NCBI GenBank assembly: GCA_016748015.1
Contig: JAAOMT010000009.1
Span: forward strand, 142,459-206,458
Origin: Geosiphon pyriformis uo1
Taxonomy: Eukaryota > Fungi > Glomeromycota
Length of the DNA: 64,000 bases
Direction of reading: 5' to 3'
Part shown: positions 1-64,000 of the stretch, piece by piece
Layout: the number at the start of each line of letters is the position of its first letter
Position numbering within the stretch: position 1 is the stretch's first letter
Position numbers and translations under genes: made by a program
The notes under the pieces: generated by a model
The model's database searches: none
Seen by the model: the letters and a program-made list of their open reading frames with translations, nothing else
Told to the model about the DNA's origin: nothing

Positions 1-2267
1 GTAAAACATTAGAAATATCATTAATAGATTTAGATAAAAAATTTCTTTTTTTATCAAAATGTTTAGCTCGATCACAAATTGCATTATAAATTAAAAACTT
101 TAATTTTGAAAACTGAGAAGTAAAAAACCTCAAAATCGTACTGACACATAACATTCTTATTTTGCTTTTTGGAATTGATTCCAATTTACTAATTCTCTTT
201 TAAGACGTCATTTTTGTGCTCTTAAATGTATAATTATTATGGTTATAATTTTATTCGCAGAGGCTTTCCTTGATGATCTTGGATATTAACAAGGTGAAAT
301 TTCCTTAAGATAAGCGCTTTGCAATATCTAAAATTATCTAAAATGATATATGACCCAAATTAGATAATACGTTAAAACATCTTAGCAAGAGTGCAATAAT
401 GCCAATAACCAGTTTAAAAGAATCAAAACCTTTGTGCAGACACAAAATATTTACAGAGCAAAACTTTTGAAACTCTCAAAAGATTTCAATAATATATGGC
501 TTGTACGTAATTCTGTATTATTTGAAATCACAATTTTAAACCATCAATTTATCACTATCTGTTAACTAAACTTTACGATCTTTGTATTCAGTAATTAATT
601 AAGCTTTCAGTTATAATATTTGATTTGTAGCTAAATATTCACTCATTTAAATTCAAATTTGATTTCTGATTTTATGACAGCATGAATAGCCGCTCAGAAT
701 AGAAAAGACAATTTTTTACACCTTATCATGAGTCTTTTCGATATCTCAATAGCAACTAAAAAAAATTGAACTCAGACTACGAAGATCGATTGAAGGTGAG
801 AAATTAATTATATAAGCATTATTTTCAAAAAGCTTTAGGGTTTATCAATTTTCAATTGAATCATTTATTTTGTATGTAAAAATTGTCATCGGCTTCAAAA
901 AACATTTTTTTTTATTGTTCTAACTGTACTGCCACAACTTAGTTACGAGGACTTTATTTAATTGAATTTTTTCATCAAAAATATTGCTTTTTGAATTCTT
1001 TTTAGACGCTCATCGAATAAAATTTAAAAATAGAAGATGCAAGCTAAATTACATGAATTTTTAAATGAAAGATGCGTGGATTCTGAAAATTTTTCATGCT
1101 GATCCAATGCATGGATAGGGAGGTGCATTTTCCACATAGCTTTTACAAAATGTGGCAAGAATATTTTAAAAGTTATGAAAAATCAATTAAAATCAAAGGA
1201 AATTGATCCAATTTGTTTCCATTTTACAATTTTCACATCAGACATGTCCGTTTCGTTTGCGTTGAATTTGAATCTAAACGTTTACTAAAATTCACCTTTG
1301 AAAAATATTGGAGAATAATTGTGTATCATCAATTAGAAGGAATATTACTTCCAAATGAATTCATGTTTTACAAAAATACATACCCTCATTAAGCTAAATT
1401 TTAAAAACACAAATACTTTTTTTGGAAGAGATCAACATCTACATGCCTCAAAATCTGCCTAGAAATCACTTTTGTAAAACAGACCTTTCCTGTAAATTTA
1501 TCCAATTACCAAATTCTGCCACATCTAATTGCATTTATCGTGAGAAATTTCTTTGTATATTAAAATTTTGAAACTTGTAAACTTTAATTCGGTGCATTAT
1601 AATTCATTTCGATGGTTCATTATTCCCCTTGTTAGAGAAGTTTCCTAATTTTCCGTAATACATGTGATCAAAACGATTAGGAGGAGTAAAGGATTTTATA
1701 TTGAAAATATGCCATATGATTCTTTCAAAAGACGACTGCTTTGAATGGTATAAGTGTGTTAGGCTGAAAATCATGTTCAAATATTCAGGAAAAGAAATAA
1801 AAACCCCGAGTTAATTCACCAGATCGGAAATCAGCTGAAGCAATAACTGTGTCGATCTTCAAAAGTCGACTGAGAATACTTCAACGGGCCAAAAAAAGGC
1901 TTCGATCGAAGATGAATCCTCTTCATCTTATTTATTGAATCGAATTCTTTTATCGGTTGACAGGGCAAAATTTGTTCATTTTTCATTAAATTCGTTGGAC
2001 TAGAATGATGTGTAACAGTTTATCCCAAGTTAAGAGAAATTTTGACTGCTGCCTTAAGCCTTTTCCTATTTTAGAAATTTGAATTAGATTTGTGTAATGT
2101 TCGTGGCTAAGTAGTAGCGTTGAGTCAACAACAGGGCATATGCGGAATCAGCAGCTCACTTTGCATTGCTTTTGCACCAGGGGAAACTCCTAAGTTCGAA
2201 CGGAAAGAAATTGTTCTCTATCAATATTTTCGATACTTTTAATTTTATTTCACCACGGATAATTTTG

Positions 2268-2308
2268 TATAAAAGCTCTTCTCTTTCTAACTTCCTAAAA
2301 AGTTCATC
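2268..2308 (+). promoter_or_regulatory. Putative core promoter: TATAAAA (2268-2274) plus TTCATC initiator-like motif (2303-2308)
   Basis: The same motif pair at similar spacing precedes the genes at 12025 and 23006. Confidence 0.45.
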
Positions 2309-2350
2309 CGATTTTCAGCTTAGAATCATTTTCCACAAAAACGAATCAAA

Positions 2351-3418
2351 ATGACGTTGGGCAAATACAATTACCTCTCTAGATTAGCCTGTATTATTCT
2401 CTTGGCTACAACATTGAATACAACTGTTCTTGCTACAATAGGACGCAGACTTCAAGTTCGTGGTAATTTCAACGGAAACGGTAACGGTAACAGAAATATT
2501 GGAAACTATAATGGAAATAATAATGGCAACAAGAACAAAGGCTCTTTCAATGGTAACAACAACGGTAATTTCAACTTTGGCTCCTTTAATGGCAACGGCA
2601 ACGGCAATCGCAATGATGGCTGGTTTAATGGAAACAGCAATGGTAACGGCCGTCACTACTACTTAAGATCAAGTTATATGAAACGAGATGGAAATGGAAA
2701 TGGAAACGGAAACGGAAATGTTGGTAGTGAAAATGGAAACGGAAATGGAAACAATGATTCTGGTTCAAACAACGGTAATTTTAACGGCAATAATAATGAC
2801 AGCTCTGGTAATGGAAATTCAAACGGAAACAATAATGTTGGAAGTGGATATGGAAACTTTTACGGCAATGGCAACACTAACGTAGGACAAGTTTCTAACC
2901 AAGACAATGGCAAGATTGATGCAGGACAGGTTCCCACTCAAGGCAGCGCGGGTAGCGGAAACAATAACGGTAATGGTAATATCGGTATTTCCAACAGCAA
3001 CACCAACAGCAACAGTAACAACTATAACAATGGGCCATTATGGGGTTCATACAGAAATTTCAACTACCCATATTACCCTGCATTCTTCTCATATTACCCA
3101 GTATCATATTGGCCATGGGTATTTAGCAGTCATTATACAACTGCAGGTACTTTTCAAAGATGGCTAACTGATCATTATGATGTTGATTTTGCAAAATGGT
3201 CTACTTCTTATCAAAATAATGCTGATTTCCAAAAATGGCTTACCACACATCAATTTGAGCAAAACGATTTTGAAAAATGGGTCCTCGGGTTTTGTAATAT
3301 ACCTTCCATTTCAAAGTTGGAAAGCACCACATGCAATGGATATGAACTTAAGGATTTGAAACTGATTTATGAGATCCTTTATGGGTTTACCGGTTGGTCA
3401 AGTTGGGGCCGAAATTAG
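2351..3418 (+). CDS. Secreted Gly/Asn-repeat precursor protein with dibasic (Kex2-type) sites, 355 aa, intronless (paralog 1)
   Basis: ATG in AAAATG context; hydrophobic N-terminus (LACIILLATTLNTTVLA); RR at 2444-2449 and KR at 2681-2686; 13-aa G-[NS]-[FY]-NGNxNGNxNx repeats; non-repetitive aromatic C-terminal region; TATAAAA at 2268; clear paralog at 12025. Confidence 0.85.
   Translation: MTLGKYNYLSRLACIILLATTLNTTVLATIGRRLQVRGNFNGNGNGNRNIGNYNGNNNGNKNKGSFNGNNNGNFNFGSFNGNGNGNRNDGWFNGNSNGNGRHYYLRSSYMKRDGNGNGNGNGNVGSENGNGNGNNDSGSNNGNFNGNNNDSSGNGNSNGNNNVGSGYGNFYGNGNTNVGQVSNQDNGKIDAGQVPTQGSAGSGNNNGNGNIGISNSNTNSNSNNYNNGPLWGSYRNFNYPYYPAFFSYYPVSYWPWVFSSHYTTAGTFQRWLTDHYDVDFAKWSTSYQNNADFQKWLTTHQFEQNDFEKWVLGFCNIPSISKLESTTCNGYELKDLKLIYEILYGFTGWSSWGRN
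2462..3034 (+). repeat. Coding 39-nt/13-aa Gly-Asn tandem repeat arrays, split by KR
   Basis: GNFNGNGNGNRNI/GNYNGNNNGNKNK/GSFNGNNNGNFNF/GSFNGNGNGNRND/GWFNGNSNGNGRH, then a looser second array after the KR. Confidence 0.9.
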
Positions 3419-4326
3419 AGTTACCTTGTAACTAGAAAGTTTTTATAATCACCCATAGAAACTCCTGAATGGTCTTTAAAATCCCACCTTTTTTGTAAAG
3501 AGATAGAAAGAGAGAGAGCGAGAGAAATAGTAATGATACAGGAAAAAACTTTAATCTAGAATTGTAAATAATTTCTGAAATATTTTAAGTTCCTCTTTTT
3601 GTTATTTCTTAATGAATAGTGCTCTTTCTTTGCAAAAAATTAATCAGAAGCGATATTCGTAATTTCTTTCAAAAGATTAATGAAATAAAGGTCTGTGACC
3701 ATTTATATTCGAACCAAATTTATTTCAGGTAACGCGTGGTGAGCCGAATTGAGGTGAATTTTTTATTAATATCTATTGTTACACTAACCGCCCTACATCA
3801 TTTTATGGTCACTGATTAAACGTTTAAAAGCACTCATTATCCCTTGAAAATTTTGAACCCTATTCAAAGAAATCATTTTCACGAAGATAATTTCTTGCGC
3901 GCAAAATAAGTTTTAACGTTAATAAAAGTTGATATATGGTTACTTAACGACAGATTTCAGTAACGTTAGTTTTATTAAAAACAGGCCTCTTAATCAAGAT
4001 TTTATAGATGTCAAAGGAGAACGTTTATTTCATAATCTTTAATCTCTCGTTAGATCATAGAATTTTTGAGGATAAGAACGCTTTTATCGATATCAGGAAT
4101 GTATGCGTTTTGCATATTAGAATAATAATTCTTTGAGTGTTAAGTTGCTTACAAAGAAAATAATTTTTTTAATTTTGTCCAAGAGCAATTATGACATCAT
4201 GTCTTGCTTGGAGGTGTGTTTTGGATCATTATTCTTCTGAAATACCCACGGGTGCCTATATTTTCTGGTTGCATTTTGATAAAGTTAGTTGTTTAATATT
4301 TCGATATGATGATTCAAATTATCCCT

Positions 4327-4700
4327 TTAATATATGAAAATCAAATTTACCACGTTCGTTGATCGTGCAGCTTGAAGGGTGCTTTGCCATTGGTAACATA
4401 GGTTGTCCATCATGCTAACATGCCAAAAAGGTGTTTCGGAACATCTGCAAAGTTGTTTCGTTGGAGAATACCACCTTATACCAGTTATAATGACGATGTT
4501 TACGCGCCCATTTCTCCTTGGAGCTTTCGGTGATAAGAGGGACAGGCTTGGCAAAATGGCAATGCACCCAAGCCTTGAAAGCTTTCCCTGAATAGTTCAT
4601 TCGCTAACCTCGAAGCCCGGAGACGTTTCTTCGAACTGTGCTTTGATCTTGACTCCCGCAACGAAATATTCATACACAATTACTATGAATATCCGAGACT
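4327..4700 (-). pseudogene. Tc1-family transposase fragment
   Basis: KPVPLITESSKEKWARKHRHYNWYKVVFSNETTLQMFRNT aligns by eye with PMLTEEHKRKCVEWAKKHLNDD(W)KRTVFTDETSF-LFQNT of the Tc1 at 19.5 kb. The first catalytic D is changed to N. Boundaries approximate. Confidence 0.7.
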
Positions 4701-6682
4701 GTACCTATTTTTATTTATTATGGCTAAAATCACATTGATTGATTTTGCTCACAAGCATTTTTTATATCAAGATAAATTAATTGTCTTTGAATAGTGAACA
4801 ACTCCTCTCTAAATTGCCCTTTAAAAGGAAAGCAAGCTTTTGAGCGTTTTTACTCAGGTATAAGTTGGATGATTTATTACTAACATGCTAGGCCACGATC
4901 CTAAAAGTTTGTTCGAAGCTTAAATTCTAAATATTTTTTGTGAACTTGTGAAAGTTTGATGTTTGGTATTAATATATGTTTTTAGTTTTTGACCAATGAT
5001 TTCGATATTATCCCCTTCTTCAGATTTACAGCATATGTGAAAGCAATCTTGAATTTTTTTCAATAAAAAATGTAAGATATTTCTTTTTCTAATATTCAAT
5101 TTGGGAATGAATGAATTTTTTTATTTGAAAGTTTGAAACATATTCTGATCACTAATAAATTGTATAATCCTTCCTGGCTTCAATTAATGCCTCAACTCGA
5201 TTTTTCATAATTGTACTTTTAATTCCAAAAAGCATATAAACAGATGGAAGAAGACCTTGTTTGTGTATTTTAATTATTGGAAGCGAATCAGTTTACCAAA
5301 ACCTGAAACTAAAAAATAACAGATCAGAATAATAATGTTTTTGTGCAGAAAGCTGCCAAACTTTTAATTTTGTTTAATTTAGACGAAATATGCTTTCATC
5401 TGAAAATATAACGTTTTTTTTGTGTTTGTTGGTGAGTAAAGGTCAACCATGTAATTAGCTTCATGTAAAACTTCATTTCCCGTTGTATATCAATGTGGTT
5501 AGATCAATAACTTTTTTTGCAAGTTGTACAATTTTGGCATCTTGCTTTGGGTTGTAATTCAATTTCGGACAAATTTTGGTTGGTCACTTAGGTCTTTTGT
5601 TTCCTCCCACCTTTTTAATCCAATAAAGTGCTGTAAACTTTTACTTGATGAATATAAAATATTTGATATAGAAAATCTATCAAAGGTATTTTTTGTCTTA
5701 GGGCTCCAATTTGATCTACAAAGCGTTATTGGGGGGAGGGTTTTTATCAAATTTTTCGACACGAATTTTTAAATGATACACAAATACAAAAAATGTGTAA
5801 TTTTTAATACGAAAAACAAAAATCATTTAGGTTCTTCATTTTAGGGAAGCAGTTGACGAAAATTATTTAAAATGAAATAATTGATTTAAATAATAATGTA
5901 AAACGTTATCGTGAAATGGAATATGAAAGAAGTATATTCATTTAATATTTAAAAATTTATTTCTTAAAATGATTTTTAAATATGAGTTTTTAAAATATCC
6001 ATCACTCACAAATGGAATTAAACAAAATTGATAATAAAATAAACGTTAACAATCATACATAATTATATTCTAACCTAGATTTTGATAGAAATATAAATAG
6101 GATTTATAAAGTAAAGGAAAAAAGTTTATATTAGTAATTTAACCAATAAATTAATTTAAAATTTTTCTTGTATCATCGTTTTTTGTCGTGTTTTTCTGAT
6201 CCTAAAAATTCTAACCTCTCAAGGCTCACAGACACATTCCAATAAAAATTTGTAAGTCACCCCAACTTTTTCTCCACTCCTTCAGCGGTGAGAGAATTCG
6301 ATCAATTAGCATCCCAACACTTTTCAATTAGCTCAGATAAGCGATACAAGGTAGAAGATGATGATTTCAGAGGAAGATCATGAAAAGGAGGCTTTCTTGT
6401 CATCACATCCCATAACATCATCCTTTTGGGTAATATAAATATCACCAGCTAATGTGAGCCTTTCTCCATTTAAAACTTCTGGGAAAAATTTATGGAACCC
6501 CTCCAATTATTGTTTTTTTCGGCTGCTTGTTTGATTGTTTGCTTGTTTGCTGTTTTACTATTGGCAGGTTGACTTAATTTGTGGTCACGAATTTTTACAT
6601 CATTTGAATAATATAGGTCACGATGCAACATGAATTGCATCAAGTTCATATACAAAAACAATTAATTTTTTTAATAAATTTA

Positions 6683-7784
6683 GGGAATGGCTAAATCGAC
6701 CCACCCCCATCATGTGTTATCATTTACGTCATAGTTTCGTATTCAACTATATATAGGAACATATTAACGAGTTTATAATCAAAGAGCTCTAGAATAAACT
6801 TAATAAGTTTTCTTTTGATTTTACAAGTAATTACATCTTTTTATAAAATTACAAATTATATTCATATGATGTTACCACCTCCAGAAACATCATATAGCTC
6901 TTGTGAGATGATTATACAAAGTCTTAACATCTTTACATACTCCCAAGGATATTTAGTTACAAAACGATGCTCTGCTGCTAATGGTACTCGTATTACCTTC
7001 AAATGTGATCAGAAAAATGAATATAATGCTTCTAAAAGACTTGTATTAGAAGATCGACAATGAAAAACAGCAACTCGATTAACAAACTGCCCTTTTCCTG
7101 TATATGGACGATTACTCGAAGCTGATGAATGCTGGCATTTAACTCGCAATGCTGAACATAATCATGAGCCATCTGATAATATTGCTGAACATCCTACTGC
7201 TCGATGACTTAAATCCAAACAGAAAGTATTAGTTTCACAAATGTTAAAGTGCAGGGGTTGCGCCAAAGGCAATTTTAACAGCATTATGACAGGAAGATCT
7301 TGAACAACATGCAATTTCAAAGACTATTTATAATGAACAGGCACATCTTCGAAAAATAGACTCAATTAATTCAGATTTCAACCACATCTCTTGCAATTGA
7401 GAATCCTTTTAATCAACGAACTCGAGGACGTTCTTTAGGTGCTTTAAATCGCTCTAAACAAAATATTGCTCATCAAGAATCATCTATTCAACAAAATTTA
7501 TCCCAATTTGAAATTGTTGGAAATGTTTCTTCTCAAATTCAAGTACGTAAATGTAAAATTTGTAAGAAACAAGGCCATAATATTCGGGACTTGTTCACAA
7601 CGAAGTGTTTTTTAATTATAAAACACTATAAATTACTTAAGGCATAATAAAAAATTAAATATTTAATCTATAGTATTTTTTATTTTAATAAAACTAATAT
7701 TTATTAGAATTACTAATAAATAAATATTAAAATTCTATATATATTAATATCACGTGTTGCGGGTGGGTCGATTTAGCAATTCCC
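6683..7784 (+). mobile_element. Internally deleted Mutator-like (MULE) DNA transposon, 1102 bp
   Basis: Imperfect TIRs of about 34 bp (GGGAATGGCTAAATCGACCCACCC... / ...GGGTGGGTCGATTTAGCAATTCCC); 8-bp direct repeat TAAATTTA on both flanks; FAR1/WRKY-GCM1-like remnant (FKCD..TRLTNCPF..W..HNH) and C-terminal Zn knuckle (RKCKICKKQGHN); no DDE core visible. Confidence 0.85.
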
Positions 7785-9539
7785 TAAATTTAAAGGTCTC
7801 ATGTAAATTCGAAAATTTTTTTATTAATTCCATTATTGGATCTTTTTGTCAACGAGGTTTTCAATTTTTCATTAATTCATAAGCGATAAATTAATAGAAC
7901 AAAATTTTTACTTTATTTTCATTAATTGAAACAACAGATTTTTTTAATGTCTTTTTGATTTAAAATAATCAAATAAATAAATTTAAGTAATTTATGTTCA
8001 AAATCATAAATCTTTAATTAAAAATGTATCTATATTTTCAAGATAAAGATTTGTACAACAAAAAAGTTTTTTTTTATCGCTTTTATGAATCCACAACCAA
8101 GTTAAAAATCATTATTTTTTTAAAAAATAAATTATTTCATCAATCATATGTTAAGATAAAAAATAGAACTTACTAGAATATGATGGGTTTACTTTAGATT
8201 TAAAATTAATTAATATTTTACTGATATCTCAAAATTTGAATACTTGATTATACATGTAAATGAAAAATACATGTGTAAATTTTCTAAAACTAGAAAAGAA
8301 TGCCCAAAATTGTATTCATATATGTACTACAATTTAGTGATTAAAGTTTCCTAATTTTTTCGTATATCAATCTTGTTCGAATACATGTATTATTACCACC
8401 GAGACAAGGATTCTATTTCACGTTTTGCGAAAGGGTGTGCTAACTTAAATAACCATCACGAAACATTGATTTTATCATGAGATAAATTAATTAAATATGA
8501 AAAAAAAAGCAGGGTCATTATATTTTAGGAATTTGTAATAGGGAGAGCAGAGCATCATACGCAAGATTTGACAATACAATATGAATTAGCATCGAAAATA
8601 ATTTTTCAGAATATTTGTAATTACGATAATTGATTAGTAATTGAAAATATTAATCACTTGATTTTTTTTTAAATGAGAGGTTCTGAATGTTTTAAAAAAT
8701 TGGAAAAGTACTTTTTCTTTTTTATATTACGAATGCAAGGAGATTGATAATGAATAAGATCTTGATCTTAATCGCAAAACTTTTCAAAATTTAAAAATGT
8801 AGGCCAATTTTTGAATCAAATTCCTTTACCATCAACTCAACAATAGGGAGACACTTTAAGCATCTTGTAAAACACCAAAACAAAATGAAATTCAAGTAAC
8901 TGGAGGGAAGAAAATATGACCTTTACAAACTTACTTTTGGAGGCATATGTGGAAAATCAACTCTTTTAGAATGATGAAGGTATAAAACATATAGTGACTC
9001 ACAAAAGTCATGTCCGTGATTGAAGATAAAAATCTCTCGCCAAAATATATATTTTGTACATATATCGATCAATATAGAATATAAGAATATAAGTCAGGCT
9101 TTCAGATCTGTGATTTATTTCTTTTTAGAATTAGAACTGTTAAATGATTTACATAGTAACGAATACGGCATTCATTTTACTTATTCGCGAATATCCATGC
9201 TGATACCTCACCTTTATCCTCTTTCCTAAGTTAAAGTCTCAAAATGCTGATACCATCATTTCCTTCTTCATTACCTCTGCTACCAAGAAAGGTTACCTCC
9301 ATGCCCAATTCCCAACATACGAGCTCATTAGCGATATTTGCTCCGGCATCAATTTAAAGCATCCAGGGCTTAACACCCTACTCGAATGATCAACCTACAG
9401 TGCTTTCTCCGAGGTTGCCATGGAAGGTAGGAGAGCTTCTCGCTACTGAAGAGAATTCAGGAACAAAAACCACAAGAAAAAAGGAAAGGCAACATTCATG
9501 GCAAATGCCAAAAAATGAAGGACAATCTCAACTGCATAC

Positions 9540-10563
9540 TACTAGTCAAGATGTATCCAAACCATCCTCAGAAGCGGCTATTGAACACTGGGTAGGATGG
9601 AGCGAAAGGTGTCGCATCATTATGACACAAGATGGTATCATAAAAAAGGGGATTATTAAGACTTATGATGCTTCAAAGAAAACATCCTTTTAATGATGTT
9701 TCGGCTATCTGGAATGAAAGAAAATTTTGCAGAACCATGGTTCGTCTTGGCATAATCTTAAGAGGTTGCTTAAGCTCAGCTCCTACCTACCAAAATCACA
9801 GACGAAACATTGCTTGCGGGAAAAGAAGTTATTAAACGTGATACACACCGAGAGCAAGGTGCAGCAACAGATTATCTTTCTTTTCAATATCGTAAGACAC
9901 TGTATCACAACATAATAATTCGTGCTCAGAATTTTGTCAAGTTGCCTTGGAATCGCTTCTAAGGATAATAAATTTTTTATGCTTTTTTTTAAATTGTTAT
10001 ATCAATATTTGTGCCATTATTTTTAAGGATAAACAACTATGGTCTTCTACTTCGAAAAAAAAAACGTGAAAATAACAGTGGCCCTGTTCATACAGTTTCC
10101 ATTAATTCTGGTATTCCCCTCTAAAGGTGTAGGTGAAATCGGGGAATATAATATTGAACATATTGTTCGTCTTTGCACTTGCACCTATATGGGATAATTG
10201 ATATCACGAAAAGAAAGATTCTCTCAGTCAACATCCAAACGCAAGAAAAAGAAGGCTAGAAGATTCGACAAAGCAGTCTCATGTACGCGAAGAAAAATTA
10301 TGCATTTGCAAAACAAAATCCACAAAATGGCAATTGCATTCTTCATTCATGAATTCGACGTTATCATCATCCTGCCGTTTGATGTTTCTAACATGGTGGA
10401 TCGAAAAACAAGAAAATTACGCGAAAACTGGTCCAAGAAATGCTTTCTTGGGCACATTATTAATTTCGCCAACGCTGAGGAATTCGGAGTGTGTGTCATT
10501 GTCCAGAGTGAGGCTTATATGTCCAAGACTTGTAGCTGGTGTGGTAACGTCAAAGTATCGTAG
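9540..10563 (+). pseudogene. Decayed Fanzor2 (eukaryotic TnpB/IS607-OrfB-like) nuclease gene
   Basis: N-terminal KMYPNHPQKRLL/EHWVGWS (OrfB HTH-like); VSINSG at 10095-10112 (degenerate xDPG RuvC-I); WYSP.KGVGEIG..IVRLC; basic helix; IILPFDVSNMV; EAYMSKTCSWCG. Frameshifted and truncated before RuvC-III. Confidence 0.75.
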
Positions 10564-11944
10564 GTATCTTTCTATAATTACCAATTCCTAGTACAGTAAG
10601 TGCTCACCCTTAGGACCAAATAGGATTAATGCACTTAGAGAGAATATGCACTTAAAGAATAGCCAATAATAAACATACATAGCCCATATACATGTCTACA
10701 GTACACGTGACTACCTAAACAAGATTTACTACTTAACAAACAATTGGAAACTTCTAATTGGTAATTAGAGAGTATTCAGAATATAGAGGATATGCACTGT
10801 ATTGGCTATTATTGACGCAGTCCATGGTATGGGTGAGAAAATCGAAACTTTGGTGGTAGGATTGATTGCTCTCAAATTGGCGAAAAGGTTTACGCCTTCC
10901 TACCAAATATCATTATACAATGCACTATTTGAGAGAAGTTTGACCAAAGTTAGAAAGAAGTTGCTTCTTAGATTAAACTATACTTTGAGAATGATCCAAC
11001 CTCAAGAGTTAAAAAGGGAATTCAAAGAAATTGAGCAAGAATTAAACAGAGAGAGAGCTGAAATCAAGCATAAGATCACCTATGTGAATAATTTCAACAA
11101 CGTCAGGAATAAAAGCGATTATAATTTGGATACAAAAGGAGGAAAATAAATAAAAGATTTAAGGTAATGACATCTTAAACTACATTTGAATTCAGATATT
11201 CACTTTGTCTGATTTTGTACGAAATAATAGATCCAATATTGTTCAAATTCAATTATAATCAAAATCTAGAGTTAATGCAGGCACAAACATGTAAATTTTT
11301 CCAAATTTGGGGGTAGACAAAGAAAGAAACCTTTGACAATAGAACAACATTTCTTGAAATTACGTTAATTTGAGAAACTTAGTAATTTTCATTCTCAATG
11401 GATGAGGCTTGGAAGTGAAATTACCCAAACGATAAAGTCGAGCTTTACATCAGAAAACTATGCAAAAGAAAATTTTAATTCGTTCAAGTATGTATACAGA
11501 TAAGCCATTTTTAGTCACAGGAAAACCATAGGCAATTTAAAATTTTTCCTATTCAAAACCTGTCTTTTCTGGAATAGAACATTTTATCATTGAATCGAAT
11601 GAAAATCTTTTCCCAAAATAAGAAAATCTCAAAACACAGCCTGATTTAAAAATGTACAGGTATATGTATATGTACATTTTAGGATATTTTCCCAACAAAA
11701 ATATTCATTGGCAATATGATCAGAATAGGCATGAATTTCAGTGAGCCTCTTTTGAGAAAATCAGGTCAATTTAGTTCCCTTGAAAATTTTTTTTCGTCAG
11801 AATTTGACAATGAAAATTAACAAAAATGGCAGAACTTATAGTCATCTTTATGAGCATTTAGTATTACGATAGAGCATTGAAACATAATGAAGCCTTTTCC
11901 GGCGTGTATTCTTGAAAAATTCTTCGGTTTGACCGGAATTCCTT

Positions 11945-11979
11945 TATAAAAACGAGAGCCCTCACAAAAGTTTTTCATC
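11945..11979 (+). promoter_or_regulatory. Putative core promoter: TATAAAA (11945-11951) plus TTCATC (11974-11979)
   Basis: Lies 80 nt upstream of ATG 12025; same arrangement as at 2268 and 22932. Confidence 0.45.
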
Positions 11980-12024
11980 AGCCAAACTCAAAGAATTAAA
12001 ACAATCTACGACTTGATTAAAAAA

Positions 12025-12759
12025 ATGATGGTTAGATTTGCTATTCTTTCAGTAATCGGATTCCTAGCCTTAGTGGCAACTCCTTTCGCTGCCGCTCTAC
12101 CAGAAATTGAAAAGCGCCAGAATTTCAATGGTAATGGTAACGGAAATGGTAATGTCGGCAATTTTAATGGCAACGATAATGGCAATGACAATGCCGGTAG
12201 CTTTAACGGAAATGGTAACGGCAATGACAATTGGGGTTCTTTCAACGGCAACCACAATGGAAATGGAAATGGCTACTGGGGTTGGGGTTGGGGTTGGGGT
12301 TGGCCTTATTATGGTCATGGTCATGGTCATGGTCATTACAAACGTGATTTCAATGGTAATGATAACGGAAATGGTAATATCGGCAATTTTAATGGCAACG
12401 ATAATGGCAATGACAATTGGGGTTCTTTCAACGGCAACCACAATGGAAATGGAAATGGCTACTGGGGTTGGGGTTGGGGTTGGCCTTATGGTCCTTATGG
12501 TCCTTATGGTTCTCATGGTCCTCATGGTCCTCATCATGGTCCTTACAAACGTGATCACAATGGTAATGGTAATGGAAATGGTAATGTCGGCAATTTTAAT
12601 GGCAACGATAATGGCAATGACAATGCCGGTAGCTATAACGGAAATGGTAACGGCAACTACAATTGGGGTTCTTTCAACGGCAACCACAATGGAAATGGAA
12701 ATGGCTACTGGGGTTGGGGTTGGGGTTGGCCTTATGGTCATGGTCATGGTCGTTGGTAA
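12025..12759 (+). CDS. Secreted Kex2-processed repeat precursor (KEP-like), 244 aa, three GN/WG/His modules (paralog 2)
   Basis: First ATG is at 12025 (the ORF track starts at an upstream TTG). Signal peptide MMVRFAILSVIGFLALVATPFAAA, pro-piece LPEIEKR, KR at 12112, 12340 and 12547 separating three homologous modules. Confidence 0.92.
   Translation: MMVRFAILSVIGFLALVATPFAAALPEIEKRQNFNGNGNGNGNVGNFNGNDNGNDNAGSFNGNGNGNDNWGSFNGNHNGNGNGYWGWGWGWGWPYYGHGHGHGHYKRDFNGNDNGNGNIGNFNGNDNGNDNWGSFNGNHNGNGNGYWGWGWGWPYGPYGPYGSHGPHGPHHGPYKRDHNGNGNGNGNVGNFNGNDNGNDNAGSYNGNGNGNYNWGSFNGNHNGNGNGYWGWGWGWPYGHGHGRW
12118..12756 (+). repeat. Nested coding repeats: three modules of about 210 nt, each with 39-nt GN units, (TGGGGT)n and (GGTCAT)n or 9-nt GPY/GPH units
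   Basis: Read directly from the DNA and its translation. Confidence 0.92.
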
Positions 12760-15455
12760 TAGTAACGGGAACAACGATGTGTCATTTAATGATAATAATA
12801 AGCGCAAGGGAAATAAAAGGTGGTTCCACTCTTATTTATCATTGACACACTTACTATAAGAATGTATCAATTTTATTAAGAGAGTGTAGGATTAGATTAT
12901 TTAATAAAAATTTCAGAGCAAATAGATTGTAAATCTTCAAATAATAAAGTCGGAGATTGAATAAGCCAAATTTTTGGGACTAAATATATTTGAAAAATCA
13001 TGAATTTTGATTATTGCCGTAAATTTTTCTTGGCCACATTGGTCCCATTTTTAAAAATAATACTTAACTGATATCGATCAAAAATTATGCAACACCATCT
13101 AATTCTTTATCTCTAAGAATTAGGTGTATGTGAAAATTCAGGGACTCCTATTATAGGTTTATTGTTTTCTGTTGATTAACTAAATCTTTTCTCCTCAACA
13201 GGTGAATTGTTCATGATCATCATTTTGCTAAAGTAAGCAAATTAACTGAAATTCTTCAGGTTTCACTAAATCAAATCGAGTTCCAAGAAGTTGGAGAGGG
13301 TTCCAGCTTTGAAGAAACAATTACCGATATAAAATCAATCTATTGATTAAGATTTTACCTTTATCCTTTACTGGCACTCTTGGTGATTAGAGTAAAATTT
13401 TCAGCAGACTTAAACATTTAATCCTGGGTAAAAATAAATTTTTAATGCTCCAAACCATTTAGATAATTTTCTAAATAAAAGATCCATCTAAACGTCTTTT
13501 ACGACGAGGAAGGATATAATAAAAACTTACATAAAAACATCTCAAAACCAAAATCAAAAAGAGACTAATATTAAAGGCCATTTACTACCCAAATGAAATT
13601 TCAAAATCACAAAACTTTACCACGTAGAGGATTTCTTACTTCCTGAAAAGCGATATATCCCTCGGGAATACTTAACTCTGAACATGTGATTGCGGCCTCA
13701 TAACTTTTAGTATTTACAAAGGTAACAAATCCGTGATCTTGCTGTAAATTTTTATCGTTTGAAAATCAAAGATTTTAATGCAGGAATCAAACGTTTTATA
13801 AATGCCCAGGCGTTAAATACTCACAAAATGATTAATCCACTCAATTTCTTGTACCTGACCGAACATGGTTTCAAGCAAAATTTCAAGTTTTGTCTGCTTC
13901 ATGTGAGGTGGAACTGAGATATAAGCACGCCGACGGCCGACTAGTTTCAATTTCGTTTTTTGAAAAGACCTAAGGTATATTTAAGATTTTTTCTTGAACT
14001 AAAATATGATCTTGATAACCCAAACCATTTGATTTTAAGCCGCTCCAAGGATCTTGTGAGATTCGTGAAATATTCTTGATCTCCTTCTTTGTCACTTCAA
14101 TCTGTTCCCTTGTTGTTTCCAGATCTTTCAAAAGTTTGGTGATTTGTGTATCTTTTACAGAGATGGAATTATCTCGCCTTTCAAGTTCAAGTATGATGCT
14201 CTGCCCATCATTATAACAATTCTTGAGATGATTCATTATGGGAATTATAGTAAAATAAGTTGCGCAAACGGATACGGATCTCGATCGTTTTATCTTAAAT
14301 CAATTCAAAAAAGTGGAAACACCTACTTTGATGAAATCAGGATTTCAAAATGATTTGTTCAAGTATGATTAAGCAATAAGATAGTGTAAACCTCTTTTAG
14401 TAATATGTTTTCCAAATTGGCAAATTATGAAAGACTGCGATATTAAAAATGGTTCATATATAATTAGTAAAATTTTGCTCACACCAAAGGATTGGTTTTC
14501 CTCATAAAAAATATTTTTCAAAATTTCATCAATTAGGAGTCTTCAGTTAAGCAAATTCAAGTTAAAAAGTTTAATTGAAACTTTGATCTATCGCAAAAGG
14601 TACGAACTGCATGATTTAAATTTTTGATATATGCTCCTATTAGCTAATGATGTCAACTCAAAATTTATTTTTTTATCCTTTCCTTTTAAAAATGTGAGTC
14701 TGAGTTCTCTCTGATCCTTAAACAGTTTACATAATATTCAAGAAAGGGTTTGGTTTAGTTAATGGAGAATTTTATTAAATGTCTCTTGTTTCTGTCCATC
14801 AACCAGTCAAACAACTTGGAATTTCCTTCAAAAACTTTGATCACTGGGACGCTCAAGAACATGTCCTCTTCCAAATACATTTACGCGCAAGTTTTCGGCC
14901 TCAAATAAAAGAACCCGTTGAATCACAGAAACAACCTTATTTTTTTTTACTTCATATACATAAACTCTATCAACAATAGCATAGATATCTGAAGTTCTAG
15001 ATTTCCTTATCAAAATTATGTGATCTATGCATTGTTACACCTCTTACCAAGAAAAGATTCTACTTGGACTATGCTTTACTGTGACAGAACAAAATTTTCT
15101 TCCAACTCTTCACCTGGTTCTTGCGGCCCCAATTGGAATTGTTTATAAGTACCTTCATCTAAAAAAAGCACACTTTTATATTGTCTTGATGCGCAGTTTT
15201 GCGACATGGAATGCAGGCACAAGGGCCCGGATTTGCTGCATCCAATTATAAGGGGTAAGATTAGCCAAAATTCTATCAATAAATAATGGCACCAAGTTTT
15301 TTTGGAGACTAGTTTGTTTATTCTCTTCGCAAATAACATTTTCTGCGCATCCAAACAATTCTGCCGTCCCAATATATAATCATCTAAAATATGATATGTA
15401 ATTCTTTCGCTATTACTCTTAATAATCAACTCGCAACGCCGTTACATTGAATTTA

Positions 15456-15830
15456 CTAAATTGATTGACATAGTTTTGGCAAAAAATTGCATTCTTCACA
15501 CATATTGTTCCAAATCATCCATATTTTGCGGCATTCCACATTTAACGATTGCCCACAAATTTTTAGATCCGGGCTACACAACGGCCAGTCAATAACTTCG
15601 GCGACACTTTCCGCGAGAAATGTTATAGCTATTCGACTTGCTGGCATCATTATCTTGTTGAAAGCGCCACTTCTTGGCAAGTATCCCATTAACTTCCCCA
15701 ACATGTTGCTGCGAGATTTCAACATAAAAACTTGGCACCTATGATACCAGGAAAACAAAATAAGCTAGTTTTTTTCTTCATACCACGAAAAAAATTGTAC
15801 GATTATTTGGTCTTGGACGAACTGTTTGTC
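15456..15830 (-). pseudogene. Tc1-family transposase C-terminal fragment
   Basis: Frameshifted WRFQQDND and VIDWPLCSPDL motifs on the minus strand. Boundaries approximate. Confidence 0.7.
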
Positions 15831-16249
15831 TCTTGTAAAAAAATTTTCCAATTGCATTAGTAAATAGTTAAAATGCCGAGAAATAAGATTTTTTTCCAGT
15901 TATCATTAAGATGAATTTAGCCCGTTCAACATGTTTCTGCTTTTGAACTTTTTTTAGCGTTGATATAGTAATTGGTAAGTTTTTCATATAATATTAAATA
16001 TCTGACAATTTTGCGATATAAAATGTCCATTCCCTTTGTATCTAGTTTATTGGTGAACATATTGACCTAATTTTCTCGATACATGTCCCATAATCTTTTT
16101 GCATCAACTATTACTGCCTTTTGTGCTCAGTTTTTCCAACTTTTTTGACATTTTATCATACAGTTGAGATGGTAGCTTAGTAACTCTACTTGATTTTGAG
16201 ATAGAAAATTTACTCTTATGAATTGTACAAAGTTGCAAATTCATTTTGC

Positions 16250-18620
16250 TATTATTAATTGATATTTAAACCAAAATTGGAGCGATTTGAAAAAGTTTGC
16301 TGAAATAGTGTTAAAATCACTTGAAATCTTGGAGAAATCTTTGGAAAAAAAACAGCGCTAAAATTTAGAATAATATTTAAACTTTTATAAAAAAAAAAGT
16401 TGATTTTCTCCAAAAAATGTATCAAAAGATTTAATAAATTTGTCAAACATAAACAAATAAATTTTTTTTGATAATATTTAACGTTGTTTCAAAATTGATA
16501 CATATTAATTGAAATTAAAAAAAAACAAAAACAAAATAGCAAATATTGAACCAACAATAATAGTAACAATTTTTAAATATTGAAAAAAAATTTACATTTA
16601 TTGTGCATACCAATTCGAAATCCAAAAAATTGTAAAAATTTACAACTAGAACTTTACAAATACGTTAAAAACAGAAGTAACAACAACTTTTTTGGAAATA
16701 AAAATATTACAAGAATAAAAATGAAAATTTTTAGAAAAATTTATATCATTTTCTAATTATTTTAAAAAACTTAAATACAATATTAACACTACTGTAAAAA
16801 AAAATTATTTATTATACCTAAAAAAATTACATACACCAGAATTAGTACAAGCCAAAAACAATTCTTAAATTCTTAGCTAAAAAAAAATTTATTATCAATT
16901 ATGTATTAGCCATAAATGTACATATTTTAGCCATTTTATTTTTAGAATTAATCTGATTATTAACCAAATTATTAATTTAGTAATTAACTTAATTAAAGTT
17001 ATAAATTACAATTAATTAAATAAAACAAAATTTCAAACCACTATTTAATCTGTTAAAAATTAGCAATAATAAAAAACAAATATTAATTTGTGTCAAAAAG
17101 ACATAATTTTCGTAACAATCAATGATATTAAAAATATTACATTATTATTTATTTGAAAAATTTCAAAATAAAATCAAATTTGAAATGATTTATATATTCT
17201 CCAATATTATCGATTTTCCAAGTAAAAATTATTTTGCAATACAATTTTAAATACTTTAACAACAATAAGTTAAGAATAAAGCCAAAAAAGTCTATAAAAT
17301 AAATACTAAATTTAATTTTAAATATTTGAAAAACAGTTAATTGTTTTATTACCAAAAAATATTTTTAAAACAATGGCTAAATTACAAAAAAATTAATCTT
17401 AAAGAAAAAATAATAAACATTGAATATATTAAAGACGTTAAAGTAATACTTTAAAATAAATTTAACAAATTATTCATGATTGACCTAATAAAAAAATTAT
17501 TTAAACGATTTATTTATTTTTAAATTCAAAAATATGAAAAATTAATTATTAATAATTATGTAAATTAAAAGTTCTGGTTTTATAAAATAATTTATTATTC
17601 CAATAAACACAATTTTAATTTCTAATATAAAAATAAAGAGATTTTAAAATATATTAAAGAAAAAAAAATTAAAATAATTTTTCACAAATTTAATAATTAT
17701 TGGATTATTTTACATACTCAATTAAATATTAGAATATTCACAGCAATATATTTCAAAATAATTATTTCCAGATTATTTTTTATTTTTTTGAAATTTAATT
17801 AGAGTAGAAACATAAAAATTTTATTGTCACTTATCAATTCATTATTAGCAAAAACAAAATTAAACCAAATTCTGAAAAAATTAAAAAAGCTTCACAACTA
17901 AACTTAATTTTTTTTTAAATGTTACTTTATTTTATTAAATAAAAATAGCAAAAAAATAGATATTTTGTATGTTAAAATTAGCATAAAAAACAATGTAGTT
18001 ATCAATTAAAAACAGCAACAGCTATTTGAACTCCTAAGCTATTTTTAAAATATGTCTTGAAAAGTAATTCAATAATAATAACAATATTAAAGTAAAATGG
18101 CTTTAAAAAAATATATTTTGCAAATTGCAATTATAATATTTATTACAAATTTAGAAACTTTATATGAATGTTGACAACTTTTTAATTTGAAACAAGCAAA
18201 ACATATATTCAGTTAAAATACTAATTTACAACAATAAATTTCAAACCTTTTAATATTATTAAAAATTATTGGAGTAACTGATTATATTGACAAATTATTT
18301 GTTTGAAACATTATTTCAATAAAAAGCTTAAATCCTTATTTGATTTAAGACAACATTCTTTATAAACATCTTTAAAATATTATTTTTGGTTTTAAATACA
18401 AAAAAATATTAAACGATATATTAACTTTTGTAACAATTATTAAAGAAAAAAGTAAATAAAATCAACAAAACTTTTAAATTTAATCAAAATTGGACAATTA
18501 TTTAACAAAATTGAAATTAATTTAATTGAACGCTTATTTATTACAACCAAAAAAAGATATTTATATTGCACTAAAAATTAAATTTACCCTAGATTGATGT
18601 GACTTGTAATTAAAAAAAAA
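16250..18620. other. Extremely AT-rich block, probably a heavily eroded transposon
   Basis: Sharp drop in G+C with very few CpG; family not identifiable by eye. Confidence 0.45.
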
Positions 18621-19338
18621 AATTTTAATAGTCATGCGAAATCCAATAATGTTTTTGAAAGTAAAAACATCTCAAATTTTGCTTCTAAATTTTTTTCTTT
18701 TAGTAATGAGATTAAGTTTCATTTTTTTAGAATCATCGCTCACCAATCTTGTCTCATTAAAATTGCTGTCGTTATTTTGATAAAGCCGAATCTTTAAACC
18801 GTCTGACAATACCAGATTATACGATTTGGCAAATCATTAAAAAGATGTTTTCGGATATTACTTAATAATTCTTTAGCATTTCGTTATTAAAATGATGGGA
18901 AATTCTTCTTTGACGACTTTTTTGAAATAGAATGGCTTCAGGGTATTCACACAAAAGTTGGGAAGTTTTAAATCGATTTTTTGACGTATTAAAACTTTTC
19001 AGATCAATAATTTTTTAAAGTCTGCCTTGTGCAGTTAAGCATTTAATGAGATGATTTAAATGTGAAACTTTTTTTTAAATTCTTAACCCGTCTCAACAAT
19101 GCTTTTCAAAAAGCCGGCCATGAGTGATTCAAAATAATCATGTCAATTATATATTATATATTTAAGTCTAAATAAAATGACATTATATCAATGACAAAGT
19201 CCTAATTTCAGTCAAACTCCTTAAGGTATTACAATTGTAAAATATGGAAATCCATGCAGAGTGGAAAAAACTTTTGTGCAAGATTTCACGCCATAAATTT
19301 ACGACTTTTAATTCCGCATAATCAATATCTGTTTTAGA

Positions 19339-20614
19339 TAGTCTGGTAAGAAAAAAATTGGAAAAATATGAATCTACTAAGATTGCGTTTGATTTAACCA
19401 TTTTTGGTAAGTTTTGTGACGGTAAAAATGGAAACAGAATATTAGGTAAGTGGCTGAGCTCTAAAAACATTTTCTCACATATTAACTAATTGTTTTTTTT
19501 AAAACTTGTCTTTGAAATGCCGACTTCAAAGCAAGAAATGCAATGGCAAGTCGTATTACATTTTTGGAAGCAAGAAATATGAAGGTGAAAGAAATACAGA
19601 ATAAAACAAATATACCCCTTTCTACAATCTATAATATCCTCGAAAAACTCAAAAAAAAAGGAACAATAAAGCATGCGAGTGGTAATGGTCGGCCAAGAAA
19701 AATTATGGGAAATTCTTTGAAAGTATTAGGGCAGATTATTCGTAGAGATTCCTCAGTTTCGTCTAGATATTTAGCAATAAAGTTGGCTAAGAAGGGGATA
19801 AATGTTTTTTATGTTACTATTCAAAACCATTTATTCAACCTTAATTATAAAAAAAGTCTTCCTAGAGCAACTCCAATGCTGACCGAAGAGCATAAGCGAA
19901 AATGTGTAGAATGGGCCAAAAAACACTTGAACGACGATTGAAAAAGAACAGTTTTTACTGACGAAACATCTTTTTAACTTTTTCAAAACACGGTAAAATG
20001 TTGGCATAAAGGTACTCGACCAATTCGTCCTATGCTTAAAGATCGAACAAAAATTCTCGCATGGGGGGTTTCTACGAAAAAGGAAAGACTAGTTTATTCT
20101 GTTATGTTCAAATAATGAATGCTCAATTTTATATAGATATTCTTTGTAACCACTTACCTGAAATTAGAGCAAAGCTGGGGGATAATTGGCGATTCCAACA
20201 AGATAATGACCCCAAGCATACTAGCAAGCTTGCCAAAGAGTTTATTGCTGAGAATACAACTGATTTTTTAGGGTGGCCATCTAATAGTCCCGACTTAAAC
20301 CCAATAGAAAACCTTTGGGCTATTGTTAAAAGAATGTAGAAAAAAGAATGCCTCAAAATCGTACTGAATTAGAGAGATTTATGGGGGAGAGTGGCAAGAT
20401 ATTCCTGAATCTACCTTAATTGGTTTAGTAGGATCAATGAGGCGGCGTTGTGAAATGATAATTGAGACAAATGGTGAAAGAATTTCCTATTAATTATTTT
20501 TAATAAAATTATATGGTATTTGACTTTCGAATAAAAGTTGTTTTATGTAATTTGGTACATTAGTTAAGACATAGTAATTATTTTTATATTTCCAATTTTT
20601 TTCTTACCAGACTG
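19339..20614 (+). mobile_element. Tc1/mariner (DD34E) transposon, about 1.28 kb, full length but inactive
   Basis: TIRs of about 26 bp, (C/T)AGTCTGGTAAGAAAAAAATTGGAAA, at both ends; TA follows the right end, while the left-end TA/C is mutated; encloses a transposase. Confidence 0.9.
19517..20493 (+). pseudogene. Tc1 transposase pseudogene
   Basis: HTH plus GRPRK linker, VFTDE, QQDNDPKH and WPSNSPDLNPIENLW with 34 residues between D and E; stop at 19939 (W codon), further stop and frameshifts. Confidence 0.9.
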
Positions 20615-22003
20615 TAAGTATTCCGCTAGACATGAAATGAACTGTCGATAAACATATCACAAATAATCTTTAGGAAAAAGATAATAAAGAGCTCACTTTA
20701 ACCTTTCAATCAGAGTTTTAGGATTTGTTTAGGTATCTTTGTCGTTGGTTCGCTTTGTATTCGGTCAAAATCCTGACACAACATACTCCCATTGTCTGGT
20801 AAACAACATGAATTTATAGTCCATAATTTGACAATAATTAATGCTTTTTAATCTGTCCAAAATTTTTTTTAGGCTCCATATAAAAATAAATTATACTTAT
20901 TTTGGAGGATATATCAATATTAATAACGAAACAGTCAATGACCCTTTTTTTTTCCGCAAGTCTGCTATTCTTAACAGGCTCAGTTCCATGGAAAGCAGAA
21001 GATTCATGGAGGTGTAGCATGCGAGAACAACAGTGAATAATGAGCCCACATTAACCACAATTATGAAAATAGAGGAATAGAGCAAAATATTAAACATTGT
21101 TAAAAATGCACTTAATGACCCTGTTCGTCTTCCAAAAATCAACGGTTTAGACTTGAACCCGCAATTCTCGTTAAAAATTGATACCTACCTTAATAAAAAT
21201 ATGATTAATTCAACGAGATTCTTCAAATATAACAAGAAATTCTTTAAAGAAAGTGGCTATTGTGGCAGGGTTTTTGATTTCGGGATTTTATATTGTTCGT
21301 CTCTTAAAAGAGTAATATTAAACTCCGAGTCAAACGACAGATTTTTTGGAATCAAGGAGCAAAAGATCGGCCTGGTCAATTCTTTGACGCTGATTCTTAG
21401 AAAGATTAAGGTTTCAAAAACATGAATAAAATCTTGAGCCAGTTTTTCTTGAGCAGATTTAAAATATTGACACTTGAATCTGCTATTTTTAAATTACATA
21501 ACATAATGAGTAGTAGTACAAGTAATAGAAACAAACATGGGTTATTTATAGTTATGCATAATTCCCCTAAAATTTTAATTGACAGTCTACTTGTCTCTCT
21601 GTCGATCGTTGATTTCAAATCATAGGTAAGGAGCAAGAAAACTTTCCTTTATGTAATTCTACCGCTTTTAAATCTATACAATGCTTTTAACTAGGCTTTT
21701 AATATTTAGAATTAATTAAATTTGTTGAGATCTGGAAGTTTATGGCAACGTGATTGACACCGTTTTAATTTTAGATATGGCAACATAAATAAAGTCCTAA
21801 GCGAAGTTAATTATAAATCCATCATTAAGTATTTATAATAATTGGTGGATTACATAAGTTTCTCATGGTAAAGCATACCTCTATCACATATCTTTTAGAT
21901 TTAGTTTGTACTCTTTGGATTTTTTCAAAAAAAATTGTTTATAACAAAAAATCCTTTTAACAAGCTTTCTGTAATTCTCTTGAGCTATATTAACAAGCTG
22001 CCT

Positions 22004-22057
22004 AAAAATAAATAAATAAATAAATAAATAATAAATAATAGTAATAATAATAATAAT
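22004..22057. repeat. (AAAT)n/(AAT)n microsatellite
   Basis: Read directly. Confidence 0.8.
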
Positions 22058-22931
22058 ACTTTACAAAGATTATTAAATTTCTCAAATTTGAATTACAGAA
22101 AACCTATCGGCATATAATCAAAATTGGTAACGCCAAATTCTACTAAGAATTTCTCTCAATATGACAAAAGTTCCCGAAATAAACCTGAATTCAAGATAAA
22201 AATAATTTGAAAGGGGTCAATTTTTAAATCAATCCAATTGATCCCTATTTAGCTTTAATATTTGGATTTTTAAATGATAGACTACTGCATATTATTACAA
22301 AAATAAAACAATATTACTAAACGTATATGTTTCTTGAAGTAGCTGATTCAGAGAAATGTGAAAATAATTTCATTTAACTACATTTAAAAAGTATTTTAGA
22401 TATTTATATATTGAATATTTTAGATATTTATAGAAATTTCTTTCTGTTCATCTTTTTTCTTGTTTCTGGCTATGAATTATAAGAGAAATATCTTTTGAAT
22501 TTAAGCTTATAAATTAAAATATCAAAATATATTTTTTAATATACTGTACTTGAAAAAGATCAAAAGAAATTCCATAGAATTCTTTGTCAAGGTAATCTGG
22601 AAAATCTAATACAGGAGATATTTCAAAGAATTCTTTGTATAACAAGACAATATTTGGGAATCCGGATGTTTTTTCATTTTCCGATATCAAGGAAAATCCA
22701 CATGCTTCCCATTTTGGGTACAATGATTCAAACGGTTTCACAATTTTTATTAATATTATTTCACAATTAACACTTTCACAATGAAAAATTCTCTAAGCTG
22801 ATTAGCTATCTAAGCTTTTGTTCCCAAATTGAATGGGTGTATGAATGAATAATAAATGCAAACATGTTTCGCATTTGAATATATATTCAGAGTGGCGAAC
22901 TTTTATTTTCATCTTTAACATGAGCTTCCAA

Positions 22932-22970
22932 TATAAAATTAACCCTTTCCTTTTTTGAAAATTCTTCATC
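22932..22970 (+). promoter_or_regulatory. Putative core promoter: TATAAAA plus TTCATC
   Basis: Lies 74 nt upstream of ATG 23006. Confidence 0.4.
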
Positions 22971-23005
22971 ATTATCAAATACCTTCAATTTGTTAAAAAA
23001 CTAGA

Positions 23006-24533
23006 ATGTCACTTGAAAGCAAAATTTTCATTAATAACACTTTTAGAACATTTTTAACCTTAATATTTTTGTTAAATGCTGTTAAATTTGTCCTCGGAGA
23101 GCCAGCTGGTCTGCGACGTTCACATTGTTTAATAGCATACAAAAATGATTTATACATGTTTGGCGGCAATAATACCAATAATTCCAATAATATTAATACT
23201 ACCAATAATACCAATACTACCAATAATACCAATAATACCACTTATACTAATACTACCAATTTCACGGATTTCTTTTTCTCGGCCTCACTACCCTTCGAGT
23301 CTACAAATATACCGTGGCGAAATAAGAGCACAGAAAATGCTATCAGCGTTAGTGACGCTGCTTGCATTACAGTGCCAGAATCAGGCCATATGTTGGTAAT
23401 AGGAGGAAGAAATGACCTAAATAAAACTCTTGGCAATCCAGGGCTGCAAATCTATAATTTCGAGACTGGAGTTTGGAATGAACCAAATCTTGTAATTAAT
23501 ATTCCTGAAGAATTTCGATATCTTTATCGACCCAGAGCAACGCTTCTATCTTCAACTGTGGCATTAATTTATGGTGGAGCTGAATATTTCTCTAATAATG
23601 ATTCAGTACCTCTATGGACATTAAATATGACCAAGATACCATGGCAATTTAATCGTGCTAGTTATAACGTAAGAATTTAATTCATTAAAAGAAAAAACTT
23701 TGATTTCTACATGCTTATAATTGTTTTTTTGTACTCTTTTAGAAAACGATGAAAATTACCAGTAGTGCAGGAATAGTGAGCTCTAAAGGAATAGCTTGGA
23801 TTCTAGGTGGCATGTTAAATGCTCTTTCCCTTAATGTATCTTCTACAGATCAGGTTTCATTGTATACAGAAAAATATGGATTATTTCCAGTACCAACAAA
23901 AATTCCTGCTAAAATTGCTGATGCAGCTGTCGGTATACGAAATGACACACTTTTTGTAGTAATTCTTGAAGCTACAAAGGAAGATTCTGGCGATTTCTTA
24001 ACAGTATTTTCTTTGAATATGACTAACTTGAATGTAAAATATATCGAACCAGTTGACTTATTACCAAACATAATATTATCAAGAAGAGATCGTGCGGCAT
24101 TTGTCCAATTTCCTGGTTCTGATGCTCTATTGGTATGTATATCATAAATATGAATAAGTTACATATTTTTTCATTCACATTGAAAAGTATTAACCATTAT
24201 TATTTTTGTTAGATTGATGGTGGTATAGCTCCAAACTCGGATCAATGGAATAACACTCAGGATGTAACAATGATATTTAACATGACTACACAACGTTGGG
24301 TTAAACGCCTAAATATCGTGAACAATATTCCTGATGGAAATTATACTTTACCAAAAATGGATGGATATGATTTGAATCCTCCAGAACGTGAATCTAGTTT
24401 AAAGGAGACCTCTCCCTCATCAGATGTCCTTATCACGCAAAAAGTTGGAATTATATTGTGGGCGATTGGATTTTTATTGTTGTTAGTCATTGGCTTTATT
24501 GTAGTGAGATACCTAAGAAAAAACAAAACTTAA
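23006..24533 (+). CDS. Kelch/galactose-oxidase-type beta-propeller, type I membrane glycoprotein, 457 aa; exons 23006-23668, 23743-24132, 24213-24533
   Basis: Two phase-0 GT-AG introns join the three ORFs in frame. Signal-like N-terminus; Kelch GG motifs (LYMFGG, MLVIGG, ALIYGG, AWILGG, LLIDGG); C-terminal TM helix followed by a basic tail RYLRKNKT. Confidence 0.85.
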
Positions 24534-25489
24534 TTATTGAGTAGACGTGAAAAAAACACAAAATGAAACATGCTTTTATTTTCTTTCAAAATGACTCTGT
24601 CTTTCATGCATATAATTTGAAGACATTGACTTTGTATATTAAAATATTTGTGAATTTATAAGTATCTTTACATAATAATTTTTCCCAAACGAACAATTTT
24701 TATCTAATCTAATCTTCCCTTTATACTACTAGAAATATGAATTTGAAGTTTCTTCATTTTTTAATTTTAATAAATTCTTCGCTGTGATTATATTTTGAAG
24801 GGTTCCTTTTGAATAAAAAAAATTCCCAACAAGTTACAAAGTTTACAGGTATATTTTGGAATCAAAATAAGGAATTATCTGGAATTGCATGGACCAAATA
24901 AAGGATCTAGTGCCGTCAAGAGTAGAAATTGACAAATGTAAAATCATCAGAAAAAGTTCTTGTAAAGATTTTTTATTTACGCGTAAATATCTTATCTTGA
25001 AAACGAAAGAATTATTTAAAAATCGAATTAAACCAAAGACCTCGATTATATTTCTATCTGATTTATTTTCCTAAAACAAAACATGATTCAATGCTTAAAT
25101 TATACAAGTTTTTTCGAATAGTCTTCATAGTTTTAAATTTGTCATTAAAACTCATTGAAATTATTAAATAATTAAAATAACAAAATAAAACTTTTTTCAA
25201 TCAATTTTTAATAAATAAAAAAATGCTTAAAGCTTTCAAACCAATTCTATAAACATATTTGAAAAAAAAACGTTAATCAACAATCGTTCATAATAATTTA
25301 CATTTTTAAACAACAAATATTATAACAGTTCTACTGGTTAAATGGGCAATCATAAAAGTTTTGGTCACATTAACAAAAAATTTTTACTGTAGTTGTAAAA
25401 AGCTATTTAATTCAACATTTTCATAACAATATAACAGAACAATTTAATATTTCAAAGATTTACCTATTAGACATATTATAAATTCATGA

Positions 25490-26997
25490 CAGACTTAAAA
25501 ATAAAAACACAATACTCTCACTCTTGCTCAAAAAATTAACCATTTTCAAATCAAAGAAGCCAGCTCATCATTTTAACCAATTTGAGATAAGAGAATCAAC
25601 AATATGTGATATTTTAAAAAGAAAAATAAATTCTTAACAGAATTTAAATTCTTATACTCTTAATCTTAAAAAAAATACTCAAATTTTTGCACATTAAACA
25701 ATTATTAGTGTTATGACTTAACCAGATAAATAATATAAACTTTTTAATTTTCAAAAGATTCAAAATACTATAATATGGTTATCTGGTTTCAAAAAATACT
25801 ATAATATTAAAAAAATCAAAAAATATGAAAAAGCAAACAGTATTTTTTTAAATAATTTATTAATATTTTACTAAAATTTTTTATTAAAATAAATCTAAAT
25901 AATATTTATAATTATGGTAAACCACCTTTTTATTAAAATTTAAAACTTTCAGAATGTTTTATTGCTAACATAAAGAAATCAAAAAACAAATTTACAATTT
26001 TTGAGTTGTAATACTACAAGAACTTTAAAAATAACTTTTTTTATTTATATTGTTTAAAAACTTAATATTCAAATACAAAATTCCAAAAGTAACAATTTAT
26101 TTGCAATTATTTATTTAAAGTAAATTTTTTAATTTAGAGTATTAATACAAAAAATTACTTGTCATAATCAAAATTAATGTTTATGTAAATAAAACACTGG
26201 TAATTTTAAAAAAATTATGGATGTAATTATTTTACTATATAAACTTGGAGTTTTTCAAGTTTAATTTAATTTGTATAGATTTTATTATATCAATCAAAAT
26301 TATATTATTTGATAAAAAAACTATCAAAGTTATTAATAGTATAAAAAATCTTGAAAAATTAAAATAAATTGCAGTAAAACAGTAAAACAAATTTTAATTG
26401 TGTATATAAGTTTAAAAACTCATTTTCAAAATAGTTTTTTAAATCTGAAATTTTATTTTTTATATATATTTTCTATATCAAAATAACTTCTAATTTAAAT
26501 ACTTAAAGCAAAAACTAATATTAAACCAATTTCTTGTAACTTATTTTTTTTATGCTAATTTTAAACTTGTTTGAACTAAATAATAAATTTTTTTGTAATA
26601 ATTATTGTTTGCAAAAAAATTATTTTTTAAGTAAAACATACAGTATAAATAATAAAACAAATAAAAGTCAATATTAAAATTTATATATAAATAATATTTT
26701 ATTATGTATAAAATTTTTTTTATTTAATATGATAAAAAAATTATAAAACAAATACATTAAATTTATTTATGAATAAAAAAGAATAGAATTGAAACATTAA
26801 TTATAAAACTTTATTGTTTTTAATTTGCATATTAATAATTTCAAATATTTTATATAAATTTCAAATATTAACACTAATATTAGAATTTAATTTATCAATT
26901 TATTAATTTATCAATAATTAGATTTTAAAATATTACTAAAATAAAAAATTACAAATAATTTATGATTGTATTATTAGTAAATTGAGTTTTAACTGTA
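25490..26997 (+). mobile_element. Highly eroded pogo/Tigger-like transposon remnant
   Basis: CENP-B-like HTH remnants (TLTLAQKI..IRESTICDILK; WLSGFKKYYNIKKIK) and a possible terminus ...TTTAACTG|TA at about 26997. Confidence 0.5.
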
Positions 26998-27258
26998 TTA
27001 TATAAATTAGAATATATAAATATTTGGTTTATTTAATATACTTAAACAAATATATTTTAATTTAAAAGCAAATTAATTAATTTATTTGTTTTTATATATA
27101 GATTAAGCTATACAATAATATATAATATTAGTTATTACTAAACATAATTTATTATTTAATTAATGTTTCAAAAAACAACTTTATTCAACAAAACCTAAAA
27201 AAAATTCTTTAAAATTTATTTATATGTTTAATTACTTGTTAATTTTATCTTATCTTAG

Positions 27259-27281
27259 TATTATCATTATTATTATTATTA

Positions 27282-27313
<32 letters not shown>

Positions 27314-27316
27314 GTT
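27259..27316. repeat. (ATT)n microsatellite
   Basis: Read directly; it produces the spurious poly-Ile ORF 27224-27442. Confidence 0.85.
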
Positions 27317-30264
27317 AATTATAACTATATATTTTTTTATAATAAATATTGTTTTTTTTTTAAAAAAATACTACTATTTATAAACATATTGTTAATAATA
27401 GAATTTGGTAAAATATTAAAATTTTACTCAATCAATATTTAAATTTTATGCAGCTATTTAATAAAGCTAAAAAAAAATACTATATTATTATTAATATTTA
27501 AGTTATACTTATAACAATAAAAAGACTTTTTTTTTCGAGTTTTTTGTTAATCTATTTATATTAATTATAAATTTTGTTTGTATATGTTTTTATATTTTTT
27601 GGTCTTTGATAAAAAATTTTTTTTAAATTTTAAATGTGTTTATATTATTATCTTTTTAATTATCTTAGAATTAATTTTCTATTTTTGGGTTTTTTTCTCA
27701 TTTGGCTTATATTAAAGAGTAAAATAATAATAATATCAAATATTTATACAAGTTATAAAATAGTTTTTTTGTGAATTTTATTTACAAAATTATAAATTTA
27801 TTTGTATATTTATGTTTATATATGTTATATTAAATTATACTTTTTTGTAAAAGTCTAAACTATAAAAAAATTAAGTAATTAAGTATAAAACAGATACAGA
27901 CAAGCTTTTGAATATTATTATTACCAATTTTATTACAGCTATATATTAAAAATACTTTTAATTAATAATATAATAAGTTATAAATCAATTATATTATTTT
28001 ACTTTTAATATTTTTTTTATAAATTATATAAATATTTATTGCTAAAATAATTAATTATATACTAATTTGCTATTATAATATGTTTTTTATTCTTTGTTAA
28101 GTTAATTATTATTATTTTTTATTATAAATAAATTTTTTTTGTTTTGTTTTTAAATCCATAGTAATTATAATAGTTGTTAAGAACCAAATTTATAATTATT
28201 TTGTTGTTTTTTTTGCTTGAAATTTTGACATTAAGTATTAAATATTTGTTCTTAAAACTTTTATGATTATTGGCCAGACATGTGGTTATTTTGCTATTTA
28301 TTTTGCTATTTTTTCAGTTTTTATGTTTAAGACAAAATTGATCATAAAACAATTGTTCTTATAAATAAAATTTATACTTATAAAACAGCAAACTATTTTT
28401 GCAGAATTGTATTTGTTTGTTGTAATTGTTTTTATAAGTAAAACCAAAAATAATGTTAGGCAAGTTGTTTAAGCTTTTGTGTTTCAATTTTTTAACAAAT
28501 AACAAGCTTCTGGACTTAAATAGCCTTCTTTATGCACTTTTTTCATATAAGACTATATTATTACAATACATTTTTGTAATAAATTCTGAAAATATTTAAG
28601 ATCAGAATGTTTTTTTTTCTTGTTTAAAACATAATTTTCTAGTATTATGTTATATACAACTCTATAATAACAAGTGTAGCATAAAATTGATATTTCATAT
28701 ATATAACATATTTAAAATCTTAACCTCTTTTTATCTGGCATAGTCCAATCATTGCTTCATTATTATTTTTTGTTTTGCATTTGGATATACACAAATTTTC
28801 AAACTTCTTATCATTCTTTTCATCTTTTGTTTCTTCTGAGTATGCGAAAAAAAACTTGTCCCAATTTTGTGCTTTTTGTTGCCCATTTCTTCTTTACTGT
28901 TAACAACTGAGGTTTATGTTGATTGTGATGAAATCTTTAACCAGGTCATTGGCCATGAAATTGGATGATAAGTCATTTTATGTGTATACCATGATGGTTT
29001 TTGTGTTGTTGAGGCAGTGGTGACAAAATCAGTATCAGTGGGCAACCACAGCCTAAATACCAAAATAATAGGTGTAAGTCTTTACCTCCAAGCAATAAAG
29101 AGTAAAAAAAAGAAAAACATACCTCTTGGACCAAGCTGCGACATGATCATTCCAGTAGGGTCTTGCCTGCGACATCATCAAAAACGAGTTGAGATAAAAT
29201 CATAAAATACGTAATGGTGATCGGATTGTAAGCTCACGCAATTGTATATGTAACAATATTGATATTTAACAAAAATACTAATTAATCAATACAATTAAAA
29301 TATTAAAATTTAATATATTAAACAATACAATTAAAATGGCATTAAAATATTAAAACTAAATATTATAATTAATATTAGTATTATAAACTAGTACAGAATA
29401 ATCTCGGAAATTACCCAACGTGATAGACTTTGCCAATTTGCCTTCGACTTCTTCCAATATAACTTTTTTCTCCATTTTGCAAAACTTGTGGTTCTCTTCG
29501 ACGATGCGATCCCTGACGAACGTGAACTCTCACAATACATTTTTTCCGTCAACAAAGTCTTTATAGATTTTTATGTCTTTCCTAATCTATTAATGAATTA
29601 CACCTTACAGGCAATATTTGAATGCATAATAATAGAGTGTAATGATAATTAGAAATATTTGTTTGCTTGTTGAAAGATTAATATATCTTGAGAATCAAAA
29701 AAATGGATCTGATTACTGTCAAATTATTATTTGAATTTATTGAAATTGAATGACTTAAAAAATATATGATCAATAAAAATGTTATAATTATTTATAATTT
29801 AGGGAAATAAGTCGTTTAAAAAATGTGCAAAAAAAAAAGAAAAGAAACAAAAGGGACCAAAAAGTTTATTGAGAAGAAATTAAGAAAGAAAACAAATGAA
29901 CAAGAACATGTTAATGTAGATTTACGTTTTTGGAAGATGCATGCACAAATTTAGGTAAGTACATTTATGTATTTGTATAAGGTTACGATCTTAAAAAAAA
30001 AACCAATGATAGATTTTAAAAGAAATCAAGGTTCGTGAGTTTTGACAGTGATCATTTATAAAAAGGGTTTAGGATGTAATTATCAATCATCTGATTTTTG
30101 AATCCGAGCTGGAAATATTTAATGCAGCAGTCTATAACAAATTTAACTCATTTAAAAATCTGTCTCGGAGATATACTAGGAATATTATATATTTCTGTCG
30201 TATTATAAATTAATTAATTAAATTATTAAAACTAAATTTTCCAAATTTTAACTAATTTCTAATC

Positions 30265-33200
30265 TTATGCTGTCGCAGGCTTGACTATCCTAACAACTAA
30301 ATCACCTGTCGATAATGAATCATTTTTTTGCACTGCCACATACTCAACCTTACCTGAAACAGGTGATGTGAGTACAGTTTCCATTTTCATGGCTGAAAGA
30401 ACACATATTGGGTCACCGACTTTTACGTCTGTTCCCTCTAAATTAGAGGCAAGAGATAATAAAATTGATGAGAAAATTGAAAAGGTACTGGCTTTTTAAA
30501 GGAAATTTGTTCTAATAGGATATTTAAGAATATGATGAAAAAATAAGAACCTGTTGTTCTGACTTCAATCACAACACCAGACATAGGGGCTCCTATTTCA
30601 CCAGGGTTGCTTGGATTTGCTCTTTCACGTTGAACATGATCCACGGCTTGAAATATAAGAGTTAAATATTAAAAAAAATTCACCGGATTTAGTCGATTGA
30701 AACTTAAATTTCATTAAATTTACCAGCATTACGATCATCGATCGCTAGGGCTCGAGCCTCTCCATTTAACTCGAAAAAAACCTCTCTCTTGCCCGTTATG
30801 ACATTTAGAGGACCGGCAGCTAAGAACTTGATCATTAGGGTAACTCCTTCTTCAATCTGAATGCTGACTTCTTCGCCGATTTCAGGCTTCGCTAAAAAGT
30901 AACGTGTAGGAACCACGGAAAGATCACCATATTGATCAACTTTTTCTCGATATTCAGCGAAAACCTGCGGGTACATCGCGGCAGAGGATACATCAACATC
31001 ACGAATGCTACGTCCGTATTTTTGTGTTAATTCGACTTTAAGTTTAAACAGATCCAACGGTTTCATGGAGGCTCCAGGTCTTCCATCTATACGTGGAAGA
31101 TCACGAATAATCTATAAAAAAATTATGTATGATCATCTGCAAAAATATCTAAAAGGAACAAGATTATAACGAAATCTTGTTTCTCTGAACATCAGCTGTT
31201 AAAATAAATTGAAAATACATCAGATCGAAGTGGTTCTGGGAATCCTCCATAAGGCTGCCCTAGGTGCCCTTGAAAAAATTCTACCACTGATACAGGGAAC
31301 GATAACGTCTTTGCTTTTTGAATGACCTATTTGAAAATTTTGTTTTAATAAAATTTACATAAATGAGAGACAATCAACAAATAGTTTTGTACTTACATCA
31401 AAATATGTCAACTTATTTGATACCATAAATTGAGCAAGATCGCCAACAACTTTAGAGCTCGGCGTGACTTTTACAATATCTCCGCATAATTTATTGGCCT
31501 CTACATAAGCTCTCTTGATCTCTTTCCACATCTGTCCAAGGCCGAGTTGTTGCGCTTGAAACATGAGGTTGGTGTATTGACCCCCAGGCATTTCATGTTC
31601 ATAAACGGACGAGTCAGCAGCTAAAACGCCAGATTCAAAACAACTGTAAAGCATGCGAACTTGCTCCCAATATCCATTTAAGGCATGGACATCTTCCAAT
31701 CGGATGCCGGTTCCAAGATTCGTATTTTCAAGAGCAGAGACAACAGCACCCATCGATGGCTGGGATGTAATACCAGACATACCTTGATCGCAAAAAAATA
31801 ATAGTATCATAAGTATCGGTTTCTTATTTCTCCTCAATACATCACCCTTAGATAACAAATTTATAAACTTACTATCTATAGCCAAATCAATAATATCAGC
31901 ACCAGCAGCGGCAGCGGCGAGCATACTGGCTACACCCGTTCCGGCTGTATCATGGGTATGGACATGTATTGGTAAATCAGGCCAACGACTCCTAATGGCA
32001 CCAACAAGGATTTTCGCAGCCTCAGGTTTTAATAATCCAGCCATATCTTTGATTGCCAGGACGTGAATTCCTTCATTGATTAATTCTTGCGTCAAATTCA
32101 TATAATAGTCAAGGTTATGTTTCTTTTTATTAGGGTTGGATAGATCGCCTGTATAACATATAGCCGCCTCGACAACACCACCCGCTTTCTTGACAGCGTC
32201 AATCCCAAGACGCATGTTTTCTATATAATTGAGGGAATCAAATATACGAAAAATGTCCATTCCAGTGTCTTTAGCTTTTTTACAAAAATCATATATTATA
32301 TTATCTGGGTAGGATGTATAGCCGACAGCATTGGCACCTCTTAGCAACATTTGAAAGGGAATGTTTGGCACCAAAGCACGCATTTTTGCCTAAGTTTTAA
32401 ATTATTAATAAAGCTTGACAGTTAATGTTTTTGATTTGAACTTCCTTAAGGGCCTACCAAACGATCCCAAGGATCTTCATACAAAAATCGCATTGCAACA
32501 TCAAATGTTGCTCCACCCCAATTTTCTAAAGCATATGCATTTGCAAGCCCATGAGCAGTTTGTGGAGCGATATTTAAGAGATCTGGAGATTTCGATAATC
32601 ATTAGAATGGGGGGAAAATCAGAGATTGAAACTCACCATTTCTCATACCTATTGTTCTTACTCTAGTTGCCAATAAACTTTGATGTGCATCTCTCCAAGT
32701 GGTATCCATAATAAGGACGCCATTATATCGACGCACTGCTTTGGCAAAAGCTTCGGGACCTTGTTCAATTAGAAGATGCCGCCATCCATGAGTGGGAGGA
32801 TGCCGAATATCTACTGGTTCTGGCCCGGCCAATGAACGGATCATTGGTAGGAGAATGGATTGTTTAAAGTTTGGCTCACCCTGTCAAGAAAGTTTGTATA
32901 ACTGAAATTTAAGAAATCCGAGGACACCAAATTAAAGCAATTTGGTTGAATTACATCAACCCGCATCAAAGCTTTGACTCACAATCTGTCCTTTGATACT
33001 GCTACCATTGACTACTAAATCACCTAAATATTTGAGGATTTTTTGCGCTCGATTTTTACTCCCCACTAATTTAAACAAATCTGGCGTATCATCAATAAAC
33101 GTCGTCCATGTCCTTCCAGTCAAAAATATTTCATGTGTTAATAATCTCTGTAGAAAAGGTAAATTTGTTTTGACTCCACGAATTCTGAATTCTACTAATG

Positions 33201-34978
33201 CCCGAACCATTTTACGGCGTGCTACTTCAAAGCTGCTTCCTCGACAAGTAACTTTAACAAGTAGGGAATCATAATGAGGGGTAATTACAGAACCAGCGTA
33301 TCCAGAACTACCATCGAGGCGTACACCATTTCCACCAGAGGAGCGGTAGACTTCGATCTTGCCTGTGTCGGGTTGGAAATTTTGTGCAGGGTCTTCAGTA
33401 GTCACTCTACATTGAATTGCAGCACCTCTTATTTCAATTGTATCCTGTGAAAGATCAAGCTGGTGCAGAAGAGAGCCTGCTGCGATTTGGATTTGTGCTG
33501 CAACTATATCGATACCGGTAATTTCCTCTGAGAAAAGAAAATTGACAATAGTCAGTTTTGATTTTTTGAATTGCTATTTTAAAATTCAACAGAGTTTTTC
33601 ATTAACCTGTTATAGTATGCTCAACTTGAATTCGAGGATTTATTTCAATAAAATAATGTTTATCTTGTTGATCTACAAGAAATTCTGCTGTCCCCGCGTT
33701 GCGATAATTAACAGCTTTGGCAAGTTTGATGGCATCGGCTAGGATAGCATCTCGAATAGAAGTCTGAGATGTGTATTTTTATATAAGTCCGAATAAGTCT
33801 ATGATATTTATTCAATAATTTAACAATTGACAAGATTACCTCAAGCTCCATAGCTGGCGCTACCTCTACTACTTTCTGATGTCTCCTTTGAACAGAGCAA
33901 TCACGCTCGAACAAATGTATCACATTACCCGCATTATCTGCCAACAGCTGAACCTCAATATGACGCGGTTTGTCCAAAAATCGTTCAATAAATACAGACC
34001 CATCGCCAAATGCGGCGAGAGCTTCTGACTTGGAACGTTCGAAAGAATCAGCAAGCGAAGTTTGATCACGAACCACACGCATGCCACGCCCGCCTCCACC
34101 CATCGCGGCCTTGATAATGACAGGGAGCCCGTGTTTAGCTATAAATGCTTCAGCCTCAGCGATGGTAGATACGGGTCCAGGGGTACCGGGCACTACAGGT
34201 ACTCCGCATTCAATTGCTTTGGATACAATTGAACTTTTATTTAGTAATTTATCACTGGAAATAATCGTATATAAAGTATAGCTATAATTTCTATTTGATA
34301 GAATAATCCCGAGAGAAATAATTAATGAGGGTCATTTGGTCAGTGCAATTATGACGGCAATTCTATTGCAGGGATCATACCATGGGTTCAGCAGTTTTTC
34401 TGTCCCGTAATATTTAGAACTCGAAAGGTAGGATAATAATTTATTGAAATAAACTTACCAATTTCTCTGGCTTTTGTTTTATCCCCCATTTTTTCAATAA
34501 CTTCAGGGGTAGGACCAACGAAAGCTATCCCAGCGGCCTCTACTTTTCGAGCGAACTCAGCATTCTCACTAAGAAATCCATACCCGGGGTGAATCATGGA
34601 AACACCGCGAAGTCTTGCGACACGAATAATTTCGTCTTGATCAAGATATGCACCAACCGGAGTATGTTTTCCGTGTTCACCTATTTGATAGGCTTCGTCA
34701 GCTTTGTAACGGTGCATTGATAATCGGTCTTCGAAACTGAAAACGGCAACTGTCTTCATCGAAAGTTCATGCGCTGTACGAAACACGCGAATTGCTATTT
34801 CCTGTTGACGCGAGCCATGCGAACTGTTATTAATTTCCCAAGTTTTTCTCAAATAACCTTTTAAAAGAAAATTCCCTCTATATCTTACCCCACGATTAGC
34901 CACCATTAGTTTTTGCAGGTGCCCTAATACTTGGCTATTTCGGCGAATAGTGTCAACCGAATGCTCATGATCCGTCAT
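30265..34978 (-). CDS. PYC: Pyruvate carboxylase, 13 exons and 12 GT-AG introns
   Basis: Biotin carboxylase motifs ([39 protein letters not shown]), carboxyltransferase motifs ([29 protein letters not shown]) and biotin carrier SAMKME. Every junction I traced restores the frame; stop at 30265-30267. Confidence 0.97.
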
Positions 34979-35331
34979 ATTCGATTATAAACGTTAGGTG
35001 AGGGTAAGAAGAAGGTTTATGCAAGATAGTCTTTTTTGAAGATGCTTTATAAATTTTTAGTAGGGAAATATGATGAGATCTTGATAATAAATTATCAGAT
35101 TATCGGATATTGATCCTAAAGGCCATAACAGATTGCCCACATGACCCATTTTCTCCAAGATTACCATAATATTATGTTTCGTGTCATACAGCTCCTGCTT
35201 AATGAGTGGCAAACATTTAAAGCTTATAAGATTAGATTATTCTTTTCTTTTATTTAAACCTTTTTGCAAAAGAAAGTTTTGATATTCTATGTGATCAAAT
35301 TAAATTCAGCACCCTGTTTTGAATTGATTGT

Positions 35332-37571
35332 TCAAGTGATTGGGTCAAATTTTCTATCAATAAACGAGGTTATCTGAGGGTTCTGTTTTTTTTCTGTGCT
35401 AATACGCAAGCGTGGCCAATCATCAGGAGCCTTCTGAACACCTAGATTTTTATCAAGTATTTTATTGATCTCCCACATCAAAATGCTGCCTGCAGATGAG
35501 ATGTCCATAATACCATCAACTTCAGTTGTTGAGATCCCAACTTTCATTGCTTGCAATGCAAATTCTGGAATATGAGCAATTCTGCGACTCAAATAGAGAG
35601 CGATGCGTGAGGGAAGGGCACCAGTATACTCTTTACGAAAGGAAGAAGTCCAAAAAAGCAAATTAGTGCCCTTTATGATGGATGTTGATTTATTTTTTAT
35701 TTCTGGTGGAATGACCCCAGCAGTAAGAAGAGATAATTCGTTTTGTTCTAAAAAGGTCAAAAGATCTTCATGATTTCCGTATACACATGGCCATGTAAGC
35801 GAATGGAACCCAGAAGAGCGCATTACAAAATCATTATAAATATCGTTCGTTCTAGGTCCCATAAAGGACCCCTGCCATCCAAAAGCTTTTGCACTACGAA
35901 TCAACATGCCAAAATCTATGGCCTCGTTTGCACTGTCCAGTACCAGCAACCTATTAATCTCGTTTTTTTCAGGCATTTGAATAACAGGAAATGGAACCTC
36001 CGCAAAGATCTCATGACGATCAGGTTTAGCGGCGCTTCCTAAAATCTTGCGTGCCATATCAATACTTGCTATGTAATAATTTTCCGCCTTAATGAGTTGT
36101 GGATTTTCAATATAATCTAAAGCTGGAGATTGAATTTCGTATTTCGACTTGGGTTTATCAGGAGCGTGAATAATCAGACTTTTGATTGGAAAATTTTTCA
36201 AAGCTAAATCTCGCACATTTACTTCGTTTTGGACAATAACCAATTTTTGCTGATGCCGATAGGCTTTATCTTCAACAAGTTTTTCAAGGTGCATTATGAT
36301 AGGATCTGTTATTCCATGAATGCGTGTCAACATTTTGGGCCACTCATGCTTGTATTGAAATTTTTCTCTATAAGCTTCTCTTTCTGCTGCCTCACGAACT
36401 TTAGCCATTTGTTCTTCATGAGTTAGTGGCCTTCGTATGGGAAAGGTACGACGGGAGCTTTGGTCAGTTCTGTCATGTCGAGGAAAGCTATGTCTAAAAG
36501 AAGGAGAATGAGAGTTATAGGTTTCTTGTGGTTTTTTCTGCTTGATAAAAAGATGAGTTTCATCATATCGTTTGTCCACACGCTCCTTTCGATCATCTCC
36601 AGCAAGTGTCGGAATCATAGAGTTTGTTAAAGATAATTGCCTAGATCGAGAGTTGTACTTGTTATGGTTATGTTGCTTGTAATACATATCATATTTTGGC
36701 TTACTGCCTCTAGCTCCCAAATAATTGACGATATGCTCCCCTTCAACCTTAGGATAAGCGCTTTCGGATACTGGACGATAAGCATTGATAAAAGAGTTAT
36801 TAAATTGATTTGTTTTGGGCCGAGTATTTCGAGAATCAGGATAAACTCCTTTCGGGTCTGTATTGTATTTCAGTACATTATTGGTATGAGGTTTTTGATC
36901 ATATTCTTTATGAGAAGAGTTAAGGTGTCGACCTTGGGGACGCTGGTATTCTGGATCGGGAGGATTAAAATATAGGGGTTTTGTGGCTGAAATAATAGAA
37001 GACAAGTGTGGCTACACGTTAACAAAAAAAATATATAGGTTTTATATCATTTCATTGACTTGAGAATTAAAACCTTGAAATCGATATTCTCCCCAACCCT
37101 ACCTCTAAATTTAAGGCCATTACTAACAAAGTTTTCTTCAGACAAGGTGTCAAACTTTTCAGAGCTAAACTCCATATTATTCCAAGATGCCACTTTTTGA
37201 GGGATTCCATTGTTAAAACTTTTGAGCCGTGGTTGAAGATTCAAATTTCTATAATGGAAGTTTCTCTGTGGGTCACTTCTATATTGACTTCTCTGCTCAC
37301 GATAGTTCTCTTCGCTTTTAAAAAAAATTGGAGTATTTTCTCGATAATTACGCTCTCGTGCATGGTTGGCAGGTGAATCTCTAAACGATCCTCTTTCAAC
37401 GTTATCTTGACTTGAATTTTTGGCCTGTAATTTTCCCCCACTTCTACGCTCGGGAACATAGAAGACTCTTTCCTCAAAATGCTTATGGTTTCCTATATGA
37501 AAGAATCTCAGAAATATATGTTTCTTGTAGGTTTTCACTTCGAAAGGTATTTGTGCTTGCCTTCGTAGCAT
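35332..37571 (-). CDS. SpoU/TrmH (SPOUT) RNA methyltransferase-fold protein, MRM3/RNMTL1-like, probably mitochondrial, 725 aa; exons 37571-37074 and 37011-35332
   Basis: A phase-0 62-nt GT-AG intron joins the two ORFs. Arg-rich presequence-like N-terminus. LLVLDSANEAIDFGMLIRSAKAFGW, DIYNDFVMRSS and IMDISSAGSILMWE resemble SpoU motifs. Confidence 0.75.
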
Positions 37572-37715
37572 TTAGTTCTAAATTTTTATATTAGTCATAA
37601 TAAAAATTACTAAAATAATTATCAGAAACTTTAAGTTTATTTGACTAGTTTATTTTTGTATGAATTCAAATTATCCTAATTAAAAAGATATGTTTATTCT
37701 AAGAATGAATCTAGT

Positions 37716-38602
37716 TGTAACAACCTGTTACATGAAACAACCTCGAAAATAGCTTCAATTAGGATCGGAAATTTTATTAAATTTTAAAAAAATAACATGT
37801 AATAATGATGTGTATTATTTATTTTTATTGGACAAATTAAAGTTGGATCATTAATTTCACTAGAAATAAAATTCCAGGATTCCTTTCAAAGAAATTGCAG
37901 GATTTCAGAAATTCCAGGATTTCTGGGATGAAGAATCAAAGAATTAAGGAATCTCAATTATGTATATATAGCAGTAGTGTTAAAAATAGAAAAGACAGAC
38001 CTTTCAGTTTAGATTTGATCTAAGCAACCTTTCCATATACCAATATCAATAAATAATTATTCACTATCTCAATCTATTCTCTACTATCAACATTTCATAT
38101 TGATAGTAATTGATACTTAATCACACTAAAACAATAGCTTTTGATCATGACTATTGATAAGATACTAACTTGTAAATGTCTTGGCTTATTTTCTTCATTT
38201 TTTCTTTATTTTCTTTTACTTTCTTTTTTTTCTTGTTTTTTAATTGTTGTGTACTAATTGATTACAGAATTAAAGTGCTGAGTTATTGACATTACAGATA
38301 GCCTTGTAAAAGACCCAGAAATAAGAATAATATTATATATATATATTATTGGATAGTTTACCAAAAAAGCACAACTGTCAGAATAAATTCAGCCATCAAG
38401 CTGAAAAAAAAATTGGACAGAATTGCAATTTCACAAAACTACTACAATCATTACTAAATCTCTGTCCATTATACAAAAAACTTTACCAAAACTTTCAGAT
38501 CACGAAAACCTTCAGAAACCAATATCATCATCATTATATCAATTAAGCACCAAGTTACAGATTTGTTATTTGATTTGAGATCCCAAATAATTACTTGTAA
38601 CA
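37716..38602 (+). mobile_element. Solo LTR, 887 bp, related to the LTR at 42933-43700
   Basis: TG...CA ends; 4-bp TSD TAGT on both sides; 37955-38602 is colinear with 43102-43700; no PBS follows. Confidence 0.8.
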
Positions 38603-40734
38603 ATAGTTTTCTTCTTTTTTCAGTAAGAGACTTATAATATTTGGTTTTTGGACATCCTTTATATCATAATACTAATAGATTTTCAACTTGCTCAAGCTTA
38701 TTTTTTTTATTGGCATTATCAACTTAATTGTTCTTCAGAACTTAATCTTGATTTTGAAGTGTAGACACCACTTTTTTATATTGGCCAATAAATTGCTTTA
38801 ATTATATTATTATCTTATTATAATTGTTATATTTAATAGTAAGCTAAACAATTTGTCATGTAAGTCTTTACACTTCATCATATTTTTGTTTTTTCTGTGC
38901 TATAAGATATAAAACATTGGTAATAGTCTTAAGTACAGTTAAAAAATTTGGAATTATAATTTTATTAGAAAAATTTTTTGCAGTTTCTTGATTCACAAAG
39001 CAAAAAGCTTTAATGACTAAATTATTGTCTTTTTTTTATTAGTATACTATTACAAAGATATTATTTAAATATAAAACTCTGCAATTTTTGAATATAGCAT
39101 TACTTAAAAATAATGATAATAAACAATACTACAAAATATATTAGACAAGTATAAACAAAGATAAAAAACAAAATTAATAATTATAATAAAATATAAATAT
39201 TTGCTGTTTTCTGGTTATAGATTTGTAATCTTTCATACTTTTTTGATGTTTTTTTTATTGACTTCAGCAATTATTAATTTTAATAAGATTTGTTTTATGT
39301 CATATAGATTCTCAATAAAATTACTTATTATATTAGGACTGAAATCCTAAATATCAAAATATTGTTAGATAAATAACTTGAAAAAATATACTAAGAAATA
39401 AATTTTTTTACCTTATTATAAGTATTGATATTTAATGATAATTGACTTATAATAAAATATAAACATTATGTTATTTCTAAATATTTTATAAATAAAATAT
39501 GAAACATAAGGTATTGAGTTATTTGTTTGTCAATTTCAAAAAAGAGATTATAGCCAACTGACATAATTCTTATATAAGATGAGAATATATAATATTTAAA
39601 AAAACAATTTTATTCTGTTTTACTTTTAAGTTTTGTGTTTAATATATTAACAAGATTATATAAACTGTTATTTGCTAAAAACATATATTTAATAATATTG
39701 TTGAGATCTTTAATACAAAAAATAATTTGAGTTTTTGTAGTAAATATTTTTGATGTGAATATACAGGCTCATATTTATTAACTGAGATAAAAAGCTCTTA
39801 TAAGATAATCTTTAATATTAATATATATTTTAATAAGTTGTAATTATTATTCATAAAAATTTTTTTTACATAAATTATTATAACATAAAAAAAATTATAA
39901 ACAAAGCTTTCATATTAATTATAAAGCTTTAACTTAAAATTCTTTGATAAGTTTTTATTAATGTAAAAAATACAATGAATTTGATAGATTGTTTCATATA
40001 CTTAAGCAACTGTTGCATTTGCTATAAAATTAGCATTGGTAATAAATACTAATAATTCTGTTATTGTTGCTTTTTTCATGTATTTTAAAATCTATTTATA
40101 TAATTTAGCAGTTTTATTTAATATAAAAGCTTGTGTAATAAGACAAGATCTTGTATTATTGTCTATAATAATAATAAAAAAGTAGTATCTAATAGTAATT
40201 GGTTTTTATTATATTATTATTTAGAACAATATTATAGTACTTTAACCAAAAAACAACTTATACAGAAAACATTCAAAATACATAAGTAAGCCAATTTTAA
40301 ACTCTATAATTCATTCAAGATTATTTGATTTGTGATTTATAAAAGTTGTTAACAAGTAAAATATATTGTGTTTTTTTTATTGTTATGAATTTTAAATCTT
40401 TGTATTGCATTTATAAAATCACAATCGAAAATAAATGCTGTTGAAGATTTCACTTTTAATAATTTTTTTTGAATAATAATTAATAGATTTATATATTTCA
40501 TAAAAAATCAGATCTCTTAAAGAATGTTATTTGAAATTTTTTAATATGTTAAAACATATTTTCTAGTATTAAGATATAATAGATAATTGTATATATTATC
40601 AAGAGTAGTAAGAGTTATTTTGCATGAGTTTTTAGTGCAATTAATATTAATATACCAATTATATTCTTAATATTTTAATTTAGTATTCTGATAATTTTGA
40701 ATGTTAATCTTTTTTTTTGATTTATATTAGCCAT

Positions 40735-42932
40735 TGTTACCAGTAGAATTTTAGCTAGTAATTAACATAAAATTACCCTTATAATTTTTATTATTAATTA
40801 GCATATAGTATTATTATTTCAATTATTACTTATTAATTAATCAAATTATTAAATATTATTATTTAAGTAATAACTCAATTTGTATTATAGAAATTAAAAT
40901 GATCAAATTACACAATACCTTAAATTATTTAACATTTAAGAATTTGTCGAAATTTGTAGAAATTTACTGAAATAATAGATAATTTTCCAAAATAGTTAAT
41001 AATTCATTAAAATAACTTGTAGTTTGCTAAAATATATCTTTAGTTTATTGAAATTATAGCAAAAAAAAAGTTTAAATTCATAAATTAGTATTATAACAAA
41101 AAAGCTTATTACTTCAAAAAAATGTATCTTACTTTAGATATCTTAATTAGAATTAATTATTTCTTACATACTTTTACAAAATAAAATAAAAATCAAATAT
41201 TTAAAAACTTATAAAATCTTTAAATTATTTTTTTTAAAATTTCTGAAATTTAATTAACATTTTGAAATTAAATAACTACCAATTTTAGTAATCTGTTAGT
41301 GATTTCAGGTCTAAATAGAAAATGATTTCTTTGACAAAAATCTATTTTTTTTGTATTTTTTTTATTTTTTTTATTATAATTATTAGAGTAGCCTGCAAAC
41401 AAGATTTCTGTAAAAAAGTTGACTTTTACAAGCAAAATAACTACATATTTTAGTGAGTTTTCAAACAAGCAATTTTTAGGAAAAAGTTAACATTTACTAC
41501 AATATAACTATACAAAGTAACTGGTATGGAATTGGCTATTCCACTTATAAGCCCAACAGTTTAAATTAAAGAAGATAATTTAAAGATAAATTCAGTTATT
41601 AAAAGTTCACTAGCTTCTAGAAAATGTGAATTCACAGCAAACAGATATTAACAACATTTGAAAAAAGAAACCAAAAATCTTTAATAATATTTGATGCTCT
41701 TCTATAGAAATAATACAACATTAACAACTTCAAAATGGCAACCACAATTAACACAACAACTCTAAAGTATTATCAGTCAATTTACACTTATTACAAACAA
41801 AGATTTAACATTCAAGATGGAATTGAAATTTTCAAGAAAACATTATACCAATACATTGAAAATCACATTAACAATTATCTTTTTAGAAACTACAATGTTT
41901 CAGAAGTTAGAAGCAATCTTTACAAAAATCTATTACACTATTCTTACTTGAGAATAAAAGACCTTAACAATAAAACACTTGATACTTACTTCCATAAACT
42001 CAACTTTAATATTATTCAATATTGTAAAAAAAAAATACCCAGTATAGTCCAAATATTTTTTTGACTTTAAATTAGAACCAGAAAATAGCAATAGCAGAAA
42101 ACAGAAAAAAAAAACACTTTAAGTTAGCCATACAATTCACAATACACTAAAAACAACTTCTAAACACTTGCAAATACCCAAACAAGAAATTAGTATCAAA
42201 TTACCACTTTCTATTACATTATTTTCAATTTTACTTGTTCAACTGCAAACTTTCAATTCATTTTTTATCCAATTTTTGAGATCAGAAGATTTCACTTTAC
42301 CAAAAAATTCTACTCAACAACCAAAATCAATTTTTACTAGTATTAATCTTCTTGATTTTCTAACAGAAAACCAAAGTAATCATTCTGATAACAATAAAAG
42401 CACTTCTAAATTCACAAAGGAAGAAACTACTGAAAACAAAAATATAGAAGACATGGCAACTACATACATTGCAAAAATTACTGAATTTATAAAAAAAAAT
42501 GCTAACACCAGTCTACAAAAATGGCTTGACAAAATCCAGAAAGCAAAAAATACAAATAGATGAAATGCTGTAAAAATGCTTAAAGCTATTTCTTATTTTT
42601 TTTAAAAAACTGCAAGTAAATGGTTTAAAAACCTAACTAAACCCTTTGAAAACTAACAAACATTTAAAAATGCTTTTCTAGAACAATTTATTAACAACAA
42701 CACCTCTATCACTTTCCAAAATCACTTTTGCAATATTAAACAAAAAACATCCAAAACTGTTATAACTTATTTTAAGAAGTTTAATAAACTTCTTAAATGG
42801 ATTTGACAATTGAAAACCAATGACTACTATTTTAATATCCAGATTTTGAATTGGTTTATTGCAGAATTAAAAGATAAATTAATTAAAAAAGTTTGCTTTC
42901 ATGCTTTAGTAGACTTAGCTATAGTTATATAA
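40735..42932 (+). mobile_element. Old, AT-eroded LTR element D (same family as element B): 5' LTR 40735-41689, decayed PBS, gag remnant, interrupted by element A
   Basis: Colinear with 44695-46930; ORF 41735-42064 is homologous to ORF 45678-46262; PBS TGGTGCTC has decayed to TGATGCTC. Confidence 0.8.
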
Positions 42933-44694
42933 TGATACTCATAAAAAAAAAATATATATAGAAAATAGCAGACCAATAAGAGAATAGTATTTAGCACATG
43001 AGCACATTGCTCAGTAATGTGAAGCAATGTCAGAAATCATGGCACATTGCTCAAGAAATCATAGCACATCACTCGGAAATGTGAGCGATCTCATAGAACA
43101 TCAATTATGTATATATAGTGATAGCATTAGAAGTAGAAAAGAACAGAATCTTTTAGTTAGAAATCTCTTATTTACAAATATTGAATAAATAAATTATTTA
43201 CCATCCAAATTCACTTTTTACTATCAACACTCCATGTTAATAGCAATTGATACTTAATCATATTAGAACAATAGCTCTTGATCATGGCTATTAATAGATA
43301 ATAACTTGCATATTGTCTTGGTTTATTTTTTTATTTTATTTTTCTTTTTTTTTCTTTTTTATTTTGTTATTACTAACTTTATTGAGGATTAATGTGCAGG
43401 GTACTGACATCAGGATATAGCACTGGTAAAAGACCCAAGAATAAGAGTAGGACACTCGATTGAGAATAGCTTACCAGGAGAAATACTGGCCATCAAGCTG
43501 AGAAAGAAATTGACAAAACTGTGGTTTCGAGAAGCTATGGATAAAACTATTACCACTAAATCTCTGTTCATTATACAAAAGACTCAACCAACATCTTCAA
43601 ATAAACACATCTTCAGATATTACCAACAACATTATATCAATTGAGCACCAAATTACAGGTTTGTTATTTGTTTTGAGACCCCAAGTAATCACCTGTAACA
43701 TTTGGTGCTCTTTGTAAGGTATAATTTTACAGAGAACCAGTACCAACAAATAAATCAACAGTGGCAGAATCAAAAAATATAGGAGCAAACCATTTAGGAT
43801 TCACAAAATTCTTATTTCAACAATACTGTCAACACTTGGGATTAACCCCAAATCACATATTAATAGGATTAGTCTTCAACTTTTATGTCAATGAAAGAAT
43901 TGCCTACTTATTAGGAACAGCAACAAATATTGAATCAACAAAAGAAACTTTTTACAATGAATTAATCCAAAACAGCAGCTTACTAACAAACTATAATTTC
44001 GCATTCATTATTACTGAGATTAATAAAAAAATTAAACATCATACATAAAAGAGATATCTAATTACCTATACAAATAAAGGCAAAAGAAAACTACAAACAC
44101 CAGCAGTAACACTCCAACATATCCAACCACTCACTTGGAAGAAACACAAAATTGAATTACCTACAAATCCATCATACTATTATATTTTTGGAAGCACCAT
44201 CAATATCACAGCAGTAGACATGTCTATATTAAACATGACATCAACATTTGGACGATTTTCATTTCAAAGTAAACAAAGGAAAAAAAACTTATTAGGACCA
44301 TATAGTGCATATTTTGAAGAATTTAAATCATGATTGCCAACACCATCAGGATTGTGATCACTGCCACCTTAACCAGATTTTGGAACTGCGAGTCCTTGGG
44401 AAGTTACCGAATCGGAAGGAGAACAAAAAGAAAAGAAAGAAGAATCTGAAGATCAGGAATTTACTTACCAAAACCTGATCCCAGAAAATCCAGAATTTGA
44501 AACCCCAAATGTTCAAACTCCATAACATCTAAATCTAAAAAATCCAGAAATTGAAACTCCAAATTTTCAAACATAGCACAATCAGAATAATCAAAACCCT
44601 GACATTAATAATCAACAACACTTATCTTCAGTAATTGTGATTAATCCACCACCAGCTCCACCAAATACTAAACAACAACAACAGCCACAACTGT

Positions 44695-45676
44695 TGTTAC
44701 CAGACGAAATTAGAGACATTGTTTAACATGAAATTACCCTTATAAATCTTATTATTAATTAGTATATATTATCGTTTCAAATTATCACTTATTACATTAG
44801 TAAAATATCTGAAATTATTATTTAATTAATAACCCAATTTGTACATAACACAAATGTAACCTAATTGTGATGATCAATCATGCAATACCCCAAACTATGT
44901 AACATTCAAAAAGTTCACCAAAATTTGTAAGAAATTCACTGAAATAATTGATAATTCATCGAAATATCTAATAGTTCGCAGAAATAACTTGTAGTTTGCT
45001 GAAATGTATCTTTAGTTTAGCAAAATTATAGAAAATAGCAAAGTTCAAGTTCATAGAATAGTGTTATGACAAGTTGTATAAAAAAAAAGCTTCTTTTTTT
45101 GAGGAAATGTATCTTACTTGAGATTTATCACTTAGAACCATTCCTATACACACAAAAAAAAATAAATATCAAATAATTTGAAAAACCAAACTCTTTAAAT
45201 TATTGCACTTGGAAAATCCTCAAAACCCAACTAATGTTTTGAAATTGATTAGCTACCAATTTCAGTAAACTGTTAGTAACTCTAGGCCTGGATAGAAAAC
45301 GTTTCTCTTGACAGAAGTCTATTTCTTTTACATTTCTTTTATTTTTCTTTTCTTTTTTTATTACAATCATTAGGGTAGCCTACAGACAAGATTCCTGTAG
45401 AAGAGTTGACTTTCACAGCAAAATAACTACACATTTTTAGTGAGCTTCCAGACAAGCAATTCCTAGGAAAGAGTTGATGTTTACTACAACGTAACTACAT
45501 AAAGTAACTGGCACGAAATTGGCCATTCCACTTATAAGCCCAGCAGTTTAAATTATAGGAGATAATTTGAAGATAAATTCAGTTACTGGAGGTCCAACTA
45601 CTTCCTAGAAACGTAAATTCACAACAAATCAACATTAACAAAATTCGAGAAAAGAGACCAAAAACCTCCAGTAACA
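44695..45676 (+). repeat. 5' LTR of element B
   Basis: Direct repeat of 50128-51089. Confidence 0.93.
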
Positions 45677-45677
45677 T

Positions 45678-48600
45678 TTGGTGCTCTTCCACAGAAATAA
45701 CACAGCAACAACAAAATTCAAAGTGGCAATCACACCAGACACAACAACTCTAGAGTATTACCAGTCAATTTACACTCACTGCAAGCAAAGATTCAACATT
45801 TTAGACAGAATTGAAGTTGTCAAGAAATCAGTATACCAATACATTAAAAACTGTATCAACAATTATCTTTTTGGAAATTACAATATCTCAGAAGTTAGAA
45901 GCAACCTTTACAATAATTTAGCACACTATTCACAATTGGGAACTAAAGACCTTAACAGCAAAACACTTGCCACTTACTTTTATGAACTTAATTTTAACAT
46001 TATCAAATACTATGAAGAAACATATCTAGTGCAGTCTCAATACTCTATTGATTTTGAATCGGAAACAGAAACAAGCAACAAAGGCAAAAACAAATTGAAG
46101 CAATACTCAAAAACCACCCCAAATACTCCAACCCTACCAAAAACAACTGCCAAACATTTACAAACACCTGAACAAGGAACCAGTTCAAAACTTCTACTTA
46201 CTATTACACTTTTTCCAGCTTCACTTGCACAAGCACAAATGCCTAATTCACCCTTGAATTGATTTGCAAGACCAGAAGATTTTACATCACTCAGAAGTCT
46301 TATCAGACAACAAGAACCCTTTCAAACTAGTTCCAATCTCCTTGACTTTCTAGCTGAAAATCAAAGTGAACACTCCAAGACAGCAGTGAACAAAGAAAAC
46401 AACCCTGAAATATCTGAAGAAGAATCAATAGACAGTGAAAATGAAGAAGACAAAATAACAACATACATCACAAAAATCTCTGAATTTAATGGAGAAAACA
46501 TTGAGACCAGTCTCCAAGAATGGCTCAACCAAGTTACTAAAGCTGGAGATGCAAATAAATGGAATGCTGTCAGAATGTTAAGAACAATTCCCTACTTTCT
46601 CAAAGAAACAGCAGGAGAATGGTTTGAAAACTTGGCTGTCCCATTCAATGATTGGAACACTTTCAAAGCAGCCTTCCTTGAACAGTTCACCAACAATAAT
46701 ACCTCCATTACCCTTTGCAATTATTTTCGAAATATCAAACAAGAACCCTCCAAATTTGTTATGACTTATATTGGAAAATTCAACAAACTTCTCCGACGAA
46801 TTCGCCAACTCAAAACAAACAATTATTATTCTGATGCTCAAATCTTGGATCAATTTATTGCTGGTCTAAAAGATAAACTAATTAAAAAAGTTTGCCCACA
46901 TGCGCCAAAAGATTTAAACTCTGCCATACAGCATGCGAAAAGATATGAAATGGCCATGGAAGAGGCCAATCGCACAAAACTTGTAAATTTGGCAATTAGA
47001 GAAACCAGCTCAGCAACTGAAAAAAAAATTGACCAACTCACAAAGAAGGTTGAAAACTATTTCACCAATCAACAACAACAGCAACCCCAAAGATATTAAC
47101 CATTCTAAAGATGAAATCAAAATAACTTTGCACTACTTTCTAATAACCAGCCTCAGAATTGTCATTACTGTGGAATCTCTGGTCACTGGAAAAGAGATTG
47201 CAGAAAGCTACAACAAAACCAACAAAATAGGAGTAATCAATGTTACCCTCCATCACAGCAATCTTATTATCAACTACCACCACCAGCTTACTATTCACCA
47301 AGACCCTAATACCAAAATAACTATTATCAGCCCACCCCACGGCCAATTCAATAGCAATACCAACAACCACCCACACAACATTATTAAGTACCTGCTTAAA
47401 GACTGATTACACAAAATCAATTTACACCACAAAACTAATACCAAGTAAACAACAATAGAATCAGTTTGAACAACCAATTGGTTTTCCGAAATTCCACTCA
47501 ATCAAGACCCAACCACTACCACACTCAACCCAGTTATTTAACAATGCCAGAAGAACAGAATTTTTACCATATTGCACTCTCGGAAAGTAGAGCTGCAGCA
47601 CAACAACAAAACCCTTCCTATACTCCCACCACAATCCCACCAGCCAGAATTGCTGAAAACGCTAACCTTTCAGATATATTTCCTTTTGAGTTTGAAGCAA
47701 ATGAGTCACCATTCCTGCTTAGCAATGCAGCCACCAATGAACAAAAAGCAATCATGGCTATATACACTGAAGCAAAAGTCGAAGGAAAGACAATTCACTT
47801 GATCCTAGACAGTGGATCTGCCAGAAGCATTATCACCTACTAGTTAATGCAACAGTTGAAAAGAAATGTCGACTGACCAGCTCAAACAGTAATCGTTACT
47901 GCCAATGGCATGAAAAAGACTCCAGTAGGAGAAATTGACAATTTTCCATTCACTCTTGATGGAATCACCATTCCAGTCAAAGTTTTTGTAATGGATGCAC
48001 CCCAGTACTAAGCTCTTGTCAAAAATGATTGGCTTCAAAAAGCCAATGCTAATCTGAATTGGGAAACACAAGAGTTAACAATCTCTTACCAAGGACAACA
48101 CATCTGGGTACCTGCCACTTGTGGTATATTCAATAAATGCTCTGAAAAAGTCCCAGCTTTTGAATTTGAACCGGAAGAGGAAAAACCCCTTATTGAAACA
48201 TTCATAGCTCTTGAATCAATGTCCAACTGGGCTGATGAAACAGAACAAGAACATTTTACCCCACACTCTGAACCCAAAACCTCTGGATGGAATATCTCTT
48301 ACTCAAAACCTGAACCAAGGAAACAACGCCCCTATATTCCCCTTAAATGTAAAGACTACCACAAAAAACTATCGTCAATGGGAGCCTGCATTTCACCTGA
48401 AGAAGAATATGAAAATCATACTTGTTATTACTGCAAGGCTTGCTACAGAGAACGATGGGGCCATCTAATAAAAAAAAGTGGAAAATAGGACAACACCCCT
48501 TGTTTAACTTGTGGAGATATGTTACCAGAAGAATGTAATTGGATTGATATAGCAATGAAAAGAGGAGTCTGTAATCAGACCTGCCAATATGCTTTATCAA

Positions 48601-50093
48601 TTTCAGAAAAAGTCAAAAGAAGAACACCTTTTGATGCAGCATATAACAGTGCTCTCAACAAACTTTATCACTACCTCCATGATGCTGAGATGATTTTCGA
48701 CTTAGCAATGGCATTAATTAATGGAGCTACCAAAGAAGATGTTTGTCAAATAAAGGAAGCAGAATACATTGAATACACCATAGAATTAGCTAGATTTGAT
48801 TACGAAGACGAAGTAGAAGTCTACCACCAAATTGCAAGTCACACCTACCCAACCCAAGAAGCTCAAATTCAATAATTAAAGCAAATGAACATTAGGCTAT
48901 ATAAAGAATGCATTATGCCTTGTGATGAACAGTGGTGTCCTGAATGCTATGCTCTTAGCATCTCCTTGCCCAGCAAAAGTGATGAGAACGAAATTGAATT
49001 TGGAAAACCTGAAGCCATGGAAAAAATTGAAACAACACCCATCTATTTTATTGAAAATCAGCCTGTTTTACAACTCAAATACTTCAACAACAACGGGCAA
49101 GGAATAAAACCTGAAAAAGCACACAAAATTGATGCTGGATATGACCTAAAATATTCAGATAAGGATACTCTTGTTCTCCAACTCAAATCTCTCACAAAAA
49201 TTAACCTCAAAATTGCACTCAAAATCCCACCAGGAGCAATGATTCAAATCGCCTCCCAGTCCTCTCTGGCAAGCAAAAGAATCAATGTCAGAGGAAGAAT
49301 AATCGATGCTGGATATACTGGAGATATTACAGTGATGCTTCAAAACAAAACTGACAAACCATTCAAGATTGAACATGCTGAAAAAATTGTCCAAGCTATT
49401 TACCTACCCCTAATCAACATTTCGGGTTTGCAACTAGTCAATCAAAGAGAACAATTAGGAAAAAGCGATAGAAGAACCCAAGGTTTTGGTTCAACTGGAC
49501 GATTCACAGTTCCAGTTAATATAGCTCTTAATACACAGAATGAATTTCACCAGATTTTCAAACTTTCACAACCAATTACCATTTCACCCTTTGGAGAACA
49601 TCTGGAAATCTACACTTGTCCAAAGCCAACAACCACACAACAAATTTTTGAGTCCAATGAACAAGTCTGCTTGGAACATAATATTTCGATCCCAAACATT
49701 TATATTCCAGAAGGAACAAAAAAAATCTGAGTTACTTTTTACAACCCCAATAATTACCCCCCAATATATAGATATTTCTATATTAGAAAAACACTTCATG
49801 AGCAAAAACTAGAGCTTACAGCAGCAAACCTCACAAAAAAAGCTATTCAAAAACAACTTCACAATGAATTCAAGACAACAGCTGGACCTACAAACAGTCA
49901 TTATAAACTAAGAGCTGCTCTTAGACTTTATGACCTATTTCACACCTGTGAAAATGTCCTACAAAACCCAATTTTACAGCCTTTGAAGATTCAATACATT
50001 GGAAAGCTCACAGAACTGAAATTTCAACAATTTTCAGACCAAATTTTTTCAATAATTTTGGATTACTATCTGGAAATTACAGACAGTACTTGA
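45678..50093 (+). pseudogene. Element B polyprotein interrupted by point-mutation stops
   Basis: Retrotransposon capsid (46386-47099), Zn knuckle CHYCGISGHWKRDC, protease LILDSGSA, Cys-rich region, dUTPase (DAGYDL..IIDAGYTG..GFGSTG, about 49070-49500) and an in-frame C-terminal domain ending at TGA 50091-50093. Confidence 0.85.
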
Positions 50094-50127
50094 ACTTTGA
50101 CAGAGCTCAGTCTTAAGGAAGAGGTTA

Positions 50128-51089
50128 TGTTACCAGACAAAATTAGAGACATTGTTTAACATGAAATTACTCTTATAAATCTTATCATTAATTAGCATAT
50201 ATTATTGTTTTAAATTATCATTTATTACATTAGTAAAATATCCGAAATTATCATTTAATTAATAACCCAATTTGTACATAACACAAATGTAATCTAATTG
50301 TAATGATCAATCATGCAATACCCCAAACTATGTAACATTCAAAAAGTTCACTGAAATTTATAAGAAATTTGCCAAAATATCTAATAGTTTGCAGAAATAA
50401 CTTGTAATTCACTGAAATGTATCTTTAGTTCAGCAAAATTATAGAAAATAGCAAAGTTCAAGTTCATAGAATAGTGTTATGACAAGTTGTATAAAAGAAG
50501 AGCTTTTCTCTTTGAAGAAATGTATCTTACTTGAGATTTATCACTTAAAACCATTCCTATACACACAAAAAAAAATAAATATCAAATAATTTGAAAAACC
50601 AAACTTTTTAAATTATTGCACTTGGAAAATCCTCAAAACCCAACTAACGTTTTGAAATTGATTAGCTACCAATTTCAGTAAACTGTTAGTGACTCCAGGC
50701 CTGGATAGAAAATATTTCTCTTGACAAAAGTCTATTTCTTTTATATTTCTTTTATTTTTCTTTTCTTTTTTTATTACAATCATTAGGGTAGCCTACAGAC
50801 AAGATTCCTGTAGAAGAGTTGACTTTCACAGCAAAGTAACTACACATTTTTAGTGAGCTTCCAGATGAACAATTCTTGGGAAAGAGTTGACATTTACTAC
50901 AATGTAACTACATAAAATAACTGGCACGGAATTGGCCATTCCACTTATAAGCCCAGCAGTTCAAATTATAGGAGATAATTTGAAGATAAATTCAGTTACT
51001 GGAGGTTCAACTACTTTCTAAAAACGTGAATTCACAACAAATCAACATTAACAAAATTCGAAAAAAGAGACCAAAAACCTCCAGTAACA
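50128..51089 (+). repeat. 3' LTR of element B
   Basis: Direct repeat of 44695-45676, 20 bp shorter. Confidence 0.93.
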
Positions 51090-53276
51090 CCATTATCTCA
51101 ACAAAACCAGTAGCAACTACAACAACAACTAATAGCTTATACTCCAATTGCCAAAATTGAGAAATTTACTGGTAAAGAGAACAATGCCTAAGTATGGCTC
51201 AACAATATAGAAAAAGCCATTACAGTCAATAGATGAAACAACAACAAAGCCCTTCAAGCAATCCCATACTTTTTCCAAGATACTACTGATTCCTGGTATC
51301 AAAGTCTAACAGCCAGACCACAAACCTTCCAGAAATTTAAACTGGAGTTCTTGAGATATTTCAGTAATAATAATAGTATTAATCACTTGGCCAACACTTT
51401 CACTATTATCAAACAAGGGAAAACTAAAGCAGTCACTACTTACCTGGAATGATTTCATAGAAATCTGCAACAGATTCAAGCAATTGACACTAACTATTTT
51501 ACAGCACCACAAATTCTCAACCAGTTTATCCGTGGCCTGCAAAGTAGTATCTTGTAGCATGTACACATGTTGCATCCCAACACTCTTCAAGATGCAGTTA
51601 CATATGTCAAGGATTTTAAGTCAGCAGAGTTAGAGACCAATCATACTCAAGCCGTAAACCTAGTAATGAATGGATCATCTGAATTGGATTCCAAATTGAA
51701 ACAATTCAGTGATTTAATTAATCAGAAATTGGAAGGATACTTAGCTGACAATCGTGTAATTTATCAATCACTACAATGACGCAATAATTTAGGAAACATG
51801 AATTGTTTCCAAAATCAGATATGTCCATCATCATCTCCAAATTAGCCATGGCAACAAAAGATGCATGTCTGCCATAACTGTGGTAAACAAGGCCACATTA
51901 GAGCCAACTGCCAATTTTATAATAATAACCAACGATCGGAAAATCAATATCGAAACCCCAATTGCTGGTTCCCAACTCTGAGTTACCAATTCAATTCAGC
52001 CCCATATCAACTGACTTATTTGTCAATAATGCCACAGCCAATATATCAACCACTCATATATTAACTTCCAGTTTATCAACTACAGTTACCAATAATATAT
52101 CAACCACTACAGCCACAAATAATTTATCAGACACCCACAGTTCAAATACTGCTATTAAATTCAACTCAAATGACATCAGGAAACTCCAGATTGAGAGTCA
52201 TCCAAAACTGGAGATCAGCAATGGTTGTTCACCAACCAATCCTTAGTTCATCCAACCAGCTGTCAAGATCATAACAACAGAGTTCAGGAACTGAGTATAC
52301 TCAAAACCCAAGTTCCCAGAACTATTTAAGTCTTCTGGCTACCTCAAAAGATGCCTCACCCAATACTTGAGAACCCAAACAGAAGCAATTACTTATTAAT
52401 ATTCTGCCAGCCACTGTCACAGAAGATGAGTCTCTAGCAGTTATATTTCCTTTTGAAATCGAGAAACTGACAGAAACCCCTTTGTTTAGTAGAGCCACAC
52501 TTAAAGAAAAACCTATTATGGCAATGTACACAGATGCCAAAATTGATGGTCAGTCCATCAAACTGATCCTAAATAGTAGATTAGCAGACAGCATCATCAC
52601 AAGACAATTCATGGACCAATTAAGCTGCTGAGTTGATCAAGCTGCCAGTACAAGAATAATCACTGTTGATGAAGCCACCAAGACTCCAATTGGTGAGATA
52701 GATAACTTGTTCATAGAAATCAATGACATCACAGTACTAATTAAGGTATTAGTTATGGAAGCCACTCAATACCAAGCACTAGTGAGTAATGACTGGCTGT
52801 TTAAAATCAACGCAACACTCAATTAGAACACCCAAAAGCTTCAGCTTAGCCAGAACAGACAACACACACATGTATCAGCCATGTGTGGCCATTTCAAACC
52901 CATCACCATGCCATCAGCTCCACTTATCGAATTCGAAGAAGAAAAAGAAAAACCTATTTGGAAAGCATACCAAGTCTCTTGGGCTGACAAAAACTACAAC
53001 GAGCTACCACTGATACTTTCTTGGGACAACAAGGAATACTTTATGGCCACAAGATTCTACTGCCACCTATGTGTTATAGAGCACTTTAGACAACCAAAAC
53101 AACAAAAAAAGTGGGATAACCAATTATGTTTCACATGTAGAACTATCCTACCTGACAAAAGAATGTGGAATGACATTCCTGGGCATGAAGGAACATACAA
53201 TGAGACATGCCAGTACACCATACTGATAAATAATTGGGTAAGCAAAGGAACACCAATCAACAATGCCTGGAAACAA

Positions 53277-54355
53277 TGTTATGGGTAAACTTGGTAGGTA
53301 TGAGAAATAGTAATATTTGGTGCTCTCAATTATTAATGATGTGTTTTCTGCATAATTCTGTTGGCTTAGTCTTGATTATCAGTCTCTGAAGGTCTATTCC
53401 TGGATGTGAATTTACCCATTGAGTTCTTTGGTTATAAGGCACAGAGTTTGTTTTTTGTCGATTGCAACATTTTTTGTAAATGTGAGCTTTCTTCTTCGAG
53501 CTAACGAGTGCAGTTGTTAGAGTCTGGCATTGTCTTTTCGCCCTTCTGGTAAGCTAACAAGATAATGTTAATATCCAAAACTTAGGAAGAGCTTCCCTCT
53601 TTTACCAGGCTATCACAAAGTCTATTCCCAGACAGTCAATTTTACTATGTTGCTGCTCCACAAAAAATAAGACAGAAAAAGAAAGAAAAAGAAAAAGAAA
53701 AGAAAAGAGAGAAAAGATAAATTAGTATTATCAATTGCCATGATTAAGAGCAATTGGTCCAAATTGTTAATAGGTTCGAGGTGGTTATGCTAAAAGCATT
53801 TGTCCTAGAACAGAGGTACGAGACAAGGGTTAATTTACGTAAATTCCACAAAGTTCAAGAACATGAATTCGTGATTCTGATTTCTTTTAATAATTGGTTT
53901 TATTTTAGGAGCTGAAATAGGGAAGATAATAAAGAATGAAGGGGTATGGATATTTAATTCTTGTTTAGAGATTCATATCTATCTGTCTCTCTTTTCTTAC
54001 TTTTACAACTACTTGCTTTTATATATTCTTTTGGTTTTACAGGATTGCTTACAATTGTCTTGCTATTGCTAGCTATTGCTTTGTTGTTTCTGTTATTGCT
54101 TTGTTTTTCTATATTATTGCTAGTTATCTTATGTTATAATATGTTATCTGATGTTATTACATGTTATTCTGTGTTATCCTGCGTTATAACACATTATTCT
54201 ACATTATTGCGCACTATTCTGTATTATCCTGCATTATAACATGTTATCCTATGTTATAACGCATTATCCAATGTTATTGCACATTATTCTGTGTTATGTC
54301 ACATTTTGGTCATGTTTCTTTATAATTTTGGATCAGTTTTTCTATTTGGATAACA
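53277..54355 (-). repeat. 3' LTR of element C, with an internal tandem array of short imperfect TGTTAT-containing units (about 54110-54300)
   Basis: Direct repeat of 62317-63395. Confidence 0.92.
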
Positions 54356-54369
54356 TTATCTCTCTCTTT

Positions 54370-54684
54370 TTAAAATTGAGCTTCTACGAAACCATATGTA
54401 TTTGTTATCATGGCTTTATTTGTATAATGTTTGATTGTTGCCTTGAGTATTGCCTTTTGTAGGTCTTTGAACTGTTGATTGGTTATTCGTCCTATGTTGT
54501 TAACTATTATGGTTTTCATAGATCTATTCAGTAGTACGTTTGGGCAATGTTGAAAGGTGGCATATAGTCGATATGCTGCTTTGTAATATAGGATTAGATT
54601 GTTTTTCTCTATGAATTTTTCTACTTGTTGTATTGCTTTTTTGTTGAACATTTTCTGGCTAAGATCTTTGTATGATGTTTTCAA
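54370..54684 (-). pseudogene. ORF X of element C (unknown domain between integrase and PPT)
   Basis: Homologous by eye to the C-terminal domain of element B (49800-50093). Confidence 0.65.
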
Positions 54685-55123
54685 GTCAAGCTGTTCTCCA
54701 ATTTTGTAGAACCAATAAGCTAGAAGAAGTTTTTCTTTTCATTTTTGGGCATTGTTAGGTGTCCACTTCCCTGTTTCGGAGAGTTCAGTCTCACGAGCTA
54801 AAGCTTCTTTTCCACCTTCTGCCCAAAGGCAATTTTTCCTTCAACATTGTCTTTCGGGTAGTGGGTAGGAGAGGGAATGTTTAGTTCTAATTGAACTCTC
54901 ATTCTCCCCTCTCCTGCTCTTATCTTTGTACTGTATCTCTTTTTTTATCAATTGTTATTTCTATTTGAGATGTCAATTTTTGAATTGTTTTAAATAATTG
55001 TTTAGATAATTTTAAAATTTGATCTGAAAGGTCCATGTTGAAATTTCTATTGTTTCTTACTGCTTTTTGGATGCTATATATATTTGAATTCCCCAATTTA
55101 ATTTGCTGCCCGTTGTCTACGTT

Positions 55124-57911
55124 TCAATGACGATGATTGGTTCCAGATCTTGTGGTATATCTTTTGGTCTGATTAATGAAATTTGTGTTCCTAGTTGAGA
55201 TACTGATAATGATGATTCCTGTTTTACATGATAAATTTTTAATTGATTTCCATGCGCTACTTTCTTTAAAATCCTGTCTTCCAATCATAATTTGTAAGCT
55301 CCATTTCTTAACACTTTGTGTATATGGAATGGACCGTCCCACTTTGGGTCAAATTTTCCACTCCACTGTTTCTCAGCTTTTGTATGATATAGCAGTACTT
55401 GGTTTCCAATCTTGAATTTCATTGGTTGTTCTGATAGATGTTTATCATGTCTTTCTTTTTGTCGTTCTTGAGCATAACTAATATTATCAGCTGCTGTTCT
55501 TTGATTGTTTTCCAATGTTTCCATTAGCTGGTATGTTCTTTGGTGTAAAATAACTTCAAAATTCTCTTCATTGATTGTTTCTGTTGGGTATGACAGTATC
55601 ACTTGTTTAATCAGTAATGTAGCTTTTCTTCTATAGACTAGTTTGAATGGTGTGAACTGAGTCGTATTTTGTTTCAATGTTTGGTATGCAAAGAGTACAG
55701 AAAGTATAAATAAGTCCTATTTTTGTCTGTTTTCATAACTTATTTTTGCTAGTGCTTCGCACAGTGTTCTGTTAAATCATTCTACCAGTCTATTCATTTG
55801 TGGGTGGTATGGTGACAATAAGGGTCTCTTTATTCCAAACTGTTGGCTTAGTTCAGTCAGCATATTATTAACAAAGTGTGGTTCCTGATCAGATAATAAT
55901 TTTTTCGGACATCCATGTCAGCAAATTAGGTCTTGATGCACAAATTTGGCTACTGTTTTGGTATCGGCCACTTGAATTGCTCTGGCTTCTGGCCATTTTG
56001 TAAGATAGTCTATGGCTATAGCAATATAGTGATTTCTTTGGGATGTAATTGAAAGAGGTCCAACCAAATCGATCCCGATTCTATCAAATGGATTTCTAAC
56101 TGGAATGGATTGAAGTGGTTTTGTTGATCTTGCTTCTCCTCTTTGCTGGTATGTGTCACAATTGAGCATGTATTCGAAAATGTTTTGTATATTGTTGGCC
56201 AATAGTATAAGTTTAGTGTTCTTTCAAGGGTGGCATCTTTGTTAAAGTGTCCTGTAGTCAGATCTGAGTGCACGCTATATAGTATAGTTTCTCTTTCACT
56301 GTCCTTAATTAGTCATTATGAGTTGGGGTGGTTTTGGCATTCTTGTCAATATAGTTGGTTGTCTTAAATAAAATAATTTTGGGCTTGTTTTCATATAGTA
56401 CTCTGTTTCTGTTGAGATAATATCTCCTTGAAACATAGTGTCAATAGGTACTGATATGGTTGTTAATAGGTGAGTGTGTCCATGGGTCTGGGATTAGGTT
56501 TGTGGTATCCTCAACAAACTGTTGGCATTGATGTTCTTGGATCTTTTCTTGTAATGAACTTTAAGTAAGAATTGTTGCAGATAAGTACTCCATCTTGCAT
56601 ATTTTCCTTTTAGTTGTGAATAGTTGAGTAACCAAATAAGTCCTTTGTGGTCAGTATATAGATTAAATGGTTGACTGAGGTAATGTTTCCAAGTCTGTAT
56701 GGTCCAATAAATGGTGAAACATTCCAGATCTGTTGTGCTGTAATTTTTTTCTGCTGGACTAGTGCTGTGATTAGTGTAGGCAACTGGGTGTTCTTTATTG
56801 TATGGTCCTATCTGTGATAAAACTGCTCCTAGAGCATTTTTTGAGGCATTCGTAGCAACAATGAACTGTTTAGTGAAATCTGGGTAAATTAGGATTGGGG
56901 ATGTGATTAATTGCTGTTTAAGATAGTCAAATGCTTTCTGTTGATCTTTTTTCCACAAGTATGGTACATATTTGAACAACAATTAATGGAGTGGTTTTAC
57001 AATGTTCGAGAAACTTTTGACAAATCAACAATAATATCTTGACAATCCTAAAAATCTTTGTAATTTTCTGAGGTTGATTGGGGCTGGAAAATTCTTGACT
57101 TTTTGTACTTTATCTGGATTAGGTTTAACTCTGTCCTTGCTGATTATATGTCTTAGGAATTTTAACTTGGTTTTTCCAAAGAAGCACTACGAAAGTGTTC
57201 AAAGACTTGTTGCAGGTGGAGCAAATGGTCATCGAATGTTTCAAAGAACACAGTTGTGTTGTCTAAGTAGACTACTACTGATTTCCAAAGGATTCTTTTG
57301 TATACTACATTCATCAAGCATTGAAATGTGGCAGGAGCATTACAAAGTCCAAAAGGCATTACATTAAATTCAAAGTTTCCATCTCGAGTGGTAAACGCTG
57401 TTTTTCTTTTGTTTTTGGGGTCTATTTCAACTTGCCAGTAACCACTTGCTAAATCTAATGACGAAAACCATTTTTTTTTTCCTAGATTGTCCAGAATTTC
57501 CTGGATGAGGGGAGTAGGATAACTATCTCCTCATGTGATACTATTTAGTTTTCGATAATCTACGCAGAATTGCACTTTTCTGTTTTTCTTAATGACTAAG
57601 ACTACTGGAAAGGACCAAGGGCTTAACAATTCTTTGATAAGGCCATTATCAAGCATCCATTGCACTTCTTGTTTAATTAGATTATTACCAGATGGGGGTA
57701 CGCAGTAAGCTCATTGCTTAATCAATTGAGCATCTTCCATATCAATCTGATGCTTCACAATGTCAGTGCGTCCGAACTCATTTTTGCTGACAAAGACATT
57801 GACATACTGATTCAGAAGGACTTTGAATTGCATTTGTTGCAGGGTACTTAAATTTCCTAAATTCAATTTATTGATCTTTTTTGGTGTGAACAAATAACTT
57901 TCTTTTGGCAA
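55124..57911 (-). pseudogene. RT, RNase H and integrase of element C
   Basis: MPFGLCNAPATFQ and YLDN (from YLDD); TNASKNALGAVL, YTDHKGL; HSDLTTGHF, IGIDLVGPL, IDYLTKWPEA, WDGPF. Confidence 0.93.
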
Positions 57912-58289
57912 ATTTCATACTTGTAAGGTAATATCACAGAATAAGAATAATTGTGCGAAATCTGAAATGGACTGGGGTTTTTCAGGATTCTGAATATCTG
58001 TGGATATGGAACCAATGAGGGTCTCTTCGGGGATTTCAATGACATTTTCTGTTGGGTTGTGGATGGGAATTTTGAAGTGTTTATGGGCTTTGGCCAGTAG
58101 GTATAGATTAGCAACATCGGCTAGGGAACAGATTTCAGGACTGGTTTTAAATAACAGGGCTTGATTTTGGGTCTTTCAATTCACCTTGAAGATGTATTGT
58201 CGGTATGGGAGAATGGAGATGACAGTATTGGTGTTGATAAATTCTACCTGGTCACTGTTTTCCTCTGTGAAATTAACTGGTACGTTTCC

Positions 58290-58680
58290 TCTTCCACTTG
58301 ATCCAAACCCATTAATTCCTCGGGCAGTGAGGCCTAACTCTTTTTGGGTTGTTATTGGGGTTAATTGAGGTATTTTGACTAGGAGTAGAAAGATAGCTTG
58401 GGCAATCTTTTCTTGTGATTCTATTTTGTAGAGTCTGTCTGAATTGTTCTGTAACATTACAATGATGTTTCCCATATAACCAGTATTAATGATTTTTTCT
58501 TTTACGTCAATTTTTTTCTTGGCTAGACTAGATCGAGAGGCAACTTGTACCATTGTACTAACAGGAATTTCTAATATTATCTTAAAATCTATTTTTACGA
58601 GGGAATGTGGGGCTATAATGATGGGTGATTGTTTGGAGTATTGTAGGTTGAAACCGGCATTGGTGTCATGCACTCTTTCA
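58290..58680 (-). pseudogene. dUTPase domain of element C, between protease and RT
   Basis: NAGFNL (motif 1 decayed), ASRSSLA, IINTGYMG, IAQAI, RGINGFGSSG. Confidence 0.9.
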
Positions 58681-59699
58681 GAGCAGATTTTTTTCTCGTT
58701 GTCACTGTATCATTTTAGCTTTAGTTCTTTGGATAGGTTGGGATACACGAGATACTGTTCTGTTTCAGTATCCTCAGTTGGATTTTGAAACAACATGTTT
58801 TCGGTGATCAATACCTCTTCTTCGGGCTCAGGTAATTTGGTGATTGGAAACAGTATTCTTGGAGGTGGATTGAACATGAGATCATATTTGTTGCAGTACT
58901 AAAAGTAACAGGGAATCAAACAGTAATTGCACAGTTTGGTATTCAAATTGGCCAACCTTTGCTCCTGTTCTTTGCGGGTTGGGGCCAATTCCTGATATTA
59001 GTTCTGAAATGTGTCTGGGTCATTTATAAAGAAATCATTCTTGGGTAGTCAGGTCCATTATATTCAGGCATTCAAGGGTTGTCCTTGATTTCTCGTATTT
59101 CTTCGGGCATGGTACCTTCAGCTTTGGCACTTGTCATTCTCCAGATTTTGTGGTTATTGTGTGGATAACCATCCAGTCTGTTGAGTGCTCATTTTCAAGT
59201 GTCCTTGATGAGGATTCCCTTTCATACCCAATTATTGATTAATATGGTGTATTGACAAGCCTCGTTGCATGTTCCTCCTCTGCCAGACATATCATTCCAG
59301 AGTCCTTTATCTGGCAAGATTTTACCATATACAAGGCACAACATATTGTCCCACTTGCCTTGTCATTTTAGTCATCCAAATCTTTTCAGTAAACAAAGTC
59401 TGCAATAGTATTTGGTGGCAGTGGGCCATTCTTCATTGTCCCTGATACATGCGCCCATAGTGGATAGTTTTTTTCCACAATCAACACCTATTAGTCTTGG
59501 GAGTTGGTAAAATAAGTTTCTTTGGTCCGAAGTTATGTATTCTAGTGATGACAATTGGAATTCTTCTTTGGCTCTGCTTTTTTTTTTTCTTCTCAAATTG
59601 GTGGTGGGGGTAGTTCAGTTTGATAATTATTCACCTATAAAACCTAATAGGTCTCGATGGTTGGTGGCATTGATGTGTCTTCGAATTCAATAAGGGGTT

Positions 59700-62254
59700 C
59701 TTTGGTATGTTGGGTTTTAAAGTGTCTACACATAACTGGGACTTGGGCATGCTGTCCATTGAACGTAAATTGAAGTTCTTGGGTGTTCCAGTTGAGAGTA
59801 GCGTTGGCTTTTGACAACCAATTGTTTTCTACTAGAGCTTGATATTAAGTAGCTTCCATGACAAGTACTTTGGTAGGAATTTGGATTCCATTAATTTCGA
59901 AAGGAAAGTTGTCAATTTCTCCTATCGGAGTTTTTATGTTTCTATTCGCTGTAATGATCCGAGCAGTAGTGGCATGGTCTATTCAGCAACCTAGTTGGTC
60001 CATGAACTGCTTCGTGAATATGCTACTGGCTGATCCGCTATCCAGGATTAATTTAATGTCTATTCCTCCGACTCTGGCATCAGTGTATAGGTTCATTATT
60101 GGTTTATACTGATTGATAGCTGCTCCATTAAAAAGGCTATGGGTGTTTAAATTATCAATGTCAAAAGGAAATATGGCGGCTAGGGTGGTGTCTTTAGTAA
60201 TAGTGGCTGGTGGGATATTGCTTTTTGTTTGCTTGGAAGGTTGAGAGATTCGTTCTATATTCCCCCCTTCTACAGGTGTAGATTTATCAAAACCCTGGTC
60301 TTCTATAAGACCGAGATAGGAAGCTTGATTCAGGTATCCAGTTGGTGTTGGTCGAGATTGGGCAGGACCGCGAGGGATTAGTTGAAATGGTCTACTGTTG
60401 GTTTGCACCTGATTGTTGTTGAAATTTCTCCATCCCTGATTATAGTCTATAGCTCAAGGTCTAGATGGGCTGTAAGAGGAAGTTTGATAGTGAAGGATTG
60501 TTTGTGTCATTGGTGATGGTTGATAATAATTCTGGAGTGGTGGTTGAGTGTACAGGACTTGTTGTGCATATAGGGGTGGTTGATTCTGAGGTATAAAATA
60601 TTGGGGTACCATGTTTTGCTGATATTTGGGTTGCTGGTATAAGTTTCCTTGATTTTGGTTCATATTCTTCTTTCTGTAGTCACGGGCGATGTGTCCAGGT
60701 TTCTGGCAGTAGTAACAGTTGCGGAAATCAGATCTCCAAGATTGTTGCTGTTGCTGACAGTTCTGTTGCTGTGGGTATCTGCTGTTGTTGTTATTTTCTC
60801 TCTGTTGGGGTGGTTAGTAAGTTCCTGTAGTTCTAGCTAAGAATCTTTCAATTTTCTGAATTAGTTTCTTACTCAATTGGGTTATCTTTGCATCGATGTC
60901 AGAGGTTCCATTAATGGCTAAATTAATGGCTTGGGTATGGTTTGCTTTTTGTTTTGCAGACTCAAAATCACGAGCGAGAGCAACAGCGTCTTGTAAACTG
61001 GTCGGATGGCAATGTCTTATGGATCTTAGAATACTACTCTGCAATCTTTTAATGAATTGATTAAGAACTTGCACCATGGTGCAGTAGTCTCTTTCAATAG
61101 CTAATATTTGACGCAGGATTTGATAGAATCATCCAAGATAAGTAGTTACTGCTTTATGATCTTTTTGTTTAATTATGCTGAATTGATTTTACAATCGGAT
61201 TAATGTATTGGGGTCACAAAAGTATTGCAGAAATGTGAGTTTAAACTTGGTAAAGGAGGTAGGCTTCTCTGCCAGACTCTGGTACCACGAATTGGCAGTT
61301 CTGGTCAGAAAGAATGGCAGTGCCTGAATTGTGCGGTTGTCATTCCAACCATTAGCAGTAATTGTTTTTTTGGCATCCGCAATCCAAGAATATGCATTAT
61401 CTTCTTCACCAGAGAATTTTTCCAATTTAGCGATATCCCAGTAAGCCATAATTTGGTTAATAGGTGGGATGTTACTGATTATGTTTAAAGGGATTGGTGT
61501 TTGCATATTCAAGTGTTCTCCAGGTGCTAATGCTGGTTGCTTTTCTTTGTTACTTGAACCAATAGGTTGTAAGATAGCTGTTTCTTCCGTCAGGGGAGAT
61601 GCTGATTCTGCTAGGTTTTGTGCTGGTGGCTGTTCCCAAGTTGATGGGTTTCCTTCTGTTTGACTGGCTGCTGGAGTAAAGATTTCCAAACAGCAATCCG
61701 TATTTTCCTAGTGATTTGGTCCAACTGTATTGATTCTAAAAATATGGATTTTCAGGAGTTCATGGTGTTTCCGACTGGGTTTCTGGGGGTGAGTTGAATA
61801 CAATTCTACTTTGGAGTGTCTAATGGTATGATGGAGTTGTTGGGGAGAGGATTTTTGGTTTCTTGTTGACCAGGGACTTGGCTTGGACAGTTACAGAGTT
61901 GTTGGATTCATTTTCGTATTCCTTAGAGTCGGATTCCATTGGTTGTTGTACTTAAGAGAATTGTTGTGCCATGTAATATTTAATGTCTGTATCAATTATG
62001 CGCAGAGTTTCAGCAATTGCTCAGGTAGTCATGGCTGTTGAGTACTCTAGTAAGCTTTAATGGATTTGTTCTCCAAGTTTTCTTGTATCAGTTGTGCGGC
62101 CTAACAAGCAGTTAATTTTTGCATTGATATAATTACAAAAATTACTTTCTGCATAAGCAGTTTCTGCTAGTATTCCTAAGTTTTTTCGAAAGTATTGAAA
62201 TAGTGCTTTTTTGTACAAGAAGTGGTCCTTTCTTATTGTTCCAATAGTTTCCAT
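59700..62254 (-). pseudogene. gag and protease of element C
   Basis: Capsid-like KLEKFSGEEDNAYSWI, Zn knuckle CYYCQKPGH near 60700, protease LILDSGSA. Confidence 0.85.
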
Positions 62255-62316
62255 TTTTATGTATTTTTGGGGGTGCTCTGTCTCTGTGGATTTATAATCT
62301 TACAAGAAGCACCAAA

Positions 62317-63395
62317 TGTTACGAATAAACTTGGTAGGTATGGGAAATAGTAATGTTTAGTGCTCTCAATTATTGATGATACATCTTCCATGTAATTTTG
62401 TTGGCTTAGTCTTGATTATCAGTCTCTGAAAGTCTATTCCTGGATGTGAATTTATCCATTGAGTTTTTTGGTTATAAGGCACAGAGTTTGTCTTTTGTCA
62501 ATTGCAACATTTTTTGTAAATGTGAACTTTCTTTTCCAAGCTAACAAGCGCAGTTGTTAGGGTCTGGTGTTGTCTTTTCACCCTTCTGGTAAGCTAACAA
62601 GATAATGTTAATATTCAAAACTTAGGGGGAGCTTCCCTCTTTTACCAGGCTATTACAAAGTTTATTCCCAGACAGTCGATTTTATTATATTGCTGCTCCA
62701 CAAAAAATAAGACAGAAAAAGAAAGAAAAAGAAAAAGAAAAGAAAAGAGAGAAAAGATAAATTAGTATCATCAATTGCCGTAATCAAGAGCGATTAGTCC
62801 AAATTGTTAATAGGTTTAAGGCGGTTATGCTAAGAGCATCTGTCCTAGAATGGAGGTACGAGACAAGGGTTAATTAACGTAAATTCCACGAAGTTTGAGA
62901 ACATGAATTCGTGATTCTGATTTTTTTTAATAATTGGTTTTATTTCAGGAGCTAAAATAGGGAAGATAATAAAAGATGAAGGGGTATGGATATTTAATTC
63001 TTGTCTAGAGGTTTGTATCTATCTGTTTCCCTTTTCTCACTTCTACAACTACTTGCTTTTATACATTCTTTTGGTTTTACAGGATTGCTTTCAATTGTCT
63101 CACTATTGCTAGCTATTGCTTTGTTGTTTCTGTTATTACTTCGTTTTTCTACATTATTGCTAGTTATCCTATGTTATAATACGTTATCTGATATTATTAC
63201 ATGTTATTTTGTGTTATCTTGCATTATAACATGTTATCCTATGTTATTGCACACTATTCTGTGTTATCCTGCATTATAACACATTATCCTATATTATAAT
63301 GTGTTATTCAACATTATTGCACATTATTCTGTGTTATGTTACGTTTTGGTCACATTTCTTCATAACTTTGGATTAATTTTTCTACTCAGGTAACA
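62317..63395 (-). repeat. 5' LTR of element C
   Basis: Direct repeat of 53277-54355, adjacent to the PBS. Confidence 0.92.
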
Positions 63396-64000
63396 ACGAG
63401 CATTGTGATGATTAGAAGAATATCCCCATGATGAAAATGAATTATGGAGAATGGTGTATGTGAAAGCAGAAGGTGCGACCACCAGTAAACTATTAAAGAT
63501 TAAAAACAACCTTCTATCTCTTCCTGAACCCGAATATGTCCAAACTTTTGACATCTTTAGCAACATTAAAGACAACCTAGAATAATTTTATGAACATTAC
63601 CAGCATTTGGCACCTACTAAGAAAGAACAGGAACAGTGTTTAGAGCAGTTAAACACTTGATTATGTCAATATTGCTTAATTCCCTGTGATTTTCAGTATT
63701 GTAATGAGTGTGACTTTATTTACAATCTACCACCATGCATAATCTACACAATCCCAGAAGAAGATAAACCAATAAGCAACTGTGCATCAGAATTGGAGTC
63801 AACTTTCAATCCTGATCAAACTCCAACAATGACAATAACAAAAACAACAGTTCCAGTTCTGCTCTGAATAGCAATGAAATTTACAATGATTCAAACTTCA
63901 ATTCAAACCCCGAAACATTTATCACACTTTCTGATCTCACTAAGAAACAGGAACTTAAATGGTTCAGCAATAATGGCAAAGGTATCATGCCAAAGCATGT

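What the first reader, a model, noticed from the sequence alone, without database searches (positions are those of the whole stretch)
2351..12759. Candidate new system: a linked pair of secreted, Kex2-cleavable precursors built on a strict 13-residue Gly/Asn repeat
Seen: two same-strand, intronless genes 8.6 kb apart, separated only by TE debris and unassigned DNA. Each has a signal peptide, a short pro-piece, dibasic sites and arrays of the same 13-mer G-[NS]-[FY]-N-G-N-x-N-G-N-x-N-x, followed by aromatic blocks. Period and register are conserved although the rest of the proteins has diverged. Established: signal peptide plus KR-separated repeats defines fungal Kex2-processed repeat proteins, whose products are usually short peptides; alternating Asn favours Asn ladders in beta-solenoids and cross-beta fibres. 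Inference: a family of secreted self-assembling peptides (functional amyloid, wall or spore coat, adhesive, or ice-binding material). I do not recognise this repeat as a described family.
Basis: partly seen in the sequence, partly recalled or inferred. Interest (0 to 1): 0.88.

Follow-up and report, generated by a model that had tools for sequence, protein, structure and literature searches.

The report
Two secreted Asn/Gly coil-repeat genes
These are two real but unannotated genes of the fungus Geosiphon pyriformis. They belong to its large, already named family of secreted asparagine/glycine repeat proteins, so they are not a new two-gene system, but the same strict 13-residue unit also occurs in many soil bacteria, which is not in the literature I could search.

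Summary
Gene A (2351-3418) and gene B (12025-12759) are intact same-strand ORFs. Each has a signal peptide, dibasic sites, in-register 13-residue G-x-x-N-G-N-x-N-G-N-x-N-x units and aromatic blocks. The period is far above chance (z 8-9.5).

The "new linked pair" reading is not supported. The genome is Geosiphon pyriformis, shown by an exact protein match. The unit gives 61 matches genome-wide, and A and B are not each other's closest kin. The family is already in the literature as GpRIC / "GN-rich IDPs", with KR sites noted. This scan has also met it before on other DNA of this genome.

B meets the published definition of a Kex2-processed repeat protein (three ~7-8 kDa peptides). A does not.

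Three points go beyond the one paper I could read and a few keyword searches:
- The paper did not recognise the 13-residue period.
- It called the family Glomeromycotina-only, but the same unit occurs in at least 120 bacterial and archaeal loci, mostly Hyphomicrobiales, and in an ascomycete hydrophobin.
- AlphaFold gives a low-to-moderate-confidence 13-residue-per-turn beta-solenoid for B, while a single module alone stays unstructured.

Function is unknown. My best guess is stackable wall or matrix peptides.

The parts
2268..2274 (+). TATAAAA box 83 nt upstream of gene A's ATG
   Evidence: In 14 of 26 family genes TATAAA lies 50-130 nt upstream of the ATG, with a mode near -80, against an 11% background.
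2351..3418 (+). Gene A, intact 355-aa ORF including the stop; an unannotated member of the RIC / GN-rich family
   Evidence: The exact protein is not in the 15-billion-protein collection. No Pfam or NCBIfam hit.
2351..2434 (+). Gene A predicted signal peptide (aa 1-28; the cleavage site is approximate)
   Evidence: Inspection: basic n-region, hydrophobic core LACIILLATTL, VLA at -3..-1. SignalP was not available.
2435..2461 (+). Gene A pro-piece with RR and the motif R-L-Q-V-R directly before the first unit
   Evidence: The same R-L-x-V-R-G motif occurs in the neighbouring family gene L021.
2462..2686 (+). Gene A first Asn/Gly array (aa 38-112): five 13-residue units, a basic aromatic tail and KR111-112
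   Evidence: The predicted 73-aa peptide has pI 10.3.
2687..3046 (+). Gene A second, degenerate Asn/Gly/Ser region (aa 113-232). It opens with the family's first-rung motif directly after KR
3047..3133 (+). Gene A aromatic Tyr/Pro/Trp/Phe block (aa 233-261)
3134..3415 (+). Gene A non-repeat C-terminal domain (aa 262-355) with three D-F-x-K-W motifs and two Cys
   Evidence: No Pfam, PDB, homologue or Atlas match. The only relative is a decayed copy of gene A at G000:C701 about 78.6 kb.
10198..10560 (+). TnpB/Fanzor-type transposon remnant in the spacer; not part of either gene
   Evidence: Weak match to Pfam Cas12f1-like_TNB, E 5.8e-4, below the curated cut-off.
11945..11951 (+). TATAAAA box 80 nt upstream of gene B's ATG
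12025..12759 (+). Gene B, intact 244-aa ORF including the stop; an unannotated precursor of the Kex2-processed repeat type
12025..12096 (+). Gene B predicted signal peptide (aa 1-24, ending AAA)
   Evidence: Inspection. SignalP was not available.
12097..12117 (+). Gene B pro-piece LPEIEKR, ending in the first KR
   Evidence: Other family members have similar leaders ending in x-E-K-R.
12118..12345 (+). Gene B module 1 (aa 32-107): four 13-residue units, Y(WG)4WPY, a (GH)4 tail and KR
12346..12552 (+). Gene B module 2 (aa 108-176): three units, Y(WG)3WPY, a Gly/Pro/Tyr/His tail and KR
12553..12756 (+). Gene B module 3 (aa 177-244): four units, Y(WG)3WPY and a GHGHGRW end
12274..12309 (+). Trp-Gly block of module 1, encoded by a perfect TGGGGT hexamer repeat. 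The blocks of modules 2 and 3 lie at 12460-12489 and 12706-12735
   Evidence: No relative of the tail in 5.8 billion proteins. The other (WG)n loci of the genome are non-coding.

Best explanation
Genes A and B are two unannotated members of the large family of secreted Asn/Gly repeat proteins of Geosiphon pyriformis. The family is known as GpRIC, or as "GN-rich IDPs" in Ambispora and Paraglomus.

Both proteins should enter the secretory pathway through an N-terminal signal peptide. In the late Golgi the fungus's kexin should cut B after KR31, KR107 and KR176. That removes a 7-residue pro-piece and releases three peptides of about 7-8 kDa. Each peptide has three or four 13-residue Asn/Gly units, a Trp-Gly block and a His/Gly/Pro/Tyr tail.

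A should be cut once or twice, after RRLQVR and after KR112. That gives one basic 73-residue Asn/Gly peptide and an acidic 27-kDa C-terminal protein that carries a private non-repeat domain.

The 13-residue unit most likely forms one turn of a very narrow beta-solenoid or beta-roll, with Asn ladders. Turns from the same peptide or from different peptides would stack in register, so the released peptides would act as building blocks of an extracellular or wall-associated fibrous or coat material. The aromatic and His ends would act as caps, cross-linking sites or metal-binding and adhesive handles.

Shown: the genes, the leaders, the dibasic sites, the period, family membership, and a kexin gene in the genome.
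Inferred: secretion, cleavage, the fold, stacking and the material role.

The confidence given is for the whole chain. Gene status and family membership alone are about 0.9, Kex2 processing of B about 0.6, and solenoid stacking into a material about 0.35-0.4.
For: Genes and repeat.

Organism:
- A G000-encoded ORF is identical to KAG9291474.1 [Geosiphon pyriformis].
- The contig of KAG9292817.1 has exactly the length of G000:C580.
- The assembly statistics match.

Family:
- 61 matches in the genome.
- Period 13 is the top or second lag in 26 of 27 catalogued paralogues (in the exception, L004, a 32-residue module period comes first).
- The same unit plus KR is present in Amlep_AGL4/5 and Pabra_AGL2, as printed in the supplement of PMC8786786.
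- GpRIC1-3 made up 22.3, 5.0 and 3.0% of cDNA-library reads.

Processing:
- Modules start just after KR or the leader with a special first unit. Position 11 is Gly in 39 of 45 first units, against 20% of all units.
- Modules mostly end in Y, W or H just before KR: 52 of 75 sites.
- B gives 4 fragments with 3 similar repeats, which is the published KEP rule.
- The genome holds one kexin-type gene, with a P-domain at 53 bits, a TM segment and an acidic tail.

Promoters: TATAAAA lies at -83 in A and -80 in B, as in the rest of the family.

Fold:
- AlphaFold2 of full-length B with a 74-sequence alignment gives pLDDT 60-71 on the Asn/Gly arrays, with beta-bridges recurring every 13 residues.
- The best structural matches are almost all beta-solenoids: Ag43 Z 9.9, TibA 9.5, LpIBP 8.2, MpAFP 8.0 with rmsd 2.4 over 139 residues, TmAFP 5.3, CsgA 5.3.

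Constraint: the same unit and first rung, placed behind a Sec signal peptide, occur in at least 120 bacterial and archaeal loci and in a Microdochium hydrophobin. This argues for a structural constraint and against mere compositional bias.
Against:
- A single B module folded with 29 sequences gave pLDDT 34 and no secondary structure.
- The full-length model is only pLDDT 57 and pTM 0.44. Z scores of 8-10 lie near the tool's stated background of 7-8, and Foldseek found nothing significant.
- The literature reads the family as intrinsically disordered.
- The Trp-Gly and His tails are encoded by perfect microsatellites and have no relatives anywhere, so they may be recent, unconstrained slippage products.
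- No assembly or nucleator machinery of the curli type lies next to the bacterial genes.
Confidence: 0.45

Rival explanations
1. The proteins are intrinsically disordered, very hydrophilic Asn/Gly polymers, which is the literature's reading. They would act as an unstructured hydrated matrix, lubricant or phase-separating coat around hyphae or the symbiotic bladder. The 13-residue period would be only a trace of how the array grew by duplication.
For: Schultz et al. 2022 class them as GN-rich IDPs. Only G, N and a few other residues are used. AlphaFold of one module gives pLDDT 34, and the tails stay below 50 in the full model.
Against: - The period and register are the same in paralogues that share little else, in Ambispora and Paraglomus, and in bacteria and archaea.
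- The invariant positions use mixed codons.
- The first and last units are specialised.
- Unstructured Asn-Gly is the most deamidation-prone dipeptide (established peptide chemistry, from memory). With 30-35 NG per protein, a disordered form would be chemically short-lived.
Confidence: 0.25
2. The released peptides act singly as bioactive molecules. They could be signals to the cyanobacterial partner or to other hyphae, or Gly/His/Trp-rich antimicrobial or metal-binding peptides, with the Asn/Gly part serving as a soluble carrier.
For: - KEPs usually yield bioactive peptides.
- Each B peptide carries 4-5 His and 12-14 aromatic residues, concentrated at its C-terminal end.
- Poly-His tails recur on 8 of 96 bacterial relatives.
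- Gly/His-rich plant and insect antimicrobial peptides exist (from memory, not tested).
Against: - At 67-74 residues the peptides are much longer than typical KEP products.
- The conserved part is the Asn/Gly array, not the tail, which has no relatives and is microsatellite-encoded.
- Family members reach 22% of cDNA reads, which suits a bulk material better than a signal.
Confidence: 0.15
3. The family is an extracellular nitrogen store or sink. Asn is nitrogen-rich, and the fungus lives with N2-fixing Nostoc.
For: Asn makes up 22-24% of the residues. The RIC name links the family to the cyanobacterial symbiosis, and expression is very high.
Against: A store needs no strict 13-residue register, no first-rung motif and no Kex2 modules. 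The same unit occurs in AM fungi that have no cyanobiont and in many free-living bacteria.
Confidence: 0.05
4. One or both ORFs are not functional genes. They would be open frames kept open by chance in Asn/Gly-coding repeat DNA, or young pseudogenes.
For: Repeat DNA of this kind is open in several frames and on both strands. Neither gene is annotated. Gene A has a decayed duplicate.
Against: - Only the forward frames carry a signal peptide, dibasic sites at module borders, family first-rung motifs and a TATA box at -80.
- A's 128-residue non-repeat C-terminal part is open, while its duplicate has accumulated stops and frameshifts.
Confidence: 0.04

Closest known systems
[quoted passage not shown] 2022, PMC8786786)
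   Same: Same species or subphylum. ER signal peptide, more than 15% each of Gly and Asn, and KR sites read as Kex2 sites. By my reading of the printed sequences, they carry the same 13-residue unit and first rung.
   Different: - A and B are not among the named or annotated members.
- B adds Trp-Gly and His tails found nowhere else.
- A adds a private C-terminal domain.
- The paper reports no tandem repeat for these proteins and calls the family Glomeromycotina-only. Both statements are contradicted here.
- I could not align A and B to MH580277-9 themselves because those sequences are not held.
Kex2-processed repeat proteins (KEPs; Le Marquer et al. 2019, PMC6339444), e.g. alpha-factor-type precursors
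   Same: B has a signal peptide, a pro-piece and three similar modules separated by KR, and a kexin is present in the genome.
   Different: The modules are 67-74 residues long and are themselves internally repetitive, whereas typical KEP peptides are short. There are no Ste13-type dipeptides after KR. A has only one internal KR and fails the rule of at least 3 repeats.
Narrow beta-solenoid ice-binding and antifreeze proteins (TmAFP, LpIBP, MpAFP) and autotransporter beta-helices (Ag43, TibA)
   Same: They are the best structural matches to the AlphaFold model of B. They have short regular coils, and the ryegrass protein has internal Asn ladders. TmAFP has 12-residue coils (from memory).
   Different: No sequence relation. 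There are no Cys or Thr ladders and no Ca2+-binding Asp motif. The model confidence is low and Z is near background, so this is a resemblance of fold class only.
Curli CsgA and other functional amyloids
   Same: Secreted Asn/Gly/Gln-rich imperfect repeats that stack as a beta-solenoid. CsgA is a weak structural match at Z 5.3.
   Different: The repeat is 13 residues and not about 19-23. There is no Pfam curlin match, and no csgG/E/F-type genes lie beside the bacterial relatives.
Uncharacterised bacterial and archaeal small secreted Asn/Gly 13-mer proteins (Mesorhizobium, Methylobacterium, Devosia, Aureimonas, Pseudaminobacter, Bradyrhizobium, Methanosarcina and others)
   Same: Identical unit and register, a G-N-G-N-G-N-G-N-[IV]-G first rung directly behind the signal peptide, 45-65% raw identity to B in the family alignment (up to 72% to a single B module), and occasional His tails.
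   Different: They have a Sec signal and no Kex2 modules. They lie next to two-component regulators and, in some loci, HlyD/ABC exporters. There is no Pfam or NCBIfam model. Whether the likeness reflects common descent or convergence cannot be settled with sequences this simple.
Mycobacterial PPE-MPTR repeats (Pfam Pentapeptide_2, NxGxGNxG)
   Same: An Asn/Gly-rich short periodic repeat. A second protein encoded beside the bacterial 13-mer genes matches this Pfam model at the cut-off.
   Different: The period differs. A, B and the bacterial 13-mer proteins themselves give no match.

Membership tests
Kex2-processed repeat protein (KEP), pipeline rule of PMC6339444 | N-terminal signal peptide, no membrane anchor | tested here: met
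   By inspection of n/h/c regions for both A and B. No second hydrophobic segment. SignalP and TMHMM were not available, so this is a manual call.
Kex2-processed repeat protein (KEP), pipeline rule of PMC6339444 | In-silico cleavage at KR/RR gives at least 4 fragments, with at least 3 fragments of one pattern | tested here: met
   Gene B: a pro-piece plus three similar modules of 76, 69 and 68 aa.
Kex2-processed repeat protein (KEP), pipeline rule of PMC6339444 | The same rule applied to gene A | tested here: not met
   A has only RR32-33 and KR111-112, which gives at most 3 fragments and no set of three similar KR-bounded repeats. A is a pro-protein with dibasic sites, not a KEP.
Kex2-processed repeat protein (KEP), pipeline rule of PMC6339444 | Kexin present in the organism | tested here: met
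   One P_proprotein domain hit over the cut-off (53 bits) at G000:C608, followed by a TM segment and an acidic tail.
Kex2-processed repeat protein (KEP), pipeline rule of PMC6339444 | Peptides actually released | not testable with these tools
   Needs peptidomics.
GpRIC / GN-rich IDP family (Hoffrichter 2018; PMC8786786) | Secreted, high Gly and high Asn, low Pro, from Glomeromycotina | tested here: met
   A: N 22.5%, G 16%. B: G 27%, N 24%, P 4%. The genome is G. pyriformis.
GpRIC / GN-rich IDP family (Hoffrichter 2018; PMC8786786) | Sequence similarity to named members | tested here: inconclusive
   A and B share the unit, the first rung and the KR borders with Amlep_AGL4/5 and Pabra_AGL2 as printed in the supplement, and with the annotated G. 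pyriformis proteins KAG9291474.1 and KAG9292817.1. MH580277-9 themselves are not held, so no direct alignment was made.
GpRIC / GN-rich IDP family (Hoffrichter 2018; PMC8786786) | Expressed (the named members are abundant cDNAs) | not tested
Beta-solenoid / beta-roll repeat proteins | Each repeat forms one coil, with coils stacked in register by parallel beta-bridges | tested here: inconclusive
   AlphaFold2 of full-length B: beta-bridges every 13 residues, pLDDT 60-71 on the arrays, overall 57. Nearly all top VIA matches are beta-solenoids, Z up to 9.9. A module alone is unstructured, and Foldseek finds nothing significant.
Curli-type functional amyloid | Curlin repeat (Pfam) and dedicated csgG/E/F-type export and nucleation genes | tested here: not met
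   No Pfam match. The bacterial relatives' neighbours are response regulators, kinases, HlyD/ABC and a second Asn/Gly protein, not curli genes. Amyloid dye binding and fibril formation cannot be tested here.
Hydrophobin | Eight-Cys pattern | tested here: not met
   B has no Cys. A has three (C14, C315, C328). Only the Microdochium relative P0017 carries the Cys pattern.
Ice-binding / antifreeze proteins | Thermal hysteresis or inhibition of ice recrystallisation; a flat ordered ice-binding face | not testable with these tools
   Only fold-class resemblance to LpIBP, MpAFP, CfAFP and TmAFP at Z 5-8.

The most novel reading that the evidence does not exclude
The 13-residue Asn/Gly unit is a single, ancient, self-stacking beta-solenoid module. 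It is shared by soil bacteria (chiefly Hyphomicrobiales), some archaea, early-diverging Glomeromycotina and at least one ascomycete hydrophobin, and may have moved between them by horizontal transfer. Geosiphon has turned it into Kex2-released building blocks of an abundant extracellular Asn-ladder material. Gene B would then be a variant whose Trp/His tails add metal binding or cross-linking.
Probability: 0.3. Interest if true: 0.75.

Novelty: new member of a known kind. Interest (0 to 1): 0.45.

Why it matters
RIC-type proteins are among the most abundant transcripts of the only fungus known to house cyanobacteria inside its cells, and relatives occur in early arbuscular mycorrhizal lineages. 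Even so, they are treated as featureless disordered proteins of unknown role.

If they are instead built from a strict 13-residue unit that also occurs in hundreds of bacterial secreted proteins, the question changes from "what does a sticky disordered protein do" to "what does this fold build". That question is directly testable with synthetic 7-kDa peptides, and with knock-outs in tractable bacteria such as Mesorhizobium or Methylobacterium.

For this particular finding the gain is smaller. It adds two unannotated members, one with unique Trp/His tails and one fused to a private domain, and it removes the idea of a dedicated two-gene system.

Tried and rejected
- **Exact look-ups.** A, B and two neighbouring exons are not in the collection.
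- **Family libraries.** Pfam and NCBIfam gave nothing for A, B or the bacterial relatives.
- **Sequence against solved structures.** Nothing for A's C-terminal part or for the family profile.
- **A's C-terminal domain.** No homologue by word-based search and no usable Atlas feature hit. The only relative is one decayed paralogue.
- **The search for related loci in genome contigs.** 600 pattern matches, but none passed tblastn, probably because of low-complexity filtering. A period-specific DNA pattern then succeeded.
- **Profile search of 1.84 billion representatives.** Only 72 hits, which I take to reflect HMMER's composition correction and not rarity.
- **Fold searches.** Foldseek against PDB and the Atlas shape search gave nothing meaningful.
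- **B's Trp-Gly/His tail.** No relatives. Other (WG)n sites in the genome are non-coding microsatellites.
- **Curli-like operon idea for the bacterial relatives.** Rejected on gene neighbourhood.
- **Literature.** Searches for a described 13-residue Asn/Gly repeat or a bacterial family found nothing. I avoided searching papers with the typed motif itself.
- **"Sister gene pair" idea.** Rejected by comparison of the leaders.

Full report

Yes. The ORF list shows a 355-aa ATG ORF at 2351-3418 (+). It also shows an ORF ending at 12759 (+) whose first ATG is at 12025, giving 244 aa. I call them gene A and gene B. They lie 8.6 kb apart on the same strand.

The spacer has no ORF over 130 codons. Its only recognisable content is a weak TnpB/Fanzor-type zinc-finger remnant at 10198-10560 (Pfam Cas12f1-like_TNB, E 5.8e-4, below the cut-off).

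Both proteins start with a typical secretory leader, judged by inspection because no SignalP was available:
- B: MMVR, a 14-residue hydrophobic core, AAA, then LPEIEKR.
- A: a basic n-region, LACIILLATTL, VLA, then RRLQVR.

A has four perfect units G-[NS]-[FY]-N-G-N-x-N-G-N-x-N-x at aa 38-89. A fifth, slightly degenerate unit follows, then KR111-112. After that comes about 120 residues of degenerate Asn/Gly/Ser units, a Tyr/Pro/Trp/Phe block and a 94-residue non-repeat end.

B has KR30-31 followed by three modules (aa 32-107, 108-176 and 177-244). Each module has 3-4 units, Y(WG)3-4WPY and a His/Gly/Pro/Tyr tail.

Identity at lag 13 is 0.43-0.69, against 0.19-0.28 in 2000 shuffles (z 8.0-9.5). 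Lags 12 and 14 fall to 0.05-0.16.

Inside a module the invariant N and G positions use mixed codons, so the pattern is kept at the protein level. The three modules of B, by contrast, are near-identical DNA copies: 1 synonymous and 3 non-synonymous codon differences in 48 codons. The Trp-Gly, Gly-His and Pro-Tyr-Gly tails are perfect or near-perfect micro-repeats.

Both genes have TATAAAA at -83 (A) and -80 (B). Fourteen of 26 paralogues have TATAAA 50-130 nt upstream, with a mode near -80, against an 11% background.

**2. Whose genome is it, and is this a private pair?**

The window is G000:C701:142459-206458 of a 128.3-Mb, 792-contig assembly. Three lines identify it as Geosiphon pyriformis:
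- A paralogous ORF that I read from G000:C773 is identical to KAG9291474.1 [Geosiphon pyriformis].
- KAG9292817.1 sits on a contig of 319,635 bp, exactly the length of G000:C580.
- The published assembly statistics fit: 129 Mb, 795 scaffolds, 29% G+C.

Earlier notes of this scan had named the species and the family. I checked both myself.

Searching the genome with B gave 61 matches on more than a dozen contigs. From 36 fetched loci I catalogued 31 ORF entries, a few of them the same gene read from overlapping loci, each with at least 2 units and nearly all with a signal peptide. Period 13 is the best or second-best lag in 26 of the 27 I scored; in the exception, L004, a 32-residue module period comes first.

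By their non-repeat leaders, A is closest to a family gene 14 kb upstream (L021), with which it shares R-L-x-V-R-G before the first unit. B is closest to a gene on contig C641. A also has a decayed duplicate about 66 kb upstream on the other strand. That copy has stops and frameshifts in the repeat region, but its last ~70 residues are identical to A's.

So A and B are two members of a dispersed, locally clustered family. They are not a dedicated two-gene system.

**3. What the literature already says.**

Schultz, Wu and Baumann (2022, PMC8786786) describe "GN-rich IDPs" in Ambispora leptoticha and Paraglomus brasilianum. [quoted passage not shown] They note that the KR motifs of these cDNAs may be Kex2 sites.

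The sequences printed in their supplement carry exactly the unit seen here, in register and with KR at module ends.

Two things in that paper do not hold up, however:
- Its repeat table lists "none", or 4-9-residue imperfect repeats, for these proteins. The 13-residue period was not recognised.
- It concludes that the proteins occur only in Glomeromycotina.

**4. The unit is not confined to fungi.**

The first protein search returned bacterial secreted proteins with the same unit, including one from a Rhodopila MAG.

I then used a DNA pattern that demands two units in register. A pure (Asn-Gly)n run cannot satisfy it, because the period is odd. The hits are:
- Mostly Hyphomicrobiales: Mesorhizobium, Pseudaminobacter, Methylobacterium, Aureimonas, Devosia, Bradyrhizobium and Roseiarcus.
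- Other Alphaproteobacteria, Bdellovibrionales and a Flavobacteriales MAG.
- Methanosarcina.

The ORFs are small (about 90-250 aa). They have a Sec signal peptide directly followed by a G-N-G-N-G-N-G-N-[IV]-G first unit and then 4-11 units. Eight of 96 end in poly-His. Raw identity to B is 45-65% in the 74-sequence family alignment, and up to 72% to a single B module in the 29-sequence alignment.

The fungal modules have the same kind of specialised first unit just after KR. Position 11 is Gly in 39 of 45 first units, against 20% of all units. They mostly end in Y, W or H just before KR (52 of 75).

The profile search also found an Ambispora protein (CAG8643519.1) and a Microdochium bolleyi (Ascomycota) hydrophobin (KXJ90418.1). 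The N-terminal half of that hydrophobin is made of the same units.

The bacterial genes have no Pfam or NCBIfam model. They tend to lie beside a response regulator (48 loci), a HisKA_3 kinase (25), a second Asn/Gly protein that touches Pfam Pentapeptide_2 (20) and, in some loci, HlyD/ABC exporters. No curli-type genes are present. I found no paper describing this bacterial family.

Common descent, including horizontal transfer, cannot be told apart from convergence with sequences this simple.

**5. How it most likely works.**

*Processing.* B fits the published operational definition of a Kex2-processed repeat protein: a signal peptide, at least 4 fragments after KR/RR cleavage, and at least 3 similar repeats. 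The genome has one kexin-type gene, with a P-domain at 53 bits, a TM segment and an acidic tail. The expected products are three peptides of 74, 67 and 68 residues (7.2-7.9 kDa, pI 5.5-6.0). Each has 9-13 Asn-Gly dipeptides, 12-14 aromatic residues and 4-5 His.

A fails the KEP rule. It should give one basic 73-residue peptide (pI 10.3) and an acidic 27-kDa C-terminal protein.

*Fold.*
- A single B module with a 29-sequence alignment gave no structure (pLDDT 34).
- Full-length B with a 74-sequence fungal-plus-bacterial alignment gave pLDDT 57 and pTM 0.44. The Asn/Gly arrays score 60-71, the tails score below 50, and beta-bridges recur exactly every 13 residues.
- An exhaustive structural comparison returned almost only beta-solenoids: Ag43 Z 9.9, TibA 9.5, ryegrass ice-binding protein 8.2, Marinomonas antifreeze 8.0 (rmsd 2.4 A over 139 residues), Tenebrio antifreeze 5.3 and CsgA fibril 5.3.
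- These Z values are near the tool's own background, and Foldseek saw nothing significant.

I therefore treat this as support for the fold class only.

The uncleaved precursor behaves in the model like three stacked peptides. This fits the idea that released peptides stack end to end, and it could explain why a lone module does not fold.

One piece of established peptide chemistry (from memory) also argues for order: Asn-Gly deamidates within days when unstructured, so a protein with 30-35 such sites would be chemically unstable if it were disordered.

*Overall odds.*
- Gene status and family membership: about 0.9.
- Kex2 processing of B: about 0.6.
- Solenoid stacking into a wall or matrix material: about 0.35-0.4.

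The rivals are the disordered hydrated-matrix reading of the literature (0.25), single bioactive or metal-binding peptides (0.15), a nitrogen store (0.05) and non-genes (0.04).

**6. What is particular to these two genes.**

B's Y(WG)nWPY and His/Gly/Pro/Tyr tails have no relatives among 5.8 billion proteins and none among the paralogues. The other (WG)n sites of the genome are non-coding. Because perfect hexamer and nonamer DNA repeats encode them, they are probably young slippage products. Still, aromatic or His residues before KR are the family rule, and His tails recur in bacteria.

A's C-terminal 94 residues (three D-F-x-K-W motifs, two Cys) match nothing in Pfam, the PDB, the protein collections or the Atlas.

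**7. Limits.**

- No SignalP or ProP was available.
- A's C-terminal domain was not folded.
- MH580277-9 could not be aligned directly.

**8. Verdict.**

These are two new, unannotated members of a known, named, functionally uncharacterised family. One is of a well-known precursor type. This scan has already met the family several times on other DNA of this genome.

Three results go beyond the one paper I could read and a few keyword searches: the strict 13-residue unit, its wide occurrence in bacteria, archaea and an ascomycete hydrophobin, and a consistent though weak solenoid prediction.

Noticed in passing
L040-L159 (bacterial and archaeal loci), e.g. L151:2166-4333, L060:5802-6802, L058:3996-5110: There is a widespread, unnamed prokaryotic family of small Sec-secreted proteins made of the same 13-residue Asn/Gly unit. 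The genes often occur as 2-3 adjacent copies beside a response regulator and kinase pair, a Pentapeptide_2-like Asn/Gly protein and sometimes HlyD/ABC exporters. Eight of 96 have poly-His tails. No Pfam or NCBIfam model exists.
   Followed up: partly
P0017 (KXJ90418.1, Microdochium bolleyi): This ascomycete hydrophobin, with its Cys-pattern C-terminal half, has an N-terminal half made of about eight of the same 13-residue Asn/Gly units. The unit is therefore not confined to Glomeromycotina among fungi.
   Followed up: no
G000:C701:~78,500-79,700 (-), locus L038: A decayed duplicate of gene A. The repeat region is broken by stops and frameshifts, while the last ~70 residues of the private C-terminal domain are identical to gene A.
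   Followed up: partly
window 10198-10560 (+): A TnpB/Fanzor-type remnant (C-x-x-C zinc-finger motif; Pfam Cas12f1-like_TNB, E 5.8e-4, below the cut-off) lies in the spacer between the two genes.
   Followed up: no
window 31358-32383 (-), 35335-37005 (-), 48885-49727 (+): These are ordinary fungal gene pieces: a pyruvate-carboxylase-type exon (HMGL-like + PYC_OADA), an ORF with a weak, below-cut-off SpoU methylase match, and a dUTPase ORF.
   Followed up: no
P0005 (KAG9292817.1) versus L034 / G000:C580:249900-255500: The public gene model fuses an unrelated ~350-residue N-terminal part to RIC-type KR modules and has no signal peptide. The locus also holds a run of withheld or masked bases, so the annotation of this family member looks chimeric.
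   Followed up: no
Family loci L003, L004, L005, L014, L020, L023 and window genes A and B: The family shares a promoter layout with TATAAA about 80 nt upstream of the ATG. Fourteen of 26 genes have the box within 50-130 nt, against an 11% background, which hints at common regulation.
   Followed up: partly
L004, L026, L034 (G000:C773 and C580): Some paralogues interleave the Asn/Gly modules with runs of very short KR-bounded acidic or aromatic peptides (such as D-P-Q-E-Y-K-R and D-E-E-E-K-R). One precursor would therefore release two very different peptide classes.
   Followed up: no

Follow-up and report, generated by a model that had tools for sequence, protein, structure and literature searches.

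A predicted Kex2-processed precursor of Asn/Gly 13-mer peptides with Trp/Gly cores and His-rich tails in Geosiphon pyriformis

What does a short array of Asn/Gly-rich repeats encode in Geosiphon pyriformis, and what would its products do? The array lies in a 64,000-nucleotide stretch of contig JAAOMT010000009.1 (hereafter the window) from a fungus which is, to our knowledge, the only one that houses cyanobacteria, and which serves as a model for how arbuscular mycorrhiza arose. Very probably the array is a real single-exon, apparently unannotated gene for a secreted Kex2-processed repeat protein (KEP) of the Asn/Gly (GN) 13-mer family. Neither the precursor type nor the repeat family is new (KEPs; GN-rich IDPs or RIC proteins), the new element being Trp-Gly and His-rich tails which, as judged by sequence comparison, are unique to this gene within the family. 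On function our answer is more tentative: the reading we prefer, at a probability of about 0.35–0.4, is that the products are pH- or metal-switchable, self-associating peptides of the wall or matrix.

The complete coding sequence (12025–12759, forward strand, as for all features in the window; 244 codons plus stop, read from the open reading frame and its translation) starts at an ATG in an A-rich context, and its GN reading frame is the one common to at least 61 matches in the rest of the genome. Residues 1–31 are a predicted signal peptide and pro-piece ending in EKR. The signal peptide (residues 1–24, 12025–12096) consists of MMVR, a 14-residue hydrophobic core and AAA, after which it would be cut by the −3/−1 rule, and a helix at residues 2–17 is the sole confident part of the AlphaFold2 model of the precursor. 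The pro-piece LPEIEKR (12097–12117) ends in the first Kex2 site, and a similar EKR (IEKR, NEKR, SEKR, LEKR or YEKR) stands immediately before the first 13-mer in most KR-bearing paralogs. Three modules follow, each built of three to four Asn/Gly 13-mers, a Y(WG)3–4WPY core and a different His/Gly/Pro/Tyr tail. Peptide 1 (74 aa, 12118–12339) has four 13-residue units with an N-terminal Gln (12118–12273), a Y(WG)4WPY core (12274–12309, a TGGGGT ×4.5 microsatellite) and the tail YGHGHGHGHY (12310–12339, ATGGTC ×4.3), and is followed by a predicted Lys-Arg processing site (YKR|D, 12340–12345). Peptide 2 (67 aa, 12346–12546) has three units (12346–12459), a Y(WG)3WPY core whose DNA is shared with the other modules (12460–12489) and the tail GPYGPYGSHGPHGPHHGPY (12490–12546, CCTTATGGT ×6.6), and is followed by the third predicted site (YKR|D, 12547–12552). 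Peptide 3 (68 aa, 12553–12756) has four units (12553–12705), a Y(WG)3WPY core, again of shared DNA (12706–12735), and the tail GHGHGRW (12736–12756), which runs into the stop codon. GN blocks were delimited by translation and periodicity, and the three microsatellites were returned by TRF together with a period of 39 nt. The initial annotation had derived three tri-block peptides from cutting at KR, and its coordinates and lengths all match the translation of 12025–12756, with the same block order in all three modules and the Gln it placed at the start of peptide 1. Its remark that the peptides lack Cys, Leu and Lys is true once the KR residues are removed; Met, Thr and Glu are also absent and the sole Arg is in peptide 3. 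Just past the stop, at 12755–12823, lies an out-of-frame GN-like stretch ending in KR, which hints at a recent 3′ truncation, and transposon fragments occur near the gene.

Would this precursor be cut? The sequence criteria for KEPs are a signal peptide, fragments bounded by KR or RR, and similar repeats among them (Le Marquer et al. 2019, PMC6339444). The precursor has a predicted N-terminal signal peptide and no transmembrane segment, in-silico cutting at KR gives four fragments (the pro-piece and three modules, the thresholds being at least four fragments and at least three similar repeats), and the repeats make up 213 of its 244 residues (>85%, against a threshold of at least 15%). By its sequence the precursor would thus class as a KEP on every criterion, in agreement with the KR-cleaved precursor architecture first proposed for it. 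The genome also holds a kexin gene, with Peptidase_S8 exons at C608:605309–606087 and an adjoining P_proprotein domain at 604583–604753, both on the minus strand and scoring 52–53 bits. It is most unlikely that the internal sites stay uncut and leave one GN-rich wall protein of about 22 kDa with three aromatic/His patches: about half of the family has no KR sites and looks like surface proteins, which favours this, yet both here and family-wide KR stands exactly where one module ends and the next starts, and again right ahead of the first repeat, and the kexin is available to cut there.

The same architecture yields alpha-factor-type pheromones and other KEP peptides (PMC6339444), and diffusible signals, pheromone- or effector-like, have been proposed as the products of many KEPs. 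Such a role is very improbable here: the predicted peptides are 67–74 residues of low-complexity sequence and not short defined ligands, no STE13-type XA/XP dipeptides follow the KR sites, the three peptides differ exactly in their non-repeat part, and phmmer found no conserved orthologues among 1.84 billion representatives. A precursor of the dikaritin/ustiloxin RiPP type was considered and rejected, there being no UstYa, no linked enzymes and, at 67–74 aa, "cores" that are too long. UstYa/DUF3328 (PF11807) had no match in the genome, a search that was equally empty in the control genomes, and the gene has no modifying enzyme within about 10 kb.

The 13-residue periodicity of the precursor is far beyond chance: eight units fit the strict pattern xNGNxNGNxNxGx, whereas 2000 shuffles averaged 0.01 and never gave more than 1, and three more units, terminal in position, stand in register beside them. 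Gly and Asn together account for 54–63% of each peptide (predicted mass 7.2–7.9 kDa), and beyond the signal peptide the precursor is hydrophilic (GRAVY about −1.5 to −1.65). The GN blocks had been expected to form a folded solenoid, an expectation which AlphaFold2 did not bear out: run as a single sequence, the full precursor gave a pLDDT of 38.6, and its only secondary structure was in the signal peptide; peptide 1, supplied with 32 aligned rows of GN segments from paralogs and bacteria, gave 35.3 and again low-confidence disorder. An ordered GN stacking core is unsupported by these models, although the strict periodicity still allows an order that would depend on assembly. The precursor had no match in Pfam at E up to 1 (curlin repeat included), in NCBIfam at E up to 0.1, among PDB sequences at E up to 10 or in ESM Atlas features.

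Within Geosiphon the precursor is one of many. Paralogs match it with E-values of 3e-16 to 1e-4, and of the ~38 paralog open-reading frames collected nearly all have a signal peptide and about half have KR dipeptides. Paralogs and precursor gene share one 13-mer profile, and the units of the latter fall into register with 31 segments from paralogs and bacteria. Long paralogs without KR sites carry Ser/Thr-rich linkers (for example L002, 709 aa), and in many paralog peptides one to a few aromatics (GWWW, SYWY, NNY, NNW) close the GN repeats before KR. Conservation of block order, on which the initial annotation let its reading stand or fall, is as far as sequence tells only loose: the aromatic end after the GN repeats recurs in many paralogs, whereas the (WG)n run and the His/Gly/Pro tails are found in no paralog or homologue (0 of about 38 paralogs). 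Schultz et al. 2022 (PMC8786786) described GN-rich secreted proteins in Paraglomus and Ambispora, some of them GPI-anchored, and the Geosiphon proteins RIC1–3, which carry KR sites. The precursor shares the marks of this family in its Geosiphon origin, ER signal, high Gly+Asn content, three KR sites and similarity to the paralogs. The origin is borne out by the G. pyriformis protein G9A89_006378 of NCBI, which aligns to contig C580 of the genome exon for exon with 99% identity.

No relative with the tails emerged from two very large protein searches. Against 5.8 billion protein clusters, a word search returned GN-block matches only, whether the query was the entire protein or residues 80–176, which span the tails, and each of the 21 phmmer matches among the 1.84 billion representatives likewise fell on the GN block, never on a tail. 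In the genome no other run codes for GHGHGHG, as in the tail of peptide 1, and the GPYGPYG-coding run of peptide 2 is unique, the other match being at control level; further WGWGWGW-coding sites were rejected as relatives of the tails, since they are short non-coding microsatellites. The exact DNA of the gene was not found in JGI metagenomes. Its exact product has no record in protein collections, so the gene is apparently unannotated and perhaps silent. Nothing relevant on a WGWGWG peptide motif turned up in a search of the literature. Argonaute-hook WG motifs are spaced within disordered cytosolic proteins; we rejected such a "hook" role here because nothing suggests delivery into a host cell.

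The (WG)n core does recur outside the fungus, as PYWGWGWGWPY in nine unrelated bacterial metagenome open-reading frames with similar Gly/His/Tyr flanks; since the search was for the motif itself, only its context counts as independent evidence. The proteins (Acidobacteriota-type, some with PEGA domains) have the identical 10-residue core between Gly/His-rich and Tyr/Gly/Pro-rich low-complexity flanks, but carry it once per protein and have neither GN repeats nor KR processing. The GN 13-mer, for its part, occurs in uncharacterised bacterial secreted proteins from a Rhodopila MAG, Mesorhizobium loti UFLA 01-765 and soil metagenomes. These share with the precursor the xNGNxNGNxN-hydrophobic-G-x unit, secretion, and a first "NGNGNGNGN[VI]G" unit placed right after the processing site; they differ in lacking aromatic or His tails and in their processing, which appears to rely on a double-glycine-like "L[ST]D.QL....AG" motif and a C39 peptidase encoded nearby in place of Kex2. 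Their genes lie in operons of two to four such genes, adjoined by a C39 peptidase and GerE regulators in two of the three loci examined, and by an outer-membrane-barrel-like gene at one of the two C39-linked loci. The C39 peptidase appears to release the bacterial GN arrays from double-glycine-type leaders. Pfam at E up to 0.1 gave no match for the bacterial GN proteins scanned, and NCBIfam a single stray sub-threshold match (P0035).

Could the gene be a young neutral or decaying member of its family, with tails made by microsatellite slippage, little or no expression and no selected function? Much about the tails is what such a gene would have. They are perfect or near-perfect 6- and 9-nt microsatellites common to no orthologue or paralog found, so there is no conservation to appeal to and they could be neutral expansions. 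Their make-up and their flanking DNA show the tails to be, in all probability, young, the result of recent slippage in a family member of the usual kind: the last 13-mer and the Y(WG)3WPY core are encoded by identical DNA in all three modules. Since the modules are identical at synonymous sites across about 70 nt, purifying selection cannot be read from them. The gene is neither annotated nor on record, and the out-of-frame relic past the stop and the nearby transposon fragments also fit decay. Set against this, the frame is open across 244 codons in a region of 30–36% GC, the signal peptide is intact, as are the pro-site and the two internal KR sites, and all three slippage-prone tails keep frame, whilst the recurrence of YWGWGWGWPY in nine unrelated bacterial proteins suggests that the motif is used. 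On this balance we regard a gene with no selected function as distinctly unlikely.

If the peptides are made and are used, their block chemistry suggests how. Computed charge is −3 to −4 for the GN blocks at pH 7, and about +3 to +4 for the tails at pH 5, falling to near neutral at pH 7, so that GN block and His tail are oppositely charged around pH 5; whole peptides carry −2 to −4 at pH 7 and +2 to +3 at pH 4.5. The calculation fits the pH-responsive tail that had been proposed. Under the self-associating model, the signal peptide would be removed in the secretory pathway, kexin would cut behind EKR and behind each YKR, and trimming of Lys-Arg by a Kex1-type carboxypeptidase would leave three peptides of 67–74 residues, of which peptide 1 could cyclise its N-terminal Gln. 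Each peptide would then be a spacer-and-sticker unit of an extracellular or cell-wall material, with the acidic hydrophilic GN block as spacer, possibly also as a stacking part, and the Y(WG)nWPY core and His/Tyr/Gly/Pro tail as stickers. Below about pH 6 the cationic His tail would pair with a neighbour's acidic GN block, whilst near neutral pH, or with Zn, Cu or Ni, His-Tyr and aromatic contacts would take over, and association would thus be switched by pH or metal. Several observations count for a surface or material role: the net negative charge of the peptides at pH 7 and the opposite block charges around pH 5, the KR-less paralogs with Ser/Thr linkers, the layout of the bacterial operons, and the pH-induced coacervation of squid-beak peptides (PMC10766971).

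His/Gly tracts bind Cu, Zn and Ni by established chemistry, and each peptide has four to five His, clustered as HGHGHGH or HGPHGPHH, with two in the tail of peptide 3. The peptides might then be mainly extracellular binders or buffers of Zn, Cu or Ni, the rest of each being a soluble carrier. We think this quite improbable, given that just two tail His are left in peptide 3, that the tails are not conserved and that the gene has no transporter or uptake gene linked to it within about 10 kb; metal binding in any case overlaps the material model and does not exclude it.

Trp-rich segments are also typical of membrane-active peptides, which weighs against a material. The peptides may instead be antimicrobial or symbiont-controlling, the Trp/Gly core inserting at the membrane interface and the His tail becoming cationic in acidic compartments, with the Nostoc endosymbiont or soil competitors as targets. 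Host peptide families control symbionts in other endosymbioses, and the Gly/His-rich shepherins and Gly/Tyr/Trp-rich nematode NLP/CNC peptides come from multi-peptide precursors. Trp makes up 7–9% of each peptide and is grouped in one block with clustered His adjoining, the net charge turns positive in acid as computed above, the family is large, secreted and fast-diverging in a fungus that houses bacteria, and the RIC family name itself refers to symbiosis with cyanobacteria (PMC8786786). However, at neutral pH the peptides are net anionic, with no Lys and almost no Arg, two-thirds of each is a hydrophilic GN array that membrane activity would not need, and the GN family also occurs in Paraglomus and Ambispora, which lack cyanobacteria, some members there being GPI-anchored. 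Searches of Pfam, phmmer, ESM Atlas and PDB gave no similarity to known antimicrobial peptide families, and we judge this role rather unlikely.

A wider form of the self-associating model is that these are natural block-copolymer peptides which join a GN array and a PYWGWGWGWPY core with His/Tyr/Gly flanks, each of which occurs alone in bacteria, into condensates or fibres that pH or metal would switch, sited on the hyphal wall or where the fungus meets Nostoc, with the GN module common to bacteria and early Glomeromycotina by descent or gene transfer; this, taken whole, is unlikely. A 13-mer shared with bacterial operons and a Trp/Gly core shared with bacterial secreted proteins point to two undescribed, widespread low-complexity modules, which are open to study in tractable bacteria. 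Similarly, the Trp and His blocks of the precursor predict pH- or metal-triggered association and binding to chitin or membranes, which makes it a practical entry point to the function of the family.

Several known systems resemble parts of this one. KEPs share the signal peptide, the short pro-region, at least three near-identical KR-separated repeats forming most of the protein and a kexin in the genome (PMC6339444), but classical KEP peptides are roughly 10–30 aa, not low-complexity sequences of 67–74 aa, and the Geosiphon precursor has no STE13 signature and a different tail on each repeat. RIC1–3 and the GN-rich IDPs (PMC8786786; Hoffrichter 2018 thesis) come from the same organism and have the ER signal, the very high Gly+Asn content and the KR sites. 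RIC2 and RIC3, at 456 and 470 aa, are similar in size to Geosiphon paralogs with the precursor's 13-mer (434–503 aa), whereas the precursor, at 244 aa, is by length none of the RIC1–3 cDNAs (MH580277–9); its Trp/Gly and His/Gly/Pro/Tyr blocks were found in no examined member of that family. The functional amyloids (curli CsgA, Pseudomonas Fap) are also secreted, imperfect Asn/Gln/Gly-rich repeats, but their repeat is about 19–23 residues and not 13, and Pfam, curlin repeat included, gave no match. By analogy only, the layout of the bacterial GN operons is like that of functional-amyloid systems, the Fap layout being a C39 peptidase with an outer-membrane barrel. A further parallel is with squid-beak proteins and HBpep GHGxY peptides, in which repeats of His, Tyr and Gly bring about self-coacervation in response to pH by way of His-Tyr and Tyr-Tyr contacts, and of which the histidine-rich proteins infiltrate chitin (PMC10766971). 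Tandem GHGxY pentarepeats are not present in the Geosiphon tails, which have single GHGHY or HHGPY-like ends with HG and GP[YH] repeats, and the resemblance is, as the sequences read, one of composition only. Without homology, the Geosiphon peptides appear to use a similar His/Gly/Tyr(/Pro) grammar, with one or two GHGxY-like units per peptide, to which they add a Trp core and an acidic GN block.

The gene at 12025-12759 (+) is an uninterrupted ORF of 244 codons, whose translation opens with a signal-type sequence (MMVR, 14 hydrophobic residues and AAA), continues through the heptapeptide LPEIEKR and then carries three modules bounded by YKR. Cutting at the Lys-Arg (KR) sites gives three forward-strand peptides of 74 aa (12118-12339, four 13-residue Asn/Gly units), 67 aa (12346-12546, three units) and 68 aa (12553-12756, four units), exactly as the initial annotation had placed them, and its tri-block layout is seen in all three modules: Asn/Gly units (the GN block) are followed by a Trp/Gly core, Y(WG)4WPY or Y(WG)3WPY, and by a tail, which reads YGHGHGHGHY in peptide 1, GPYGPYGSHGPHGPHHGPY in peptide 2 and GHGHGRW in peptide 3. 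The mature peptides are free of Cys, Leu and Lys, as had been claimed, and also of Met, Thr and Glu. Eight units match xNGNxNGNxNxGx strictly, where 2000 shuffled sequences contain 0.01 such units on average, and Tandem Repeats Finder recovers a 39-nt period and three tail microsatellites in the DNA of the gene. A Kex2-processed repeat protein (KEP), as defined in PMC6339444 (Le Marquer et al.), has a signal peptide and lacks membrane segments, yields four or more fragments when cut at KR/RR, among which are three or more similar repeats, and devotes 15% or more of its length to repeats; a sequence check found all four properties in the 12025-12759 product. The genome also encodes a kexin (on contig C608, Peptidase_S8 exons are followed directly by a proprotein-convertase P domain), and the gene very probably encodes a KEP-type precursor of the GN/RIC family. 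A signalling role would suit peptides released in this way, although we hold it to be very unlikely. A RiPP precursor was considered and is unlikely: the genome gave no UstYa match (nor did the control genomes), no modifying enzyme is linked within about 10 kb, and the "cores" would be 70 aa long.

The GN family itself is already described: Schultz et al. (2022, PMC8786786) reported "GN-rich IDPs", GPI-anchored ones among them, from Paraglomus and Ambispora, together with the Geosiphon cDNAs RIC1-3, all of which contain KR sites. The RIC2 and RIC3 ORFs are 456 and 470 aa, and length rules out the 244-aa gene as one of the RICs. Its product is absent from the protein collections searched, whereas the same collections do contain further Geosiphon paralogs (P0021, P0022 and P0026, the ORFs of loci L033, L036 and L046), so that the gene appears to lack an annotation; it is a new member of a known family and precursor class. 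For one paralog, the best match was the NCBI protein G9A89_006378 of Geosiphon pyriformis, whose exons map to contig C580 with 99% identity, which identifies the genome as G. pyriformis. Across the 128.3 Mb Geosiphon assembly (792 contigs) its protein matched at least 61 places, and about 38 distinct ORFs were taken from 35 loci. A signal peptide opens nearly all of them and about half contain KR dipeptides, most of these with "..EKR" right before the first 13-mer. At least five members are loosely clustered on the contig of the gene, at 130.9, 144.8, 154.5 (the gene studied), 256-257 and 288 kb. The member at 144.8 kb ("Paralog 1", window 2351-3418, +; 355 aa) has a signal peptide, GN 13-mers, one KR site and a C-terminal, non-repeat Trp/Tyr/Phe-rich domain of ~130 aa that has no Pfam match. 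The nearest in-genome analogue of a GN block with a Trp end is a 490-aa member with 19 KR sites (L004, contig C773:415890-419249, -), predicted to release about ten 30-residue peptides, each of two GN 13-mers ending in GWWW, amid DPQEY/DPLLY spacer peptides.

The surrounding window is AT-rich (~30% GC) and contains intron-split housekeeping genes as well as fragments of retrotransposons and transposases, which marks it as eukaryotic. In the neighbourhood of the gene lie a weak Cas12f1-like/TnpB zinc-ribbon match (10198-10563, +; 20 bits, below cut-off), which suggests a putative Fanzor/TnpB-type remnant, and a Tc1/mariner-type transposase HTH fragment (19543-19941, +; 46 bits). An intron-split pyruvate-carboxylase-like gene (31355-34978, -), judged from ORF translations, and a 557-aa ORF that weakly matches SpoU methylase (35332-37005, -; 23.6 bits, below cut-off) are ordinary housekeeping genes in a fungal chromosomal context.

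In the paralogs, KR is usually preceded by a GN array that closes with a single aromatic residue or a few (for example GWWW, which one gene has ten times, RPSYWY, NNY, NNW or FNH), and the order GN block, aromatic end, KR is therefore a family theme. To this extent the block order expected of homologues is loosely conserved; neither the (WG)n run in its long form nor the tails of His/Gly/Pro/Tyr occur in any paralog or homologue. Other genomic sites coding WGWGWGW are short non-coding microsatellites, and runs coding GHGHGHG and GPYGPYG are unique to 12025-12759 within the genome. A phmmer search of 1.84 billion representative proteins gave 21 matches, none to the tails and all to the GN block only (query residues 7-86 or 173-226), and a word search limited to residues 80-176 returned only a GN match. 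The Trp/Gly and His-rich blocks are thus what is new, being without a relative in these very large searches. The last 13-mer and the WG core are identical in DNA across all three modules, synonymous sites included, and the tail DNA consists of 6- and 9-nt microsatellites; the tails are therefore young and arose by slippage on a module that had recently been duplicated or homogenised, and these copies give no reading of selection. The tails may be neutral, and that the gene as a whole is young, neutral or decaying is an account we consider distinctly unlikely. Just 3' of the stop, a +1-shifted GN-like stretch (12755-12823, +; GNSNGNNDVSFNDNNKR, then KGNKRW) lies one base out of the CDS frame and ends in KR; it may be what is left of an ancestral 3' end that was longer and was cut short through a frameshift in the His/Gly microsatellite.

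Most GN-block matches outside Geosiphon look bacterial. Two bacterial contigs were traced (L052 and L053; matched proteins P0002, from a Rhodopila MAG, and P0001, from a JGI soil metagenome), and each has a run of three GN-repeat genes with the matched gene at its head (L052:5059-8290; L053:5289-8031). Their proteins align in register with the fungal peptides and share the same 13-mer position profile. In them a signal peptide is followed by the motif "L[ST]D.QL....AG", by a first unit NGNGNGNGN[VI]G, which is common to the bacterial proteins and the Geosiphon peptides, and by further 13-mers. In both contigs a stand-alone gene for Peptidase_C39 (47 and 45 bits) divergently adjoins the run, GerE-type regulators lie nearby, and one of the two contigs has an outer-membrane-barrel-like gene; this layout is apparently undescribed. 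The pre-repeat motif resembles a double-glycine leader. C39 peptidases act on leaders of this type, and it would therefore appear that bacteria and fungus, via different proteases, both release a mature product starting exactly at the first GN unit. Three tandem secreted GN-type genes were also found in Mesorhizobium loti UFLA 01-765 (L054:3138-4776, LPWA01000105.1), adjoining a histidine kinase and response regulator of the NarL type and with no C39 gene in ~3 kb upstream; as M. loti is in culture, it could serve for work on the bacterial module. A degenerate DNA pattern for YWGWGWGWPY (chance expectation estimated well below 0.1) matched nine JGI metagenome contigs (L058-L066, GC 0.47-0.72), always inside an ORF and with an exact PYWGWGWGWPY-type core flanked by Gly/His-rich and Tyr/Gly/Pro-rich low-complexity segments. 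Most complete ORFs start with a signal-peptide-like N-terminus, three of the nine have C-terminal PEGA domains, and one protein has unnamed Acidobacteriota-type clusters as Atlas neighbours. No Pfam family covers the motif and a literature search found no mention of it as a peptide. With bacterial counterparts of both, the GN 13-mer and the WG core are therefore recurrent, uncharacterised elements of secreted proteins.

The GN "solenoid" proposed initially was unsupported: AlphaFold2 gave a mean pLDDT of 38.6 for the precursor, modelling only the signal peptide (as a helix), and 35.3 with no secondary structure for peptide 1 when GN segments of paralogs and bacteria were supplied as a 32-row alignment; searches of PDB sequences, Pfam and the Atlas likewise gave the product no relative, family or neighbour. 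The strict 13-mer periodicity is compatible with order arising only on assembly. Within the 13-mer, the variable residues 5 and 9 are mostly Asn in the paralogs and Asp or Gly in this gene, which makes its GN block acidic. Computed pI is 5.5-6.0, and net charge is +2 to +3 at pH 4.5 and -2 to -4 at pH 7; at pH 7 the charge of the GN blocks is -3 to -4 and that of the tails ~0 to +1, the tails having ~+3 to +4 at pH 5. Each peptide is therefore a dipole at about pH 5-6 whose ends could pair between molecules, and above this range, judging from computed charge, only aromatic and His-Tyr contacts would remain.

We tentatively favour self-associating wall or matrix peptides (probability roughly 0.35-0.4), in which the GN block would serve as a hydrophilic spacer that possibly stacks, and pH or metal would switch the stickers, namely the Trp core and the His/Tyr tail. 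We do so because the two ends of each peptide are charge-complementary and because the family has surface-type members that are long, uncleaved or GPI-anchored. Such members would also suit a wall protein that stays uncleaved, which is highly improbable for a precursor with YKR-bounded modules, and the His-rich tails would suit a dedicated metal binder, which we think quite improbable. The wall or matrix reading is further favoured because the peptides are anionic at neutral pH, unlike classical antimicrobial peptides; membrane-active or symbiont-directed peptides, which the Trp-rich cores might suggest, are accordingly a fairly unlikely alternative. It is also favoured because the bacterial GN operons resemble fibre systems: as read from the genes, the C39 peptidase of the two traced contigs and, in one, the barrel-like gene are similar in layout to functional-amyloid (Fap-type) systems. 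In squid-beak GHGxY peptides, a rise in pH leads to coacervation by way of Tyr stacking and hydrogen bonds between His and Tyr (PMC10766971); the Geosiphon peptides lack the strict GHGxY pentarepeat, but the grammar of pH-dependent His-Tyr and aromatic contacts computed for them is alike.
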